In this document: one piece after another, positions 1 to 64,000 of the stretch
Layout of the letters: each line of letters opens with the position of its first letter
How positions within the stretch are numbered: the first letter of the stretch is position 1
The notes under the pieces: generated by a model
What the model saw: only the letters and a program-made list of their open reading frames with translations
The model's database searches: none
Told to the model about the DNA's origin: nothing
Origin: an uncultured Poribacteria bacterium
GTDB taxonomy: Bacteria > Poribacteria > WGA-4E > WGA-3G
DNA length: 64,000 nt
NCBI GenBank assembly: GCA_951813565.1
Contig: OX638351.1
Coordinates: 384,001-448,000 of the forward strand
Direction: 5' to 3'
Made by a program: the position numbers and the translations under genes

Positions 1-720
1 ACCTTCTGATCCACCGGCAGCAAGAAACCTTCCACACGAAGAAAAACAGAGATTACCCCATCTCTCGGACCATTCAAGACGAGAGATTTGTTCACCTGTT
101 TTTACGCTCCACACTGCAATGTATTCAGCGGTACGGTTCTTATGATCATAACAAGTGCCTGCCAACAAACTCAAATCTGGAGAAAAGCAGGTGGGATAGA
201 TGCCATTAATGGATTCGGTTTCTGTTTCACTTAATTTAATTTTTATTTCACTTATTTGCGTGCCGGTGCGCGGGCACCAAGCGTAAACCTTGTTATGCTC
301 CTTATATGCAACGAGACGTTTTCCATCTTCAGAAAAAACAGGTTTGGAAAGTCCTCTACTATCCTGTTTCTCTCTAAATTCCATCTCAGCAATACAACTC
401 TTGTTCTGGATGTCCCACACTCTGAGTGCTTGGAGATATGTATATGCCGCAATCCATTGACCATCGGGCGAAAATGTGACTTTATCAATATACCCTCTAT
501 CCGTCTCCCAGAGCGCAATAGGAGAAAACGCGGGGTATTGGTAGATCCAAAGTCCCATAGTTGATCCAACAACGAAGTACTGTCCATCCGGTGAAAATTC
601 CATATCCCGTACACTGCCCCGTCCCAATCGGGCAATTGCTCCTTCAGGAAGTTCCCATTTAGATACTTCGCTATCGTCAAAATTAAACGGAGTGGTTGTT
701 TGTGTTTTTGCAGCTTCCAT
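1..720 (-). CDS. WD40-repeat protein, N-terminal part (runs off the left edge; absent from the ORF track)
   Basis: ATG at 720 behind AGGAGA; open frame to base 1: MEAAKTQTTTPFNFDDSEVSKWELPEGAIARLGRGSVRDMEFSPDGQYFVVGS...VTFSPDGQWIAA...LRVWDIQ; repeated FSPDG / VW(D/S) blades. Confidence 0.85.
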   Translation of the reverse strand, partial: MEAAKTQTTTPFNFDDSEVSKWELPEGAIARLGRGSVRDMEFSPDGQYFVVGSTMGLWIYQYPAFSPIALWETDRGYIDKVTFSPDGQWIAAYTYLQALRVWDIQNKSCIAEMEFREKQDSRGLSKPVFSEDGKRLVAYKEHNKVYAWCPRTGTQISEIKIKLSETETESINGIYPTCFSPDLSLLAGTCYDHKNRTAEYIAVWSVKTGEQISRLEWSERWGNLCFSSCGRFLAAGGSEG

Positions 721-1226
721 TAAATCTCCTTTGTACAATATTTTCTGTAGTCTATCTAAAAACAGTAAGCTTGATTTACGATACGCAGCGTTTATAGACG
801 CACAATTCATTGTGCGTGATAGGTTGGATTAATACTGTGAAACCGGCAAATTTGGGATTTATCAGATACTTTCTAATAAAATAGACACGTCGAGGCACAG
901 GCACCCCGCGCTGCAAATGAACAAGGAATGGGGTAGAAAGTTATTCTTTATGTTCAAAGTCAAATGAATAAGGTAATCAACTGAACGCTAATATCAGTAA
1001 CGCCGTGGAGGCGTGAATATAGTCAATAGGATTAAAAGTCTACTCGCAACTATACATATGTTCCCTATTGGGACACATTCGGTGCGATGAAACTAAACAC
1101 AAGTTGAAGATATTTCCTTATAGGTAGGATATTGTTGGGTGGATAATGACAAAACTATGCGAAACCTGATCAAATGTTGGTAGGATGTTAATTAATTTAA
1201 ATGATTGGAGAATTTAGGAAAAGAAA

Positions 1227-1300
1227 TGGGCTTACCTGGAATCGAACCAGGGACCTCGCGCTTATCAGGCGCGCGCTCTAACCTTCTGAGCTATAAGCCC
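1227..1300 (-). tRNA. tRNA-Ile(GAU), CCA not encoded
   Basis: Reverse complement GGGCTTATAGCTCAGAAGGTTAGAGCGCGCGCCTGATAAGCGCGAGGTCCCTGGTTCGATTCCAGGTAAGCCCA folds as a cloverleaf with anticodon GAT. Confidence 0.97.
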
Positions 1301-1413
1301 CTGAGAGAAGTAAGAAAGTATGTTTTTTGAAAGTTAAATAGGAAGTCGTATATGCCTTGTAAAGTTTAGAGCGTAATGAACAAGGAGATTGTGTGAGAAT
1401 ACCCTTGTTATTG

Positions 1414-2974
<1,561 letters not shown>

Positions 2975-3041
2975 GTATTGAAGTACATCTTCAAATAATT
3001 GAAGCGCACTCACAAGCTATATAATAGGCACGTCACGTTCA

Positions 3042-3062
3042 CTATTTAACTTTCAAAGAACA
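3042..3062 (-). promoter_or_regulatory. rrn leader: boxA-like motif and 16S processing-stem arm
   Basis: Minus strand TGTTCTTTGAAAGTTAAATAG; its complement recurs in the trailer at about 1321-1341, so leader and trailer can pair. Confidence 0.7.
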
Positions 3063-3095
3063 ACTTTACCTTCCTGAAATTGAAAGGTAATCTTA

Positions 3096-3124
3096 ATTAT
3101 ACACTTTAAAAAATGCTTTGTCAA
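3096..3124 (-). promoter_or_regulatory. sigma70 promoter of the 16S-tRNA-Ile unit
   Basis: Perfect TTGACA-N17-TATAAT on the minus strand with an AT-rich upstream tract. Confidence 0.9.
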
Positions 3125-3245
3125 ATAAAAATGTAAAAAAATGCATAATTTTGGCAAAATATATGCTTTTTAAGGAATCTAAGCGTTTTTACCGCTTTGC
3201 AAGCAGTATATGTGACTACATGTTCGCGATTTCTAACACATATCT

Positions 3246-3986
3246 TTAATCGTCTATTAACTCTGATCCGTCTATTGCCTCTGTCTCTGTTACAGTAGTT
3301 TCTATCTCGAAGCGCTTTACATCATCTCCTTCAAGCAGAGACGGGTCCAAATCCGAACCAACGACAACATGTACTGGACGACCGCCCTGAGCCTTTGCCT
3401 GATTGAGCAGTGTAAGAACACCCATTAATTGTCTGCGATTTTCCTGTTCCTCTTCAGGTAAAACCTGAATCCATGCTTCAAAAAGTGCTGTTAGATCGTC
3501 GAGTTCAACAGGACCTCCAGACATCTGCCGCAGTCTATCCATTATTGCGTCAACTTCGGATGATTGACCGTATTTCTCGGTGAGATGTGCTTGCGCTCTT
3601 TCAAAGTCTTCTTCTTTTGCATCTTCGTCAAGAAGTGATTTAACTTCTTCAGGGATTCCAAAAGCAGAAAGCAGTTGTGTCGGGTCAAATTCGGATTCAT
3701 CTGTTTTTTCAGCAGATGTTTCTTTATCTTTTATGATGTTATTCGGATCAGACTCAACTACAGGTTTTGGTTCAATCTCAATATTTTCGTTAACTGATTT
3801 TGGTAATAGTGTTGAATTAGATTTTTCGGATGCGGCTTCAGATGGCATAGTGGACTGCGGAGATACCCCAATTTCTGATTCGAAACGTTTGTAACTTCTC
3901 TGTGAGAAAAAATAGGTGCCTGCGAGAAGAAGAATGGCAATAATTACCATACCTCCAATTACTTTGAGATCGAGTTGTTTGAACAT
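3246..3986 (-). CDS. Hypothetical N-terminally membrane-anchored acidic protein
   Basis: 246 aa, AGGAGAG RBS, one N-terminal hydrophobic helix then a P/E/S/K-rich linker. Confidence 0.75.
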   Translation of the reverse strand: MFKQLDLKVIGGMVIIAILLLAGTYFFSQRSYKRFESEIGVSPQSTMPSEAASEKSNSTLLPKSVNENIEIEPKPVVESDPNNIIKDKETSAEKTDESEFDPTQLLSAFGIPEEVKSLLDEDAKEEDFERAQAHLTEKYGQSSEVDAIMDRLRQMSGGPVELDDLTALFEAWIQVLPEEEQENRRQLMGVLTLLNQAKAQGGRPVHVVVGSDLDPSLLEGDDVKRFEIETTVTETEAIDGSELIDD

Positions 3987-4131
3987 TATCTCTCCTTTTC
4001 TTTACAGTGGTTAATTTGCGGTGGACACTTTTATGTTTGGTTTATGTGTCCTTGATGTACACCGAAGTACTGTAATCACACACTTAGCACACTAAAATGT
4101 TCCAAAATATTGTAGGTGTTTATTGGATAGT

Positions 4132-4276
4132 TTATACGACACCGCCACTGATGGCAGGAAGGAAATGAAGTTCAACGTTTGCGTCAACGCTTTCGTACAT
4201 GTCTATCCTGATGAAAACGTGTTGACGTAAATACCTATGTCTGATAAGTGCGATTATCTTTACACCTTCGCTTCAT
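4132..4276 (-). pseudogene. Decayed 3' half of a MoaD/ThiS gene (duplicate of 5567-5848)
   Basis: Translates with frameshifts to IGIYVN...IRIDMYESVDANVELHFLPAISGGVV*, matching IGVYING..TRVGMHARVDADAELHFLPAISGGVA of the intact gene. Confidence 0.85.
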
Positions 4277-4285
4277 TGAAGTTTT

Positions 4286-5074
4286 TTATGGCCAATATGT
4301 TATGTTTTTTCCGGTTGTTTCTGATGCATCAACGTATTGAGCCAGATCACGCAACGCAATGACGGTACAGTTTCTGTCACGCAGATAATCCATGTAAGTC
4401 TTAAACATCTCGGGAGAGACATCAACCCACGGATGTTCAACGGCAGGCACACCGTGAAACGTTAGGACTGCGATCTTTCCGTCCTTAGCCTGTTCAACCG
4501 CCCAAACCAAATCCTCGATTTCGTAGTTCGGACCGGGCACACCTGTTGACGGGATGACTAACGGATGATGGACATCCGGATCGTAAGCTGGTCCACGCCC
4601 ACCTTCTAAATCATAGAGAAACTCCGGCCCAACACCCCGCCGTGCAAAACGATACCTTTTTTCTGTCAACACTTCTACCGCTTCTGGTCCGCGACTATCA
4701 CCAGGATAGCCAAACGTTTCAGGTACAGGGATACCGTATTCTTCACATCTTTTATCAATGTGTATCAAATCCGCAAGGAACTCTTCTTTCGATTGTGTGT
4801 TGATGTTCTTATGATGACGGGTGTGGTTACCGATCTCAAAACTCTCCTCGTGCAATTGACGGATCTCTTCCCATGTGACATAGTGATCTTTGTTGTTCAG
4901 AAAACCGAGACCTTCTGTAATGAAAAAAGTTGCCCCAAAACCGTAACGTTTTAACAGAGGTGCAACGTAAGTATAATCCGACTTGTTGCCATCGTCAAAG
5001 GTAAGGACAATCAACCCGTTAGGGATGGGTTGTAGTGCCTCATCTTGAGATAATTCTTGATTCTGTTTTTGCAT
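4286..5074 (-). CDS. Polysaccharide deacetylase (NodB/CE4) family protein
   Basis: LTFDDG, GNHTRHH, FGYPG and LTFHG motifs. Confidence 0.9.
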   Translation of the reverse strand: MQKQNQELSQDEALQPIPNGLIVLTFDDGNKSDYTYVAPLLKRYGFGATFFITEGLGFLNNKDHYVTWEEIRQLHEESFEIGNHTRHHKNINTQSKEEFLADLIHIDKRCEEYGIPVPETFGYPGDSRGPEAVEVLTEKRYRFARRGVGPEFLYDLEGGRGPAYDPDVHHPLVIPSTGVPGPNYEIEDLVWAVEQAKDGKIAVLTFHGVPAVEHPWVDVSPEMFKTYMDYLRDRNCTVIALRDLAQYVDASETTGKNITYWP

Positions 5075-5121
5075 TTTTACTCCTAACTATTTAGCTAAGA
5101 ACCTTGACACACTTATTCGCT

Positions 5122-5541
5122 TTACCAACGGCGATGCCCGGTTGAAATTAGAACGGAGATATTACTCGTTTCATCAAGCCATTGGTACCGCGTATATCCA
5201 TCGTGACGATCTTGAAGGGTAAAGGGATATAATAACTCCAATACATCTTTCCAAGACTGACGTGTAAGTTTCCATGTGAAATGGTTTTTAGTATCTGACA
5301 AAACTACTCCAAGCGTATTTAACAAAACTACTCCCAAATTTTGCTCTACAACTTGGGCTGATAGTTTACAACCGTCAACCGATGAGATAAAAGGCAAAGC
5401 GTGAATATCCACTGATGTTCCAGAAACCGAAACCATATCATGTAAAGCTTGGTATAGCTGTTCAGCCTCCCCTGGAACTGACGGCGAAAAAATTAATAAA
5501 GGACAATCTATAGACCCATCTGGTAAGAATTCAAGATACAT
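5122..5541 (-). CDS. Hypothetical protein (start re-called to MYLEFLPDG)
   Basis: GGAGGAG RBS just upstream of ATG 5541; avoids overlap with the MoaD gene. Confidence 0.7.
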   Translation of the reverse strand: MYLEFLPDGSIDCPLLIFSPSVPGEAEQLYQALHDMVSVSGTSVDIHALPFISSVDGCKLSAQVVEQNLGVVLLNTLGVVLSDTKNHFTWKLTRQSWKDVLELLYPFTLQDRHDGYTRYQWLDETSNISVLISTGHRRW

Positions 5542-5566
5542 AAACTCCTCCACAATGTGCAGAGGT

Positions 5567-5848
5567 TTAATGCGGAGTATCAGCAACACCGCCGCTAATA
5601 GCAGGGAGGAAATGGAGTTCTGCGTCTGCGTCAACGCGTGCGTGCATGCCTACTCTTGTGACAACCCCGTTGATATAAACACCGATGCTGGGATGGATAC
5701 GGTCACCATCGCAAAGTTTCGCTTTTGTTCCTGGATAACGGGCCTCCAAATTATCAATGACCTCGCGGATGGTGGTACCGGGGATTGTGACACTATCTTC
5801 ACCGTTTGTTAGGTTTCGCATGAGTGCTGGAATGGCGACAACTGGCAT
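5567..5848 (-). CDS. MoaD/ThiS family sulfur-carrier protein
   Basis: 93 aa ubiquitin-like pattern, TIREVIDNLEARYPG...FLPAISGG; follows a Mo-enzyme operon. Confidence 0.85.
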   Translation of the reverse strand: MPVVAIPALMRNLTNGEDSVTIPGTTIREVIDNLEARYPGTKAKLCDGDRIHPSIGVYINGVVTRVGMHARVDADAELHFLPAISGGVADTPH

Positions 5849-5867
5849 TGAGGTAATTCCTGATTTG

Positions 5868-5893
5868 GTAGGCGCGGTTGAAACCGCGCCTAC
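5868..5893. repeat. GTAG-type REP palindrome
   Basis: GTAGGCGCGGTTGAAACCGCGCCTAC; related copies at 22217-22241 and 49047-49073. Confidence 0.75.
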
Positions 5894-5922
5894 AGATATG
5901 TAGAGATCAAGAATACGATGGC

Positions 5923-8178
5923 TTATATCTTGCCCATCGCTTTCAAGAGTCGGTCAGGTGACATCGGGAGCTCGGTCATGCGGATACCGACAGCATCATA
6001 AATGGCGTTGGCGATCGCAGCGGGTGGCGGAACAATCGGTACTTCACCGACACCACGTACACCGTAAGGGTGCCCCGGATTCGGGACCTCTACAATAACA
6101 GCATCAATCATCGGCAGGTCTAAGCAGGTTGGCATACGGTAATCAAGGAAACTGGCGTTTGTCATTGCGCCTTCGTCGTTGTAGATATATTCCTCATTCA
6201 ATGCCCAACCGATACCTTGTACAACACCACCTTGTATCTGTCCTTCAACGTAACTCGGATGGATGGCTTTGCCAGCATCTTGTGTTGCGGTGTAGCGCAG
6301 AATTTCAACCTTGCCGGTTTCTTCGTCCACTGCCACATCAACAACGTGGGTTGCAAATGCGCCACCAGCACCCGCGGGGTTCATCGTGGCTCTACCAATA
6401 ACGGGTCCCCCAGTTTCACCAAGCCGTGCAGATAGGTCTCGGAAACTAATCTGTTCCTCTTTACCGTTAATAGATGAGAATTCACCATCAGCGAACTGCA
6501 CATTAGCCTCATCAACATCCCAGAGTTTCGCTGCACGTTCAATCATCTGTCGGACAACATCTTGTGCTGCTTCATAGGCGGCATAGCCGGTCGCGTAAGT
6601 TGTACGACTTCCACCTGTCACAGCAGTGTAACCGATGGAATTGGTATCAACAACGGTTGGATTGACCGACTCGGCGGGGATTCCGAGAACTTCCGCTGCT
6701 TGCATCGCAATTGAAGCGCGCGTACCGCCGATGTCTGTAGAGCCTTCTACAAGGTTAACCGTGCCATCGGGATTAACATTAATTGTAACACTGGATTCCA
6801 AGCCGATGTTAAACCAGAAACCTGAAGCGACTCCGCGTCCATGATGTTTTTTGCCATTTGGCGCGGTGTAATGCGGATGTGATTTCGCTGCCTCGACTGT
6901 TTCTATGAAACCGATACGTGGGAAAACGGGTCCATCTGCACGGTGATCTCCCTCTTTTGCACCATTCATGAGACGAATCTCAAGTGGATCTATGTCTAAC
7001 TCTTCCGCGAGTTCGTCAATAACTGTTTCCGATCCGAAAGCTGCATTTGTGGCACCAGGCGCACGATAAGGGGCAGTTTTCGGTTTATTGACGACAACGT
7101 CATAACCATCAATCAGGACGTTTTCAGTGTTGTAAGGCGCGAAAATGCACATTGCCCCTGCGCCGACAGGCGAACCGGGATACGCGCCCGCTTCAAAAAC
7201 CATAGATGTCTGGGCAGCAGTGATTTTACCATCTTTGGTAGCACCCATCTTCACCGTGATATAAGATGCAGGTGTTGGTCCTGTGCCTTCAAATACGTCT
7301 GCGCGGTTCATTAAGACTTTGACCGGCTTGCCTGTTTTCTTCGCAAGCAGTGCGGCAACAGGTTTGATGTACACGTTGATCTTACCACCAAAGCCACCAC
7401 CGATTTCCAATGGAACAACCTTGATTTTGGAAATGGGATATTGCAAAATTTCAGCGAGTTGTTCGCGGACTGTAAATGCACCTTGCGTGCTACACCATAC
7501 CGTCAACTGCCCATCAGGATTGTAAAGTGCTGTTGCGTTATGTGGTTCAATATAACCTTGATGAACGGTACCTGTAACAAATTCGCGTTCAATAACCACA
7601 TCTGCCTCGTCAAAGCCTTTTTCAATATCACCTTTTTTGTGCTGGAGGTGGCTCGCGACGTTGCTCGGTTTGTCCCCTGTTTCACCAAGGGAAGATGTTC
7701 TCAAGTTCTCATGTAGGACAGGTGCATCTGGTTCCATTGCTGCGCGCACTTCTAACACAGGCGGCAGCACCTCATATTCAACATCAATGAGTTCGCATGC
7801 TTCTTCAGCAATGTGCGGATTCGTTGCAGCAACAGCGGCGATGGCGTGTCCCTTATAGAGCGCTTTATCGCTTGCCAAAATGTTATCGCAAAGATATTTG
7901 AGATTAACAGCACCTTCCCCAAGGTCTGCCATTTTGTCCTCTGCCGCGGGCAGGTCTTGTGCAGTAACGACACCTTTAACACCGGGGTGTGCTTCGGCAC
8001 GGCTTGTGTCGATTGAAACGATACGTGCGTGGGCATGTGGACTCCGTAGCACTCTACCGTGCAGGAGTCCGGTAATCTGAAAATCTGCTCCATAAATTGC
8101 CCTACCGGTGACTTTATCAACGCCGTCATGCCGGATGGGCCGAGTTCCGATAACTTTATATTCTTTCTTTTCAGACAT
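5923..8178 (-). CDS. Xanthine dehydrogenase-family molybdopterin-binding (large) subunit
   Basis: DKVTGRAIY, LRSPHAHARI, HQGYIEPH, GGGFGGK, EGQIQGG, GVRGVGE motifs; start MSEKKEY behind AGGAG. Confidence 0.95.
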   Translation of the reverse strand: MSEKKEYKVIGTRPIRHDGVDKVTGRAIYGADFQITGLLHGRVLRSPHAHARIVSIDTSRAEAHPGVKGVVTAQDLPAAEDKMADLGEGAVNLKYLCDNILASDKALYKGHAIAAVAATNPHIAEEACELIDVEYEVLPPVLEVRAAMEPDAPVLHENLRTSSLGETGDKPSNVASHLQHKKGDIEKGFDEADVVIEREFVTGTVHQGYIEPHNATALYNPDGQLTVWCSTQGAFTVREQLAEILQYPISKIKVVPLEIGGGFGGKINVYIKPVAALLAKKTGKPVKVLMNRADVFEGTGPTPASYITVKMGATKDGKITAAQTSMVFEAGAYPGSPVGAGAMCIFAPYNTENVLIDGYDVVVNKPKTAPYRAPGATNAAFGSETVIDELAEELDIDPLEIRLMNGAKEGDHRADGPVFPRIGFIETVEAAKSHPHYTAPNGKKHHGRGVASGFWFNIGLESSVTINVNPDGTVNLVEGSTDIGGTRASIAMQAAEVLGIPAESVNPTVVDTNSIGYTAVTGGSRTTYATGYAAYEAAQDVVRQMIERAAKLWDVDEANVQFADGEFSSINGKEEQISFRDLSARLGETGGPVIGRATMNPAGAGGAFATHVVDVAVDEETGKVEILRYTATQDAGKAIHPSYVEGQIQGGVVQGIGWALNEEYIYNDEGAMTNASFLDYRMPTCLDLPMIDAVIVEVPNPGHPYGVRGVGEVPIVPPPAAIANAIYDAVGIRMTELPMSPDRLLKAMGKI

Positions 8179-8191
8179 AGGGACGCTCCTT

Positions 8192-8662
8192 TTACGTAGC
8201 TGCGGCTGCATCAAGTACAGCGCGAACGATTTTATCATAACCGGTACAGCGGCATAAATTTCCAGCTAACCAGTATCGGACTTCGTGTTCTGTTGGGTTC
8301 GGGTTTTGATCAAGTAAGGCTTTTGCGCTCATAATAAAGCCAGGTGTGCAAATACCACACTGAAGCGCTGCGTTTTCAAGGAAGGCATCTTGAATCGGGT
8401 GTAATTTATCTGGATCAGCAAGTCCCTCAATGGTTTCGACAGATTTACCATCAGTTTCTACACCGAGGACAAGGCATGAATTGACAAGTCTACCATCAAG
8501 AATAACACTGCAGGCACCACAATTCCCGTTGTTGCATCCCTCTTTTGCGCCAGTGAGGTGGAGTTCGTCTCTGAGGACTTCCAGTAGACTTTGCCGAGGT
8601 TCGCAGAGAAATTCCACCGCTTCACCATTAATTGTGGTTTGAACGTGCGATTTTCTCGCCAT
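8192..8662 (-). CDS. Xanthine dehydrogenase-family (2Fe-2S) small subunit
   Basis: GCNNGNCGAC and QCGICTPG...NLCRCTGY; start MARKSHV. Confidence 0.95.
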   Translation of the reverse strand: MARKSHVQTTINGEAVEFLCEPRQSLLEVLRDELHLTGAKEGCNNGNCGACSVILDGRLVNSCLVLGVETDGKSVETIEGLADPDKLHPIQDAFLENAALQCGICTPGFIMSAKALLDQNPNPTEHEVRYWLAGNLCRCTGYDKIVRAVLDAAAAT

Positions 8663-8784
8663 AGTATCGGTTCCTTTCGTATTTAGTAAGCCGGAAAAAC
8701 TTTTTCTTTCCGGTAGAGATATAAGGTAATAAATTCCGTTCCGATCTCCTAAAAAATAATCGGTTGGAAGGACAATTGGCAAAA

Positions 8785-9663
8785 TTACGCTGCGTCTTTG
8801 ACTCTCTGAATCGCACCGTTGAGCGCGCGTCGCGTCAGTACGCCCACGAGATGTGTCCGCTGTTCCGCAGTGCCGCGCATATCGCTAATCGGGCGGGCAA
8901 TGGCTTGTGCAGCTTGTGCAGCTTCGTCAATAGTGGCATCAGAGATTTCTTTACCTGCGAGTAGCGCGCTGACCTCTTCAGCAAAGAGGGGTGTGGGCGC
9001 GACAGCGCCGAGTGAGACGCGGGCAGAGACAATACGTTGTTTTGCTTCATCCAGGACAACAGCGGCACCTGCACCGACGACTGCAATATCCATTTCGTTG
9101 CGCGGGATAAATCTAAGATAGTAGGAGCTGGAATTTTGCTGCGGTGCTGGGACTTTTATGGAGACAAGTATCTCACCTTTTCCGAGTACAGTCTGTCCGG
9201 GGCCAGTGCAAAAATCTTCAACAGGTATTTCGCGTTCGCCGTTTGGACCAGCAATGACACAGGTAGCGTTTAAGACAATTAGCGGCGGTATACAATCTGC
9301 AGCAGGCGAGGCGTTGCAAAGGTTGCCCCCTACCGCAGCGCGTCCCTGAATTGCGGTGCCTCCGATAATTTTAGTCGCATCTACTAAACCGGGATATGCC
9401 TCGCAAATGGCATCAACAGCATAAACCTCATAACACGGCACCGCTGCGCCGAGGGTCAACCCTGTTTTGGCGTCATAATCTAATACGTTGACTTCTGGGA
9501 TGGATTTGATGTCTATCATCCAGCCAAGCGTTCTTCTACCCTCTCTTGCTTGAACGATAAGGTCAGTACCACCTGCCAGGATTCGGGCATGGTCTCCCTT
9601 TTCATCAAGCAATGTAACAGCTTCGGATACCGTTTTTGCTGCAATATATTCAAATGCTTGCAT
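8785..9663 (-). CDS. Xanthine dehydrogenase-family FAD-binding medium subunit
   Basis: LAGGTDL, GGNLCNASPAAD and PISDMRG motifs. Confidence 0.95.
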   Translation of the reverse strand: MQAFEYIAAKTVSEAVTLLDEKGDHARILAGGTDLIVQAREGRRTLGWMIDIKSIPEVNVLDYDAKTGLTLGAAVPCYEVYAVDAICEAYPGLVDATKIIGGTAIQGRAAVGGNLCNASPAADCIPPLIVLNATCVIAGPNGEREIPVEDFCTGPGQTVLGKGEILVSIKVPAPQQNSSSYYLRFIPRNEMDIAVVGAGAAVVLDEAKQRIVSARVSLGAVAPTPLFAEEVSALLAGKEISDATIDEAAQAAQAIARPISDMRGTAEQRTHLVGVLTRRALNGAIQRVKDAA

Positions 9664-9716
9664 GGGCAACAATCTCCTTTCATTTTGATTTTGGAAAAAC
9701 TGTTATTTTTAGTTAG

Positions 9717-9744
9717 ATTATACCACATATAAGAAAAGATGCAA
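9717..9744 (-). promoter_or_regulatory. sigma70 promoter of the Mo-hydroxylase operon
   Basis: TTGCAT-N16-TATAAT with extended TG (TGTGGTATAAT). Confidence 0.65.
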
Positions 9745-9822
9745 GTTTTTTCGTTAGTGTCAACCCACATAAATTGGATATTTTTCAGAAGTTATGCTAT
9801 TCTTTAAAAAGAGGAGGGAACT

Positions 9823-10323
9823 ATGCGAAAATTGTGGATAAAGCGCACTGTGCAGATTTGCGGATGTGTTGTGTTCTGCTGTGTATTTGCAGTGGCACAG
9901 AAAAGTGAGGATCCTGTGAAGGAAGGCATTACTTTGGCGGACCTCGGTGTGACACCGGCACAAAAAACCCAAATTGATGCGATGTGGAAACTGAAACGCC
10001 AGAAACATATACAGGCAGTCAAAGATTTGAAAACCTTAAATCGATTTGTAAAAGATACGCTTATTGGTGAGAAAGAGATTAAGGAGACACTGAAGAAATT
10101 CCGAACAAAACGGAAGGAGATGCAGGATGAGATTGATAAGGCAGAAGAAGCGTTAATAAAGACTTTGCCGCCACGGGCACAGCTCCATCTGACAGTTTTA
10201 GGTATTTTGGATAACGGTTTACCACGCCGAACGACGAGGACACAAGCAGATAAAGAGGTAGGACAAAAAAATAGCGATAGTTCAACACCTCTTGAACAAT
10301 CGCCGGACAAAACATCGCAATAA
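9823..10323 (+). CDS. Secreted helical hypothetical protein (possibly Spy/CpxP-like)
   Basis: GAGGAGG RBS, signal peptide, LGVTPAQK...LPPRAQ pattern; family call is weak. Confidence 0.65.
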   Translation: MRKLWIKRTVQICGCVVFCCVFAVAQKSEDPVKEGITLADLGVTPAQKTQIDAMWKLKRQKHIQAVKDLKTLNRFVKDTLIGEKEIKETLKKFRTKRKEMQDEIDKAEEALIKTLPPRAQLHLTVLGILDNGLPRRTTRTQADKEVGQKNSDSSTPLEQSPDKTSQ

Positions 10324-10326
10324 AAA

Positions 10327-10402
10327 TGGTGGAGGATACCAGACTTGAACTGGTGACCCCTTGCATGCCATGCAAGTGCTCTCCCAACTGAGCTAATCCC
10401 CC
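10327..10402 (-). tRNA. tRNA-Ala(GGC) with encoded CCA
   Basis: GGGGGATTAGCTCAGTTGGGAGAGCACTTGCATGGCATGCAAGGGGTCACCAGTTCAAGTCTGGTATCCTCCACCA; G3:U70 pair; TTGCTT-N17-TATCAT promoter at 10422-10450. Confidence 0.97.
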
Positions 10403-10476
10403 ACCTGATTTAACTTTTTTAATGATAACATATATCCGCATAAAAAGCAAATAAATTTGAGTTTTTCAAGAAAATC

Positions 10477-11310
10477 ATGAAAAATAGCGAAACTGATACA
10501 TTTTTTTATTTCGCAGATCAGCCAGATAGTGAAGTTGGACTCGCCATCGGTGCGTTACTTATTGCACAAAGCGAATATCCGGATGTTGTTATTGACGACT
10601 ACCTTCAGAAGTTAGGCGAAATGGCGGATGAAGTGCGGGAGAGGCTATCTGAAACGGCACCACCCCACGAACAGATTGCTGAGTATAATCACTATTTTTT
10701 TGCGGAAAACAGGTTCAAAAGAGAGATTGTCGGTTTTTACGATCCTGCTAACAATTATCTTAACGATGTCATTGATAGAATGACCGGCATTGATGTGACT
10801 CTTTATGTGCTTTATATTGAAATCGGTAGGAAAGCTGGTTTGCCGCTCTCCGCTATTAATGTGCCTTCTTTTTGCATTGTCAAGTATAAATTCAAGCATT
10901 TCGATATTTTCTTAGATTTAGGTGACGAAGGTCGGATTATATCAGAGGAAAGCCTCCGGGATAAATTAGAAATTGTATACGGTGAAGAGGCTGACCTACA
11001 GCGCAGATCGCTTAATGAAGATGCAAATAAGGAGACGTTAGCTCGGATTTTACGTAATCTGGCACGGATATATACTGATGAGAATGAACACGACAAAGCG
11101 ATTCAAGCACTCAAACGCATCACATGGCTTACACCACAATATATGACTCCGTATCGTCGCCTCGGGAACCTCTTTTATCAAGTAGGCAATTACAATGAAG
11201 CATTGACCGCTTTTGAGACATATTTAGATGGTATAGAGAGTCCATCAAACGAAGAACATGTCATTGAAAATATTCGGACGCTTCGCAGGATACTTGCAAA
11301 GATGAATTGA
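10477..11310 (+). CDS. SirB1/transglutaminase-like (Transglut_core2) protein with C-terminal TPRs
   Basis: FYDPANNYLNDVIDRMTGI.VTL..LYIEIG, LARILRNL, TPR-like C terminus. Confidence 0.8.
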   Translation: MKNSETDTFFYFADQPDSEVGLAIGALLIAQSEYPDVVIDDYLQKLGEMADEVRERLSETAPPHEQIAEYNHYFFAENRFKREIVGFYDPANNYLNDVIDRMTGIDVTLYVLYIEIGRKAGLPLSAINVPSFCIVKYKFKHFDIFLDLGDEGRIISEESLRDKLEIVYGEEADLQRRSLNEDANKETLARILRNLARIYTDENEHDKAIQALKRITWLTPQYMTPYRRLGNLFYQVGNYNEALTAFETYLDGIESPSNEEHVIENIRTLRRILAKMN

Positions 11311-11349
11311 TACGCCTGAAGTTGTCCTAACAAAGCAGCCAATATAATC

Positions 11350-11495
11350 GTAGGTTGGGTAGAGCGATAAAAAAACAAGTTTTATCAAGTTTCTACGAAA
11401 AGTGATTCATTGCTATAGGCGTATTTAGTGTTGATTTGAACAATCAACTAATGTGGATATAAAAAGTGTTGGGTTTCGCTGTCGCTCTACCCTAC
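11350..11495. repeat. REPIN-like inverted pair of GTTGGGTAGAGCG-type repeats
   Basis: GTAGGTTGGGTAGAGCG...GTTGGGTTTCGCTGTCGCTCTACCC; the same family lies inside the elements at 28.7 and 35.6 kb. Confidence 0.65.
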
Positions 11496-11514
11496 AGTTT
11501 AAGGTCAATGTCCA

Positions 11515-11542
11515 AGGCGCAATGAATTGCGCGACTACAAAC
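11515..11542 (-). repeat. REP palindrome, identical copy at 44206-44233
   Basis: AGGCGCAATGAATTGCGCGACTACAAAC at both sites; variant at 794-817. Confidence 0.85.
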
Positions 11543-11609
11543 TTCACAAATGCCAAGAAAGTGACTTAGAATATCTAAACCTTATTTACTACTCCAACAG
11601 GAAGCAACG

Positions 11610-12434
11610 ATGGCTACATTAAACGAACGACTTGAGACATATAAATCTGATGGCTTCACCATCTTTGAAAAAGTTTTTGATGAAACACAGATGGAACTTT
11701 GGAAAGAGAAGCACCAAGAACTTTCTGCAGCGCATAATGGGCAAACATGGTTCGGCAACACGCTTGAATTAGCACCTGAACTGATGTGGCCCGCTGTTTC
11801 ACATCCTACTATTCTTGAATTCATAGAAAAGGTGATGGGACCTTTTGTGCAGTTAGACAACTTGACGCTTGCCGCGTTTGCATCAATTGAACCTGATAAG
11901 GCGAAAGGAAGAGTTTCAGGTTGGCATCGCGATCGGTGGGCGCATGTGCCTTTCACTGACGCGTATCATCGTCCCAATGCAATTAATGCTATTTCATACC
12001 TGCAAGACCTAACGCATGAGTTTGGTCCATTACGTGTCATTGTTGGTTCACACCGAAAACCGATTACTATTGAAGATGCTAACCGCGGAATACCGCATCC
12101 CGACGAAACCATTATCCACATGAAGGCAGGCGATGTCGTCATAACACATAACGGACTCATCCATTCTGGTACACCGAATACTTCTGGACAACTGCGTTAC
12201 TTTTTTAGTATCTACTATAACTTGACTTGGCTGAAACACACCGATCACCACACTGGACAGCATACACAAAAATTGCTTGAAGAAGCAAGAGCTGCAAACA
12301 ATCACCAACTAATGCGCCTCCTCGGTGTTGACGAGCAGCTCCAACCGCGATGTAACTCAGGCTTTCTCCAATCCGACGAAAAACGGTGGGAAGAATGGGC
12401 AACCGCAGACCGCGCCGCTATAAAGGAGAAATAG
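11610..12434 (+). CDS. Phytanoyl-CoA dioxygenase (PhyH) family Fe(II)/2OG enzyme
   Basis: WHRD motif, GPLRVIVGSH, distal His in IHSG. Confidence 0.9.
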   Translation: MATLNERLETYKSDGFTIFEKVFDETQMELWKEKHQELSAAHNGQTWFGNTLELAPELMWPAVSHPTILEFIEKVMGPFVQLDNLTLAAFASIEPDKAKGRVSGWHRDRWAHVPFTDAYHRPNAINAISYLQDLTHEFGPLRVIVGSHRKPITIEDANRGIPHPDETIIHMKAGDVVITHNGLIHSGTPNTSGQLRYFFSIYYNLTWLKHTDHHTGQHTQKLLEEARAANNHQLMRLLGVDEQLQPRCNSGFLQSDEKRWEEWATADRAAIKEK

Positions 12435-12437
12435 ACG

Positions 12438-13184
12438 ATGGCTGAAGTTCCTGTAGTGCCACCGACGCTCAACGTTGAACTCGACCACCAATTGCAGCAA
12501 GAGGTCAATTTTTTTCTAAAGTGGGGCTACCTTATTGTCAACGATGCCGCGAATCCTGAACAGATTGAGTCACTACGCAACGCGCTTGATGAAAGTTACG
12601 AGAGAAATAACAAAAGCCAATTCATCGGTGAACTGCTTGAAGAGGACGATAGGTTTGCATTTCTACTTGACAATCCGCCTGTGATGAAACGGATGGAAGC
12701 GATATTGGGGACGTGTGTTCAACTTCACAGTGCAACTGCTCGCATCACTGAACCGGGAACGCCTGACCAAAATTGGCATCGTGATGGGCCTTGGCCCGTT
12801 GATCCATTTGGAACGCCCTATGGGTCTCTCCCTGCTCAGATAAACTGTGGATACTACCTTGACGAAGTCACTGACGAAACAGGACCAACCGTTGTTCAGC
12901 CCGGCAGCCATCGTGCTCCATTCCGTCCACCCCCAAGTCCAGTCCAGCTTCCTGATGAAAAACGCGTGTTAGTTTCTCCAGGGCAAGCAGTGATGTTTGA
13001 TGGATGGACGTGGCATCGCGGTGCCGCAAACACTTCTTCACAACGCCGACGTGTTTGTTTGATGTGTTATCAAAATGCGTGGATGAAATCTCGCGAACCG
13101 TTTAATGGACCGCGCGTCACACGACTTCGTGAAGAAGGAACACCGCAACAAAAGTTATTGCTTGGTGCAATTCCAAAATGGTAA
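12438..13184 (+). CDS. PhyH family Fe(II)/2OG dioxygenase
   Basis: WHRD, GPTVVQPGSH, WHRGAANTS...RR. Confidence 0.9.
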   Translation: MAEVPVVPPTLNVELDHQLQQEVNFFLKWGYLIVNDAANPEQIESLRNALDESYERNNKSQFIGELLEEDDRFAFLLDNPPVMKRMEAILGTCVQLHSATARITEPGTPDQNWHRDGPWPVDPFGTPYGSLPAQINCGYYLDEVTDETGPTVVQPGSHRAPFRPPPSPVQLPDEKRVLVSPGQAVMFDGWTWHRGAANTSSQRRRVCLMCYQNAWMKSREPFNGPRVTRLREEGTPQQKLLLGAIPKW

Positions 13185-13232
13185 TGCAAATAGTAGGCAC
13201 AATCCTTGTGCCGTAACCAACGGAGAAATTAT

Positions 13233-14687
13233 ATGAATATCGCTTACATTGTTATTGACACACTACGCTATGATCACATCGGGGCAAATGGCAACGATTG
13301 GATAGAAACACCGAATATTGATCGCTTTGCATCTAAAGCGTGGGTTTATGATCGCGCTTTTTGCGCCAGTTTTCCGACTATCCCTTATCGTACCGATGTT
13401 ATCACGAGTCAATACGGTGCACCTTTCCATCCGTGGAAACCTCTAAGACATGAACGGCAGACATTACCGTGGACACTTGCACAGCGCGGATATGCCACAC
13501 AACTCATTCACGACACACCACATCTTGTCAACGGCGGACATAACTTTGATTGGCCCTTTCACGCATGGACATTTGTCCGTGGTGCTGAAGTAGATCGGGA
13601 CTGGATTATGGATACCGTTCCGTGGCCAGAAAATTGGGTTAAGGAAGCCCTTTTTGATAGTCTTGATGATGGGGCATTTCAATCAAATATGCTCCGAAGT
13701 TATGCGCGTGCCAACCGAAATCGTAAAAAATTGGAAGATTGGAACTGCGCCAAGCTTTTTAACACAGCTGCGCAATTCCTCAAAGACAACGCAAAACGAG
13801 AGAATTTCTTCCTTTGGGTAGATTGCTTTGATCCGCATGAACCGTGGGATGCCCCACCCGAATTCATGAAAAAATATGACAAACGTCCCGACTACGATGG
13901 CAACATTGACCCTCGCAGTCTCGGTAGTAGAAACAACAATAATCTCTCTGATGAGGCGAGACAACACATCAAGGCACAATATTCTGCGAAGTTAACATGG
14001 ATGGATCACTGCTTCGGACAATTTTTGGATGCGCTTGAATCCACTGGACTTGATAAAAATACTGCTGTCATTTTAACAGGCGATCACGGCACGAATGTCG
14101 GTGAACGCGGTTCGTTTGGTAAAGGACAACCTGTGCGTGAACAGGAAGGACACGTCCCGCTTTTTGTCCGTTTACCAGAAGGAGATTCAGGCCGTAGCGA
14201 CGTTATCGTTCAACCGCAGGATTTCTTCCCGACTATTTTGAGTATTCTTGGCGAAGATTATCCAGAAGGTATTGAAGGACACGATTTTGTAACACCTGCT
14301 CGCGAAGGAAAATCAGGTGAAAGAGAACTGGCACTATCAGGAGGAAGCGTTGAGAGATGGAAACAAGCATCAAATAAAGAAAAATTCATCCTCTTTACCG
14401 CTTTTGATCAAGACTGGAGTTTAGAGGTTGCAGCAAAACCTGAAAATTCCAAACTTGTCAAACTCGGTGAGTTAGAGTACGTTCAGGATCAGCATCAGGA
14501 TATCGTAGCGGAACTACATGCTGCCGCTGTTGATGAAATAGAACGCCGCGGCACTGATCCAGCACTCATCGCGTGGCTCCGAAGTGGTGGGGAGGACGCG
14601 TTTCCTGAAAACCCAAATTATTGGGATGGATATCCTGGTCCTGCTGGGTTTCGCCCCTATTTCGGAAAACTCTATTCTGGAGAGTAG
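13233..14687 (+). CDS. Sulfatase-like hydrolase (alkaline phosphatase superfamily) with Thr at the nucleophile position
   Basis: IDTLRYDH, TPNID, PTIPYR in place of C/SxPxR, FDPHEPW, GDHG. Confidence 0.85.
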   Translation: MNIAYIVIDTLRYDHIGANGNDWIETPNIDRFASKAWVYDRAFCASFPTIPYRTDVITSQYGAPFHPWKPLRHERQTLPWTLAQRGYATQLIHDTPHLVNGGHNFDWPFHAWTFVRGAEVDRDWIMDTVPWPENWVKEALFDSLDDGAFQSNMLRSYARANRNRKKLEDWNCAKLFNTAAQFLKDNAKRENFFLWVDCFDPHEPWDAPPEFMKKYDKRPDYDGNIDPRSLGSRNNNNLSDEARQHIKAQYSAKLTWMDHCFGQFLDALESTGLDKNTAVILTGDHGTNVGERGSFGKGQPVREQEGHVPLFVRLPEGDSGRSDVIVQPQDFFPTILSILGEDYPEGIEGHDFVTPAREGKSGERELALSGGSVERWKQASNKEKFILFTAFDQDWSLEVAAKPENSKLVKLGELEYVQDQHQDIVAELHAAAVDEIERRGTDPALIAWLRSGGEDAFPENPNYWDGYPGPAGFRPYFGKLYSGE

Positions 14688-14867
14688 TATTTCCTACATG
14701 GCTACAAAAAGATTTTGCTGGCGAGTCTTATCCTCGCCAGTTTTTACTTACACACCCGCCCTTAGCGCATCGTTGACTTTTTTTCTTAAAAATATTACTA
14801 TGTTTACAATTGAATATACAGCAGCATAGTTTATTATTTTCTCTAAAACATAGAAATAGGAGATGTT

Positions 14868-15725
14868 ATGAACACAGAATCAACGTCGCAAGAACGGCGT
14901 TTTGGCTTGAGCGCAGAAGAACTTTCATTTTGGAACGAAAATGGTTATCTCGTCCGTTTAGATGTATTTACCGCTGAAGAGAATGATGCACTTCGCCAAG
15001 TTGCAGAAGATATTGTTGACGGGAAACGCCCGTTTCCCTCCGCACACATTGATCAGAACGCACTCGTCAGAGACGGGAAAATTGAGGAGCAGGGTATTTA
15101 TGCGATGCACAAGATTCATCATCCAAGTTGTTACTGCCCAGAATTTCTTGCACGTGTGCGTGATACGCGTCTAACCGACCCGCTCGTTGATATGATAGGG
15201 TCAGATATCCTTGGTATCAACAATCTGTTTATCTGGAAAGCACCTAAGATTGGACTCGGTTTTCCTTGGCATCAAGATAAGTTCTATTTTCGGAATAGGT
15301 TTAATACGAAGACGACTATCGGGACATGGACGGCTATTGACCCAGCGGACCGTGAGAACGGTTGTCTTTACGTTATCCCTGGTAGCCACAAAGGCGATAT
15401 TCATGAACATGATGACCTTGAAGGTTCACAACAGCGTGAATTTAAACTGGCACGAGGCGCACGCGATGAAGATGGTGTTGCTGTGGAAGTGCCGCCCGGT
15501 GCTGTTGTCTGGTTTCACAGCCATCTTCTGCATAAGAGTACGGACAATCATAGTCTTCGGTTTCGGCGTAGTTATGTTTCTCATTATCTAAGTGCACAGG
15601 CAGAATGGGCAAAAGGGGACGGAACATATAGAGGGCAACCTGTGATGTGGGTTCGCGGCAAGACTTTTCCGGATAAGGTGCATGAAATTGAACGTGATGT
15701 ATTGCCTGTTCCGGAATCTGAATGA
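14868..15725 (+). CDS. PhyH family Fe(II)/2OG dioxygenase
   Basis: FPWHQD, NGCLYVIPGSH, LLHKS..N.S..FRR. Confidence 0.92.
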   Translation: MNTESTSQERRFGLSAEELSFWNENGYLVRLDVFTAEENDALRQVAEDIVDGKRPFPSAHIDQNALVRDGKIEEQGIYAMHKIHHPSCYCPEFLARVRDTRLTDPLVDMIGSDILGINNLFIWKAPKIGLGFPWHQDKFYFRNRFNTKTTIGTWTAIDPADRENGCLYVIPGSHKGDIHEHDDLEGSQQREFKLARGARDEDGVAVEVPPGAVVWFHSHLLHKSTDNHSLRFRRSYVSHYLSAQAEWAKGDGTYRGQPVMWVRGKTFPDKVHEIERDVLPVPESE

Positions 15726-15749
15726 TATTTTGCGATGGGAGCGCAACTA

Positions 15750-16196
15750 CTAAGCTGCCGCAGGATGGACAGCGGTAATTCCTTCCAGAGCATAGCGGAT
15801 GAAGTCTGCCGTGTTAAAGGTCAAGATACGTTCTACATTATGGGAAATCATTGATACCACTAACCGTGCATCGTGAACTTTAGTGCCTAACACTTTGTGT
15901 TTCACAACAAGCCGTCTCCATTCGGAATACATTTCGGGTGAATCTGGCATCAAAGGGAAAAGTTGTTCCAATTCTTACAAGAACTGTTCTGTTTCAGATG
16001 GTGGACGCCCGAGACATTCTTTTACATTAGTAGGGGGAGTTGATAAGTTCCAAAATTCCGCTAAATTTTGCGATGTCGTCAGTAGTTGGTGACCTGCTAC
16101 TTTCAATTTTTGCAACTGCATCTTGAACAATTTATAATTTGGATTATCAGGGTGTGAAAATGGCACCAAAACGTCGGTATCAACGAGATAAATCAT
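15750..16196 (-). pseudogene. PIN-domain (VapC-like) toxin split by an in-frame TAA at 15975-15977
   Basis: YLVDTDVL...QNLAEFWN in the first ORF and VHDARLV...ILTFNTADF in the second, same frame. Confidence 0.85.
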
Positions 16197-16417
16197 AATT
16201 TTGGATGACCTTCGTATATGCTTTCGCGGCTAATTGCGTAATCGGATAACGGCTTGGCATCAGGACGGTCAAATTTTCTTGATAAGTCTGCGAGTCTCTG
16301 TAATGCAGCTTTGAACTCCTCATGTGATAACTGTTGATTGTTGTCTGTTAACGGCACATCCGTACTTTCAGGAATCTCTATAACTCGACCACTATTAGAG
16401 TAAGTATAAATTGCCAT
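16193..16417 (-). CDS. Putative antitoxin
   Basis: Small ORF overlapping the PIN start by 4 nt; C-terminal LSDYAISRESIY motif seen in partners of PIN toxins. Confidence 0.65.
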   Translation of the reverse strand: MAIYTYSNSGRVIEIPESTDVPLTDNNQQLSHEEFKAALQRLADLSRKFDRPDAKPLSDYAISRESIYEGHPKL

Positions 16418-16698
16418 TGTTTTTTTCCTTTTCATGACGAATTCACGTCCGTATTTATCTCCTCATTTTGCTCTTTTTCCTGCAATCCTGCTCTCGCTTG
16501 TTGATATCAATATCAACTTCTTCTAAAACTTCTGGTTGAATTTCGTTAGGGAATCTAGCTAATCATCTTTCCGATCCACTCAAAAATATACTGCAGATCA
16601 TTCACACCATTCGGTTAAAAACGATGCCGTGTTTATCAATTGTGACACAATATTGAGTTTTTAGCCATTCCAAAGATAAACGGGAAGGGTGTGTAAAA

Positions 16699-16727
16699 TT
16701 GCAAAACACTGCTAAATGTGGTATAAT
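16699..16727 (+). promoter_or_regulatory. sigma70 promoter, probably giving a leaderless mRNA
   Basis: TTGCAA-N17-TATAAT with extended TG; only 6 nt between the -10 box and ATG 16734; no SD. Confidence 0.7.
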
Positions 16728-16733
16728 AGTGAT

Positions 16734-17099
16734 ATGAAAGACTACATATTGCTATTTTTCAACGTTTTATTGACTGTTATGGGGCAAATCTTACTAAAAC
16801 AGGGAGTCAGTAAGGTAGGCGTTATCAAATTTCGAGAATTAGTGCCAAAACTAACACAGGTAATATTGAATCCGTATGTTATCGGTGGTATTTCGGTCTA
16901 CGGTTTTACAACATTTGTCTGGCTCGTTATTCTTTCGCGTGTTAAGCTCAGTATTGCTTACCCAATGTTGAGTTTAGGATATGTCCTGACAATACCATTT
17001 TCATGGTTGTTTTTCAAAGAATCTATCCCCAAAGTTCGTATTATCGGTGCGATTATTATCTGTATCGGTGTTTATCTTGTTGCGCAAGGAGAAACATAA
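16734..17099 (+). CDS. EamA/SMR (ArnE/ArnF-like) small membrane transporter
   Basis: Four TM helices; GQILLKQG, LSIAYPMLSLGY and FKESI motifs. Confidence 0.85.
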   Translation: MKDYILLFFNVLLTVMGQILLKQGVSKVGVIKFRELVPKLTQVILNPYVIGGISVYGFTTFVWLVILSRVKLSIAYPMLSLGYVLTIPFSWLFFKESIPKVRIIGAIIICIGVYLVAQGET

Positions 17100-17567
17100 T
17101 TGATGCGAGAGCCAGCATCTAATCTTCGCTCAAATAACATTTCTGAAGATAGACAGGACCAGCCTATTCCAGCCCGATCTTATTCTGCGATGATATTGTC
17201 TGTAATTCTTCCCGGACTTGGACAGATATACTTAGGACGATTCATGAAGGGTTGTATAATTTTATTTGTATTTGCTTTAGCAATTGCGCTCTTCTATCTC
17301 AACTCATACCCGGTGAAAGGATGGCGCGATTTAGCACGATTTGGACCCGCTACGCAAGCTGAAACTTCGACTAATGACAACGCAGATGCTGAAATAGATT
17401 CCGAACGTTCAATTCATCTTTGGACACTTGATAGTGGGAAAAAGTTGATGTTTCGCCCTTCTTGGATCCTAAAAATCACTTCCTCTATCCAAGCGATAAT
17501 ATGTTGGATATATGCAGTAAGTGATGGATGGCGTGGCAGAAGTAAATTCAGAGGACCTGAGTTTTGA
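17100..17567 (+). CDS. Hypothetical membrane protein
   Basis: LSVILPGLGQIYLG...KG motif, three hydrophobic segments. Confidence 0.7.
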   Translation: MMREPASNLRSNNISEDRQDQPIPARSYSAMILSVILPGLGQIYLGRFMKGCIILFVFALAIALFYLNSYPVKGWRDLARFGPATQAETSTNDNADAEIDSERSIHLWTLDSGKKLMFRPSWILKITSSIQAIICWIYAVSDGWRGRSKFRGPEF

Positions 17568-17650
17568 GTAGACGAGATCAAGGGTTATGTTTTCCCTTAC
17601 ATATTTCTAAATACAAACTACCAAATTAACATCACCAAGCGCTGCTAAAA

Positions 17651-19021
17651 ATGATTGATTGGCGCGTTATGCTTATTACAAAACTCAAAATCAAACTGAA
17701 TTGTTTTTTGACAATTTTATGTAGTATTTCTATTGTGCTGCTTGGATGTCAATTTAACTCCTTGAAAAAGAGCGAGGAGTTTCTGGATAGTGGGATGCCA
17801 CAAGAGGCAGTAGAGAAATTGGAGGCTTTTATAGAATCGTCACCTCAGAACCCAGAGGCACGGATGCTGCTCGGAAAAGCGTATAATGAAATAGGGCGTT
17901 ATAATGATGCTATTGGGCAATTCCAAAAGGCTTCACAACTTTATACTGCACAACCAGAAAAACGGATGAATGCCCGTCTTGAATCGGCACGTACCTACCT
18001 CATATTTGGTGATAGAAAGACCGCTTTTCGTATACTCAACATCGTTCAAAAAGGCACTTCAGATTCCAAAATTTTACAAAAAATCATAGAACTGGCAGGA
18101 GATAGTTATAAGACAAAACAACTTACCCGTGGTAATTACGATAACTATTCACCTATCTTCTCCCCGGATGGCACACAAATTGCTTTCTCATCTTTTCGTC
18201 TTGATAATAGTGATATTTATTTGATGGATTTGGAGGGACAGATTCAGCGGCGTGTAACATTTACAACGGATTTCAACGACAGCTCACCTGCATTTCTAAA
18301 GACTCCTAATTATATTTTTTATAGTAGTGAACCCAAATCGTCAAGAGAAGTTAAAATAGTCCTTCAAAGTAGTGGCTCAACCCCGATTTACACAGGTTTT
18401 AACATAACACATATCCACAGCAAAGTTACTCGTCCTATTATACCCATCAGTTTTGGCGCACGCGTACCACGATCCTCTCCTTCAGGAAACCAGATAGTTT
18501 ACGAATCAAATACTGACGGCAACTTGGAATTGTATTTTCTTGATTTAAACGGACTCGACCTTACACAAATAACACCTGAGAAAGTCAATCCGAAACGTCT
18601 TACACACAATGAAACTGACGAAGGAAGTCCTGCCTTCTTTCCAGACGGGAAACGTGTTGTGTTTGTTTCCTCACGAAATGAAGTACATCAACTCTATACA
18701 ATGAATATTGACGGACAAAACGAAAAACATTTTAATCCAAACCGTTATGATTGTTACAACCCTACAGTGTCGCCAGATGGAAAAACAATTGCCTATGTGT
18801 CAGCAAGAGATGGTGACTGGGAAATCTATTTGATTGATACGAATGGAAAAAATGAACGTAAGATCACAAGTGATATCGGCAGGTCTATCCAACCCACATT
18901 TTCCCCGGATGGGCGTTACATCGCTTTTGTTTCCGATAGAAGCGATAACTTTCACATCTATCTAATGGATCTAAAAAAACCTGTTACTCGCGAGGATTTA
19001 GTGAAACGTTTGCAAGAGTAA
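17651..19021 (+). CDS. TPR + PD40/TolB-like beta-propeller lipoprotein
   Basis: LLGC lipobox, TPR helices, repeated P.FSPDG..IAF.S.R.G..EIY blades. Confidence 0.88.
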   Translation: MIDWRVMLITKLKIKLNCFLTILCSISIVLLGCQFNSLKKSEEFLDSGMPQEAVEKLEAFIESSPQNPEARMLLGKAYNEIGRYNDAIGQFQKASQLYTAQPEKRMNARLESARTYLIFGDRKTAFRILNIVQKGTSDSKILQKIIELAGDSYKTKQLTRGNYDNYSPIFSPDGTQIAFSSFRLDNSDIYLMDLEGQIQRRVTFTTDFNDSSPAFLKTPNYIFYSSEPKSSREVKIVLQSSGSTPIYTGFNITHIHSKVTRPIIPISFGARVPRSSPSGNQIVYESNTDGNLELYFLDLNGLDLTQITPEKVNPKRLTHNETDEGSPAFFPDGKRVVFVSSRNEVHQLYTMNIDGQNEKHFNPNRYDCYNPTVSPDGKTIAYVSARDGDWEIYLIDTNGKNERKITSDIGRSIQPTFSPDGRYIAFVSDRSDNFHIYLMDLKKPVTREDLVKRLQE

Positions 19022-19070
19022 ACTTAATACTTTTTCAGTGACCTAATAGGGTAACCGAGGAGATTAAAAC

Positions 19071-20036
19071 ATGTTTCGGGTAACCAAACCAGAAGGCTTC
19101 GGCAATATCCAATTAGAAGAGGTGCCGATTCCAGAGATAAATACAAACCAAATACGGGTAAAGACAGATACAACCTTAATCAGCCGTGGCTCCGAACTTT
19201 TTAGACGATACATTCTTGAAGAGTCGGTTTCACCTTCAATCATGGGATACTCTCTTACGGGAACTGTGGATGCTGTCGGAAATCAGATCACAGATTATCG
19301 TGTTGGTGATCGGGTCATGGTTGTGGCGCCGCACGCCGAATACGTTGTCGCTGAACCGAATGCAACTGATGGTCGCATCGTCCATCTTCCCACAGATGTT
19401 AGTTTTGAAGAGGGAACTTTTCTTCCGCTTGCGACGAGTTCTGTTGCTTGGGCGGACTCATCCGGTGTCCAAGCTGGAGACACAGTCGTTGTTTTGGGGC
19501 AAGGTTTGGTCGGCAGTTTGATGATGCAGGTCGTCCGTAGTTATTCTCCCGAACGAATTATCACTGTAGATGCGCTGCCATTACGGTGTGAACTTTCTGT
19601 TCGACTTGGGGCAGATGTGTCTATAAACGCTGAAGAAGAGGATCCTATCCAAGCGGTGCGTCGTCTCACCGATGGCAAAGGTGCAGATTTGGTTATAGAT
19701 TGTGTCGGTGGACATGCGGGTGTTAAGTCGTTTGAACAAGCACAGGATATGGTTCGCCAATATGGGATTATTCAACTCATTGCACTCTACCAGCAAAAAC
19801 CGCTCCCTTTACATTCGTCAAAGATGATGAGCAAGCGGCTTGTTGCTGGTATCCTGACTGATGAACCACGTTCAAATATTGCTGCCCGCGCACTGGAAAA
19901 AATACAGAAAGGTGAGATTGGTGCATCTGACATGATTACGCATCGGTTTCACTATACAGAAGCAAAAGCAGCGTTTGATCTACTATGGAATACACCTGGG
20001 GATACGCTTGGTGTATTGATAAAGTGGAAAAAGTAG
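19071..20036 (+). CDS. Medium-chain dehydrogenase/reductase (zinc-binding ADH-like fold, canonical Zn ligands absent)
   Basis: GQGLVG Rossmann motif; ISRGSE and MGYS replace the CxxD and GHE motifs. Confidence 0.85.
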   Translation: MFRVTKPEGFGNIQLEEVPIPEINTNQIRVKTDTTLISRGSELFRRYILEESVSPSIMGYSLTGTVDAVGNQITDYRVGDRVMVVAPHAEYVVAEPNATDGRIVHLPTDVSFEEGTFLPLATSSVAWADSSGVQAGDTVVVLGQGLVGSLMMQVVRSYSPERIITVDALPLRCELSVRLGADVSINAEEEDPIQAVRRLTDGKGADLVIDCVGGHAGVKSFEQAQDMVRQYGIIQLIALYQQKPLPLHSSKMMSKRLVAGILTDEPRSNIAARALEKIQKGEIGASDMITHRFHYTEAKAAFDLLWNTPGDTLGVLIKWKK

Positions 20037-20048
20037 AATTTCTATAGT

Positions 20049-20621
20049 ATGACTCCAGACACACAATCTGAAATTACTTTTCGGGCGAAATTGCGCGGAT
20101 TTGACCTTACCTTTACCACCACGTGGGGACTTTTTTCACCAAGAGCAGTTGATGCAGGAACACAAATGTTGATAGAACTGTTAGAAATTGAACAAGGCGA
20201 CACATGCCTTGACCTCGGATGTGGGTACGGCGCCATCGGTGTGGCTATGGCAAAGTGCAAAGAAACTGCGGATGTCTACATGGTAGACAAAGATTTTGTC
20301 GCAGTAGAATATGCAAGTAAAAATGCGAAACAGAATCAACTCTCAAATTGTCATGTCCTTTTAAGCAATGGGTTTAGCCATCTGCCCGATATTCAATTTG
20401 ATGTTATTGCTTCAAACTTACCAGCCAATGTTGGTAAAGAACTCCTGCAGATATTTTTTATAGACGCAAAGCGACATCTGAAACAGAATGGAAGGATGTA
20501 TGTCGTGACAATTTCTGGGCTACGAGAATTTATCAAACGCAATTTTATGGAAGTTTTTGGAAACTATCGGAAGGTTAAACAACGGAATACACATACGGTT
20601 GCGATGGCAACTTTTACTTAA
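20049..20621 (+). CDS. Class I SAM methyltransferase (RsmC/MTS-like)
   Basis: GLFS...VDAGT, LDLGCGYG, IASNLP. Confidence 0.85.
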   Translation: MTPDTQSEITFRAKLRGFDLTFTTTWGLFSPRAVDAGTQMLIELLEIEQGDTCLDLGCGYGAIGVAMAKCKETADVYMVDKDFVAVEYASKNAKQNQLSNCHVLLSNGFSHLPDIQFDVIASNLPANVGKELLQIFFIDAKRHLKQNGRMYVVTISGLREFIKRNFMEVFGNYRKVKQRNTHTVAMATFT

Positions 20622-20675
20622 TTGAGTGAAATATAGGAATAAATTTGAAAACTAAATTCAATCTATTTATGAGGT

Positions 20676-22175
20676 ATGACGATGAAACTATCACAATTTG
20701 TTTGGGTATCTGCGCTATTGTTGACGGTTTTATGCTTGGTTTGCGAAGCAGCGGAGACTGAACAATTGAAATTTGAAGAAATGTTAAAACATCCCGAAGA
20801 ACATTGGTATGACCTGACCATGCTGGGAATGAAAATAGGGTACCTGCATATATATCTCGAAAAAACCGAGTATCAAGGCGAGGAAATGATTCGAAGTAGA
20901 ACAGATATGGTAATGCAATTTAAAGGGTTTGGGAATAACATGAAAATTGAGATGAACCGTATTGAGTATTCGGATTCCAATTTCATGCCTCGCTATTTTG
21001 TCCTAACCTCTAATGAATCTGGAGAGAAAAAAGTTGAAGGAAAAATCAAAGATAACGTAGCATATATGAAGACGACACTCAACGGTCAAACAACAGAATC
21101 AGAAATTGTTGTTCCCGAGGGCACAATCTCCGATACGGTCGCCGTAAACTATCTCTTATCTAAAGACCAAATGAAAATCGGTGAAAAACTTAACTACCAT
21201 ACCTTCAGTTTTGATCTACTTCAATCCATAAAAACTGAACTCAGCGTTGTAGATGAAGCAAGTTTAACGTATCAATCCGAAGAAAAACAGGTCTATATTT
21301 TGGCACAAAAGCTGGACATTATGGGTGGTATCAACTCACGTTTGTGGGTTACACGTGACGGCACAATGTATAAATCTGCGATAGATATGATGGGGCTAAC
21401 TATGGTAGCAACAAAAACAGATAGAGAAAAAGCCCTTGATGCAGTAGAAGAAGTTGATCTTGTGTTAAGCACTCGTATTATCCCTACAGGCAAAAAACCG
21501 AAACAGGGAACATCGCGGTTTGTTGGCAGCGTACAACTCTCAAAGGGTAACCTCAATGAAGCTATTATGACGAACAGCAGCCAAAAACTTAAGTTGAATT
21601 CCGAACGATCTGGAACTCTTTCTATTGAAATTCCAGAGGTAGAAGACGAAAATTGTGTTGATTTACCGGTTAAGGATCCTGAATTTCAAACTTTTCTTTC
21701 GGCAACTGCATTTATTGAAGCAGCGCATCCGGAGGTACGTGCAAAAGCAATGGAGATCTTAGATGGTGAGGTAAATTCTTGGCGTGCATCAAAGAAGTTG
21801 TGCAAATGGGTTTACAAATCTATCACCGAGAAAAAATTAACTGGTGGTTTCAACTCATCACTGAAAACCCTTGAGTCGCTTTCTGGGGATTGCACAGAAC
21901 ATACTGTGCTGCTGATAGCGATGGCACGTTCAGTCGGAATTCCGGCGCGAATCTGTTCAGGATTAGTTTTTTCAAAAGATGCGTTTTATTACCATTTTTG
22001 GCCAGAAGTATACGTAGGAACATGGGTTCAGATGGATCCTACATTAGGACAGAATATCGCCGATGCGAATCACATTCAACTTCAGGGAAGTATCCTGGAA
22101 TCTGGGACGATGGTTGAATTCACTGAAGGGGTTTTCCGCACTCTCAATCAGCTTGAAATAGATATTGTTGAATGA
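20676..22175 (+). CDS. Secreted transglutaminase-like domain protein
   Basis: Signal peptide; GDCTEH, YHFWPEV and MDPT give an intact Cys-His-Asp triad. Confidence 0.88.
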   Translation: MTMKLSQFVWVSALLLTVLCLVCEAAETEQLKFEEMLKHPEEHWYDLTMLGMKIGYLHIYLEKTEYQGEEMIRSRTDMVMQFKGFGNNMKIEMNRIEYSDSNFMPRYFVLTSNESGEKKVEGKIKDNVAYMKTTLNGQTTESEIVVPEGTISDTVAVNYLLSKDQMKIGEKLNYHTFSFDLLQSIKTELSVVDEASLTYQSEEKQVYILAQKLDIMGGINSRLWVTRDGTMYKSAIDMMGLTMVATKTDREKALDAVEEVDLVLSTRIIPTGKKPKQGTSRFVGSVQLSKGNLNEAIMTNSSQKLKLNSERSGTLSIEIPEVEDENCVDLPVKDPEFQTFLSATAFIEAAHPEVRAKAMEILDGEVNSWRASKKLCKWVYKSITEKKLTGGFNSSLKTLESLSGDCTEHTVLLIAMARSVGIPARICSGLVFSKDAFYYHFWPEVYVGTWVQMDPTLGQNIADANHIQLQGSILESGTMVEFTEGVFRTLNQLEIDIVE

Positions 22176-22252
22176 CGGATTATTGAAGATTTTAGAACTA
22201 ATTGAACATTGTTAATGGTGCGGTTAGGAAACCGCACCTACCGTCTGTGCCG

Positions 22253-22398
22253 ATGAGACGCAAACTGAATGAAGTTTAAGAAAATAAACCGGTAATTTAG
22301 CGAGGTTAGGAAACCTCGCCAGCAGAGGGCACATCTACCTCGTGCGGACAGAAAATTACCGAAAGAATAAGTTAATCTTCATTTAGTTTGCGTCTCAT
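22253..22398. mobile_element. MITE-like element with 22-bp terminal IRs enclosing a REP-like hairpin
   Basis: ATGAGACGCAAACTGAATGAAG / CTTCATTTAGTTTGCGTCTCAT (1 mismatch); related end sequence near 37055-37090. Confidence 0.7.
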
Positions 22399-22613
22399 AA
22401 GGCACAAACTAAAAGTTTGTGCTACAACTTCTATTGTCCATTATCTTTCCAAGATAAGTTTATCAAAGTGTCCCAATAATTTCAAAGTTCACTATAATCT
22501 TCATAAAGTTTGCGCTACAGCAGTATCCAAGTGATTAAAGGCTTACTATAAACGGCTTTTAAAAGGATAAACCCACTTTCGCAGGTGATACCTGACAACA
22601 GGAGCAATTACGT

Positions 22614-24692
22614 TTGGCTTTTCTTAACCCACTTTTCCTTTTTGGCTTGTTGGCTGCGGCAATTCCACTACTTATTCATCTTTGGAGCCGCCGCCAAGCT
22701 GTGACTGTAGACTTTAGCAGTTTGATGTTTTTGGTTGCAGCACATCGCCAAAATGTCCGCAGGTTACAACTCAAACAACTGCTGATTCTACTTTTACGGA
22801 TGTTAATTGTGGCACTTATTGCCCTCGCTTTGGCACGTCCATTTCTAACACTCGGTCTTCCACTTGCTGCTGTTAGAGCTAAGACTGATGTCGTAATTGT
22901 TTTAGATAACTCTTACAGCATGGGGTATCAAGACGTTGACGGTGTCTGGTTTGAAAAAGCAAAAACTTTGGCAACTGATGTGGTTCGCTCCCTTCGTCAT
23001 GGAGATTCTGCCAGTCTTATTTTAATGTCGGATATTCCGCAACCTGTTTTTCGACAACTCACACCTGATGTTGAAAGTGTTATCACTGCAATACAAAAAG
23101 CAGAGTTATCCTATCGCGCTACAAACGTCCAACCAAGCATTGAACTTGCGCACGAAATTCTTTCTGAGTCAACCCAACAAAATAAAGAACTTTATCTAAT
23201 TTCTGATTTCGCACAGAACGGTTGGGTCAATTGGGGAGTGATTCCAAATAGATCTGGTTCTCGAATTATCTTATTACCTGTTAGTGAAAGAGTTCCACAT
23301 AATACAAATATTGAAGAAATCCTGCCCTCACATCAACTAATCGGTGTTGATTTGCCGTTCCATTTAAACGCAATGATAAAAAATTATTCTGATGTCCCTA
23401 TTTCACAAACAACACTGACGTTTTTTGTGGGAGACCAGAAAAGGAAAACACAGACTTTCTCTGCTACAGCAGATGAATCAATAGTGACCACTTTAACACA
23501 GACTTTTTCAGCACCGGGAACGCATACTGGATACTTTGAGTTAACTAATGATCGCTTGAATGCGGATAATCGTCGATATTTCGCCCTTGAAGCACTCGGT
23601 GAAATTCGAGTGCTTTGTGTCAGTGAACAGACAGAATATCTAAAATTGGCATTGAATCCATTAGAAAACAAGCGGACTGTGGGCGCACTTGTAAAATCAT
23701 CTATGATACAACCGACAGCGTGTACCCCCGCAGAATTTGAGATGTTTCCTCTTGAAGGTTATGATATTATCCTCCTTGCAGATGTGCCAAAAATCTCTAC
23801 AAAGGCACAAGCGCAGTTAAGTGATTTTATCCGTCAAGGGAAAAGTATAATTGTATTCGTTTCTGACAACTACAACCTATCGTGGGCACCAGCGCAATTC
23901 GGTCAACCGATTATATGGCAGATACCGCAACAAGTCAGTAAGTATGAGGAGACACATCCTATCTTTGAGATTTTTTCAGAGAACATCTTTTCAGGTCAAT
24001 ACGGACCACAATTTTATCAAAGTATGACGGCAGCACCTGCTTCTGATGCAACCGTTATTGCACGTTTTGGTGATGATACGCCGTTTCTGATAGAACGACG
24101 TGAAGGAAAAAGTCATATTTTGTTCTTTAACTGTAGTCTCCAACAGCAACCTAATAGTAGTGAATTGCTTGTTAATCCATATTTCTTGCCCCTACTTCAA
24201 CATAGTGTGCTTTATGTAATGCACAGTAACACGCAGAAAAATATAAATGTTGGAGAAGCCTACGTAGAAAGTTTTCCTCAGAATTCTGGAGGGCAGGCAT
24301 GGATCAAAAGACCCGAATCGTCCGGTGAAGATACCATGACAGCGGTTCCGATCAGTGAAGACGGTTCGTTGCGTTTTGAGTCTACAGAACGCCCTGGTAT
24401 CTATCAAGTAGATGTAAAAGCACAGGACAGACTATTTCGAGATTTTTTCGCTGTAAATACCTCAACTGCTGAAGCCGATTTGACTTCAATTCCGCTGCAG
24501 CAGGCATCTGAACGCGTCAACGCACAACCCGGATCAACGAATGAGACAGGTGAATTGGACACTGAAGCATTAGACATCAAAAGACATGGCAGAGAAATTT
24601 GGGGTGAATTGCTTGTTTTGGCTGTCTGTCTCTTACTTCTTGAAGGTTTTCTTTCTAACCGTCAAAGCGTATTGGCGGCAGGTGAAGCATAA
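22614..24692 (+). CDS. BatA N-terminal + VWA domain membrane protein
   Basis: FLNPLFLFGLLAAAIPLLIHL, LALARP, LDNSYSM (MIDAS), ISDF, C-terminal EIW...LLLLEGFL. Confidence 0.9.
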   Translation: MAFLNPLFLFGLLAAAIPLLIHLWSRRQAVTVDFSSLMFLVAAHRQNVRRLQLKQLLILLLRMLIVALIALALARPFLTLGLPLAAVRAKTDVVIVLDNSYSMGYQDVDGVWFEKAKTLATDVVRSLRHGDSASLILMSDIPQPVFRQLTPDVESVITAIQKAELSYRATNVQPSIELAHEILSESTQQNKELYLISDFAQNGWVNWGVIPNRSGSRIILLPVSERVPHNTNIEEILPSHQLIGVDLPFHLNAMIKNYSDVPISQTTLTFFVGDQKRKTQTFSATADESIVTTLTQTFSAPGTHTGYFELTNDRLNADNRRYFALEALGEIRVLCVSEQTEYLKLALNPLENKRTVGALVKSSMIQPTACTPAEFEMFPLEGYDIILLADVPKISTKAQAQLSDFIRQGKSIIVFVSDNYNLSWAPAQFGQPIIWQIPQQVSKYEETHPIFEIFSENIFSGQYGPQFYQSMTAAPASDATVIARFGDDTPFLIERREGKSHILFFNCSLQQQPNSSELLVNPYFLPLLQHSVLYVMHSNTQKNINVGEAYVESFPQNSGGQAWIKRPESSGEDTMTAVPISEDGSLRFESTERPGIYQVDVKAQDRLFRDFFAVNTSTAEADLTSIPLQQASERVNAQPGSTNETGELDTEALDIKRHGREIWGELLVLAVCLLLLEGFLSNRQSVLAAGEA

Positions 24693-26659
24693 TGGTAGAT
24701 TTCAAGGGAATACGCAGTTTTCACAGTACTGTCTGTCTTTATATGCGCCAGTTTTCTACTTGCCTACACTATAGTTTTTTGTTTTTAATGATGATACTTT
24801 GCCTCAACGCACAACCTATTTTTAGTAATCAAGCCAATGTTGTCCGTAGTCTTGTAATAAAGGGTAATCGCTCATTTTCCAGAGAACAAATTCAGAATCT
24901 GATACAAACAAGTGTTGGAGAATCCTATGATGTTGAGATGTTGAAAAAGGATTCTGAAAAGATTACTCGTTTTTTACACAATAAAGGCATCACTTATGCG
25001 AGAGTGACCGAATCTCCAAAAAAATTTGAGGATGGTGTTTATATCAGCATTGCAATAGATGAGGGAATAATTGACGCAATTACACTATCGGGGAATACGA
25101 AAACTAAAGATAATGTCATTTTACGTGAATTGCTATTTCAGAAAGGCGATATCTATGTTGAAGCGGATAAAAAAGAGAGCGAACGTATTCTAAGACAGAA
25201 ACGTTATATCGGTGCCGCAAAGATTGAGTCCAAATGGGATGCAGAATTGCAAAAAGTCGCAATTCATGTTACCGTTACAGAACTGTTTTCTTTAACCGGT
25301 GCGCTTGATCCAGGAATTAACAATCAAAGTGGGTATTTTCTTGCGCAAGTCAGAGAAGCTAATATTTTCGGCTCTGGGCAAGCAGGGCAAATTAGATATG
25401 AACGGATTACTGAAGCAGGAGAGAAAACTCGCGGGCTTTTTACTTGGAAATATAGGATGCCCCGTCTTGTCAATTCTCATTGGAACTTCGATAGTGAATA
25501 CGTCCAGAAGCGTGAAGGTGATTCATGGCGCGTTTTATTGGAGCGACCTCAATATACCTTAAAAAGCCGTTGGAGTGCAAATTTCAGCATCTCTGAATTA
25601 ATTAATGAAGTACGTTGGTACGAAAATGGAGAAAAAACTGATATTTTTGAGCAAACGCTCCACAAAACATCCGGTAATATACTACAGTACTTTGGAGACC
25701 GCCATCATCAAAACTACTTAGGCTTCTGGTTTGACTCACACCGTACAATCTACTTTCCAATTGAGTCTATCAGGGTTTCGGACGCGTCCCCATCTAATCG
25801 TAACATCAAACGCGTAGGTATTACGCTCGGACGGAGAAATGTTGGTTTCCATCAAACACGATTCCTCAGAGGAATGGGAGGAGATGAAGATTTTTTGAGT
25901 GGCTCTCAATTCCACACATCTATTGGATATGCTTCTCCATTATATGGTTCTGAGCGCACTGAATATTATGCAGCCTTTGGTGTTAATGGCGGTTGGGTAA
26001 GTCAAAATCGGTTTTTTGGCACTGCACGCATCACATTTGAAACAAGTTTTACTAACCAGATTGAACGTTCTGTTTTGCAAGCACGAAGTGCGTTATTTTT
26101 TCGAGATGTATTCAACACAGGTGACATTTATAGAGTAGATACAGGATTTCGTGAGAACGGTTTATTTGATTTTCAACAGACGTTTGTCGCACAATTTAAA
26201 TCGGAGATGCAGTTTGGATGGCGTGGTGAAAGCCAAGTTGTTTTAGGTTCTGGCAACGGTTTGCGTGGATACGGACTTCGACAGTTTAACGGTGAAAAAA
26301 TGATGGTGCTAAGTTTAGAAAGCCGCACCCTTTGCGGCGGTGACTTCTTCAGAAAGATTAATGACGGTCTGACCAAGGTGTCTACATTCTTTGCTAAGCC
26401 TTTTATTAAAGATCGCATCGTTGACCTCGGTCTCATCTTGAGTGCGACTGTTTTTACGGATATTGGTTACATCTGGGATAGTTATAATACATTTGATATA
26501 CAAGAAGTAAAATCGAGCGTAGGATTTGGGTTACGCGGTAGTGTTTCTCAGGTAAGCGATGCAGGTATCTTTCGGATTGAACTCGCGTTTCCGCTTGATC
26601 CGCCATTGACCCCACCATTGCGACCACAGATTTTTTATGGCGTTGAGCGAGCTTTCTAA
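24692..26659 (+). CDS. Omp85 (BamA/TamA-like) outer-membrane protein with POTRA domains
   Basis: IKGNRSF and GNTKTKDNVILREL POTRA motifs, LRGY, SVGFGLR, terminal Phe; true start may lie further downstream. Confidence 0.85.
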   Translation: MVDFKGIRSFHSTVCLYMRQFSTCLHYSFLFLMMILCLNAQPIFSNQANVVRSLVIKGNRSFSREQIQNLIQTSVGESYDVEMLKKDSEKITRFLHNKGITYARVTESPKKFEDGVYISIAIDEGIIDAITLSGNTKTKDNVILRELLFQKGDIYVEADKKESERILRQKRYIGAAKIESKWDAELQKVAIHVTVTELFSLTGALDPGINNQSGYFLAQVREANIFGSGQAGQIRYERITEAGEKTRGLFTWKYRMPRLVNSHWNFDSEYVQKREGDSWRVLLERPQYTLKSRWSANFSISELINEVRWYENGEKTDIFEQTLHKTSGNILQYFGDRHHQNYLGFWFDSHRTIYFPIESIRVSDASPSNRNIKRVGITLGRRNVGFHQTRFLRGMGGDEDFLSGSQFHTSIGYASPLYGSERTEYYAAFGVNGGWVSQNRFFGTARITFETSFTNQIERSVLQARSALFFRDVFNTGDIYRVDTGFRENGLFDFQQTFVAQFKSEMQFGWRGESQVVLGSGNGLRGYGLRQFNGEKMMVLSLESRTLCGGDFFRKINDGLTKVSTFFAKPFIKDRIVDLGLILSATVFTDIGYIWDSYNTFDIQEVKSSVGFGLRGSVSQVSDAGIFRIELAFPLDPPLTPPLRPQIFYGVERAF

Positions 26660-26687
26660 ATTTCATCAAAAACAATGATACAGATTT

Positions 26688-28595
26688 ATGGACAAACCGC
26701 CACGCGTATCAACCGAAAATATCACATGGCGAGCCATAGTTTTAGGACTGCTAACACTTCCGCTTAATATCTACCTTGTTGTTCAAACAGAAACTGTTTG
26801 GACAACACAATATCCCACCACGATGGCGATTTTTTTCAACGCCGTCTTTACACTTTTCCTTGTCGCAATCTGCAACCTGTTTCTAACACGATATCTTCCA
26901 AAATGGAAACTTACACAAGCAGAAATGCTAACCGTCTATCTCATGGTAACGTTGGCATGTGTTGTCTGCGGACATGATTTGTTGCAGGCAACAATGTGTA
27001 TTCTTGGACACGCCAGTTGGTTTGCTACGCCAGAGAATGAATGGCAATCCCTTTTCTTTCGATACATACCAGACTGGATTGCAGTGATGGACCGCGGGGC
27101 CTTAACAGGTTATTATGAAGGAACATCTAACCTGTTTGAAATGGAACATATTCGGGCATGGCTTACACCTGTCCTGTTTTGGCTACTTTTCTTTTCTGCG
27201 CTCGTTTTTTCCATGATAATGCTCAGTGCGATCCTCCGAAAGCAGTGGATTGAACATGAGAAACTGAGCTACCCGATTATATTGCTCCCTTATGAAATGA
27301 CAAAGGGAAGTGTTTTCTATAAAAACCGACTCCTCTGGGTCGGGTTCGGCGTAGGATTAGGACTTGATCTGCTAAACGGGATGAATTTCCTCTTTCCTTT
27401 CGTTCCCGGGATTCCTATTCGGCATGATATTGGTCGGATGTTCACGGAAAAACCGCTCAACGCTATCGGTTCAACGCCCATCCACTTGAACCCCTATGCA
27501 ATAGGAATAGGTTTTTTAATGCCGCTTGATTTGTCGCTGTCCTGCTGGGTTTTCTACCTATTTTGGAAGGTGCAACTCATTTTCGGATCCATGTCAGGTT
27601 TGAATCAGACACCTGGTTACCCTCATATTGATATGCAATCACTTGGTGCATACTTTGGATTATGTTTCTTTGCGCTCTGGATAACACATAAGCACTTATG
27701 GAAAGTATTCCGAAATATTATCGGCATGAAAACTGACCTTGACTCGTCAAGTGAACCGATTGGGTATCGCGGTGCGTTTTTCGGGTTTTTGATTAGTATT
27801 GCAATTGTGTTTGGATTTTGCCTGACAGCAGGCATGTCATGGTGGGGAATCCTTGGATTCTTCAGCATTCATTTTATACTGGTTTTAGCGTTCACTCGGA
27901 TGCGTGCTGAACTTGGAACACCAACACAGGATTTCTATCGTGCAGGTCCGAGTTTTTTCCTAACCTCACTTTTTGGGTCCAGAAAAATTGGGGCACAAAC
28001 GTTAACAGGGTTCTCGTTCCTATACGGTTTTACCCGCAATTATCGCTCACAACCGATGCCGAATCAACTTGAAGGTTTTAAACTTGCTGAAAAAGGGGCA
28101 ATCAACAACCGCCAACTGCTTTGGGTGATGTGGGGATCATCGGTCATCGGACTATTCATCGGGTTTGTGGCTTTCCTACATGCAGGTTATCTACACGGAA
28201 GTTTAGGAACATGGCGCGGACAAGAAGCGTTCAACGATCTTCAACGTTGGTTGACATTTCCAAGTGATACAGAATGGAGACATCTCGGTTTCTTCGGTTT
28301 TGGAATTGTCCTCACACTGAGCACGCTTTTTATGCGGTTACGGTTTATCTGGTGGCAGCTGCACCCACTTGCCTATCCGCTTGCTGGGAATTGGAACTTC
28401 GGCAGGCTTTGGTTTCCTGTGTTTTTAGCATGGGTGATAAAGTCTATACTTGTTCGACACGGCGGAATTGGCGCGTACCGTAAGGCTCTCCCACTGTTTT
28501 TTGGTGCAATGTTAGGCGAATTTGTTATGGGAAGTTTATGGGCAATTTTGGGTTTGTCTTTAGGACAACGGATGTACTCGTTTAAGCATTGGTAG
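26688..28595 (+). CDS. Multi-pass membrane protein (DUF6785/DUF6784-like putative transporter)
   Basis: About 16 hydrophobic segments; RKQWIEHEKLSYP, RMRAELG, WWQLHPLAY. Confidence 0.75.
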   Translation: MDKPPRVSTENITWRAIVLGLLTLPLNIYLVVQTETVWTTQYPTTMAIFFNAVFTLFLVAICNLFLTRYLPKWKLTQAEMLTVYLMVTLACVVCGHDLLQATMCILGHASWFATPENEWQSLFFRYIPDWIAVMDRGALTGYYEGTSNLFEMEHIRAWLTPVLFWLLFFSALVFSMIMLSAILRKQWIEHEKLSYPIILLPYEMTKGSVFYKNRLLWVGFGVGLGLDLLNGMNFLFPFVPGIPIRHDIGRMFTEKPLNAIGSTPIHLNPYAIGIGFLMPLDLSLSCWVFYLFWKVQLIFGSMSGLNQTPGYPHIDMQSLGAYFGLCFFALWITHKHLWKVFRNIIGMKTDLDSSSEPIGYRGAFFGFLISIAIVFGFCLTAGMSWWGILGFFSIHFILVLAFTRMRAELGTPTQDFYRAGPSFFLTSLFGSRKIGAQTLTGFSFLYGFTRNYRSQPMPNQLEGFKLAEKGAINNRQLLWVMWGSSVIGLFIGFVAFLHAGYLHGSLGTWRGQEAFNDLQRWLTFPSDTEWRHLGFFGFGIVLTLSTLFMRLRFIWWQLHPLAYPLAGNWNFGRLWFPVFLAWVIKSILVRHGGIGAYRKALPLFFGAMLGEFVMGSLWAILGLSLGQRMYSFKHW

Positions 28596-28647
28596 AAACA
28601 GAAAATCTATCAAGTGGAATATTCTTGCTTATAGTGAAACCTAAAAA

Positions 28648-29009
28648 TAACGTGAGTTTGATAATTAGACCCAAATGTAGATGTCCGTTGGGTAGAGCGA
28701 AGCGAAACCCATAACTGTCAACTTAAGAAAAAATGCTGGATATTCTCTTGTGGGAGGGGTTTTTAACCCCTCCCACAAGAAGGTATATCCTTAAATTGAC
28801 GCCTATGGGTAGAGCGAAACCCAACAATTCAACCATCTTGACAGTCCTAAAGAGTTGGGTTTCACTTATTTTTTCAGAAATGTAGACCTCAAATGGGTCA
28901 ACAACCTCTCTTTAGAGGCTGTTTTTATTGCCCATTTTTGTTCTACCCCACCGAATGCCGTAGGCGCATTCGGTGTTGATTCCCTACGGGATTTATCAAA
29001 CTCACGTTA
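28648..29009. mobile_element. Composite MITE, copy 1 (17-bp TIR TAACGTGAGTTTGATAA)
   Basis: TIRs at 28648-28664 and 28993-29009; nested IR element 28710-28807; related copy at 35594-36041. Confidence 0.8.
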
Positions 29010-29127
29010 CTATAAAATATTTTTTTCAGTTATCATAACCAACTATAGTTTGGACAATTCTTGTCTCGTCAATGTTGAGTTTCAACGGAAGAACTATTGT
29101 TATACACGCCGCGACCAAGGCGAGGGT

Positions 29128-29592
29128 TTAACGATTAGCAGGTGGAGTTTGTATACCTATACCTCCCTGATCCACCACCTTGAGATTACCTTGCTCGTTA
29201 ATATGAAAGGCACCGTAACCGAAACCCGGAACCTCAATACGCATTTGCGGCACTTCTGACATCCAATTGATAGAAACGGTAACATCGCTCACACTAACCG
29301 CGCCTGAACTCTCCGGCACTAAACCCACGGAAGATATTGATACTGTAGGAGTATCCGTTTTGCGGAGCGTGAATATATCCGTCATTCTGTTCCCATATAA
29401 TATATGATATTCGCGCTTTCGCGTCACCTCATAGTTCTGATCCTTCATATACCAGAGGATTGTGCCTTCTTCCGCAGCTGTATCAGCTCCAAAAATCATT
29501 TGAGGCGGTTGCGAATTTTTGTAGACGTTTATGCCAATCCAACACGTCACAATAACAAGAATCCCAATAACTATCCATCTTAATCGTTTCAT
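29128..29592 (-). CDS. Membrane-anchored hypothetical protein, copy 1
   Basis: GGAGGA RBS, N-terminal TM helix; paralog of 29852-30346. Confidence 0.85.
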   Translation of the reverse strand: MKRLRWIVIGILVIVTCWIGINVYKNSQPPQMIFGADTAAEEGTILWYMKDQNYEVTRKREYHILYGNRMTDIFTLRKTDTPTVSISSVGLVPESSGAVSVSDVTVSINWMSEVPQMRIEVPGFGYGAFHINEQGNLKVVDQGGIGIQTPPANR

Positions 29593-29851
29593 CTGTCGTC
29601 CTCCATTCTATCAATGCCTTGATTGAAACACCAATCGCGCTAATCAAGTGAACAATTGCCTCGCTACTGCTCTTTATTATCAGTTTTTTTGATTTCAAAT
29701 TTTTTTAATTCAAGCGTTTTCGATTGAAGGGTAGGTATGTCTATAGTAAAGTCTTCCGTATCAGGAATTATTTCTAAAAAGATATGCTGCCTTTCCTGAT
29801 GAGTTTCAACGGAAGAACTATTGTTATACACGCCGCGACTAAAGCGAGGGT

Positions 29852-30346
29852 TTAACGATTAGCAGGTGGGGTTTGTATACCTATATCTCCCTGATCCACC
29901 ACCTTGAGATTACCTTGCTCGTTAATATGAAAGACACCGTAACCGAAACCCGGAACCTCAATACGCATTTGCAGCACTTCTGGCATCCAATTGATAGAAA
30001 CGGTAACATTGTTCACACTAACCGCGCCTGAACTCTCTGGTATTACGCCGAGGGTACTTTCTCTCGGTACTGCCACTGCTGTGGGGTTTACCAATATATC
30101 CGATGGAACAGCGATGTGGTGTAACGTGAACATATCCTGTCTGAATCCGAATAATATAGGATACGTGCTCTTGCGCTCCAGTTTATAGTTATGATACTTC
30201 AGATACCAAAGGATTGTGCCTTCTTCCGCAGCTGTATCAGCTCCAAAAATCACTTGAGGCGGTTGCGAATATTTGTAGACGTTTATGCCAATCCAACACG
30301 TCACAATAACAAGAATCCCAATAACTATCCATCTTAATCGTTTCAT
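29852..30346 (-). CDS. Membrane-anchored hypothetical protein, copy 2
   Basis: Near-identical N and C termini to copy 1, different and 10 aa longer core. Confidence 0.85.
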   Translation of the reverse strand: MKRLRWIVIGILVIVTCWIGINVYKYSQPPQVIFGADTAAEEGTILWYLKYHNYKLERKSTYPILFGFRQDMFTLHHIAVPSDILVNPTAVAVPRESTLGVIPESSGAVSVNNVTVSINWMPEVLQMRIEVPGFGYGVFHINEQGNLKVVDQGDIGIQTPPANR

Positions 30347-30417
30347 CTGTCGTCCTCCATTCTATCAATGCCTTGATTGAAACACCAATCGCGCTAATCA
30401 AGTGAACAATTGCCTCG

Positions 30418-31295
30418 CTACTGCTCTTTATTATCAGTTTTTTTGATTTCAAATTTTTTTAATTCAAGCGTTTTCGATTGAAGGGTAGGTATGTCTATAG
30501 TAAAGTCTTCCGTATCAGGAATTATTTCTAAAAAGATATGCTGCCTTTCCTGATGAGTTTTTACGATTCCGATGTTGGGGGCAAACCAGACTGTCGTTAC
30601 AGTTTCACCGGGGGCTTCCGTATTTGAAATCGCGGACCTACCACCGACCCCTACGTGTACAGTTGTTGTATGGTATTTAACTTTCAGACAATCTTTAAAT
30701 GTTCCCGCAGGTGTATTGACATTTTCAGTGCCTAAGACAACTCCTTTCTGATCTATCATGAAATTATAAGTCACTTCACCAATAATATCATCATACAATA
30801 TCTTAATCTTTGCTACAATCTCGGTTGTGTCCCATGCTTCATCAGTCGTAATTGTGTCAGGTAGCAGCAATAAATGGTCTCGTTCTACCACCACCTTATT
30901 CTCAATCTCAAAATCGGGTGTCTCCATCGCTTTTGAGACTTTAGCAAAAATATCTGTATCTTCTTTGAGACGTGCTTTGACAGCTCTCTCAATCTTATCA
31001 CCGACAAGGAGTGTAATCCCTGTCTCACTCACGTAGTATAAAGAAGGGTAGATAAAAGGGCTGTAGTCCGCCCAATCTTCTAGCTTAGGTTCATAGCTGA
31101 AAGCATGATCCGTCTTACCAGCAATCTCCTCACCTTTAGTTGCACGGCGTGTCACCTCGTTTCCATCTTGGTCTTCGTAAACCCAATAACTTCCGAGTGT
31201 GTGTGGAAAGTATTTTTGCGCTGTTTCGTTACCTAACAGGGTAACGCTAAAACTAAATACCAGTAAGAATGTCAATGCTACCCATGATTTTTCAT
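30418..31295 (-). CDS. Secreted hypothetical protein (DUF3108-like motifs), start frameshifted in an A5 run
   Basis: YFPHTLGSYWVY, VNTPAGTFKDCLKV, WFAPNIGIVK; RBS-linked ATG at 31295 is one base out of frame. Confidence 0.75.
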
Positions 31296-31378
31296 TTTAA
31301 ATTCCTCCTATGAAAAATCCCAGACATAGATTTTCTCAGTCTAACAGGAAAAAGAAAAGAGACACAGCGTAGATTTGT

Positions 31379-32137
31379 TCATCTTCTCGTCGGTTGCAGT
31401 TGTTGTAATTCCTCTGGTGGAACCTCGGGAAATCCTAACATTTCTGCCAGGCTCGCGTAGCGGAAATATCTATCAAATTCAGAAGGTATAGGTTCTTCAA
31501 GCGAGTCTTGTAACACCTGAAAATCAACATTGTATGCTATTTCCCCTCCTTCATCATGCGTAATAAAGGTTACGGCACCAGTAAATTGCTCAGTGATACG
31601 TCGACAGGCGTCTTGATATGCAGCTAGCAACGTCTCTGTTCTTTCAATAAATGCGTGTCTTTCAATAAATGCAGCATACTCTTCGGGTGTGAATAATGAT
31701 CCTTGCATTTCCATATCAAGTCCGAGAAGTTCATCTGATTCGCGCTTGAGTCTGTCAAATTCTGGAAAGACCTCCTTGAGCAGGACGATCTTTGGGTCAT
31801 CTTTTGAGGCTTCTTGTGCTTTTGTTGCTGGAAGTGATTCTGTAGGTTCAGTGAATTCCGCTTCTTCGGACACTCCTACTGATTCTGCCATTTCGGTGTC
31901 CCACGGTTCTTTAATGGACGGATCGTCTACAGTGTTCGGTTCAGGTTGAGTCTCGATCTCAGGGGATGCAGTCGGTTCTACCTTCTTAGGCGCTTGCTTG
32001 GAGGGCACAGTGCCTTTATAGATTTTCACGGGTTCTTGAGACTGTGAATTTTGATAATGATTAAAGACAATGACCACGGCTACCAATAGGATTCCTATTC
32101 CTCCTCCATAGAGAAAGTGAATGTTTTTCCGCAACAT
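31379..32137 (-). CDS. Hypothetical N-anchored acidic protein
   Basis: N-terminal TM helix, EPVKIYK then a P/E/T-rich linker. Confidence 0.75.
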   Translation of the reverse strand: MLRKNIHFLYGGGIGILLVAVVIVFNHYQNSQSQEPVKIYKGTVPSKQAPKKVEPTASPEIETQPEPNTVDDPSIKEPWDTEMAESVGVSEEAEFTEPTESLPATKAQEASKDDPKIVLLKEVFPEFDRLKRESDELLGLDMEMQGSLFTPEEYAAFIERHAFIERTETLLAAYQDACRRITEQFTGAVTFITHDEGGEIAYNVDFQVLQDSLEEPIPSEFDRYFRYASLAEMLGFPEVPPEELQQLQPTRR

Positions 32138-32270
32138 AATAAATACCTTTTATTTTCCTTATTATGTTATACCAATTCTGAAAATCAGAAATGGTATAAC
32201 TCTGAGGGACTTTAAGAAAAAGTGCGTAAGTCCTGGAAATATATAGAAATATATAGATTGTTAGATACTG

Positions 32271-33755
32271 TTACTCAACCTTTTTGGTTTTTGGTATCTT
32301 TGAGAGCAGTCCATCTTGTTCAATGACAGCATATTGTGGCATCTTCTCACGGATAGGGGCGACAGCCTGCCAGCTGCCGAAGTTATGCTGCGTAAAAACA
32401 ACATAATCTTTTTCAGCATCCGTGTGCGGTATTTCTCCCACCGTTTTAAGGTCCGTCCAGTGCCTGTAAGTAACAGGTTCTCCACTATCCCACTGCCAAC
32501 TCCCTTCCTTTTCAACATCATTGAGTCCGATCCAAAACGGAGTTTTCTTCTGTCCGAAGACAGAATATATCCACGCTTGTTCTAACGAGTCTTCGATAGA
32601 GACAAGATGTGCACCTTGTTCAATTGCTTTCTGTTGTGCATCGTGCCAATCTTTACAGGGTATTTTCTTGTAAGCGTGTCCGTTTTCAGGGTTTATGACC
32701 CACACACCCTCTTTTTGGGGTTCCTGCTTTTCGGTTGCTTTTTGCGCGGAAACCCCCAGAGACTCCATTAGGAAGTTACGATTAAAAGGGGAAGCATTCG
32801 GAACCACCAATGTAAAGTCAGGATTAAGGTTAAGTTGAGCGTTCGGTATGGTAGAAGTGTGGTCGACAGTTTTGTTGCCATCAAGCGTAATCACAATATT
32901 TTTCGGTGCCGGTGTATTTTTATCCAGTTGAAAAGATTCCGCACCGCCAGTAAGGTCATTATATACCACAGAGAGTCGACACACGCCGAGTGTATCGGTA
33001 TAGTATGTAAAATAACCGTCAGCATCGGTCATGCTTTGTATATGAAAAGTGTCATCCACCAATCCATTTATGACCTGCTGACATTCAATATTTGCGTATG
33101 CGACCGGTGTGCCATCTGCGAAAAGGACGCGAGCGTGTACCCGTAATCGCTGTACCACCTTAATTTTCATATCCGTAATTCTATTTTCAGGTGGTAACAT
33201 AAACGCGTGCCCTGTCTTGATGTCGGCATCTTCGTAAAACTCAAGAATTTCCAAAACGGCAGATTCCCCCATTTGAAGTGAAACGACCCGCTTATCGGGT
33301 TTAGCGGCTACCATTGCCATATTCATTAAAATTCCCACTGGCATGCCCGCTGCGTCATTGATATAGTTTTTTATCAACTGTTTCCACTGTGTCAACATAT
33401 CTGCTTCAATGTGTGGAAGTGGCCATAACTGCATGAATCCTGGGGATATGCCATCAACAGAAAACGCGCCTGCTGCATCTGTGTGAACAAAGGTAACAGG
33501 CATTTTGCCTGGGGAGATGTCTAATAAATACGCTAATGCTAAACCTCCGAATACATCTTCATCTAAAAGAGAGACCAAAACCCCGCTGTCATCGAAATGC
33601 GCCGCCGGTATCAATGCAAATGAGAAGTTGGGAACAGGATTACCATCTATCCCCACTACCGTGCCTGCCATTCCAATCGGTGCATCTTCTGCAATAACAG
33701 TTATGCCCCAAAACGTAAACAATAGTATGAGTGCAAATGTTGTGTATCTTTTCAT
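32271..33755 (-). CDS. Secreted protein with carboxypeptidase-regulatory-like beta domains and a C-terminal C-type lectin domain
   Basis: Signal peptide; GTVVGIDGNPV; NPENGHAYK...WHDAQ...GAHLVSI...FWIGLND...GSWQWDSGEPVTY..W. Confidence 0.85.
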   Translation of the reverse strand: MKRYTTFALILLFTFWGITVIAEDAPIGMAGTVVGIDGNPVPNFSFALIPAAHFDDSGVLVSLLDEDVFGGLALAYLLDISPGKMPVTFVHTDAAGAFSVDGISPGFMQLWPLPHIEADMLTQWKQLIKNYINDAAGMPVGILMNMAMVAAKPDKRVVSLQMGESAVLEILEFYEDADIKTGHAFMLPPENRITDMKIKVVQRLRVHARVLFADGTPVAYANIECQQVINGLVDDTFHIQSMTDADGYFTYYTDTLGVCRLSVVYNDLTGGAESFQLDKNTPAPKNIVITLDGNKTVDHTSTIPNAQLNLNPDFTLVVPNASPFNRNFLMESLGVSAQKATEKQEPQKEGVWVINPENGHAYKKIPCKDWHDAQQKAIEQGAHLVSIEDSLEQAWIYSVFGQKKTPFWIGLNDVEKEGSWQWDSGEPVTYRHWTDLKTVGEIPHTDAEKDYVVFTQHNFGSWQAVAPIREKMPQYAVIEQDGLLSKIPKTKKVE

Positions 33756-33768
33756 TTTAACTGCTTCT

Positions 33769-35079
33769 TTACCGTTTTTCGGTAGTATCGTCAGGTTTAG
33801 GCATGCCAACGATAAGGTTCTCTTTTTCTAAAATAGCGTAGAAGACATATTTAGTGGTTGGGGTTCCTTTATGTTCAGCTGTCCATACCCCATTTTTACC
33901 CCAAAGCAGCACATTCGCGTCACTGTCTTTTGCAGGTTTCGCGTCGCTGCCTTTTTCAGTGTTAGTTGACTGTGTAGGTGTCACCAACCGTGTAAAGTTC
34001 ACAGGTTCTCCGCTATCCCAATGCGTTGCCCCAGCTTTTAAGCCGATCCAAAAATTGTTCACTGAATCGTATTGCACACCCAACACTTCAAGCAGATAGT
34101 GTTGTTCAGCTGCATCGTTAATAGCGACCAGATACGCCCCCTGTGCTTTTGCTTTTTGTCGCGCTTCCTCAAGCGTTCGGATTCGTATCCGTTTATACGC
34201 GTGTTCGTTTTCAGGGTTGATTACCCATGCCTCTTCGCTTACGAGTTGTTGTATTTCAAGGCTCGTCGCGTCGGTTAGTGCCTTCCTCTTTTCTTGTTCA
34301 ACCGCGGGCAACAACTTTAAGACCACCTCCGCGCGTTGGTGCCTCTCCATTTTCAGAGGAGCAGATTCAGCCGTTAGATCGTTATATGTCACGTTCACAG
34401 TATAAGTAGCAGACCGATGATAAATTTCTTTGGTAAACTGCCCTCTATCATTGAGGAGAACATTTCGTTCAGTTGTACCGAAATTCTCATTGAATGACTG
34501 TTCTAATTTTACGTTTACTGTTGTGTTTTTTAGCGGTGTGCCATCCGCGGTAACCACCTGCACCCGTATGCCGCTCTTGCGTCTAACCGTTACCTCAATA
34601 TCTGGGACGGTTGTCCCTGGTGCAATTGAAAACTGAATCCAGGGATCGTGTGGCTTAATACGAAAAGTGACCCCGCCGATTTTGAAGCGCATAAACTCAT
34701 AATCGTTATCTTGTATTCCTTCGGGAGATGTTATACCTAACATCATCACAGGTTGTGAAACAACGTTAGTGAACGCAAACGCTCCTGTCTTATCAGTTTT
34801 GGACACGGATTGTGTGTAAGGCGGGGCATCCGGGGCATTAGCAGGTGGAACGCCCCTATTTATTATAACCTCAGCAAACATCCATGGATACAATTGCTGT
34901 ACCCACAATTCATGACAGTCTGTTACTAGGTATACGTTAAACCCTTCAATAGGGTCACCTGTTTCATCAATAACTCTACCCGATAAACTTGCTGTCGGTG
35001 CTGCTACGCACTCAAACGCTGTCAAAAGCGACAGCACACTCAATAAAAAAATCAGTTGTTTTAAGTGAAAACGGTTCAT
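33769..35079 (-). CDS. Secreted protein, same architecture, divergent C-type lectin domain
   Basis: LSGRVIDETGDPI; NPENEHAYK...GAYLVAIND...FWIGL...WDSGEPV. Confidence 0.85.
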   Translation of the reverse strand: MNRFHLKQLIFLLSVLSLLTAFECVAAPTASLSGRVIDETGDPIEGFNVYLVTDCHELWVQQLYPWMFAEVIINRGVPPANAPDAPPYTQSVSKTDKTGAFAFTNVVSQPVMMLGITSPEGIQDNDYEFMRFKIGGVTFRIKPHDPWIQFSIAPGTTVPDIEVTVRRKSGIRVQVVTADGTPLKNTTVNVKLEQSFNENFGTTERNVLLNDRGQFTKEIYHRSATYTVNVTYNDLTAESAPLKMERHQRAEVVLKLLPAVEQEKRKALTDATSLEIQQLVSEEAWVINPENEHAYKRIRIRTLEEARQKAKAQGAYLVAINDAAEQHYLLEVLGVQYDSVNNFWIGLKAGATHWDSGEPVNFTRLVTPTQSTNTEKGSDAKPAKDSDANVLLWGKNGVWTAEHKGTPTTKYVFYAILEKENLIVGMPKPDDTTEKR

Positions 35080-35139
35080 TTTTTTCTCCTTATAGCGGAT
35101 TCTACAATTAACTGGACATCTCAAAATGTCCAGTTAATT

Positions 35140-35559
35140 CTAAAGTTTACTATTCTCTTTATTGGTGAGATCATAAGATACAAGAAAACCTCTATTATCA
35201 ACAGTGAAAGCAGCTTCGCCAACATCTTTAATCCGAATGATGAAATAGTTATGATAAACTTCAAGGGTAAAATCCCCTATCTTTCCTTTCGTCCAAGACT
35301 CTGGATCATTAACTTGCCCCAGATAGGTAACTCCGTTCTTGTGCAGCAGTATGTAATTTGTCGGTTGTTTATTAAGCTCATAGTTGTTTTGCTTCATCCA
35401 CTCTAATACAACCTTATGCTGTCCGTCATACCCTCCGGTAGGTGTGTCCTTGTTGATTATCTCCGTAACAGGTGGCGGAAATGACCCAAATCCGTGGCAA
35501 CCCATGAAAAGCGTTAATACGAAAAAATAGATGATTGAAAAGTCTCTATACGACTTCAT
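35140..35559 (-). CDS. Lipoprotein, distant paralog of the 29-30 kb tandem pair
   Basis: FMGC lipobox; VLEWMKQNNYEL vs ILWYMKDQNYEV; IRIKDVGEAAFTVDNRGFL vs IEVPGFGYGAFHINEQGNL. Confidence 0.7.
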   Translation of the reverse strand: MKSYRDFSIIYFFVLTLFMGCHGFGSFPPPVTEIINKDTPTGGYDGQHKVVLEWMKQNNYELNKQPTNYILLHKNGVTYLGQVNDPESWTKGKIGDFTLEVYHNYFIIRIKDVGEAAFTVDNRGFLVSYDLTNKENSKL

Positions 35560-35593
35560 TTTATTCTCCTTATATAACCCAAGTTGCTACCTA

Positions 35594-36041
35594 TAACGTG
35601 AGTTTGATAATTAGACCTAAATGTAGATGTCCGTTGGGTAGAGCGAAGCGAAACCTATAGGCGTCAATTTAGTGCCTGATTTTCTTGTGGGAGGGCTTTC
35701 TAAGCCCGATATTGTGAGACTCAAACCGTTATATCGGGGTTGAAAACCCGACAAATGCCAAAAAGCGCATTTGGCGTTGATTTGGCAGCATGCCAAACGC
35801 GCATGCTGCGTTGATTCGCTCCCACAATAGGATATATCCTAAAATTGACGCCTATGGGTAGAGCGAAGCGAAACCCAACAATTCAACCGTCTTGGAAGTA
35901 ATTTAAAGTTGAGTTTCACTCATTTTCCTGTTATTTCGGCATCAAATGGAGAAAAAATCGCTCTTTTATGTCCGATTTTTTGTTTGTTCCGTTCTACCCA
36001 ACGGACAGTGGTTATTGAATTTTATTATCAAACTCACGTTA
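35594..36041. mobile_element. Composite MITE, copy 2
   Basis: Same 17-bp TIRs; CCTA directly repeated on both flanks; nested IR element 35656-35856. Confidence 0.82.
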
Positions 36042-36073
36042 CCTATAAGTTTTAGACATGGAAACACTGTTTT

Positions 36074-36985
36074 TATAGTAGATATTGAAAATAAGTTTAC
36101 ATTTTCTGGGATTTATGCTAGCCTTTATAATTATGGCATATTCAACAGATTTACGCAAACGCGTGCTTGATTTCATCAATAATGGTGGCAGTAAAGCCGC
36201 CGCAGAACGCACTTTTCGTGTCTCAAGAAGAACGATCTATAACTGGTTGGAAGCAGAAGACCCCTTCGCCTGTGAAAAACCGGGACCCAAAGGGCCCCGA
36301 GATATTGATTATGACGCACTTCAGCAACATGTTGCCGATTTCCCAGATTCCACACTCGCCGAACGTGCTAAACACTTCGGTGTTTCAACAAATGGCATCT
36401 TTTATGCCTTCTCAAAACTCAATATCACGCGAAAAAAAAGACCACGACCTACAAAGAACAGTGTCCGATAAAACGCCAAGAGTATCTTTCGGCACTTCAA
36501 CAAGAGACACAGGCGCATGGCAAAACACCGGTTTATCTTGACGAAAGTGGTTTCACTGAAACCACTTTCCGTCGGTATGCTTATGCCCCGAAAGGTGTCC
36601 GTGTTGAAGATAAAGTGCCAAGCCATCGGTATACCACCACGACGCTGATTGCTGCAAGGCTTGATGGATGTTTCACAGCACCTGTGCTTTTCGAGGGCAG
36701 TTGCGACGCGGTCGCCTTCAACAGTTGGCTTTCGGAAATGTTGTGTCCATTGCTTGACGATAGCCATGTTGTGATTATGGATAATGCGTCTTTCCACAAA
36801 GGTTCACAGACGGCGGCATTGATCCGGGATTGCGGTGCGAGTTTGTTGTTTTTACCGCCGTATTCACCGGAGTTGAACCCGATTGAGAAGGATTTCGCCA
36901 ACATCAAGCGGATACGTCAATACAACGCTGAGACCTCTATTGATGATATTATAAAAGTGTATAAGTAATTACGGGATTTACTATA
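36074..36985 (+). mobile_element. IS630-family insertion sequence
   Basis: TATAGTA.AT / AT.TACTATA ends (TA target); transposase 36133-36968. Confidence 0.88.
36133..36968 (+). CDS. IS630 transposase, two ORFs joined by a -1 frameshift at GAAAAAAAAG (36431-36440)
   Basis: MAYSTDLR HTH; shifted frame KTTTYKEQ...VYLDESGF...MDNASFH...LPPYSPELNPIE. Confidence 0.9.
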
Positions 36986-37184
36986 ATAGAGAACAATACA
37001 TATTTCGCAAGTTTTCGTAGTGCAAACTGTTAGTTTGCGGACTAATATGCACAATCTAAATGAAGGTTAAAAAATAAATTCGGTAATTTCAGTCCCGTAG
37101 GGACGATATGTTTATAGAAATGTGATAACCTACCTTTAAACCTCATACATTATGGGCTTTTAAAAGTCCACTAAGGCTTGAGTC

Positions 37185-37964
37185 TCATTCGGTCAACTCA
37201 TAATGCTCCATTAATACTTTTTCAAAGTCATCCGGCGGATTTGCCATTATCTCGTAAATATTAATTTTATCGTAGCCTTTAATGGTGGCATATTGTGCCA
37301 GATTGCGATAAAACGTTGCACCACTGGTCATGAATTCACCAAATTCACCGGGAATTGATTCATGGGAATCTGCAAGTTTTAAGAGATCGGAAGTACGCAC
37401 ATCACCGTTTGTGTCCACATATTTTTGGAGTACCGTTGCTAAATTGTTCATGTCGGTAAGTACGGTGGGACCTCCTGCGGCTTCTTCAAAAAGGCTAATC
37501 AACTCTTGCACTTTTTCTGGGTGCGTTGAAGAGTGTATACCTCCACCTATTATATTGCCTATTTTGTCCCAGAGTTCCCGCGCCTTTCGCCGGTCTTCTC
37601 GTTTTGCTAATTCTTCAGGCGAGAGCGTTTCCTTCATCTCTTCTTCCTCCGCAGCAACATCCTGAAGTAATTTCTCTACATCTGCATCAGAGACTTTCCC
37701 CTCTGCAGCAAGTTCCTTGAGAAATTTCTCTATCTCTGCGTCAGAGGCTTTTCCTGAATCAACTTCTTCAGTGTCAACACTGCCAACGTTTACCTCCTCT
37801 GGCGTTTCTTTTTTCTTCAGGCTTTCCTCTAACATTTTTTCTGCCTCAGCAGCCTCTTGTTCAAGTTGCCGGATATTTGCGCGATCGTGTCGAACCCACA
37901 CCACGGCGGCTCCAACGAGTAGAAAAATGAGAGCGGCAAGTCCCAAGTATTGTATGCGTTTCAT
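37185..37964 (-). CDS. Hypothetical N-anchored acidic protein
   Basis: AGGAGG RBS, N-terminal TM helix, internal 18-aa tandem repeat. Confidence 0.78.
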   Translation of the reverse strand: MKRIQYLGLAALIFLLVGAAVVWVRHDRANIRQLEQEAAEAEKMLEESLKKKETPEEVNVGSVDTEEVDSGKASDAEIEKFLKELAAEGKVSDADVEKLLQDVAAEEEEMKETLSPEELAKREDRRKARELWDKIGNIIGGGIHSSTHPEKVQELISLFEEAAGGPTVLTDMNNLATVLQKYVDTNGDVRTSDLLKLADSHESIPGEFGEFMTSGATFYRNLAQYATIKGYDKINIYEIMANPPDDFEKVLMEHYELTE

Positions 37965-38187
37965 CGTGTTCCTCCTATAAGATTGAAGTTATCCATTCAG
38001 GTCAATTCGGTATAATTACTTGAAAACTTCTTTCGGCGCGCTATGATGAAGTATCAAATTTTACTCAGCATTTCCTAACAGGTAGGATTACCTTTAGATC
38101 GGTTGTTTCAAAGCGCGCTTTTGACACAATGCCACTACTGAACAATATTCAATACTCCATCATGCGCGAATAGCGTCTGTGCTGCTT

Positions 38188-38742
38188 CTAATCATCCTTT
38201 TTTTCCTTTTTACCTTTTTTGGATCGAAGCTCTTGAAGTATCTCAACAACAGTTTCCATCTGTTCCTCTAATTTACTGAGGCGCGGTTCAACGGGATCAG
38301 GTTTATCTTCTTCTACTTCAACAACTTCAATTGTAGATTCCGAAGATTCATCATCCTCCGAATCCGTTTCCCTCATACTAAAGATAGAGCGACTAACAAC
38401 TTCGCCAACATCTTTCATTACATTGCCAATCGTTTCCTTCTCTTTCTTAAAATCGAGGTCGAAATCAAATCCCATTCCTTCTTTGAGATACGTGGCAACT
38501 TGATGGTACGCATAACCGATGTCACCAACAGATGAATCTTCGTTTAAATGTTCAAAAAGTCCCTCTGGCAGTGCCTCTAAATCATACAACCTTGACAATG
38601 CGCTGTTGAATTGTCGGATGCACCGATTTTGACCATTTGAAAAATGGTCAAAAACAGAAGGTTTCTCAAGAATCCTTGTTGTTGCTTCTAACATTCGGAC
38701 AATTCGCCGAACTTCCTTTTGGGTTTCACGTTCATTACTCAT
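38188..38742 (-). CDS. Hypothetical protein
   Basis: AAGGAG RBS, 184 aa, coiled-coil-like C terminus. Confidence 0.75.
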   Translation of the reverse strand: MSNERETQKEVRRIVRMLEATTRILEKPSVFDHFSNGQNRCIRQFNSALSRLYDLEALPEGLFEHLNEDSSVGDIGYAYHQVATYLKEGMGFDFDLDFKKEKETIGNVMKDVGEVVSRSIFSMRETDSEDDESSESTIEVVEVEEDKPDPVEPRLSKLEEQMETVVEILQELRSKKGKKEKKDD

Positions 38743-38872
38743 TTTAAAATCTCCTTATCATGGATGCTTTTGACACTATAGAGTCTTTGATATACAAAAA
38801 GGATAGTAAAATTGTCAAAAAATACAATTTTTCGTTTTCCACCTCCATAATTTGCTATACAGAGTGTAATTA

Positions 38873-40081
38873 TCAACCTTTCTTTAATTCGCCTACATTA
38901 CGTCTGATTTTTATTGCCGCCTTAATAATGTCTTCCATATCCTCTTCTGTTCCCATCAAAACATTCTGACCAAAGGCGAGTCCTGATTGACATATTTTTT
39001 CGGTTTCGGCACAGTGAACATCTGAAAAATCAAGGTCGCTACCGAAAAGATTAGAGGAAAGAAACGAAGCACGATACATCGGCGTGTTATACCAATATCC
39101 GATAGGTATACCTTCGGCGCGCATCGCACTGATAAAAGTTCCACGTGATATATCTTCAAACTCTTCAGAATCAAAAATTGCTTTGTAGCCGTGGGAACCG
39201 CATCGGGTTGCACGAGGATCCAGTGGTGTTACCTTGATACCGGGAATCTCACCAAACCATCCGTCTAACCAGCGCATATTCATGTGTCTATGATTAGTTT
39301 CAGCTTCAAGTCGTGTCAAGCGAGAAAGCAGGAGTCCAGCCTGCCACTCTGTCATTCTGAAATTTCCACCAAACGGTTCTATATTACCAGATTCTGCATC
39401 AGGCGGTGTGCGTCCGCAGTTGTGGAGTGCCCACGCACGCTCATAGAGTTCTTTATCATTCATCAAAACGATTCCACCTTCACCAGCACAAAGATTTTTA
39501 GAGGATTGGAAACTGAAGCATCCGAAATCCCCCCAACTTCCTACACCTCTGCCGCGCCATTCTGCCCCGTGTGCTTGCGCGCAATCCTCAATAATTTTCA
39601 GATTGTGGCGATCACCAATCTCTACAAGCGCGTCAAGATCAGTGGGATAACCAGCGATGTGAACAGGTAGGATCGCTTTCGTCTTTTCTGTAATTGCCTC
39701 TTCCACTTTGGAAACGTCCAATAGAAAACTATCGCGGGCAGTGTCAACAAAAACTGGTACGGCATGTGTCATCAAAATAGCAACGACAGTAGCTTGAAAT
39801 GTATATGCGGTGGTAATTACCTCATCACCTGGACCTACCTTAGCCGCTTTTAACGCAATATAGAGTGCGGTAGTGCCGCTATTGACACAAACACCATAGT
39901 TTGCTCCTTGGAATTCAGCGAATTGTTTCGCAAATTCAGGAACTTTTGTTCCGCCAACTCCCCATTGTCTGCTGTTATAGATACTCTCAAATGCTTCTAT
40001 GTCTGCAGGATCAAGAGTAGGCCATGTAGGGTAAGGCTTGGTTCGGATCGGTTCACCGCCATTTATTGCTAAAATAGACAT
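38873..40081 (-). CDS. DegT/DnrJ/EryC1/StrS PLP-dependent aminotransferase
   Basis: NSGTTAL, IEDCAQAHGA, FSFQSSKNL..GEGG, NFRMTE. Confidence 0.95.
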   Translation of the reverse strand: MSILAINGGEPIRTKPYPTWPTLDPADIEAFESIYNSRQWGVGGTKVPEFAKQFAEFQGANYGVCVNSGTTALYIALKAAKVGPGDEVITTAYTFQATVVAILMTHAVPVFVDTARDSFLLDVSKVEEAITEKTKAILPVHIAGYPTDLDALVEIGDRHNLKIIEDCAQAHGAEWRGRGVGSWGDFGCFSFQSSKNLCAGEGGIVLMNDKELYERAWALHNCGRTPPDAESGNIEPFGGNFRMTEWQAGLLLSRLTRLEAETNHRHMNMRWLDGWFGEIPGIKVTPLDPRATRCGSHGYKAIFDSEEFEDISRGTFISAMRAEGIPIGYWYNTPMYRASFLSSNLFGSDLDFSDVHCAETEKICQSGLAFGQNVLMGTEEDMEDIIKAAIKIRRNVGELKKG

Positions 40082-40098
40082 GTCAAGTCTCCATTTTT

Positions 40099-40596
40099 TT
40101 ATTCAGATCCGAAATTTTTTACAAATTCAGGTGGAAATTTTCCTGACACTACTTGACCGATTAAGTCGTCTAACGCATTTTGGGCTTTTTCTGCTAATTC
40201 GGTGGCAATAATACCTTCATCAAGAGCAGTTTCAAACTCATCCTCATCTTGAATTTCATAACTGCCATCGGGGGATACCCATAAATCAAGGAATAGGTCA
40301 ACAATTTCAAATTGATCTGAACTTCGCTTCACTGGCTTCATAATATCGCAATAATAACCTGTCCATTCGTCATCCAGATTGTATATTTTACCGATGTCAT
40401 ACCACAATCCTGTAAATACAAACCAAACCGCTGTAAAGTTGTCCCCTAAAACTGTCTCACCGTTCAGAATGATTGGGGAAGAAGGTTTAATCTGTTGCGA
40501 CGTGACAATAACGTCTTCGTCTTCATAAAGCAGTTGCTGCTGAAAATAATTAATCCGATCTGGTAGTCTTTTATATGTCAGGGTTATTGTTTGCAT
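40099..40596 (-). CDS. DUF402-family protein (putative nucleoside phosphatase)
   Basis: GYYCDI..P, DLFLDLWV.PDG, DEDEF motifs. Confidence 0.85.
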   Translation of the reverse strand: MQTITLTYKRLPDRINYFQQQLLYEDEDVIVTSQQIKPSSPIILNGETVLGDNFTAVWFVFTGLWYDIGKIYNLDDEWTGYYCDIMKPVKRSSDQFEIVDLFLDLWVSPDGSYEIQDEDEFETALDEGIIATELAEKAQNALDDLIGQVVSGKFPPEFVKNFGSE

Positions 40597-41218
40597 CTTC
40601 CGTTCTTACTTCATCAGCTTGTCTAACTGCTCTGATGAATGCCTTAATTTTTTGGTGATCCTTCTGACGTTTTTCTGATTCAACACCGCTGGCAACATCA
40701 ACAGCGTCCGGCTTAACATATTGGACAGCATCTGCAACGTTTTGTGGTGTTAAACCACCTGCGAGGATTAACCTATTTGTGTGATGTCGCGCTTTCTGAG
40801 CAAGTTTCAAATTGATTGTCCCAGTTGTTATTGATTTTGGTTTATCTACAAGACAGGCACTTACATTGTAAGCATCTATAGTCTTCAATTTAAAATCGCT
40901 ATGAAGTTCAAATACTTTTATGACAGGCAATGAAAGTTGTGTGCAAAATTCTGGTGATTCAACTCCGTGTAATTGGACAGATGTGATACCTGTTTGCATA
41001 GCAATATCTTGAATTTCCTTGTGTTCAGCATTCCTGAAAACGCCAACTGTTGAAATAAACGGAGGTAACGCTCGGATGATTTCAGCTGCATTATTAGGTG
41101 TGGTGTAGCGTGGGGTTTGTGGCACAAAAATAAATCCGAGAGCATCTGCCCCTGCTGCAACTGCTGTCTCTGCATCGGTAAGATTGGTAATACCACAAAT
41201 TTTAACGCGTGTTCGCAT
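40571..41218 (-). CDS. trpF: Phosphoribosylanthranilate isomerase
   Basis: VKICGIT, GADALGF, VQLHG.E, LAGGLTPQNV, VDVASGVE. Confidence 0.95.
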   Translation of the reverse strand: MRTRVKICGITNLTDAETAVAAGADALGFIFVPQTPRYTTPNNAAEIIRALPPFISTVGVFRNAEHKEIQDIAMQTGITSVQLHGVESPEFCTQLSLPVIKVFELHSDFKLKTIDAYNVSACLVDKPKSITTGTINLKLAQKARHHTNRLILAGGLTPQNVADAVQYVKPDAVDVASGVESEKRQKDHQKIKAFIRAVRQADEVRTEDANNNPDI

Positions 41219-42203
41219 CAATTGCCTCACGGAAAGCCTTGATATGTGCAGGAGTCGTGCCACAGCAGCCACCGATTAAATATGCCCCCGCTTCTATGAG
41301 CTCGGGGACATAGCCTGCCATCTCTGTCGGTGTTTGTGTGTAGACAGTTTTATAATTCTCATCAAGTTCAGGCATGCCTGCGTTTGGATATGCCATCAAC
41401 CGTTTGCTGTTAATACCTATCTCTGCCAACGCGGTATTCAGCTGCTCGGTACCAGTGATAGCGTAAGGCATTCCTGAGTGCTCTGCGCGCTTTGATTCTG
41501 CGCCACAGTTTAGACCGATAATATCAACATAATCTATAAGTGGGTACCCTTTTGAAAACTCGCCACTGGCAAGGATTTGAAGTAAATCCGAAGCAGAATG
41601 TCCCCAGTCAGTTTTATAGATCACTTTGCCGGTGCGGTGTTCTTTTGTCCATTTATATGTCAAGTTTACTGCTATTGGCAGTCCTGTTTCGCGGGCAATA
41701 TCAACAGCAATTGCTGCTTCTTTCGCGGAAAACATCGTTTCAAGACAGAGAAAATCAACACCTTCCTCTGCAAGTGTGTGGATTACAAGTTTATGCGCTT
41801 CCCGAACTTTATCATTTGCAATGCCAAATGTAGTGTCGCCGCTATCTGCTTCAATTGCCCCTGGCGATGGTCCAACAGAACCCGCAATGTAAACATCTTT
41901 TCCGCTCTCTGAAACTGCACGTTTCGCATGCTGAACGCCAAGTCGTGTGAGTCGTTGCGCATCCGATTTATCTTGTCCTGCCATTTCCAGGTGAAGTGGG
42001 GATACTACAAATGTATTTGTGCCGATTGCTTCTGCACCAACATTGATATAATCTGCATGAATGTCAACAACATCAGCAGGATGCAGTTCGTTGGCAAGTG
42101 CGCTATTGGCAAGTTCTATATCGCGCGCAAATAGCTGCGACCCAAATCCGCCATCATAAAGTATTGGTTTATCAGACTTTAAACGTTCTTGAAAGGTTTT
42201 CAC
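41202..42203 (-). CDS. Stand-alone homocysteine S-methyltransferase domain protein
   Basis: DGGFGS, TNTF, AGSVGP, LETM, GLNC, PNAGMP, GGCCGTTP (Zn ligands). Confidence 0.92.
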   Translation of the reverse strand: MKTFQERLKSDKPILYDGGFGSQLFARDIELANSALANELHPADVVDIHADYINVGAEAIGTNTFVVSPLHLEMAGQDKSDAQRLTRLGVQHAKRAVSESGKDVYIAGSVGPSPGAIEADSGDTTFGIANDKVREAHKLVIHTLAEEGVDFLCLETMFSAKEAAIAVDIARETGLPIAVNLTYKWTKEHRTGKVIYKTDWGHSASDLLQILASGEFSKGYPLIDYVDIIGLNCGAESKRAEHSGMPYAITGTEQLNTALAEIGINSKRLMAYPNAGMPELDENYKTVYTQTPTEMAGYVPELIEAGAYLIGGCCGTTPAHIKAFREAIDANTR

Positions 42204-42221
42204 GCTTTGTGTCGTTTCTCC

Positions 42222-44132
42222 TTACGTCTTCGTCATATCTGCAGGCATCGGATTGAATTGGCACCCCTCGACAAAAATTTCAAAAAAATCTGCTGTCGTT
42301 TCAAGTTCAATATGCTCAATGTTTTGGACGAATTTTTCAATATCCGCACGTTTTTCCCTTGAAAGCAGGACCGCTTTCGCACCACCTACTGCAGCGTTTC
42401 CAATTTTGAAAACCCGATCTTGAGGGACAGGTGCGAGAAACCCAATGTCAATAGCATCCTGCAGGTTAACGTAGTTGGCAAATCCGCCTGCTAAATAGAG
42501 TTTTGTGATGTCTTGAGGGGAACAACCGAAATGGCGCAGCACAATGTATTGCCCACAGTAGTTTGCTGCTTTTGCTTGTGCTAAGTTGCTCGCGTCATCG
42601 CGTGAGAAGGTAATGCCGTGTTCAGATAAAAGCGGCATTATCCGCTGTTTTCTATCAGCAAAAACACCCTTTGCACTCATCTGATTATGCCGGCGCAGCT
42701 CAGCAAGTAGTGAAATAAGTCCAGAACCGCATAGTCCTTGTGGTTTTTCTGCACCAATTGTTTCGTAGTCAATCTTACCGTCAACCCATTTCACAGATTC
42801 AATTGCACCCGGATAAGCAGGCATTCCGTATTCTATACCACCGCCTTCAAACGCAGGACCGGCAGGACACGATGCAGCGACCATCCGCTTTGCATTACCA
42901 ACAACGACTTCGGTATTTGTACCAACATCAACCAGCATAACAACTTCGTCTTGTGATTGCATGTCAACGGCAATTAAATCTGCTGCGACGTCTGCTCCGA
43001 CGTGGCTTGCGATTAGCGGCAAACTATACACCATCGCCTTCGGATTGGATCGGATACCGAGTCGACGGGATTTTTCAGTGAGTGATGTCGTTGAACGGAT
43101 ACCCTCGCGATATTCATGTTCAATTACAGATTTATACGGTTTTTGACCAATGCTCTGTACATCTTGTTTAAAAAAAATGTCGCGCATTGTTGTATTGCCA
43201 GCAACAACAATTTCGTAAATTTCCTGCCGAACAAAATCGTGCTTTTCACACATCTCCATGATTTGGCTGTTCAATGCTGCTATAAGCGATTTACGTAACT
43301 CACCCTCAAATTCACCGTCATAAGATATACGGTGCATAATATCACTTCCGCCAAAACGTTGTGGATTTTCAAAGGAACTGACTGAAACTGTCTCACCGGT
43401 TTCCAAATCCACGAGATTTGCTACCACAGTTGTAGTGCCGATGTCCAAAGCAAGTCCATAGAGATGTCCGCGAAATCGATCTATAGGTTCATTGTCGTAG
43501 TAGACTATACCCTCACGATGTGTGACCAGTGGATTGGGTGATTGGTCAGTATCAAGTTCAGTCGCGATATGCGTTAGAATTTTTGGTGTGCGCCGTAGCG
43601 GTGTGAATTCAATATGTTCGTCTACATCCAGAACAACGGCTTGGCAAGCGAGGCGATAGTTGTCTCGGAGGAAGGTTTCTGCTTCGTTGGGTGGACGGAG
43701 GCTATCCATACCTTGTTTGATCTCAACGATACACTCGTGGCATTGTCCCGTCCTAAAGCAGGAGGTAGGAACTTGTACCGCTAAATCATCTGCGTAGTCA
43801 AAAACGGTTTTTCCCGGAGAGAGTTGATATTCCTTGCCTTCGCAGGTGATTGTGCCTTTTGCTTTTTGGTAAGTCTGTATCGTGTCGTCAGTTTCATCTA
43901 TTTCCCACGCACTGCGATAATCTAATTTGTCATCTCCTACGCAGAGAAGTCCCGTGCCTTCATCAATTTTGCGCTGGTTTCGGCAACCGAATTTAGCAGT
44001 GCAGTGGTCAAATCGATTTTTGTAGGGGCAGCGGTAGGTAGACTGTTCGTCAGCATGGACGACGAGTTCTTCAAAAATCTGTGTAATTTTATTGAGCCGT
44101 TTTTCGTATTCGGTTTTATCTATTTTTTTCAT
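42222..44132 (-). CDS. ASKHA-type ATP-dependent corrinoid reductive activator (RACo/RamA, DUF4445) with 2Fe-2S domain
   Basis: C..TGQCHEC...RLACQ; DIGTTTV; NPQ..GGSDI..RI; DVGTNTE; GPAFEG; CGSG; LAGGF; GNAA. Confidence 0.92.
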   Translation of the reverse strand: MKKIDKTEYEKRLNKITQIFEELVVHADEQSTYRCPYKNRFDHCTAKFGCRNQRKIDEGTGLLCVGDDKLDYRSAWEIDETDDTIQTYQKAKGTITCEGKEYQLSPGKTVFDYADDLAVQVPTSCFRTGQCHECIVEIKQGMDSLRPPNEAETFLRDNYRLACQAVVLDVDEHIEFTPLRRTPKILTHIATELDTDQSPNPLVTHREGIVYYDNEPIDRFRGHLYGLALDIGTTTVVANLVDLETGETVSVSSFENPQRFGGSDIMHRISYDGEFEGELRKSLIAALNSQIMEMCEKHDFVRQEIYEIVVAGNTTMRDIFFKQDVQSIGQKPYKSVIEHEYREGIRSTTSLTEKSRRLGIRSNPKAMVYSLPLIASHVGADVAADLIAVDMQSQDEVVMLVDVGTNTEVVVGNAKRMVAASCPAGPAFEGGGIEYGMPAYPGAIESVKWVDGKIDYETIGAEKPQGLCGSGLISLLAELRRHNQMSAKGVFADRKQRIMPLLSEHGITFSRDDASNLAQAKAANYCGQYIVLRHFGCSPQDITKLYLAGGFANYVNLQDAIDIGFLAPVPQDRVFKIGNAAVGGAKAVLLSREKRADIEKFVQNIEHIELETTADFFEIFVEGCQFNPMPADMTKT

Positions 44133-44295
44133 TTATTTTAGTCAGAACGACAATTATGATACATTTGATCAGCGTAGTGATTTCAACACATCCTGTGAAT
44201 GTAAGAGGCGCAATGAATTGCGCGACTACAAACGCGGCAAATAAGAGAAAATGGCTTTGCAATCCAGATCACCTATGATAATGTTTCAAAGTGGT

Positions 44296-45054
44296 TTACC
44301 ATTCTTCGTCTGTTTCTTCAAGAAAGTGTTTGGCTAATTCCACACACGCCAAGGCATCCTTACCGTATCCGTCTGCACCCATATCATCCGCGAATGTCTG
44401 GGTGACTGGGGCACCACCAACCATAATTTTCACTTCTTCACGCAGGTCTTCGTCAATAAATGCATCAATTGTTTTGCCCATGTTCGGCATTGTTGTCGTT
44501 AGCAGTGCGGACATTCCTAAGATAGGTGCTTCGTATTCTTCCACTGCCTCAATGAATTCGTCTTCGGAGGTATCCACACCGAGGTCATGGACGACAAAAC
44601 CTGCCCCGCGCAGCATCATAATGCACAAGTTTTTGCCAATATCATGGAGGTCGCCTTTGACGGTACCCATAATCACCGTGCCTACAGGTTCAATTCCCGA
44701 ATCTGAGAGAATGGGTTCAATATGTGCCATACCTGCTTTCATTGCACGTGCACACGCAAGTACTTCGGGGACAAAGATAAAGTTCTCACGAAACTTGATG
44801 CCGACGATGCCCATTCCGATAATTAGACCATCGTCCATAATTTCCAGTGCTTCTGTGCCTGCTCCGAGTGCTTCTTGTGTCAATTCATCAACGGTGTGAT
44901 GGTCACCGTCAATCAATGCAGCAGAGATGTCCTGCATGTCAGGAGTCGCTTGGGTGAACATCTCAATAAAACGTTCTATCTCTTCAGGACGTTCAAGGTA
45001 TTCTTCAATTTCTTCTCGGATAAATTCGTTCGCGATGTCATTTATAGATGCCAC
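44296..45054 (-). CDS. Corrinoid (B12-binding) methyl-carrier protein, cap + B12 domain
   Basis: FVPEVL..ARAMK; GTVKGDLHDIGKNL; SALLTTT; VGGAP; GTG start behind AAGGAGG. Confidence 0.93.
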   Translation of the reverse strand: MASINDIANEFIREEIEEYLERPEEIERFIEMFTQATPDMQDISAALIDGDHHTVDELTQEALGAGTEALEIMDDGLIIGMGIVGIKFRENFIFVPEVLACARAMKAGMAHIEPILSDSGIEPVGTVIMGTVKGDLHDIGKNLCIMMLRGAGFVVHDLGVDTSEDEFIEAVEEYEAPILGMSALLTTTMPNMGKTIDAFIDEDLREEVKIMVGGAPVTQTFADDMGADGYGKDALACVELAKHFLEETDEEW

Positions 45055-45120
45055 AGGTTGAATATCCCTCCTTGAAGATATAGGATACCACACCTGTGGA
45101 AAAATGGCAAATTAATTGGA
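45010..45120 (-). repeat. 111-bp direct repeat, copy 1 (promoter + RBS + first 15 codons of the corrinoid gene)
   Basis: 104/111 identical to 46535-46645 by manual alignment; contains TTGCCA-N17-TATCCT and AAGGAGG. Confidence 0.92.
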
Positions 45121-45142
45121 ATAAAACTGAGGGAGAGAATAT

Positions 45143-45189
45143 AAAAATAAAAAGAGAAGCAGGTAACCGTCCCGTTACTTGCCTCTCTT
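45143..45189 (-). terminator. Intrinsic terminator after the TolB-like gene
   Basis: Imperfect stem AAGAGAAGCAGGTAAC / GTTACTTGCCTCTCTT followed by a T-rich tract on the minus strand. Confidence 0.65.
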
Positions 45190-45242
45190 CTGATGCAATT
45201 TACCAAATCAACGCTAAATGTGCATAAGTTCTTTGGCGGGTT

Positions 45243-46244
45243 TTACTTCTTGAGTGTTCCCCATTTTAGGACTTTCTTCCCGCGTGGCTTTACAGACAAC
45301 ACATCATCGCTGATCCAATCCATTGAGTAGTCAGACGCTGGATAGTTTGTAAGGTTGGTTATCTGTCCGGTAACGAGGTGATACCGGTAGATGTCATTCT
45401 TCTCACCTATCCCTTCCCGTGCGGCAATCAGCACCTGTTTCCCGTTATCCATCCAACACACACTATTGACTAACCAATTTTTCGGGATATTTAAAATTCT
45501 TCGTGCTTTGCTACCGTGCCGCTGAATCACAACATTGCTGGCAACCCTCTTTGTGATCCCTTCGACTATCGCGAAGTGTGACTCAAAGTACAAAATAGAT
45601 TTGCTATCAGGTGACCAGTGGGGTAACGCACGTTCCCAATCATTGTGAGGTGGCACAAACTCTTTTGCCCCGGTGCCGTCCGCATTCATTACATAGATAG
45701 TTGTCCCCGCATTCAAGAAGCCTCCGTTGATCGCTTGTTCGTAGGCAATATATCTGCCATTAGGTGCCCAAGAAGGTTCATTAGCCCAATCTCGATCCCC
45801 TGGGTTGTGCGTCAGTTGCTTGACTTCTTGGGTTAAAATATCCATCACATAGATGTCCAACCCCTTATTTCGGGTGCTGGCAAACGCGATGTGACGCCCA
45901 TCCGGTGACCAAGTACATCCACCATCAAGTGCACGATCATCTGTAAGCTGCTGCACGTTGCTACCATCCGCATCCATCACGAATATATCATACTTTTGAT
46001 TTGTCTTATGCTGAGCCGCATCTGTATCTCTCTCAAATGCGATGTGTGTGCCATCGGGGGACCATGTAGGTGTCCCATCGACTTGAGGAGCCTCTGTGAA
46101 GGTGAGTCTTTGGACATTGCTGCCGTCATCTTCCATCACATGGATATTGTAAGCCCCATCGCGTTTTGAGATGAACACGATTTTGGCAGCAACAAAACTT
46201 GGTAAGCAGAACAGTAGACAGTAGGTTATCAACTTTTTGAGCAT
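45243..46244 (-). CDS. Secreted TolB-like/PD40 beta-propeller protein
   Basis: Signal peptide; WSPDG..IAF repeats; C-terminal SVKPRGKKVLKWGTLKK. Confidence 0.88.
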   Translation of the reverse strand: MLKKLITYCLLFCLPSFVAAKIVFISKRDGAYNIHVMEDDGSNVQRLTFTEAPQVDGTPTWSPDGTHIAFERDTDAAQHKTNQKYDIFVMDADGSNVQQLTDDRALDGGCTWSPDGRHIAFASTRNKGLDIYVMDILTQEVKQLTHNPGDRDWANEPSWAPNGRYIAYEQAINGGFLNAGTTIYVMNADGTGAKEFVPPHNDWERALPHWSPDSKSILYFESHFAIVEGITKRVASNVVIQRHGSKARRILNIPKNWLVNSVCWMDNGKQVLIAAREGIGEKNDIYRYHLVTGQITNLTNYPASDYSMDWISDDVLSVKPRGKKVLKWGTLKK

Positions 46245-46255
46245 CGATAGACTCC

Positions 46256-46579
46256 TTATTGGCCGTCGTATTCGAAAGTATGGGAAGCCTGGGCTTCAAC
46301 ATCATCTACCTCATTGTCATCACCGGTTGATAGGTTTATCCAATAATTGGCTTGCATCGTGTACTCATCCCCGTCATCTGCACCTCTTGAGGCAAGGTCC
46401 ATGGAGAGAGCTATGGATTCACTAAAAGTTTCACCGGGACCTAATGTCCCTCCCCATATATGCTTTTTCTCATCCGGTGCAAGGACTTGGCCATCGTTAG
46501 TCGCATGGCATGAAAGGCGACCTCCCCAGTCTACTTCTTCTCGGATAAATTCGTTCGCGATGTCATTAATTGATGCCAC
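46256..46579 (-). CDS. Chimeric ORF: corrinoid-protein N terminus fused to an unrelated acidic beta-rich fragment
   Basis: VASINDIANEFIREE from the repeat continues in frame into VDWGGRLSC...HTFEYDGQ. Confidence 0.7.
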   Translation of the reverse strand: MASINDIANEFIREEVDWGGRLSCHATNDGQVLAPDEKKHIWGGTLGPGETFSESIALSMDLASRGADDGDEYTMQANYWINLSTGDDNEVDDVEAQASHTFEYDGQ

Positions 46580-46645
46580 AGGTTTCGTATTCCTCCTTGA
46601 AGATATAGGATACCACACCTGTGGAAAAATGGCAAATAAATTGGA
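46535..46645 (-). repeat. 111-bp direct repeat, copy 2
   Basis: See 45010-45120. Confidence 0.92.
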
Positions 46646-46703
46646 GTAATGAGTTGAGGATTGCGTTAAATGGGAAGAATATTGGGCAGAGACATTAATC
46701 AAC

Positions 46704-47288
46704 TTACCAACGCATTGCTGCTTCACGATATAACTTAATCTGTTCCATATTACGAGGCACAGTAACCTGCATAGATTTCCGTTTTCTATTCAAATCTTTT
46801 AGCACAATCGGTGCGCGAAGCATGTTGGTTAATGTCACAATTCCAGACTCAAAGTAAACCCACATGCGTTGTTCTGTATAGGGGTTCAGAACATACGCTG
46901 AATTGAAGTTTTCAGATTGTGCAACGATTTCTGAAAATGAATCGTATTTAGGATAAGTAAGTTCAATGGTTTTGTCATACCCTTCTAAAAATAGTTGATC
47001 CGGTGGCGATTTTGGGGAGTAGCCACTTAATTTACATCTACAAAACTGAATTGGTGTGCCTGATTTATTCGTCATAAGGAGCGAAACTACAATCGCTAAG
47101 CGGTTATTATCATCACGGTTTATAAACCAAGTATCCTCCTGAATTATCGCTACCGTTAAACCGGGGATTTGTCGCCATCTGTGGTAAACAACCGCTAATG
47201 CGATAAAACACCCTAATCCAAGTATTACCCAATTGCCGGTTGGCGTAGCGATAAATTTTAGGAGTTCTTTGAAAATCTGTTGTAACAC
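46704..47288 (-). CDS. Hypothetical membrane-anchored protein
   Basis: AGGAG RBS, one TM helix, overlaps the tsaC 3' end. Confidence 0.75.
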   Translation of the reverse strand: MLQQIFKELLKFIATPTGNWVILGLGCFIALAVVYHRWRQIPGLTVAIIQEDTWFINRDDNNRLAIVVSLLMTNKSGTPIQFCRCKLSGYSPKSPPDQLFLEGYDKTIELTYPKYDSFSEIVAQSENFNSAYVLNPYTEQRMWVYFESGIVTLTNMLRAPIVLKDLNRKRKSMQVTVPRNMEQIKLYREAAMRW

Positions 47289-47884
47289 ATCAACTCCTTA
47301 GCAAGCGTTTCGGAGGAAATAACACCCTCTCGGCGAATCTGCGGGGGTGATACGGATATATCGTAGACAGTTGAAGGAATACGTCCAGGTGTTTGTCCGT
47401 CATCTACGATAAAGTCAATTTTTGATGACAATTCCTGACCAAATTCTTGGGGAGAGGTTGCCGCAGGTTGCCCTGAGAGATTTGCGCTTGTAATAGCGAT
47501 GGGTCCGCCAAAATTCTGAAGTATCTCTAATAGTAGCGGCTGATTTGGAATGCGTAACCCAACGGTCGTACCACCTGCCGTTAGCTGCGGAAGCAGATTT
47601 TTTGATTCAACAATGATTGTTAGTCCACCTGGCCAAAACCTTTCAGTGAGATGAAAAAAGAACCCTGGTAGGTTTTGCGCGACCTGTTGGACATCTTCAA
47701 CGGAACCGAGAACTAAAGGGATCGGTTTCTCTTCAGGTCTACCTTTTAAGGTATATAGTTTTTGTACTGCCTCTGCATTAAATGGGTCAACCCCCAACCC
47801 GTATACCGTATCGGTAGGAATAGCAATAATACCGCCCGATTTTAGGCAATCTACTGCTGCTTTAATACGTAAATCAGATTCCAA
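47258..47884 (-). CDS. tsaC: L-threonylcarbamoyladenylate synthase (Sua5/YrdC)
   Basis: PTDTVYGL, KGRP..KP, FWPGGLT, TSANLSG, PSTV. Confidence 0.93.
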   Translation of the reverse strand: MESDLRIKAAVDCLKSGGIIAIPTDTVYGLGVDPFNAEAVQKLYTLKGRPEEKPIPLVLGSVEDVQQVAQNLPGFFFHLTERFWPGGLTIIVESKNLLPQLTAGGTTVGLRIPNQPLLLEILQNFGGPIAITSANLSGQPAATSPQEFGQELSSKIDFIVDDGQTPGRIPSTVYDISVSPPQIRREGVISSETLAKELMCYNRFSKNS

Positions 47885-47978
47885 GTAACTCTCCTTTTAT
47901 ACCCAATCATTTTAGTTTTCCAACACAGTATTGGGAAAATCGGGCGGACAAGGTCTCCCTCCCACAAGAGTTCTACCG

Positions 47979-49001
47979 TTATACATCAACAATAGACCCG
48001 TTTGCTGCAGCATTAAGGGAAAGTTCGTCTCTTAGTCCCTGCTGATACTTTTCGTAAGCGATTCCAGCAATCATTGCACCGTTATCTGTGCATAGATTAA
48101 TTGGCGGATAGTAGACATCTGCACCGATTTCTTCAGCAGCATCCTTCAAAGAAGTGCGCAGTTGGCTGTTTGCAGCGACTCCTCCGGTCAAGGTTATAGT
48201 GCGCGCACTTGTGGTTTTTGCAGCATGAACGGTTTTTGCCACAAGCACATCAACGACTGCTGCTTGAAAACTGGCAGCGATGTCTTCAATGCTAATTTCT
48301 CCGTTTGCTATTGTTCCCGCACGTTCTGCCTTCTCCACAAAATATCGTACGGACGTTTTGACCCCACTAAAACTGAATTGGTAATCACCGCTACGGAGCA
48401 TCGGACGCGGAAAGTCTATCGCTGTAGGATTACCTTTTTGTGCCAGTTCGTCAATAATCCTACCACCTGGGAAACCGAGTCCGAGATACTTAGCGACCTT
48501 ATCATAAACTTCGCCTGCTGCATCGTCCTGTGTCGTTCCCAGGACTTTATATTTCCAACCCTCATGCACTTCCACGAGCAATGTATGTCCACCTGAGACT
48601 GTCAAACAGATATGCGGGAAAGTCAGGGTATCATGCACCATGTAATTGGCATAGATGTGTCCTTCAATATGATTAATACCGAGTAAGGGTAAATTGTGGC
48701 AGTAGGCAAGGCTTTTTGCTGCTGCCACACCAACGAGCAAAGCGCCAATCAATCCGGGGCGATTTGTCACTGCAATAGCATCTAAATTATCAAAAGTGAC
48801 CCCTGCTTCAGCCAAAGATTTATTGACGATATAGTTGATTGCTTCAATATGTTTGCGCGACGCCAATTCTGGCACAACGCCGCCATATTCTTGATGTGCT
48901 TTTATCTGTGAGGCGACTACATTTGATAGGACTTCCCGTCCATTAACGACGATTGCTGCAGCGGTTTCATCACAAGATGTATCAATTCCAAGTATTTTCA
49001 T
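47979..49001 (-). CDS. tsaD: tRNA N6-adenosine threonylcarbamoyltransferase
   Basis: GIDTSCDET, GGVVPELASRKH, NHIEGH, VSGGHT, DDAAGE, GGVAAN, CTDNGAMIA. Confidence 0.97.
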   Translation of the reverse strand: MKILGIDTSCDETAAAIVVNGREVLSNVVASQIKAHQEYGGVVPELASRKHIEAINYIVNKSLAEAGVTFDNLDAIAVTNRPGLIGALLVGVAAAKSLAYCHNLPLLGINHIEGHIYANYMVHDTLTFPHICLTVSGGHTLLVEVHEGWKYKVLGTTQDDAAGEVYDKVAKYLGLGFPGGRIIDELAQKGNPTAIDFPRPMLRSGDYQFSFSGVKTSVRYFVEKAERAGTIANGEISIEDIAASFQAAVVDVLVAKTVHAAKTTSARTITLTGGVAANSQLRTSLKDAAEEIGADVYYPPINLCTDNGAMIAGIAYEKYQQGLRDELSLNAAANGSIVDV

Positions 49002-49245
49002 AGTTAATTTCTTATAGTAAAATCCTAAACACGTGAGTACGTGTTAGTAGGCACGGTTTGAAACCGCGCTTACTGTAGTGTTTAAATAATTTATGGACTT
49101 TACTACATAAACCTAAATTGCTACTTACAAGGTTTCGACCAAGCAGACACTGTTTTTTAGTGAAAACAAGGATTTTCTGCTGGTTCTGACGTCTTCTGTG
49201 ATAAATCGGGTTCGAAACCCATCCTACAAGAGCCTTGCAAAAAGG

Positions 49246-49338
49246 TGGCAACTTAGGTTACAAAAATAGAATAAAAACGGTTATGGAAATTCTAAAGTAA
49301 CACTTTTCAACTCTATAGGTCAAAGAATTAAGTTGCCA
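49246..49338. mobile_element. Small MITE-like element (10-bp IR TGGCAACTTA)
   Basis: TGGCAACTTA...TAAGTTGCCA next to a REP pair at 49047-49227. Confidence 0.45.
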
Positions 49339-49342
49339 AATC

Positions 49343-51055
49343 TTACTCTTTATTTTGTAATTTGCGTCTTTCGTCCATAAGCCCAACCAAGACACAAGCA
49401 CCCATCCCCAATAGCACAATCGCAAACGGGAAACCTGTAACGAGGGAGGCAGCCTGTAACGCTTCTAACCCGCCGCCAAGCAGCAGGGCAATCGCTACTA
49501 AACCCTCTGCAGTACACCAGAACACGCGTTGCGGGATCGGTGCGTCAACCTTGCCACCAGCTGCAATGATGTCAATAATCAGAGAACCAGAGTCGGATGA
49601 GGTAACGAAGAAGATGATTGTCAACAGCATTGCAGCACATGAGAGGAACATTGACCACGGTAGCGCGCCTAACATTTCGAACAGAGCAATTGGGTAATTA
49701 TATGCCTCAACTTGTTCGGTTACGCCGGTGTAGCCATCGGCTAAGAATTGATGTATAGCAGTGCCACCAAATGCACTGAACCAGAGCAGACACAATAGCG
49801 TAGGCAGAAGCAGCACGAAGATGACAAACTCGCGAACAGTGCGTCCTTTTGAAATCCGTGCAATGAATGTGCCGATGAACGGTGCCCAAGCGATCCACCA
49901 TGCCCAGTAGAAAGTTGTCCAATCGTGTAGGAAACCAGTGTCCTCACGTCCAATCCAGTTGCTAAGCGGCACAATTTTCATGACATAGGTTCCAAGCCCA
50001 GTGAAAATATTTCGGAAAATATAACCAGTTGGACCGAGAATAAAAACAGTTACCAGCAATATAAACGCGAGAATAATGTTGAACTGACTGAGACGTTTGA
50101 TACCTACATTAATTCCAGTCATCACTGATACCAATGCGATTGCCGTAATCACTACAATGAGCACTATCATGGTGAGGGCGTTTGCAGGTATCCCAAATAG
50201 ATCGTTAAGACCAGAAGTTACCTGTTGCACTCCTAAACCGAGGGAGGTTGCCAACCCGAAGATGCCTGCAAATATGGCGAATGTATCAATGATGTGTCCG
50301 GTCCACCCCCAAATCCGATCACCGAATATGGGATAAAACGCGGAGCGAATGAGCAGAGGTAATCCACGGTTGTAAGCGTAAAACGCGAGGGCGAGTCCAA
50401 CAACACCGTAGATAGCCCACCCTTGTAGTCCCCAGTGAAAGACTGTTGCTGCTATACCCAAGGAAGCCGCCGCTTGAACTTTGGGATCCGCGATGTCAGG
50501 AACATTTTTAACACTGTAATCTGCCTCTGGGTCATAAGAGGGATCGTCAATGGCAGGAATATCTTTAGCATTGTAAATTGCTTTTGCTTCATAAACCGTT
50601 TCTGTCCCGAGCGGCGAATATTCAACAACACCACTATCCCCCTGAAAATAGGTAACTGGCTCCGACACGCCAAAGAAGAGAAGCCCAATTCCTACCCCTG
50701 CTGCAAAGAGCATGGCGAGCCATGTTAAGTAAGAATACTCGGGTTTGGCATCTGGACCGCCTAACCGAATTTTACCGAGAGGTGAAAGTGCTACAAACAA
50801 GCAAAATAGAAAGACGAGATTGACAGTACTCATGAACAACCAATCAAGGTTCGTTGTAAGCCAGACTCGGACATTTCCGAAGAGTGTTGTCGCTTGCTCT
50901 TGAAAGATAAGTGAGCCTAAGATAAAAACGATAATAGTGATACTGGAAATTACGAATACAGGAGTCAAGTAAATCTCTAAACCGAACAGTTTCTTGTACT
51001 TGCTTTCATCTATCTGATGTGGCATCTGTTGGGGTTGTTTTCCTTCTTCGTTCAT
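49343..51055 (-). CDS. BCCT family (betaine/carnitine/choline) transporter
   Basis: MLFAAGVGIGL, FHWGL, ATSLG.G, FYWAWWIAWAPF, ARISKGRT.REF, FFVTSSDS. Confidence 0.96.
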   Translation of the reverse strand: MNEEGKQPQQMPHQIDESKYKKLFGLEIYLTPVFVISSITIIVFILGSLIFQEQATTLFGNVRVWLTTNLDWLFMSTVNLVFLFCLFVALSPLGKIRLGGPDAKPEYSYLTWLAMLFAAGVGIGLLFFGVSEPVTYFQGDSGVVEYSPLGTETVYEAKAIYNAKDIPAIDDPSYDPEADYSVKNVPDIADPKVQAAASLGIAATVFHWGLQGWAIYGVVGLALAFYAYNRGLPLLIRSAFYPIFGDRIWGWTGHIIDTFAIFAGIFGLATSLGLGVQQVTSGLNDLFGIPANALTMIVLIVVITAIALVSVMTGINVGIKRLSQFNIILAFILLVTVFILGPTGYIFRNIFTGLGTYVMKIVPLSNWIGREDTGFLHDWTTFYWAWWIAWAPFIGTFIARISKGRTVREFVIFVLLLPTLLCLLWFSAFGGTAIHQFLADGYTGVTEQVEAYNYPIALFEMLGALPWSMFLSCAAMLLTIIFFVTSSDSGSLIIDIIAAGGKVDAPIPQRVFWCTAEGLVAIALLLGGGLEALQAASLVTGFPFAIVLLGMGACVLVGLMDERRKLQNKE

Positions 51056-51125
51056 TTCAAGATTCTCCTTTTAGAGTGGTGAGCGCGCTAACAAAACGCG
51101 TTCACCTTAGGATGGCGTCCGCCAA

Positions 51126-52403
51126 TTAGAAATAGGAACCGAAGTTAAAATTAAGCCGCCAATGCCACATGTTATTTCCGTTTGCACCAACGTGATTAAC
51201 GCCCGTAATGATATTATTGTAGTCATCTTCCGTGTTCCCAACAAAGAAGTTGCCATCGGTAAGTGCTACATCACTATACAGATACAGCGCGCCTAAGATT
51301 GTCCAGCTTGCACCGACTGTCACAAGAGTACTCGGGTTATACTCCTCTACTGTCTTGAGGATAGTGCTCCACTCTACATAAGGTGTAACGCTGTCTATCC
51401 ATGAAATACCTGATGTATCTATCCCACCATAGCGGAGCGATAGAGCAGGTAACATTCCTTTTGACGCGATGGGCCATGCGAAGTCGTAAGCACCCATCGG
51501 AATTAGGTCGCCGGTGCCCCAAGGCGTTTCCTCAGCAATATTATACGCGTAATAGGAAAACTGTGAATAGAGCGTGAAGCCTGCGACGGTGTTTTTCAGG
51601 TGTGCGGAAACGGCATAGTGGTTACCGCTATCATCGTCACCTACATTTGTCGCTTTAAGTAATCCGTATTGAAGTGATACGCCAACGTCAGCGGCGTCAG
51701 CAAGGGTATAGATAGCACGGAGATTTAATTGATGTTGTTCATCATATCCGTTTTCCTCTGCCCCCCATTCAACTGTTCCTTTTTCATCGGCTTTCTCTTC
51801 CCATTTGACCACATCATAACCGTATCGTGAACTGGCAAGACTATTTCCTATCGTCTGGGGTTCGCTCATGAGGTAGTATCCGGCACTAAGCATCAATTTA
51901 TCAAAAGTGCCATCCCATCTGATACCTAAATCCGGATCGTCTGCGAGTCCAACATAAAAATGCTGGTCAAAGAACCAGCTTGTAGAAACGCCGTAAGCAG
52001 TCGGTCCGAAGGGTACCCGCACAATACCTGCTTTGAGTGTGCCGATATCACCTAAATTATATCCTAACCACGCGGTGTGTATCATGCTATAGCCGTCATA
52101 CCATCGATATTCAAGCCTACTGGTGATGTTTTGGTAGTCAAGGTCGGCATTCAGACGGAAAATCTCAAGGTCCGCATCACCGATTTTTTCCCCTCGGGGA
52201 TGTGGGTTTTCTTCATCGCCATAACTGCCGTAGACGTAGTTTACCCGCATCGCCCCGCCGATTTTTACAGGACTTTTCTTGGGTGCTTCAACCTCAGCTG
52301 CTTCTGCGGTTTCTTCGGTTGTATCAGCCATCGCGAATGAAGCAAAAATTAGCAAAAACGCGACACCGAAACCAAAGAAATATTGATACTTCCGGTTTTT
52401 CAT
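51126..52403 (-). CDS. Outer-membrane porin-like protein upstream of the BCCT gene
   Basis: Signal peptide, alternating beta strands, C-terminal RLNFNFGSYF; alternative GTG start at 52439. Confidence 0.8.
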   Translation of the reverse strand: MKNRKYQYFFGFGVAFLLIFASFAMADTTEETAEAAEVEAPKKSPVKIGGAMRVNYVYGSYGDEENPHPRGEKIGDADLEIFRLNADLDYQNITSRLEYRWYDGYSMIHTAWLGYNLGDIGTLKAGIVRVPFGPTAYGVSTSWFFDQHFYVGLADDPDLGIRWDGTFDKLMLSAGYYLMSEPQTIGNSLASSRYGYDVVKWEEKADEKGTVEWGAEENGYDEQHQLNLRAIYTLADAADVGVSLQYGLLKATNVGDDDSGNHYAVSAHLKNTVAGFTLYSQFSYYAYNIAEETPWGTGDLIPMGAYDFAWPIASKGMLPALSLRYGGIDTSGISWIDSVTPYVEWSTILKTVEEYNPSTLVTVGASWTILGALYLYSDVALTDGNFFVGNTEDDYNNIITGVNHVGANGNNMWHWRLNFNFGSYF

Positions 52404-52576
52404 GAAAAAGCGGATTATGAAACTTTTATGTTTATACACCAGCTTATCTCTTTAGGTAAGTAATACTCTCTCAGAAGGTTTTGCCTAAATAACGAAGCAG
52501 AAGCGGACGTTCCCTCTCAACCGCGCGCCACCACAAGCAATTTTGATATAATACCATAAACACCAAAAAGTTAAAT

Positions 52577-52611
52577 AAAAAAACTCGCCCACAAAACTTT
52601 GTGGGCGAGTT
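52577..52611 (-). terminator. Intrinsic terminator
   Basis: AACTCGCCCACAAA / TTTGTGGGCGAGTT stem with a T run on the minus strand, just after the stop at 52620. Confidence 0.85.
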
Positions 52612-52619
52612 AGCAACAA

Positions 52620-54512
52620 CTATTGCATCTGTCCCATTTGAGACATCAAAACAACAGTTTGAATCAACTGCTTGAAATCTCCAAGAGTGATGAGTAGTTT
52701 AGCACCAACTCCACCATCTTGAACTTTACCCGAAAAACCGATGCTATAGTTTTCTGGAATACCCGTTAGGATAGTTGAGAACATCTGCATTTGTGCAGCT
52801 ACGTTGGGGTCTGACTCTGCTGCCAGATTCATGATACCTTTTGCCAAGGTTAAAGGAGAAATTCCAAAAAACAGGTTGTTATCGCTCCCCAACTTTTCGA
52901 GAAGCTTTTGGTAACTCACGTTTTCAGCTATGCTTTCACCTATTTTGGCTTTGCTGTCAAGCGCTGATTTTAGCAGCATTGGATCACCTGTACCGAAGAA
53001 GAGGTGTCCTTCTGAAAAAGCATAAGACCATTGCCATTCCTGGGGAATAAGATTTACAGTTTCGGGGGGCATATCAACGAAAATAGCACCGAAATTGGGA
53101 AAAACGAGTGTCTTAATTTCAATACCGTTATGCATTATTGGGTCTCCAATATAAACACCATCGTACATACTGAGCTGCGGCATATCCCCCATCGTATCTT
53201 TCATAATCTGCATTGTCTTTTGGAGATTATCCAAGAACTGGTTTTCATAATAGTCTTTTACCTTTTGCTCATCTTTCAATGAGTAGATAACGAGATAATC
53301 AGGAATAAAACTATCTTTAAAATTAGCGGAGAAACTCCACTCATCCCCCATAAATTCATAAACATCTTTCATCTGTTGGAGAAGATCCTCAAAAACTTTA
53401 GCCTGTTCTGTATTTTCTTTCAAAAAAGGCTCCATCCAAGACATGCTCATATCTGCCAATAACTGTGGGTTCCCTTGGAATGCCCCATTAATGAAAGCAA
53501 TGTTAGGTAAGTCATTAAGTAGGACTAATCCATCAGGAGTCATGTCTTTTAATTTCGCTTGAATTTGTCCATCAGTTTTGAATTGGAGGAACGTTGCAAG
53601 CTGCACATCAGTTCCTTCAACTTGCAGTGTTGCACCAATAGATTTTAACTCTTCAACAAAATCTATAAACATACCAAACATATTTTCCATCATTGGAACC
53701 GCAGCCATAGATCCAGGATCACTTTCAATAGTATCGATTGTTGATAGCAATTCTTCTTTGATTGATTCACTAAAGGGGGCAATAATAGATTCCAAGTTGA
53801 AGTGGGCTGCTAACTGATCATTACCCTCTATGATATTCGTTAGGAATGAAGTGTAATCAGGGTTCTGTGCAATGGATTCCATTGTACCTTTACTAATATC
53901 GATAACATTCTGACAAACCTCTGGCAGTTGTGAGAAGACCAGTGTGTTTTCCAAAATAGCGAAACTTCCGCTACCTTCAGGGGAACTCCAGTAGGTTACG
54001 CCATTATATTGGATAGGCGCACTTCCTTCCGCTTCAGTCTCAATTTCCTGCTTCATTGCCTCTGGGTCTGTTAGATGAACAATTGCAGATAGACTCATCG
54101 GATCTAAACTGGTAAGAAAAACAGCAAAATCTTGGTTCAAATCCAAGCCAATCACCTCTAACTCGGCTAAACTTTCAAATCCAGCGCCGAATGCCCCTGC
54201 TAAGATTTTTGCCAGAAGTTCTGGTGATTCGCCAGCTTGAGGGACCAGGTCCGACGCTACTGCGTTAATTCTGTATTCCAATTCCTGTATGCTGGGACAA
54301 TAGATTACACCTAAGGCGGTTTCAGGGATTAAGTGTAATACACTGTTCTCGGGAATATTAAGAGGTGCAACCTCAGATTTTTGGGTAGTTGTGTCACTTT
54401 GGTGACTATCAGCCTGTGCAACGTTAATTGGTTGGGTAACAAAATAAGTGCCAAATAAAATAGTTGCCAAGAGCGAGATAACGATAAGTGGAAAAGTGAA
54501 ACGTTTGTTCAT
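52620..54512 (-). CDS. Large exported hypothetical protein (DUF3352-like)
   Basis: AAGGAG RBS before MNKRFTF, signal/TM helix, LHLIPETALGVI motif; family call tentative. Confidence 0.75.
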   Translation of the reverse strand: MNKRFTFPLIVISLLATILFGTYFVTQPINVAQADSHQSDTTTQKSEVAPLNIPENSVLHLIPETALGVIYCPSIQELEYRINAVASDLVPQAGESPELLAKILAGAFGAGFESLAELEVIGLDLNQDFAVFLTSLDPMSLSAIVHLTDPEAMKQEIETEAEGSAPIQYNGVTYWSSPEGSGSFAILENTLVFSQLPEVCQNVIDISKGTMESIAQNPDYTSFLTNIIEGNDQLAAHFNLESIIAPFSESIKEELLSTIDTIESDPGSMAAVPMMENMFGMFIDFVEELKSIGATLQVEGTDVQLATFLQFKTDGQIQAKLKDMTPDGLVLLNDLPNIAFINGAFQGNPQLLADMSMSWMEPFLKENTEQAKVFEDLLQQMKDVYEFMGDEWSFSANFKDSFIPDYLVIYSLKDEQKVKDYYENQFLDNLQKTMQIMKDTMGDMPQLSMYDGVYIGDPIMHNGIEIKTLVFPNFGAIFVDMPPETVNLIPQEWQWSYAFSEGHLFFGTGDPMLLKSALDSKAKIGESIAENVSYQKLLEKLGSDNNLFFGISPLTLAKGIMNLAAESDPNVAAQMQMFSTILTGIPENYSIGFSGKVQDGGVGAKLLITLGDFKQLIQTVVLMSQMGQMQ

Positions 54513-54570
54513 TTTCTTTTTCTCCTTAGAGCAAGATAAGCCAATAGCATATCCGCTCTGAATGAGGGTG

Positions 54571-55659
54571 TTATTTTTTATTTTCTGCAATTTTTGCTTC
54601 AAGTGTATCAATCTCAGCGTTGGAGGTTAACACGCTGATTTCGACTTCGTAGTGGCGGCGACCGCCAGGTTCAATATGTTGTAAGGTTCCGCGTTCGCGT
54701 TCTGATGCCCTACCGTCAACTCGGCAGTTCGATGGTTCTAAACCCATCACATAGGCACCTTGTCCACACATTTTCCACTGGACAAAGTTGGGAAATTGTG
54801 TTTTGTGGTATCGCACAGCGATTCCGATGCCTTGACCGTCCTTAAAATTCCGGTTGATAAGTGCAACCCGAATGTGGTTGTCAACATCAGGTTCCATTTC
54901 ATGATAGTAAACCTGTTCTTGAAAATCAACAGTGGGTGGTTCACCAAAATTATAATTTGACAAATTGTCTTTCGCGTGGTCATCCCGCGGTGTTACTTGG
55001 GAGGAGGGTGCCAAGAGTTCACTTCCATCAGCAAGTATTGGGAAACCGATATTAATATGGAAAAGATACATATGTGGACAATCCTGATATCCAAGGTTTT
55101 CAACAATATCTTCAATATGCAGCTTATTCGATCCTAATTCCGTCCAGATACGGCGGGTGCGGCATAAATGTACACCTAATGCAGAGGTTTCTGTAACTTT
55201 TCCTTGTACCCATAAGATGTAACGGTCCCCTTCCCAACGGCTATCAACCCAAACGTTCTTCGCTGGAATATGAGAAACTCTCCCGTGGAGTCCGAGCTCC
55301 TCGTCTCCATCTTTGTTGGGTGCCCCTGCTTGTGTCATGCCACATGTTGTAAGCAACCCGCCGTAGAATCCACGTAACCATCCGAGTCCTTCAGGTTCAT
55401 AATACGCAGCTGCTACATCACCGGTACCTGAACGCCAACATAGTGGGATTCCGTTATAATCTGCGTTAGATATATCCAGACCACGGTTCGGCAGAACAGT
55501 GAAATTCAAACCTGAACCGGTCCGGAATCCGATTGCATCCGTGCCCTTTTCGTTTCCATCAGTCAGTTGGTAAACCTTGGCTTCGGCTACTTGTGATATA
55601 TCCCCCAAGTGGCGAAGCAGTTGTATTCTATCATAAGCTTCTCCAAATAGATGTATCAA
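54571..55659 (-). CDS. Aldose 1-epimerase family protein (DUF4432)
   Basis: RGLDI, GGLLTTCG, LHGR, HINIGFP, YVMGLEP. Confidence 0.88.
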   Translation of the reverse strand: MIHLFGEAYDRIQLLRHLGDISQVAEAKVYQLTDGNEKGTDAIGFRTGSGLNFTVLPNRGLDISNADYNGIPLCWRSGTGDVAAAYYEPEGLGWLRGFYGGLLTTCGMTQAGAPNKDGDEELGLHGRVSHIPAKNVWVDSRWEGDRYILWVQGKVTETSALGVHLCRTRRIWTELGSNKLHIEDIVENLGYQDCPHMYLFHINIGFPILADGSELLAPSSQVTPRDDHAKDNLSNYNFGEPPTVDFQEQVYYHEMEPDVDNHIRVALINRNFKDGQGIGIAVRYHKTQFPNFVQWKMCGQGAYVMGLEPSNCRVDGRASERERGTLQHIEPGGRRHYEVEISVLTSNAEIDTLEAKIAENKK

Positions 55660-55811
55660 ATCATCATTCTCCTTAGCGTTACAGATGTGTGGATCAGATC
55701 AAGCAATTTTCAGTTGACGGAATTGTAGCATAAACGTATAGAAAACACAAGCACGGATTCTAACCTTATTGAGAAACAACGATGGAAAAAGATAGAAAAA
55801 AATAGCAAACC

Positions 55812-56978
55812 TTATACTTCTGAACGCAAAATCTCTGCTGCTTTATGTATAGTTTGCAGCTTCTGCACAGCAATTTCTATTGTATTTACAGGACGATCAG
55901 CAAATGTGCCGAAGCCACAATCTGGATTGAGATATATCTGTTCTGGATTACGATGTTTTAAAAGTGATCGGACCTTGGCTAACACGAAATCAACAGATTC
56001 TACTTCTGTGGTGCGCGGATCAACAACACCGAGTCCAATTTCCTTATCCGTAGGAAGTTCACTCAAAACATCAATGCTGCCAGCGCGTTCTGTAGCATAT
56101 TCCAACACAAACTGATTGACATTCATCTTGCTAAAATAGGGTATCAGCAGATCGTAAGAGCCTCGAAGCAGGACATCTTCCTGTTGACTCCAGTTGCCGC
56201 GGCAGACATGGAGTGCAGTTCTCATTTTTCCATCTATTCCTTCAACGACACGATTCATCAGTTGGACTGCGAAATCAAGTTCTTCCTCTGGACTGCTCTT
56301 CTCTGAAAGTGCGGCACACATAAACGTGTGCGTTTCATGCGGTCCTGTAAAGGCGACTTCGGTCAGCACAGGTTCATCAAATTGCACAAATTCACAGCCT
56401 GCCTCTTGTAAATCGTGCAATTCCTGTCGAAGTATTGCGACAACATCATCGCCCAAGGATTCTTTGTCAGGATAAAATTCATAGGAAAGTTTCTTTACCC
56501 ACATTGAACGGGTTAAAAGATAAGGACCGGGAAGTGTAACCTTGATAGGTTTTGTTGTGTGCTGTTTGAGAAAAATAAAATCGTTCAAGACAAGTGGGAA
56601 AGTACGTTTCAACTTTCCATCAACGACCGGATTTTTTAGGGCAAAGGCGGGAACGTCTAATGCGTTGAGTAATTGTTCAAATGCTGCTTTGTCTTCAACA
56701 TAGTCAAGCATTTCCGCAAGAGTCATCAATCGGATGCCATCAATACATCCAGTGATGAAGGAATAGAAATTGTCGCGACGTTGCTCACCATCACTGACGA
56801 TATTGACTCCGTTTGCTTCTTGCAATTCAAGACTTTCCAGCACTGCCTCGTCTGCTATGGTATTGAAGTCAGCATCTGTAACGCGTCCCTTCTGCTTGTT
56901 TCGCAATGCCCGTGACACTAATTTTGAACGGGGCATGCTTCCGACGACGGTCACGGGAAATTGTGGTAAATTGTTCAT
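55812..56978 (-). CDS. Cobalamin-independent methionine synthase II family protein (MetE C-terminal domain only)
   Basis: VVGSMPR, SDGEQRR, QFDEP, HVCRGN, LEYAT.RAG, NPDCGF. Confidence 0.9.
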   Translation of the reverse strand: MNNLPQFPVTVVGSMPRSKLVSRALRNKQKGRVTDADFNTIADEAVLESLELQEANGVNIVSDGEQRRDNFYSFITGCIDGIRLMTLAEMLDYVEDKAAFEQLLNALDVPAFALKNPVVDGKLKRTFPLVLNDFIFLKQHTTKPIKVTLPGPYLLTRSMWVKKLSYEFYPDKESLGDDVVAILRQELHDLQEAGCEFVQFDEPVLTEVAFTGPHETHTFMCAALSEKSSPEEELDFAVQLMNRVVEGIDGKMRTALHVCRGNWSQQEDVLLRGSYDLLIPYFSKMNVNQFVLEYATERAGSIDVLSELPTDKEIGLGVVDPRTTEVESVDFVLAKVRSLLKHRNPEQIYLNPDCGFGTFADRPVNTIEIAVQKLQTIHKAAEILRSEV

Positions 56979-57090
56979 GGTTAAATTCTCCTACATTCAT
57001 TTTACTTTAACATTAATGGTATGTAGACTAATATGAGTACTTTGATAGTGTTGGTGAACGTCAAAGACTCGTTTGAGTTTTCTTATCTTT

Positions 57091-57306
57091 TTATTCAACT
57101 AATTTTCTTTCCAAAACAATGATCACTTTGTTTGAAGAGGTGCTGTTAAATATCGGCAGGATTGTATCACAAAGCCTCCATCCTACTTTTCCTTCAGTAT
57201 TTAACGTAGTTTCTAAATCTGGAACATCAAAAGACTGAAATCCTAATAACCCTTTTGATTCAAGCGTAACGTCAAGTTTTACCGTTTTATATTCGTATTT
57301 CGTCAT
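57091..57306 (-). CDS. DUF4177-like small protein
   Basis: KYEYKTV...LNTEGKVGWRL...LERK. Confidence 0.8.
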   Translation of the reverse strand: MTKYEYKTVKLDVTLESKGLLGFQSFDVPDLETTLNTEGKVGWRLCDTILPIFNSTSSNKVIIVLERKLVE

Positions 57307-57318
57307 TGCAATACCTCG

Positions 57319-57798
57319 TTAAGACTCTTTTACATAAGGACGTTTGTCAAGGTAATAGACAAGATGCCCTTCGTTTTCATTGAAACCAATTGAGCGATAA
57401 AATGCCTCTTCACAATTTTCAACGATGTAACCTGTGATGAAAGTCGCTCCCATTTTTTCAAGTTCAAGACATAGGCGTTCACCCAACAGAACCCCTAATC
57501 TGCTATTATCTGATTCAATTAGCGATCCGTTGTTGTATTTCAGGTTATCTCCTTGATAGCGGACGTCAATGGAAAATTCCATGATGTGTGCGGAAAGTCC
57601 GTCAAAGGTAGCGCGTGCAAGTCCGATGAGTTCAGTTTCAAGGTAGGCGGCTACGATGAGATGCGGATGTTCCAGTATCCGTGCTGCGACTTCTTTACCA
57701 AACCCTACTTCACAAATATTGTTTCGTTTATAGAAGTTGAATAACGCATCGGCAGTGATAATGGGATTAACTTGGATGTTTATGCGTTGTGGTGTCAT
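57319..57798 (-). CDS. GNAT-like acetyltransferase
   Basis: LIGLARA, IDVRYQG, AFYRSIGF; start re-called to MTPQRI outside the IS end. Confidence 0.75.
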   Translation of the reverse strand: MTPQRINIQVNPIITADALFNFYKRNNICEVGFGKEVAARILEHPHLIVAAYLETELIGLARATFDGLSAHIMEFSIDVRYQGDNLKYNNGSLIESDNSRLGVLLGERLCLELEKMGATFITGYIVENCEEAFYRSIGFNENEGHLVYYLDKRPYVKES

Positions 57799-57873
57799 AG
57801 TTCCTTTATTATTTTCGCAATTAGTAGTTTTGGACTTGGATTTTTTCAGTTTTTTCAAGCGTTCCATTTTACG

Positions 57874-59151
57874 TCAGTGAACCAACATGCTTTCCTTGAT
57901 AAACTTTGAGAAGATGTCTATATTTCTATAGTTATACTTGTAGCAGGCTTCAGCAACGTAAAGCGGACTATAACAGTAGCATTTAATCTGTATATTTCTT
58001 GATATTTACAGATACAATTGTTTTCTTCTGCGTGTCTCTGACTTTACTGTATACCATCGCGATGCGTTAGTCGGTGTCCGTTCAATGTTCACCGAGGTAG
58101 GTAAAGCGTATGACGAAACAAAAAAAGGAACGCAGTAAGCAAATGATAAGCGGAAAGCATAAAAAACTTATCTGGTAGCGTGTCGTCGCAGCGCAAAATA
58201 AACCAAGCAGACGATTGCATAGAAATATAATGAGCGTGTATAAGTTGAACTTATGCACTTTGTGAGATCACACCTGAGTGTCGTCCAGACACTTTGCAAA
58301 ACGTATATAGAAGTGAAATACTTAGTATTGCACGGAAATATACAGTTTAAAAGGATCGGTGTGTATCCTGTTTCATAATGGTGATGTGAACCGAACCACG
58401 CACGTTTCAATAAAGACCAAAATCCTTCAATGGTATTTGTATGGGTATCCCCATCAGCAAACTGTTCATTGTGATTGATAACTGTGTGTTTCATTTCTTT
58501 GCCGATAAGTTTGTAAGCTTGATATTCGTCTGTTATCAGTTCAGATTCCTTTAGGTTTGCGACACTGCGAATAAACTTGAGTATACTGCGTCCTGTCAGT
58601 TGTTGTGCGACTTGTGCGACAACCTTACCGCCTCTTTGGACTGCACCGATAATCGCAGTTTTCTCTGTGCCACGACCGCGTTTACTCGGTTCGTCATCCT
58701 CACGCTTGTTCGGTTTGCGGGGTTTACCGCCAATGTAGGTCTCATCTGCTTCTATGATACCTTCAAGCAGTGCGCCCCCTTTCTTTGCCATCTCCGCGCG
58801 AATACGAGCCATTATGAACCATGCTGTCTTTTGGTTCAAATCTAAGTCGCGCGCTAGTTGACAGCTGGACAAACTCTTTTTCGCATTCGCAATCAGCGAG
58901 ATCGCCAAAAACCATTTCTGTAATGCGACTTTTGTGCCGTGAAATACCGTCTCGCAAGTGACCTTGAAAGTGGCGTGGCAATCGTGGCAATTCCAGCGTC
59001 CGATGCGTCCTTCCTTCGTTTCTGTTCGCTTACCCACATGACTGCTTTCACAGTGGGGACATTCCGGTTTACCTTTCCAGCGGATCTTCTCTAAATGTGC
59101 GATACAACTCTCTTGATCTGGGAATCGTTCCATAACCTTGATTAGGTCCAT
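57874..59151 (-). pseudogene. IS1595 transposase interrupted by a 390-bp insert; 294 aa once the insert is removed
   Basis: CPHC/CHDC zinc ribbon, EADETYIGG, ITDEY, TNTIEGFW; the missing C terminus PLYVAEACYKYNYR...LVH* is at 57874-57966. Confidence 0.92.
57967..58356. mobile_element. 390-bp non-autonomous insert with subterminal IRs, flanked by CGG direct repeats
   Basis: CGG at 57964-57966 and 58357-58359; TTTAATCTGTATATTTC (57982-57998) vs GAAATATACAGTTTAAA (58335-58351). Confidence 0.85.
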
Positions 59152-59542
59152 CAGAATACTCCTCTGAATAGGAGTTGCTTTTTCTGACGGATATCTGATA
59201 CAATATCAGATAAGGTTGAACCGTCAAAAAGCAACTCGCTTTTTTAGGTTTAATTAGGGGGTGACAACCCCTAACTTCTTATCTATATTATACCATATAA
59301 ACCCAGTATACACAAGGGTTTATTAGACTTTTTCCAAAAAATTATCAAGTCCAAAACTACTAATTGCGTAAAAATAATACCATATTGCATATATATCGGC
59401 AAGAAATTTTATTATTCAATAGGAATGGTAGTTTTCTGTTGATGATCGATTGAATAGGATGTAATGTGATACCATTTTTTTCTTGTGGATTCAGGTGAAA
59501 TATGCTACACTTAACCCAAAGTTAAAGCAAGAGGTAAATCTA

Positions 59543-60856
59543 ATGGTTCAACCCAAAGCCCCACGCGCTTTTCATGTGATGACGAAGCCGATCGGACCGA
59601 TTTGCAATTTAGATTGCGAATACTGCTTTTATCTGGATAAAGAGAAACTCTACCCCGAAACTCGCTCTTTCCGGATGAACGACGAGACTTTGGAGAATTA
59701 CGTCAAGCAATATATTGAGGCACAACAAGTTAACGAAGTTACGTTCGCGTGGCAAGGCGGCGAACCAACGTTAATGGGCGTGGATTTTTTTCGACAGGCA
59801 GTCCGATATCAACAGAAATATAGACGCACCGGCATGACGATACAAAATACGTTTCAAACGAATGCCACGCTACTGGATGATGAATGGGGTCAATTTTTCA
59901 AGCAGAACAAGTTTCTAATCGGAGTAAGTATTGACGGACCACCTGAGATTCACGATAAGTATCGTTATGATAAACGCGGTCGCCCTTCATCAGAACAGGT
60001 AATTCGGGGGTTGCGGATTTTACAGAAGCATAACGTTGACTATAATATACTTTGCGTTGTGAACAGCCATAATGCCGAATATCCGAAGGAGGTCTACAAC
60101 TATTTCAAAGGGCTTAGGGCGGAGTTCATGCAGTTTATTCCAGCGGTTGAACATTTTGATGGCAAAAATGTGTCTCCGCGCTCGGTCACGGCAAAGCAGT
60201 ATGGTAAATTCCTGTCTGCCATTTTTGATGAGTGGGTGGTGAATGACATCGGCAAAATTTTTGTCCAGATTTTCGATGTGGCGTTAGAAGCATGGTTAGG
60301 TTATAACCCAAGTTTGTGTGTTTTCAATGAGACTTGTGGTGATGCGATGGCAATTGAACATAATGGCGATCTGTATTCTTGTGATCATTACGTCACACCT
60401 GACTACTATATCGGCAACATAGAAGAGACCCCAATAGCGGATATGGTTGATGCACCTTTTCAACGCAAATTTGGCACAGATAAACGGGATACACTACCGG
60501 AGTACTGCCGTAATTGCGATGTGAAGTTCGTCTGCAATGGTGGCTGTCCAAAAAATCGAATTATCAAAACCCCGGATGGAGAGGACGGTTTGAACTATCT
60601 CTGTGCTGGTTATAAGCATTTCTTCACTCACATTGACGAACCGATGAAACTGATGGCTTCGGCGCTCCAAGCGGGAAAACCCGCAAATAGTATTATCCCG
60701 ATGATGCGGGAACAACGGCAAACAAAGAGTAAAGGCAATAATTTGAGAACTCAGACCACTTCTTCTACGTCATCACAGAAGATTGGACGTAACTCGCCTT
60801 GCCCGTGTGGTAGTGGACGGAAATATAAGCAGTGTTGTTTGGGGAAGAATGTATGA
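59543..60856 (+). CDS. Anaerobic sulfatase maturase (radical SAM/SPASM) with C-terminal SEC-C motif
   Basis: CNLDCEYCFY, WQGGEP, SPASM cysteines, GRNSPCPCGSGRKYKQCC. Confidence 0.95.
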   Translation: MVQPKAPRAFHVMTKPIGPICNLDCEYCFYLDKEKLYPETRSFRMNDETLENYVKQYIEAQQVNEVTFAWQGGEPTLMGVDFFRQAVRYQQKYRRTGMTIQNTFQTNATLLDDEWGQFFKQNKFLIGVSIDGPPEIHDKYRYDKRGRPSSEQVIRGLRILQKHNVDYNILCVVNSHNAEYPKEVYNYFKGLRAEFMQFIPAVEHFDGKNVSPRSVTAKQYGKFLSAIFDEWVVNDIGKIFVQIFDVALEAWLGYNPSLCVFNETCGDAMAIEHNGDLYSCDHYVTPDYYIGNIEETPIADMVDAPFQRKFGTDKRDTLPEYCRNCDVKFVCNGGCPKNRIIKTPDGEDGLNYLCAGYKHFFTHIDEPMKLMASALQAGKPANSIIPMMREQRQTKSKGNNLRTQTTSSTSSQKIGRNSPCPCGSGRKYKQCCLGKNV

Positions 60857-60923
60857 ACTACAAGATAAATGTCTTATAAATGAAGTCTGTTTCTGATTTT
60901 GCGAAAGACATAGAAGGAGATAT

Positions 60924-62435
60924 ATGGATAAAACCAGACCAAATATTTTGCTTATCACCAGCGACCAACAACATTGGAACACTTTGGGTTGCCTTAACCC
61001 CGAAATTCAGACACCTCATTTAGATTCTTTAGCACAAGACGGCACACTCTTTCATAGAGCCTACTGTCCTAACCCAACTTGCACGCCGACACGCGCTTCC
61101 ATCATTACAGGCAAATATCCGAGTCAACACGGGGCATGGTCTCTCGGAACAAAACTTTCTGAAGATGAACATACCGTCGGTGAAAATTTTTCAGACGCAG
61201 GCTACCAAACTGCCTTAGTCGGAAAGGCACACTTCCAACCCTTACACGGAACAGACGAATTTCCATCACTGGAATCTTACCCTATTTTACAAGATTTAGA
61301 CTTCTGGCGAAACTTTAATGAACCATTTTACGGGTTTGAGCATGTTGAATTGGCACGTAACCACGCTGATGAAGCACACGTCGGGCAGCACTATGCTATC
61401 TGGATGGAGGAAAAGGGACTTACCAATTGGCGCGACTATTTTGCGCCACCGACAGGGAATGCGCGAGGACAATATCGAAAGTGGCCGATCCCTGAAGAAT
61501 ATCATTACGATACTTGGATCGCTGAACGCACGAACGCACTGATGGAGACTTATCAACAGAATGGCGAGAACTTTTTCTTGTGGGCAAGTTTCTTTGATCC
61601 GCACCCGAAATATCTTGTGCCAGAACCGTGGGATACGATGTATGACCCTGAAACCTTGACGGTGCCTTCTGTAACAGAGGGAGAACATGACAACAACCCT
61701 CCCCATTTTCAAATGACGCAGCAGCAAAAACCTGATTTTTCTGAATGGCGCGAAAGCGGTAAGGGTGTTCACGGATTTAGGTCGCATTTACGGGATCGAG
61801 ACGAACTCGCTAAAGATATTGCTGTGTATTACGGCATGGTAAGTCTGATGGATAAGTATATCGGCAATATCTTGGCGAAACTTGACGAACTCGGACTCGC
61901 TGATAATACATTGGTTGTCTTCACTTCTGACCATGGGCATTTTTACGGACAACACGGTCTGATTGCAAAAGGTGCGTTCCACTACGAAGATGTTATTAAA
62001 GTGCCTTTTATCGTTCGGTATCCCGGACATGTACCTGCAGGAAAACAATCTGATGCGTTGCAAACCTTAGTTGATTTAGCGCCTTCGTTCCTTAGTGCAG
62101 CGGGAATTGACTTACCACTTCCGATGACAGGTGTGGATCAGACGCCAGTCTGGTATGGACAACAAGCACAGGCACGTGACCATATCATTGTTGAAAACCA
62201 TCATGAACCGACAACTGTACACGTAAAAACCTACGTTAATGACCGATACAAACTTACTGTCTATTACAACCGCGAATATGGCGAACTGTTTGATATGCAC
62301 GAAGATCCGGGTGAAATCAACAATCTCTGGGATTCACCTGAACATGCAAAATTGAAGGCGGAATTAGTAATGAAGTTGTTGTTTGCGGAAATGGGAAAAG
62401 AGTCTCTGTGGATGCCGAGAACTTCGGGGGCATAA
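60924..62435 (+). CDS. Cys-type (formylglycine-dependent) sulfatase
   Basis: PNILLITSDQ, CTPTRASIITG, GKAH, SDHG. Confidence 0.95.
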   Translation: MDKTRPNILLITSDQQHWNTLGCLNPEIQTPHLDSLAQDGTLFHRAYCPNPTCTPTRASIITGKYPSQHGAWSLGTKLSEDEHTVGENFSDAGYQTALVGKAHFQPLHGTDEFPSLESYPILQDLDFWRNFNEPFYGFEHVELARNHADEAHVGQHYAIWMEEKGLTNWRDYFAPPTGNARGQYRKWPIPEEYHYDTWIAERTNALMETYQQNGENFFLWASFFDPHPKYLVPEPWDTMYDPETLTVPSVTEGEHDNNPPHFQMTQQQKPDFSEWRESGKGVHGFRSHLRDRDELAKDIAVYYGMVSLMDKYIGNILAKLDELGLADNTLVVFTSDHGHFYGQHGLIAKGAFHYEDVIKVPFIVRYPGHVPAGKQSDALQTLVDLAPSFLSAAGIDLPLPMTGVDQTPVWYGQQAQARDHIIVENHHEPTTVHVKTYVNDRYKLTVYYNREYGELFDMHEDPGEINNLWDSPEHAKLKAELVMKLLFAEMGKESLWMPRTSGA

Positions 62436-62461
62436 TAACATCATTAGGTAGAAAAACACTC

Positions 62462-62632
62462 ACGGTTGACTACTGCTTTGTCAACATATTATTGTCCGTC
62501 ACGATTCGGAGATCGCTCCTATCAATGGAACGCTTATGGTAGGAGGGAACTCCGATTCCCGACTACTTTCAAGCCTTATTAATTATCACTTGACGAGGCA
62601 CTACATTGAAGTTGTTAAATGTAGTCAACCGT
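62462..62632. mobile_element. MITE-like element with 12-bp IRs enclosing REP-like palindromes
   Basis: ACGGTTGACTAC...GTAGTCAACCGT; GTAG REP at 62539-62564. Confidence 0.55.
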
Positions 62633-62642
62633 AAATCTTAAA

Positions 62643-63980
62643 CTGATTTACCCCCAGTTTTTGTAGAAACAAATGTGCATAAGGTTTTTCAGATACTTTG
62701 TGTGAGGAGGTCAATGCTGGACTGCTACGGACTTTATCCCGCACAATCGGTTATAGTAATACGAGTCAAGGAAAATGTCAGGTTCCCAGGTTGTCTCCAG
62801 TATTCTTTTTATAGCAAAAATGAGTGAATATGTTTTTGTGTATTATAGGTTTTTATCCACCGCTCCCCAGATTTTTCAAAATGGAGGAAACAGATACCAT
62901 AACTCACATAAACGATAAACCATAATAATACGATCCGTGGTAGTTCTTGCTGCTTCAATCGTAAATGCCGGAACCCGAATAGTGTCTTTATATCTCGGAA
63001 ACATTCTTCTATCTGCCTCCGCTTTTTATAGGTCCGTTTTTATAGGTCCGATAGAGTTGTGCGTTCTGTCCACTATTTGAAATGAGATAAAGCGGTTCTT
63101 TATGGCGAACATCTCTAAAAACATAAAGGTTCAGTTTGAGTTCCTTTGTGCTGTGATAAGATATGTTAGGATAGACATCTGTATTTTTCAGTGTCTCAAG
63201 TTTGATGCGTTGTCCTTTGTGGTAAAAACAAGCATTTGGACAAACGCATCCGACAAACTCAATACCAGTTTCCATCAGAGGTTTCATCAGATACCTTGCG
63301 CGCGCACATCCTCTGTCAAACACGAGGATCGGTCTTTGGACATTCGGTAGGCGGTTTCAAACTGCTTGATGAACTGGCAACAAAACTCTTGAACAAGCAC
63401 ATTATGGCTCGGGTAGACCATCTTGTCAAAAGCGTCTTTTTTGTAGATTTTCCAATAGATCGGAATAGCGCGTTTGCGAAATGGCACAGCAATAACAATA
63501 ATCCTGTAGTCTCGGAGAATATCATTCTCATCTACAAGCAGGGTGCGGGGCACACGCCCTGTTTTGTCATATAACCACGATAAGACAAAGACACACCACG
63601 CCTCCATAGCAATAGATGTAGGAAAGTTTGAGTTGATAAACCGGAGCAGTCGTTTTTGTTTCGTTTTATAATGGGCAACGCAAACGGGTAAGTGTGCCGA
63701 AATCGTCCTTATTTGAAATGTTTTCGTGTGAAGACACGCCAATATGACCAAAATAAGATTTCTGAGAGCAGGACGTTTCAACACTTTTTTGAACCCTTGT
63801 TTTACTTGTGGGATGAGCACGCGTGGATAGACTTTGTCCGATGCAATCTGTTTCAGTGGAATACCTCTAAAATATACGCTATAAAATAAAATTTGAAAGC
63901 AGTTTAGCATACAAAACACTTTTGCACAACTATTATGAGAATACAAACAAATATGGCCCCTCAAAAACTGGGGAAATCAG
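62643..63980 (-). mobile_element. IS4-family element (IS10-like ends) with frameshifted transposase pseudogene
   Basis: IRs CTGATTTACCCCCAGTTTTT / AAAAACTGGGGAAATCAG; LLVDE, VFDRG and YKKRRQIEECFRDIK (YREK) fall in separate ORF pieces. Confidence 0.85.
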
Positions 63981-64000
63981 CACTAAAACAGCTTGACATC

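Follow-up and report, generated by a model that had tools for sequence, protein, structure and literature searches.

A probable protein-free IS607 miniature of Poribacteria pairs a TnpB omega-RNA scaffold with a second, covarying RNA module

Elements of the IS607 family (H. pylori IS607, IS1535, ISC1926, ISXfa1; PMC6188088, PMC10711439) are described as having GG ends, no target duplication and imperfect inverted repeats at unequal distances from their ends (PMC6188088; 10.1101/2023.11.20.567912). They encode a serine recombinase, TnpA, together with TnpB, and the omega-RNA (reRNA) at their right end contains a pseudoknot between a loop and the end, as described for ISXfa1 (PMC10711439). TnpB normally trims this RNA from its own mRNA, and processed omega-RNAs measure 79 to 466 nt (PMC10278001). 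Protein-free forms are also known: standalone omega-RNAs act in trans, and PATE-like minimal elements have been reported (PMC10691335; 10.1101/2023.03.14.532601), those described there being of the IS200/IS605 type with hairpin ends and a Y1 transposase, with no mention of a second conserved RNA module in the portions consulted. SMN1 of Sulfolobus has been tied to ISC1733 (PMC3718332). Group B (IS607) IStrons (10.1101/2023.11.20.567912; PMC13565253) insert after GG, terminate in CGG, carry a structured RNA on the 5' side of their omega-RNA and have frequently lost tnpA or tnpB. The element described here has in common with the IS607 family the GG core, the lack of duplication, the repeat layout and a right-end omega-RNA with its pseudoknot, and through its parents also TnpA and TnpB, while differing in having no protein genes, a length of about 390 bp and an extra structured module that the parent lacks. 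Similar to the PATE-like elements it is protein-free, with an omega-RNA predicted to serve TnpB in trans, and similar to the group B IStrons it has IS607 ends, sits after GG, ends in CGG and carries a 5' RNA, although this RNA is far smaller and contains no recognisable group I intron. The transposon part is ordinary, a protein-free IS607 omega-RNA miniature being a known kind of element; what is new is the extra module (module A), a compact covarying fold that matches no Rfam family and holds a fixed position before the guide RNA.

The element lies in a stretch of 64,000 nucleotides (the window), where it sits antisense in an IS1595-family transposase gene (57874-59151, minus strand) belonging to a host element with terminal repeats near 57807-57846 and 59336-59379. 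We confirmed the claim of the preliminary description that removal of the insert restores this gene: with 393 bp taken out, an intact 294-codon transposase frame resulted, which matched the Pfam families DDE_Tnp_IS1595 and Zn_ribbon_IS1595. The empty allele was also found as real DNA, as the joint 57963 to 58357 was present in three of four runs, namely the DNA runs X3 and X7 and the RNA run X19, the joint in the latter being indistinguishable from an empty DNA allele. Both junctions in the window carry GG, and comparison with the empty allele revealed no target duplication. The mobile unit is 57967-58357 (391 bp) plus one GG, the left GG core (57965-57966, plus strand) lying on the target side as the 3' end of the TAM. 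A 3-bp CGG core had been proposed earlier, and this had to be corrected to GG, because this particular target and the last base of the element share the C by chance. The distinct left junctions of relatives that were caught by our pattern read RRGG in 17 of 17 cases (the pattern missed the GCGG of the window itself and two copies in the related genome G009, whose left junctions are AAGG and AGGG), and in a second insertion of the window's element, seen in run X3 at the loose end 57965, A and not C precedes the GG.

Terminal inverted repeats are absent, as described before, and the 17-bp subterminal repeat was recovered at 57982-57998 and 58335-58351 (16 of 17 positions matching), 15 and about 6 bases inside the ends. 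The left end (57967-58018, plus strand) holds the first arm and a second inverted copy at 58001-58018, and is probably the region bound by TnpA; the right end (58335-58359, plus strand) comprises the other arm and the terminal GG core at 58358-58359. Short, helically phased direct repeats are a further mark of IS607 ends; in this element, related motifs were seen to recur in both orientations. The sequence also contains the previously reported 22-codon ORF, three internal hairpins and both short internal matches. The host IS1595 element (57807-59379) is the sole copy of its subtype in the genome, about 15 other IS1595 copies being only about 72% identical. Elsewhere in the window (63009-63964, minus strand), two overlapping ORFs resemble a frameshifted transposase by eye.

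BLAST and nhmmer searches of the window's own genome (G000) identified three autonomous 1775-bp elements that share both ends with the insert. Their TnpA matched NF033518, an IS607 serine recombinase, with 178 bits against a cut-off of 110, and their TnpB scored above the cut-off of NF040570 and below those of the narrower IS607 and IS200 TnpB models; no other TnpA or TnpB of this type was found in G000. The TnpB of these elements (L174-L176) is Fanzor2-like, its best solved relative being 9b0l (E 7e-26). It was also observed that this TnpB has an E-A-Y-T-S-K-T motif without the usual zinc-finger cysteines after it, and that the tnpB frame is open across most of tnpA. The GG ends, the lack of duplication and the imperfect repeats at unequal distances, hallmarks of the family in PMC6188088, identify the element as IS607, and we consider it very probable that the insert is a protein-free, non-autonomous IS607 miniature that is mobilised by TnpA and carries a TnpB omega-RNA scaffold and a separate module A. 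The earlier proposal of a recombinase-less mobile unit with subterminal inverted repeats that recombines at a short core proved correct as to the kind of element, but not as to its family or mechanism. The right end is identical to that of the parent at 32 of its last 40 bases; the left end of the window copy is one base shorter, only 27 of 40 bases are identical, and its TAM is GCGG rather than RRGG. No parent with exactly the ends of the window copy was found.

G000 contains three near-identical 445-bp sister copies, and 10 of the 41 relatives searched hold matches to the element, all within the same genus; G003 and G020 are among them and contain miniatures of 445 bp and of 278 bp. A phylum-wide search matched 28 of 176 genomes and pointed to a second genus, in which 36 of 65 genomes carry a related IS607 lineage as full-size elements or miniatures. 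The window's element is itself mobile, as it occurs with several different flanks and alongside an empty allele. It was assembled from run X3 as one contig without variant letters, yet with at least two left flanks, and its multi-copy status is taken from these differing flanks and not from the contig depth (251, compared to 20-35 in the flanks), which is no measure of copy number. A circle junction was not found in four contig sets, in which rare forms are dropped, and BLAST searches of plasmids and phages returned nothing or three chance-level pieces. Run X7 contained a 5'-truncated copy (L043:2058-2544) that starts at 58097 and is joined there to a broken gene resembling, by eye, a Cre-type tyrosine recombinase; the truncation may stem from a deletion or from an internal GG that served as a false left end. 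A separate element family with CAGGACTTACGCA ends, present 29 times per orientation in G000 with common spans of about 150, 550 and 1090 bp, was found inserted at window positions 58222-58226 in a run X7 copy, in the linker that joins module A to the omega-RNA, and it also cuts short an IS607 left end at about G000:416,240 (L177).

The omega-RNA scaffold (58232-58359, plus strand) aligns with the parent's right end and the final codons of its tnpB. It consists of hairpins at 58236-58258 and 58276-58294, a long hairpin at 58298-58348 and a small "nexus" hairpin (58262-58273); the GATC in the nexus loop (58266-58269) forms pairs with a second GATC at 58354-58357. The scaffold is folded and under selection: its stems are retained through two-sided changes, and the loop and the end change together, with GATC/GATC in the window and G009, GATGA/TCATC in the parent, GATAG/CTATC in the sister, and GTTC/GAAC and GTTA/TAAC in the second lineage. 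The exception is one G003 copy (L012), which has a mismatch-type combination. By analogy with the system in PMC10711439, the predicted guide is the outside flank, i.e. IS1595 sequence at 58360-58379 (plus strand); within the genome it matches its own site alone, and the empty allele would be matched as well. The element contains no effector or transposase gene and has kept the omega-RNA, with the effector encoded elsewhere in G000. The earlier suggestion that a guide RNA was retained is correct in so far as there is an omega-RNA at the right end, with its guide outside the element and serving a nuclease; it is not an internal bridge RNA. Following the known IS607 cycle, TnpA of the autonomous copies would excise the miniature as a circle and insert it at RRGG sites, while their TnpB would load the miniature's omega-RNA with the outside flank as guide and cut the empty site, after which repair would restore the miniature copy. 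The window copy may be silent, as it lies antisense in a gene and a promoter scan found no plus-strand site for it. The RNA runs X18 and X19 yielded short right-end contigs with three to four differences, and X19 also one 281-nt contig of a sister form (depth 2.8) over 58020-58220; we did not take these contigs as proof of expression because DNA carry-over is possible.

Upstream of the scaffold, a 5' structured domain (58063-58134, plus strand) is formed by a closing stem (58063-58068/58129-58134) and a hairpin (58071-58076/58090-58095). It is common to the G003 and G020 miniatures, another version being present in the 445-bp miniatures of G000 and in those of G009, and the hairpin shows compensatory changes relative to the G003 form, three of its pairs being altered on either side, as read by eye rather than counted by a tool. 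Module A follows between this region and the omega-RNA, in the window in its short form (58145-58218, plus strand), as a double pseudoknot. It comprises the hairpins P1 (58145-58150/58167-58172) and P3 (58178-58194) and a 3' tail that pairs twice, through PK1 (58207-58212) with the P3 loop and through PK2 (58216-58218) with 58157-58159 in the P1 loop. In general, P1 is followed by a middle domain that may be missing, then by P3 with its four pairs, an A-rich linker and the tail with its two pairings, and many miniatures of the second genus have a longer form of the same fold. When R1, a model built from 13 long forms with the window excluded, was run over the 64 kb of the window, the top hit fell at 58139-58237 (19 bits, E 0.00086).

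Module A is a conserved RNA fold under selection. Among 20 aligned copies, 95.1% of the cells were paired, 24 of 42 pairs showed two-sided change and none of 500 shuffles scored as high, a control that overstates the case since the sequences are kin; the alignment itself had been built on the stems outside the knots. The PK2 triplets, which are absent from the R1 model, pair in all 19 testable rows (one row of the 20 has no P1) and occur in six types, GCA/TGC in the window; only 2 of 720 permutations of these types pair fully. PK1 is conserved, with two-sided change in none of its four pairs, and both loops contain strongly conserved unpaired bases. The G009 miniatures carry a diverged module A with a five-pair loop/tail match (by eye), which R1 missed. 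In Rfam 15, neither the element nor its relatives matched near any gathering score, and by eye the P1 loop lacks the P3 hairpin of HDV-like ribozymes. The folding z-score of the whole element was only -1.95. The 22-codon ORF (58110-58178, plus strand), which overlaps P1, was rejected as a gene, as sister elements do not retain its first half and its changes fit base pairing.

When 185,579 genomes were scanned for module A with a single exact pattern, 22 loci were obtained, every one of them in Poribacteria, diverged forms elsewhere being possible, and all 22 directly precede an omega tail. A search with R1, whose strict whole-genome filters missed four copies in G000, found 28 places in 16 of 112 Poribacteria genomes; all 28 lie directly before an omega-RNA, and their surroundings contain neither tnpA nor tnpB except for a 25-codon remnant at eight of the places. 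A structural descriptor drawn from these copies found only the four miniatures in G000, and no loci were obtained when viral contigs were scanned with patterns for module A and for the module B described below. Between module A and the omega scaffold there is only a short A-rich linker. Module A occurs on three different IS607 right-end types, suggesting that it has been swapped between lineages. In 20 loci of autonomous elements nothing resembled module A better than E 0.042; this value belongs to a 17-nt likeness of P3 to a tnpB coding stretch in one of the 20 (L058), which we treated as chance.

Other structures occupy the same slot. Sister miniatures contain module B, which is unrelated to A and consists of a tRNA-like arm, two hairpins and a pseudoknot. 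It was found in the gene-less IS607 miniatures L080, L086, L100-L102, L112-L115 and L118-L123, mostly of genus g13. Its arm has an acceptor/T stack and a D-like hairpin and lacks an anticodon arm, its hairpin loops are of the AAAACCA type, its pseudoknot covaries, and 16 of 35 predicted pairs showed two-sided change in 13 aligned copies. These arm features are common to mascRNA/menRNA-type tRNA-like signals, with a weak match to the Rfam family mascRNA (RF01684; 25.7 bits, E 0.088). Module B differs from mascRNA in falling below the gathering score of 42.5, in being bacterial and in lying inside a transposon; it is absent from the window's element. In L098, a third and unrelated pseudoknot-like module was seen once, by eye, directly 5' of the omega-RNA match. 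In the 278-bp miniatures the slot is empty. No description of these modules or of Poribacteria IS607 elements was found in the literature at the level of titles and abstract openings; supplements may list them.

Our leading, though still tentative, reading is that module A acts as a leader for the guide RNA, defining or protecting its 5' end, since in these miniatures the guide RNA is no longer cut from tnpB mRNA. Such a leader might work as a nuclease-blocking knot or as a cleavage signal, and the tRNA-like module B would do the same job through RNase P or RNase Z; that a tRNA mimic occupies this slot in other miniatures speaks for a role in processing. Against a need for module A, the 278-bp miniatures have spread without it, and the module is therefore dispensable for mobility and for retention of the omega-RNA.

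An alternative explanation is that module A is an extended part of the omega-RNA, bound by TnpB or helping its folding, which has replaced the parent's 5' tnpB-coding sequence. The constant position directly 5' of the scaffold, separated by only the short A-rich linker, is what would be expected in this case, and lengths of up to 466 nt for processed omega-RNAs (PMC10278001), as well as the 247-nt RNA of the closest solved relative, 9b0l (PMC11832414), leave room for it. However, the parents that supply the same TnpB lack module A, the slot is filled by the unrelated modules A, B and C or by none, and the pairings of module A are all internal. We consider an extended omega-RNA rather unlikely, and less likely than a leader.

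The genomic sites of the elements bear on a further possibility. Right junctions lie just before start codons at 20 of 33, 31 of 34 and 8 of 10 testable sites for the three end types, compared to 17-19% of random GG sites, in counts that include full-size elements and some orthologous sites. Full-size elements show the same bias, which is explained by a purine-rich, Shine-Dalgarno-like target; TAMs of the type AGGAG/GAGGG have been reported (PMC11061315). One right-end type itself ends in the Shine-Dalgarno-like AAAGGA. With their location just before start codons, the miniatures would mostly lie inside host transcripts, in line with the leader reading above. Several of them (L069, L092, L104-L106, L111 and L115) sit in translation-gene operons, directly ahead of genes whose translations resemble tsf, rpmE, rplR, rpsO and fusA. 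A passenger RNA, for example a ribozyme, a riboswitch-like sensor, a protein decoy or an antitoxin-like RNA that rides on the vehicle or tunes the downstream host gene, would fit the many copies before start codons, the conserved unpaired loop bases and the occurrence on three right-end types. We nevertheless regard it as unlikely, since module A was not found away from the omega tail in either search (22 of 22 and 28 of 28) and the start-codon bias is shared by full-size elements and accounted for by their target.

The same sites raise the question of splicing, as an element inserted in sense orientation between a ribosome-binding site and a start codon would benefit from being removed from the host mRNA by a self-splicing intron, and the insertion after GG and the CGG terminus are those of group B IStrons (PMC13565253). 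An intron is improbable here: there was no Rfam group I or group II match at E<=10 in the element or in its relatives, module A measures about 75 nt and shows no group I core motifs when compared with the consensus by eye, the modules are interchangeable or absent, and the window copy lies antisense in its host gene. Even less probable is that the interior is neutral filler from captured DNA; the 278-bp miniatures do manage without a module, one run X7 copy has a mobile element right behind it and another copy is truncated at 58097, but two-sided stem changes and a long-range triplet kept across two genera need selection on the RNA fold.

The original reading of the preliminary description, by which the insert would be a non-autonomous member of IS110/IS1111 and carry a bridge RNA inside, has next to no chance of being correct: subterminal repeats, a short core, no duplication and eight internal bases that match the left flank had spoken for it, but both ends belong to an IS607 parent with a serine recombinase and TnpB, PF01548 (the DEDD/IS110 recombinase) had no match in G000 (95% complete, one contig; control positive in 6 of 14), the core is GG, and the internal 8-mer is at chance level, 13.8% of 5000 random genomic GG sites matching the interior over an equal length. 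Judged by the criteria given there, this reading is refuted, in that the search for copies and an autonomous parent led to an IS607 element with TnpB and not to IS110, and the stretch homologous to the internal segment is unchanged in the G003 and G020 copies and in the X3 copies with different flanks, whereas in IS110/IS1111 elements internal guide loops change with the target.

Returning to module A as a leader, a broader and more speculative picture would be that IS607 miniatures have repeatedly recruited folded leaders that cut or shield the guide RNA for release from host mRNAs, with module A, possibly a new class of self-cleaving ribozyme or nuclease-blocking RNA, and the tRNA mimic module B being swapped between lineages. 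If true, these recruited leaders would be a natural counterpart of the engineered ribozyme-guide and tRNA-guide cassettes. The modules could yield a new ribozyme or an RNA-stabilising element for guide expression, and they give an in vitro handle on how standalone omega-RNAs mature without a tnpB mRNA.
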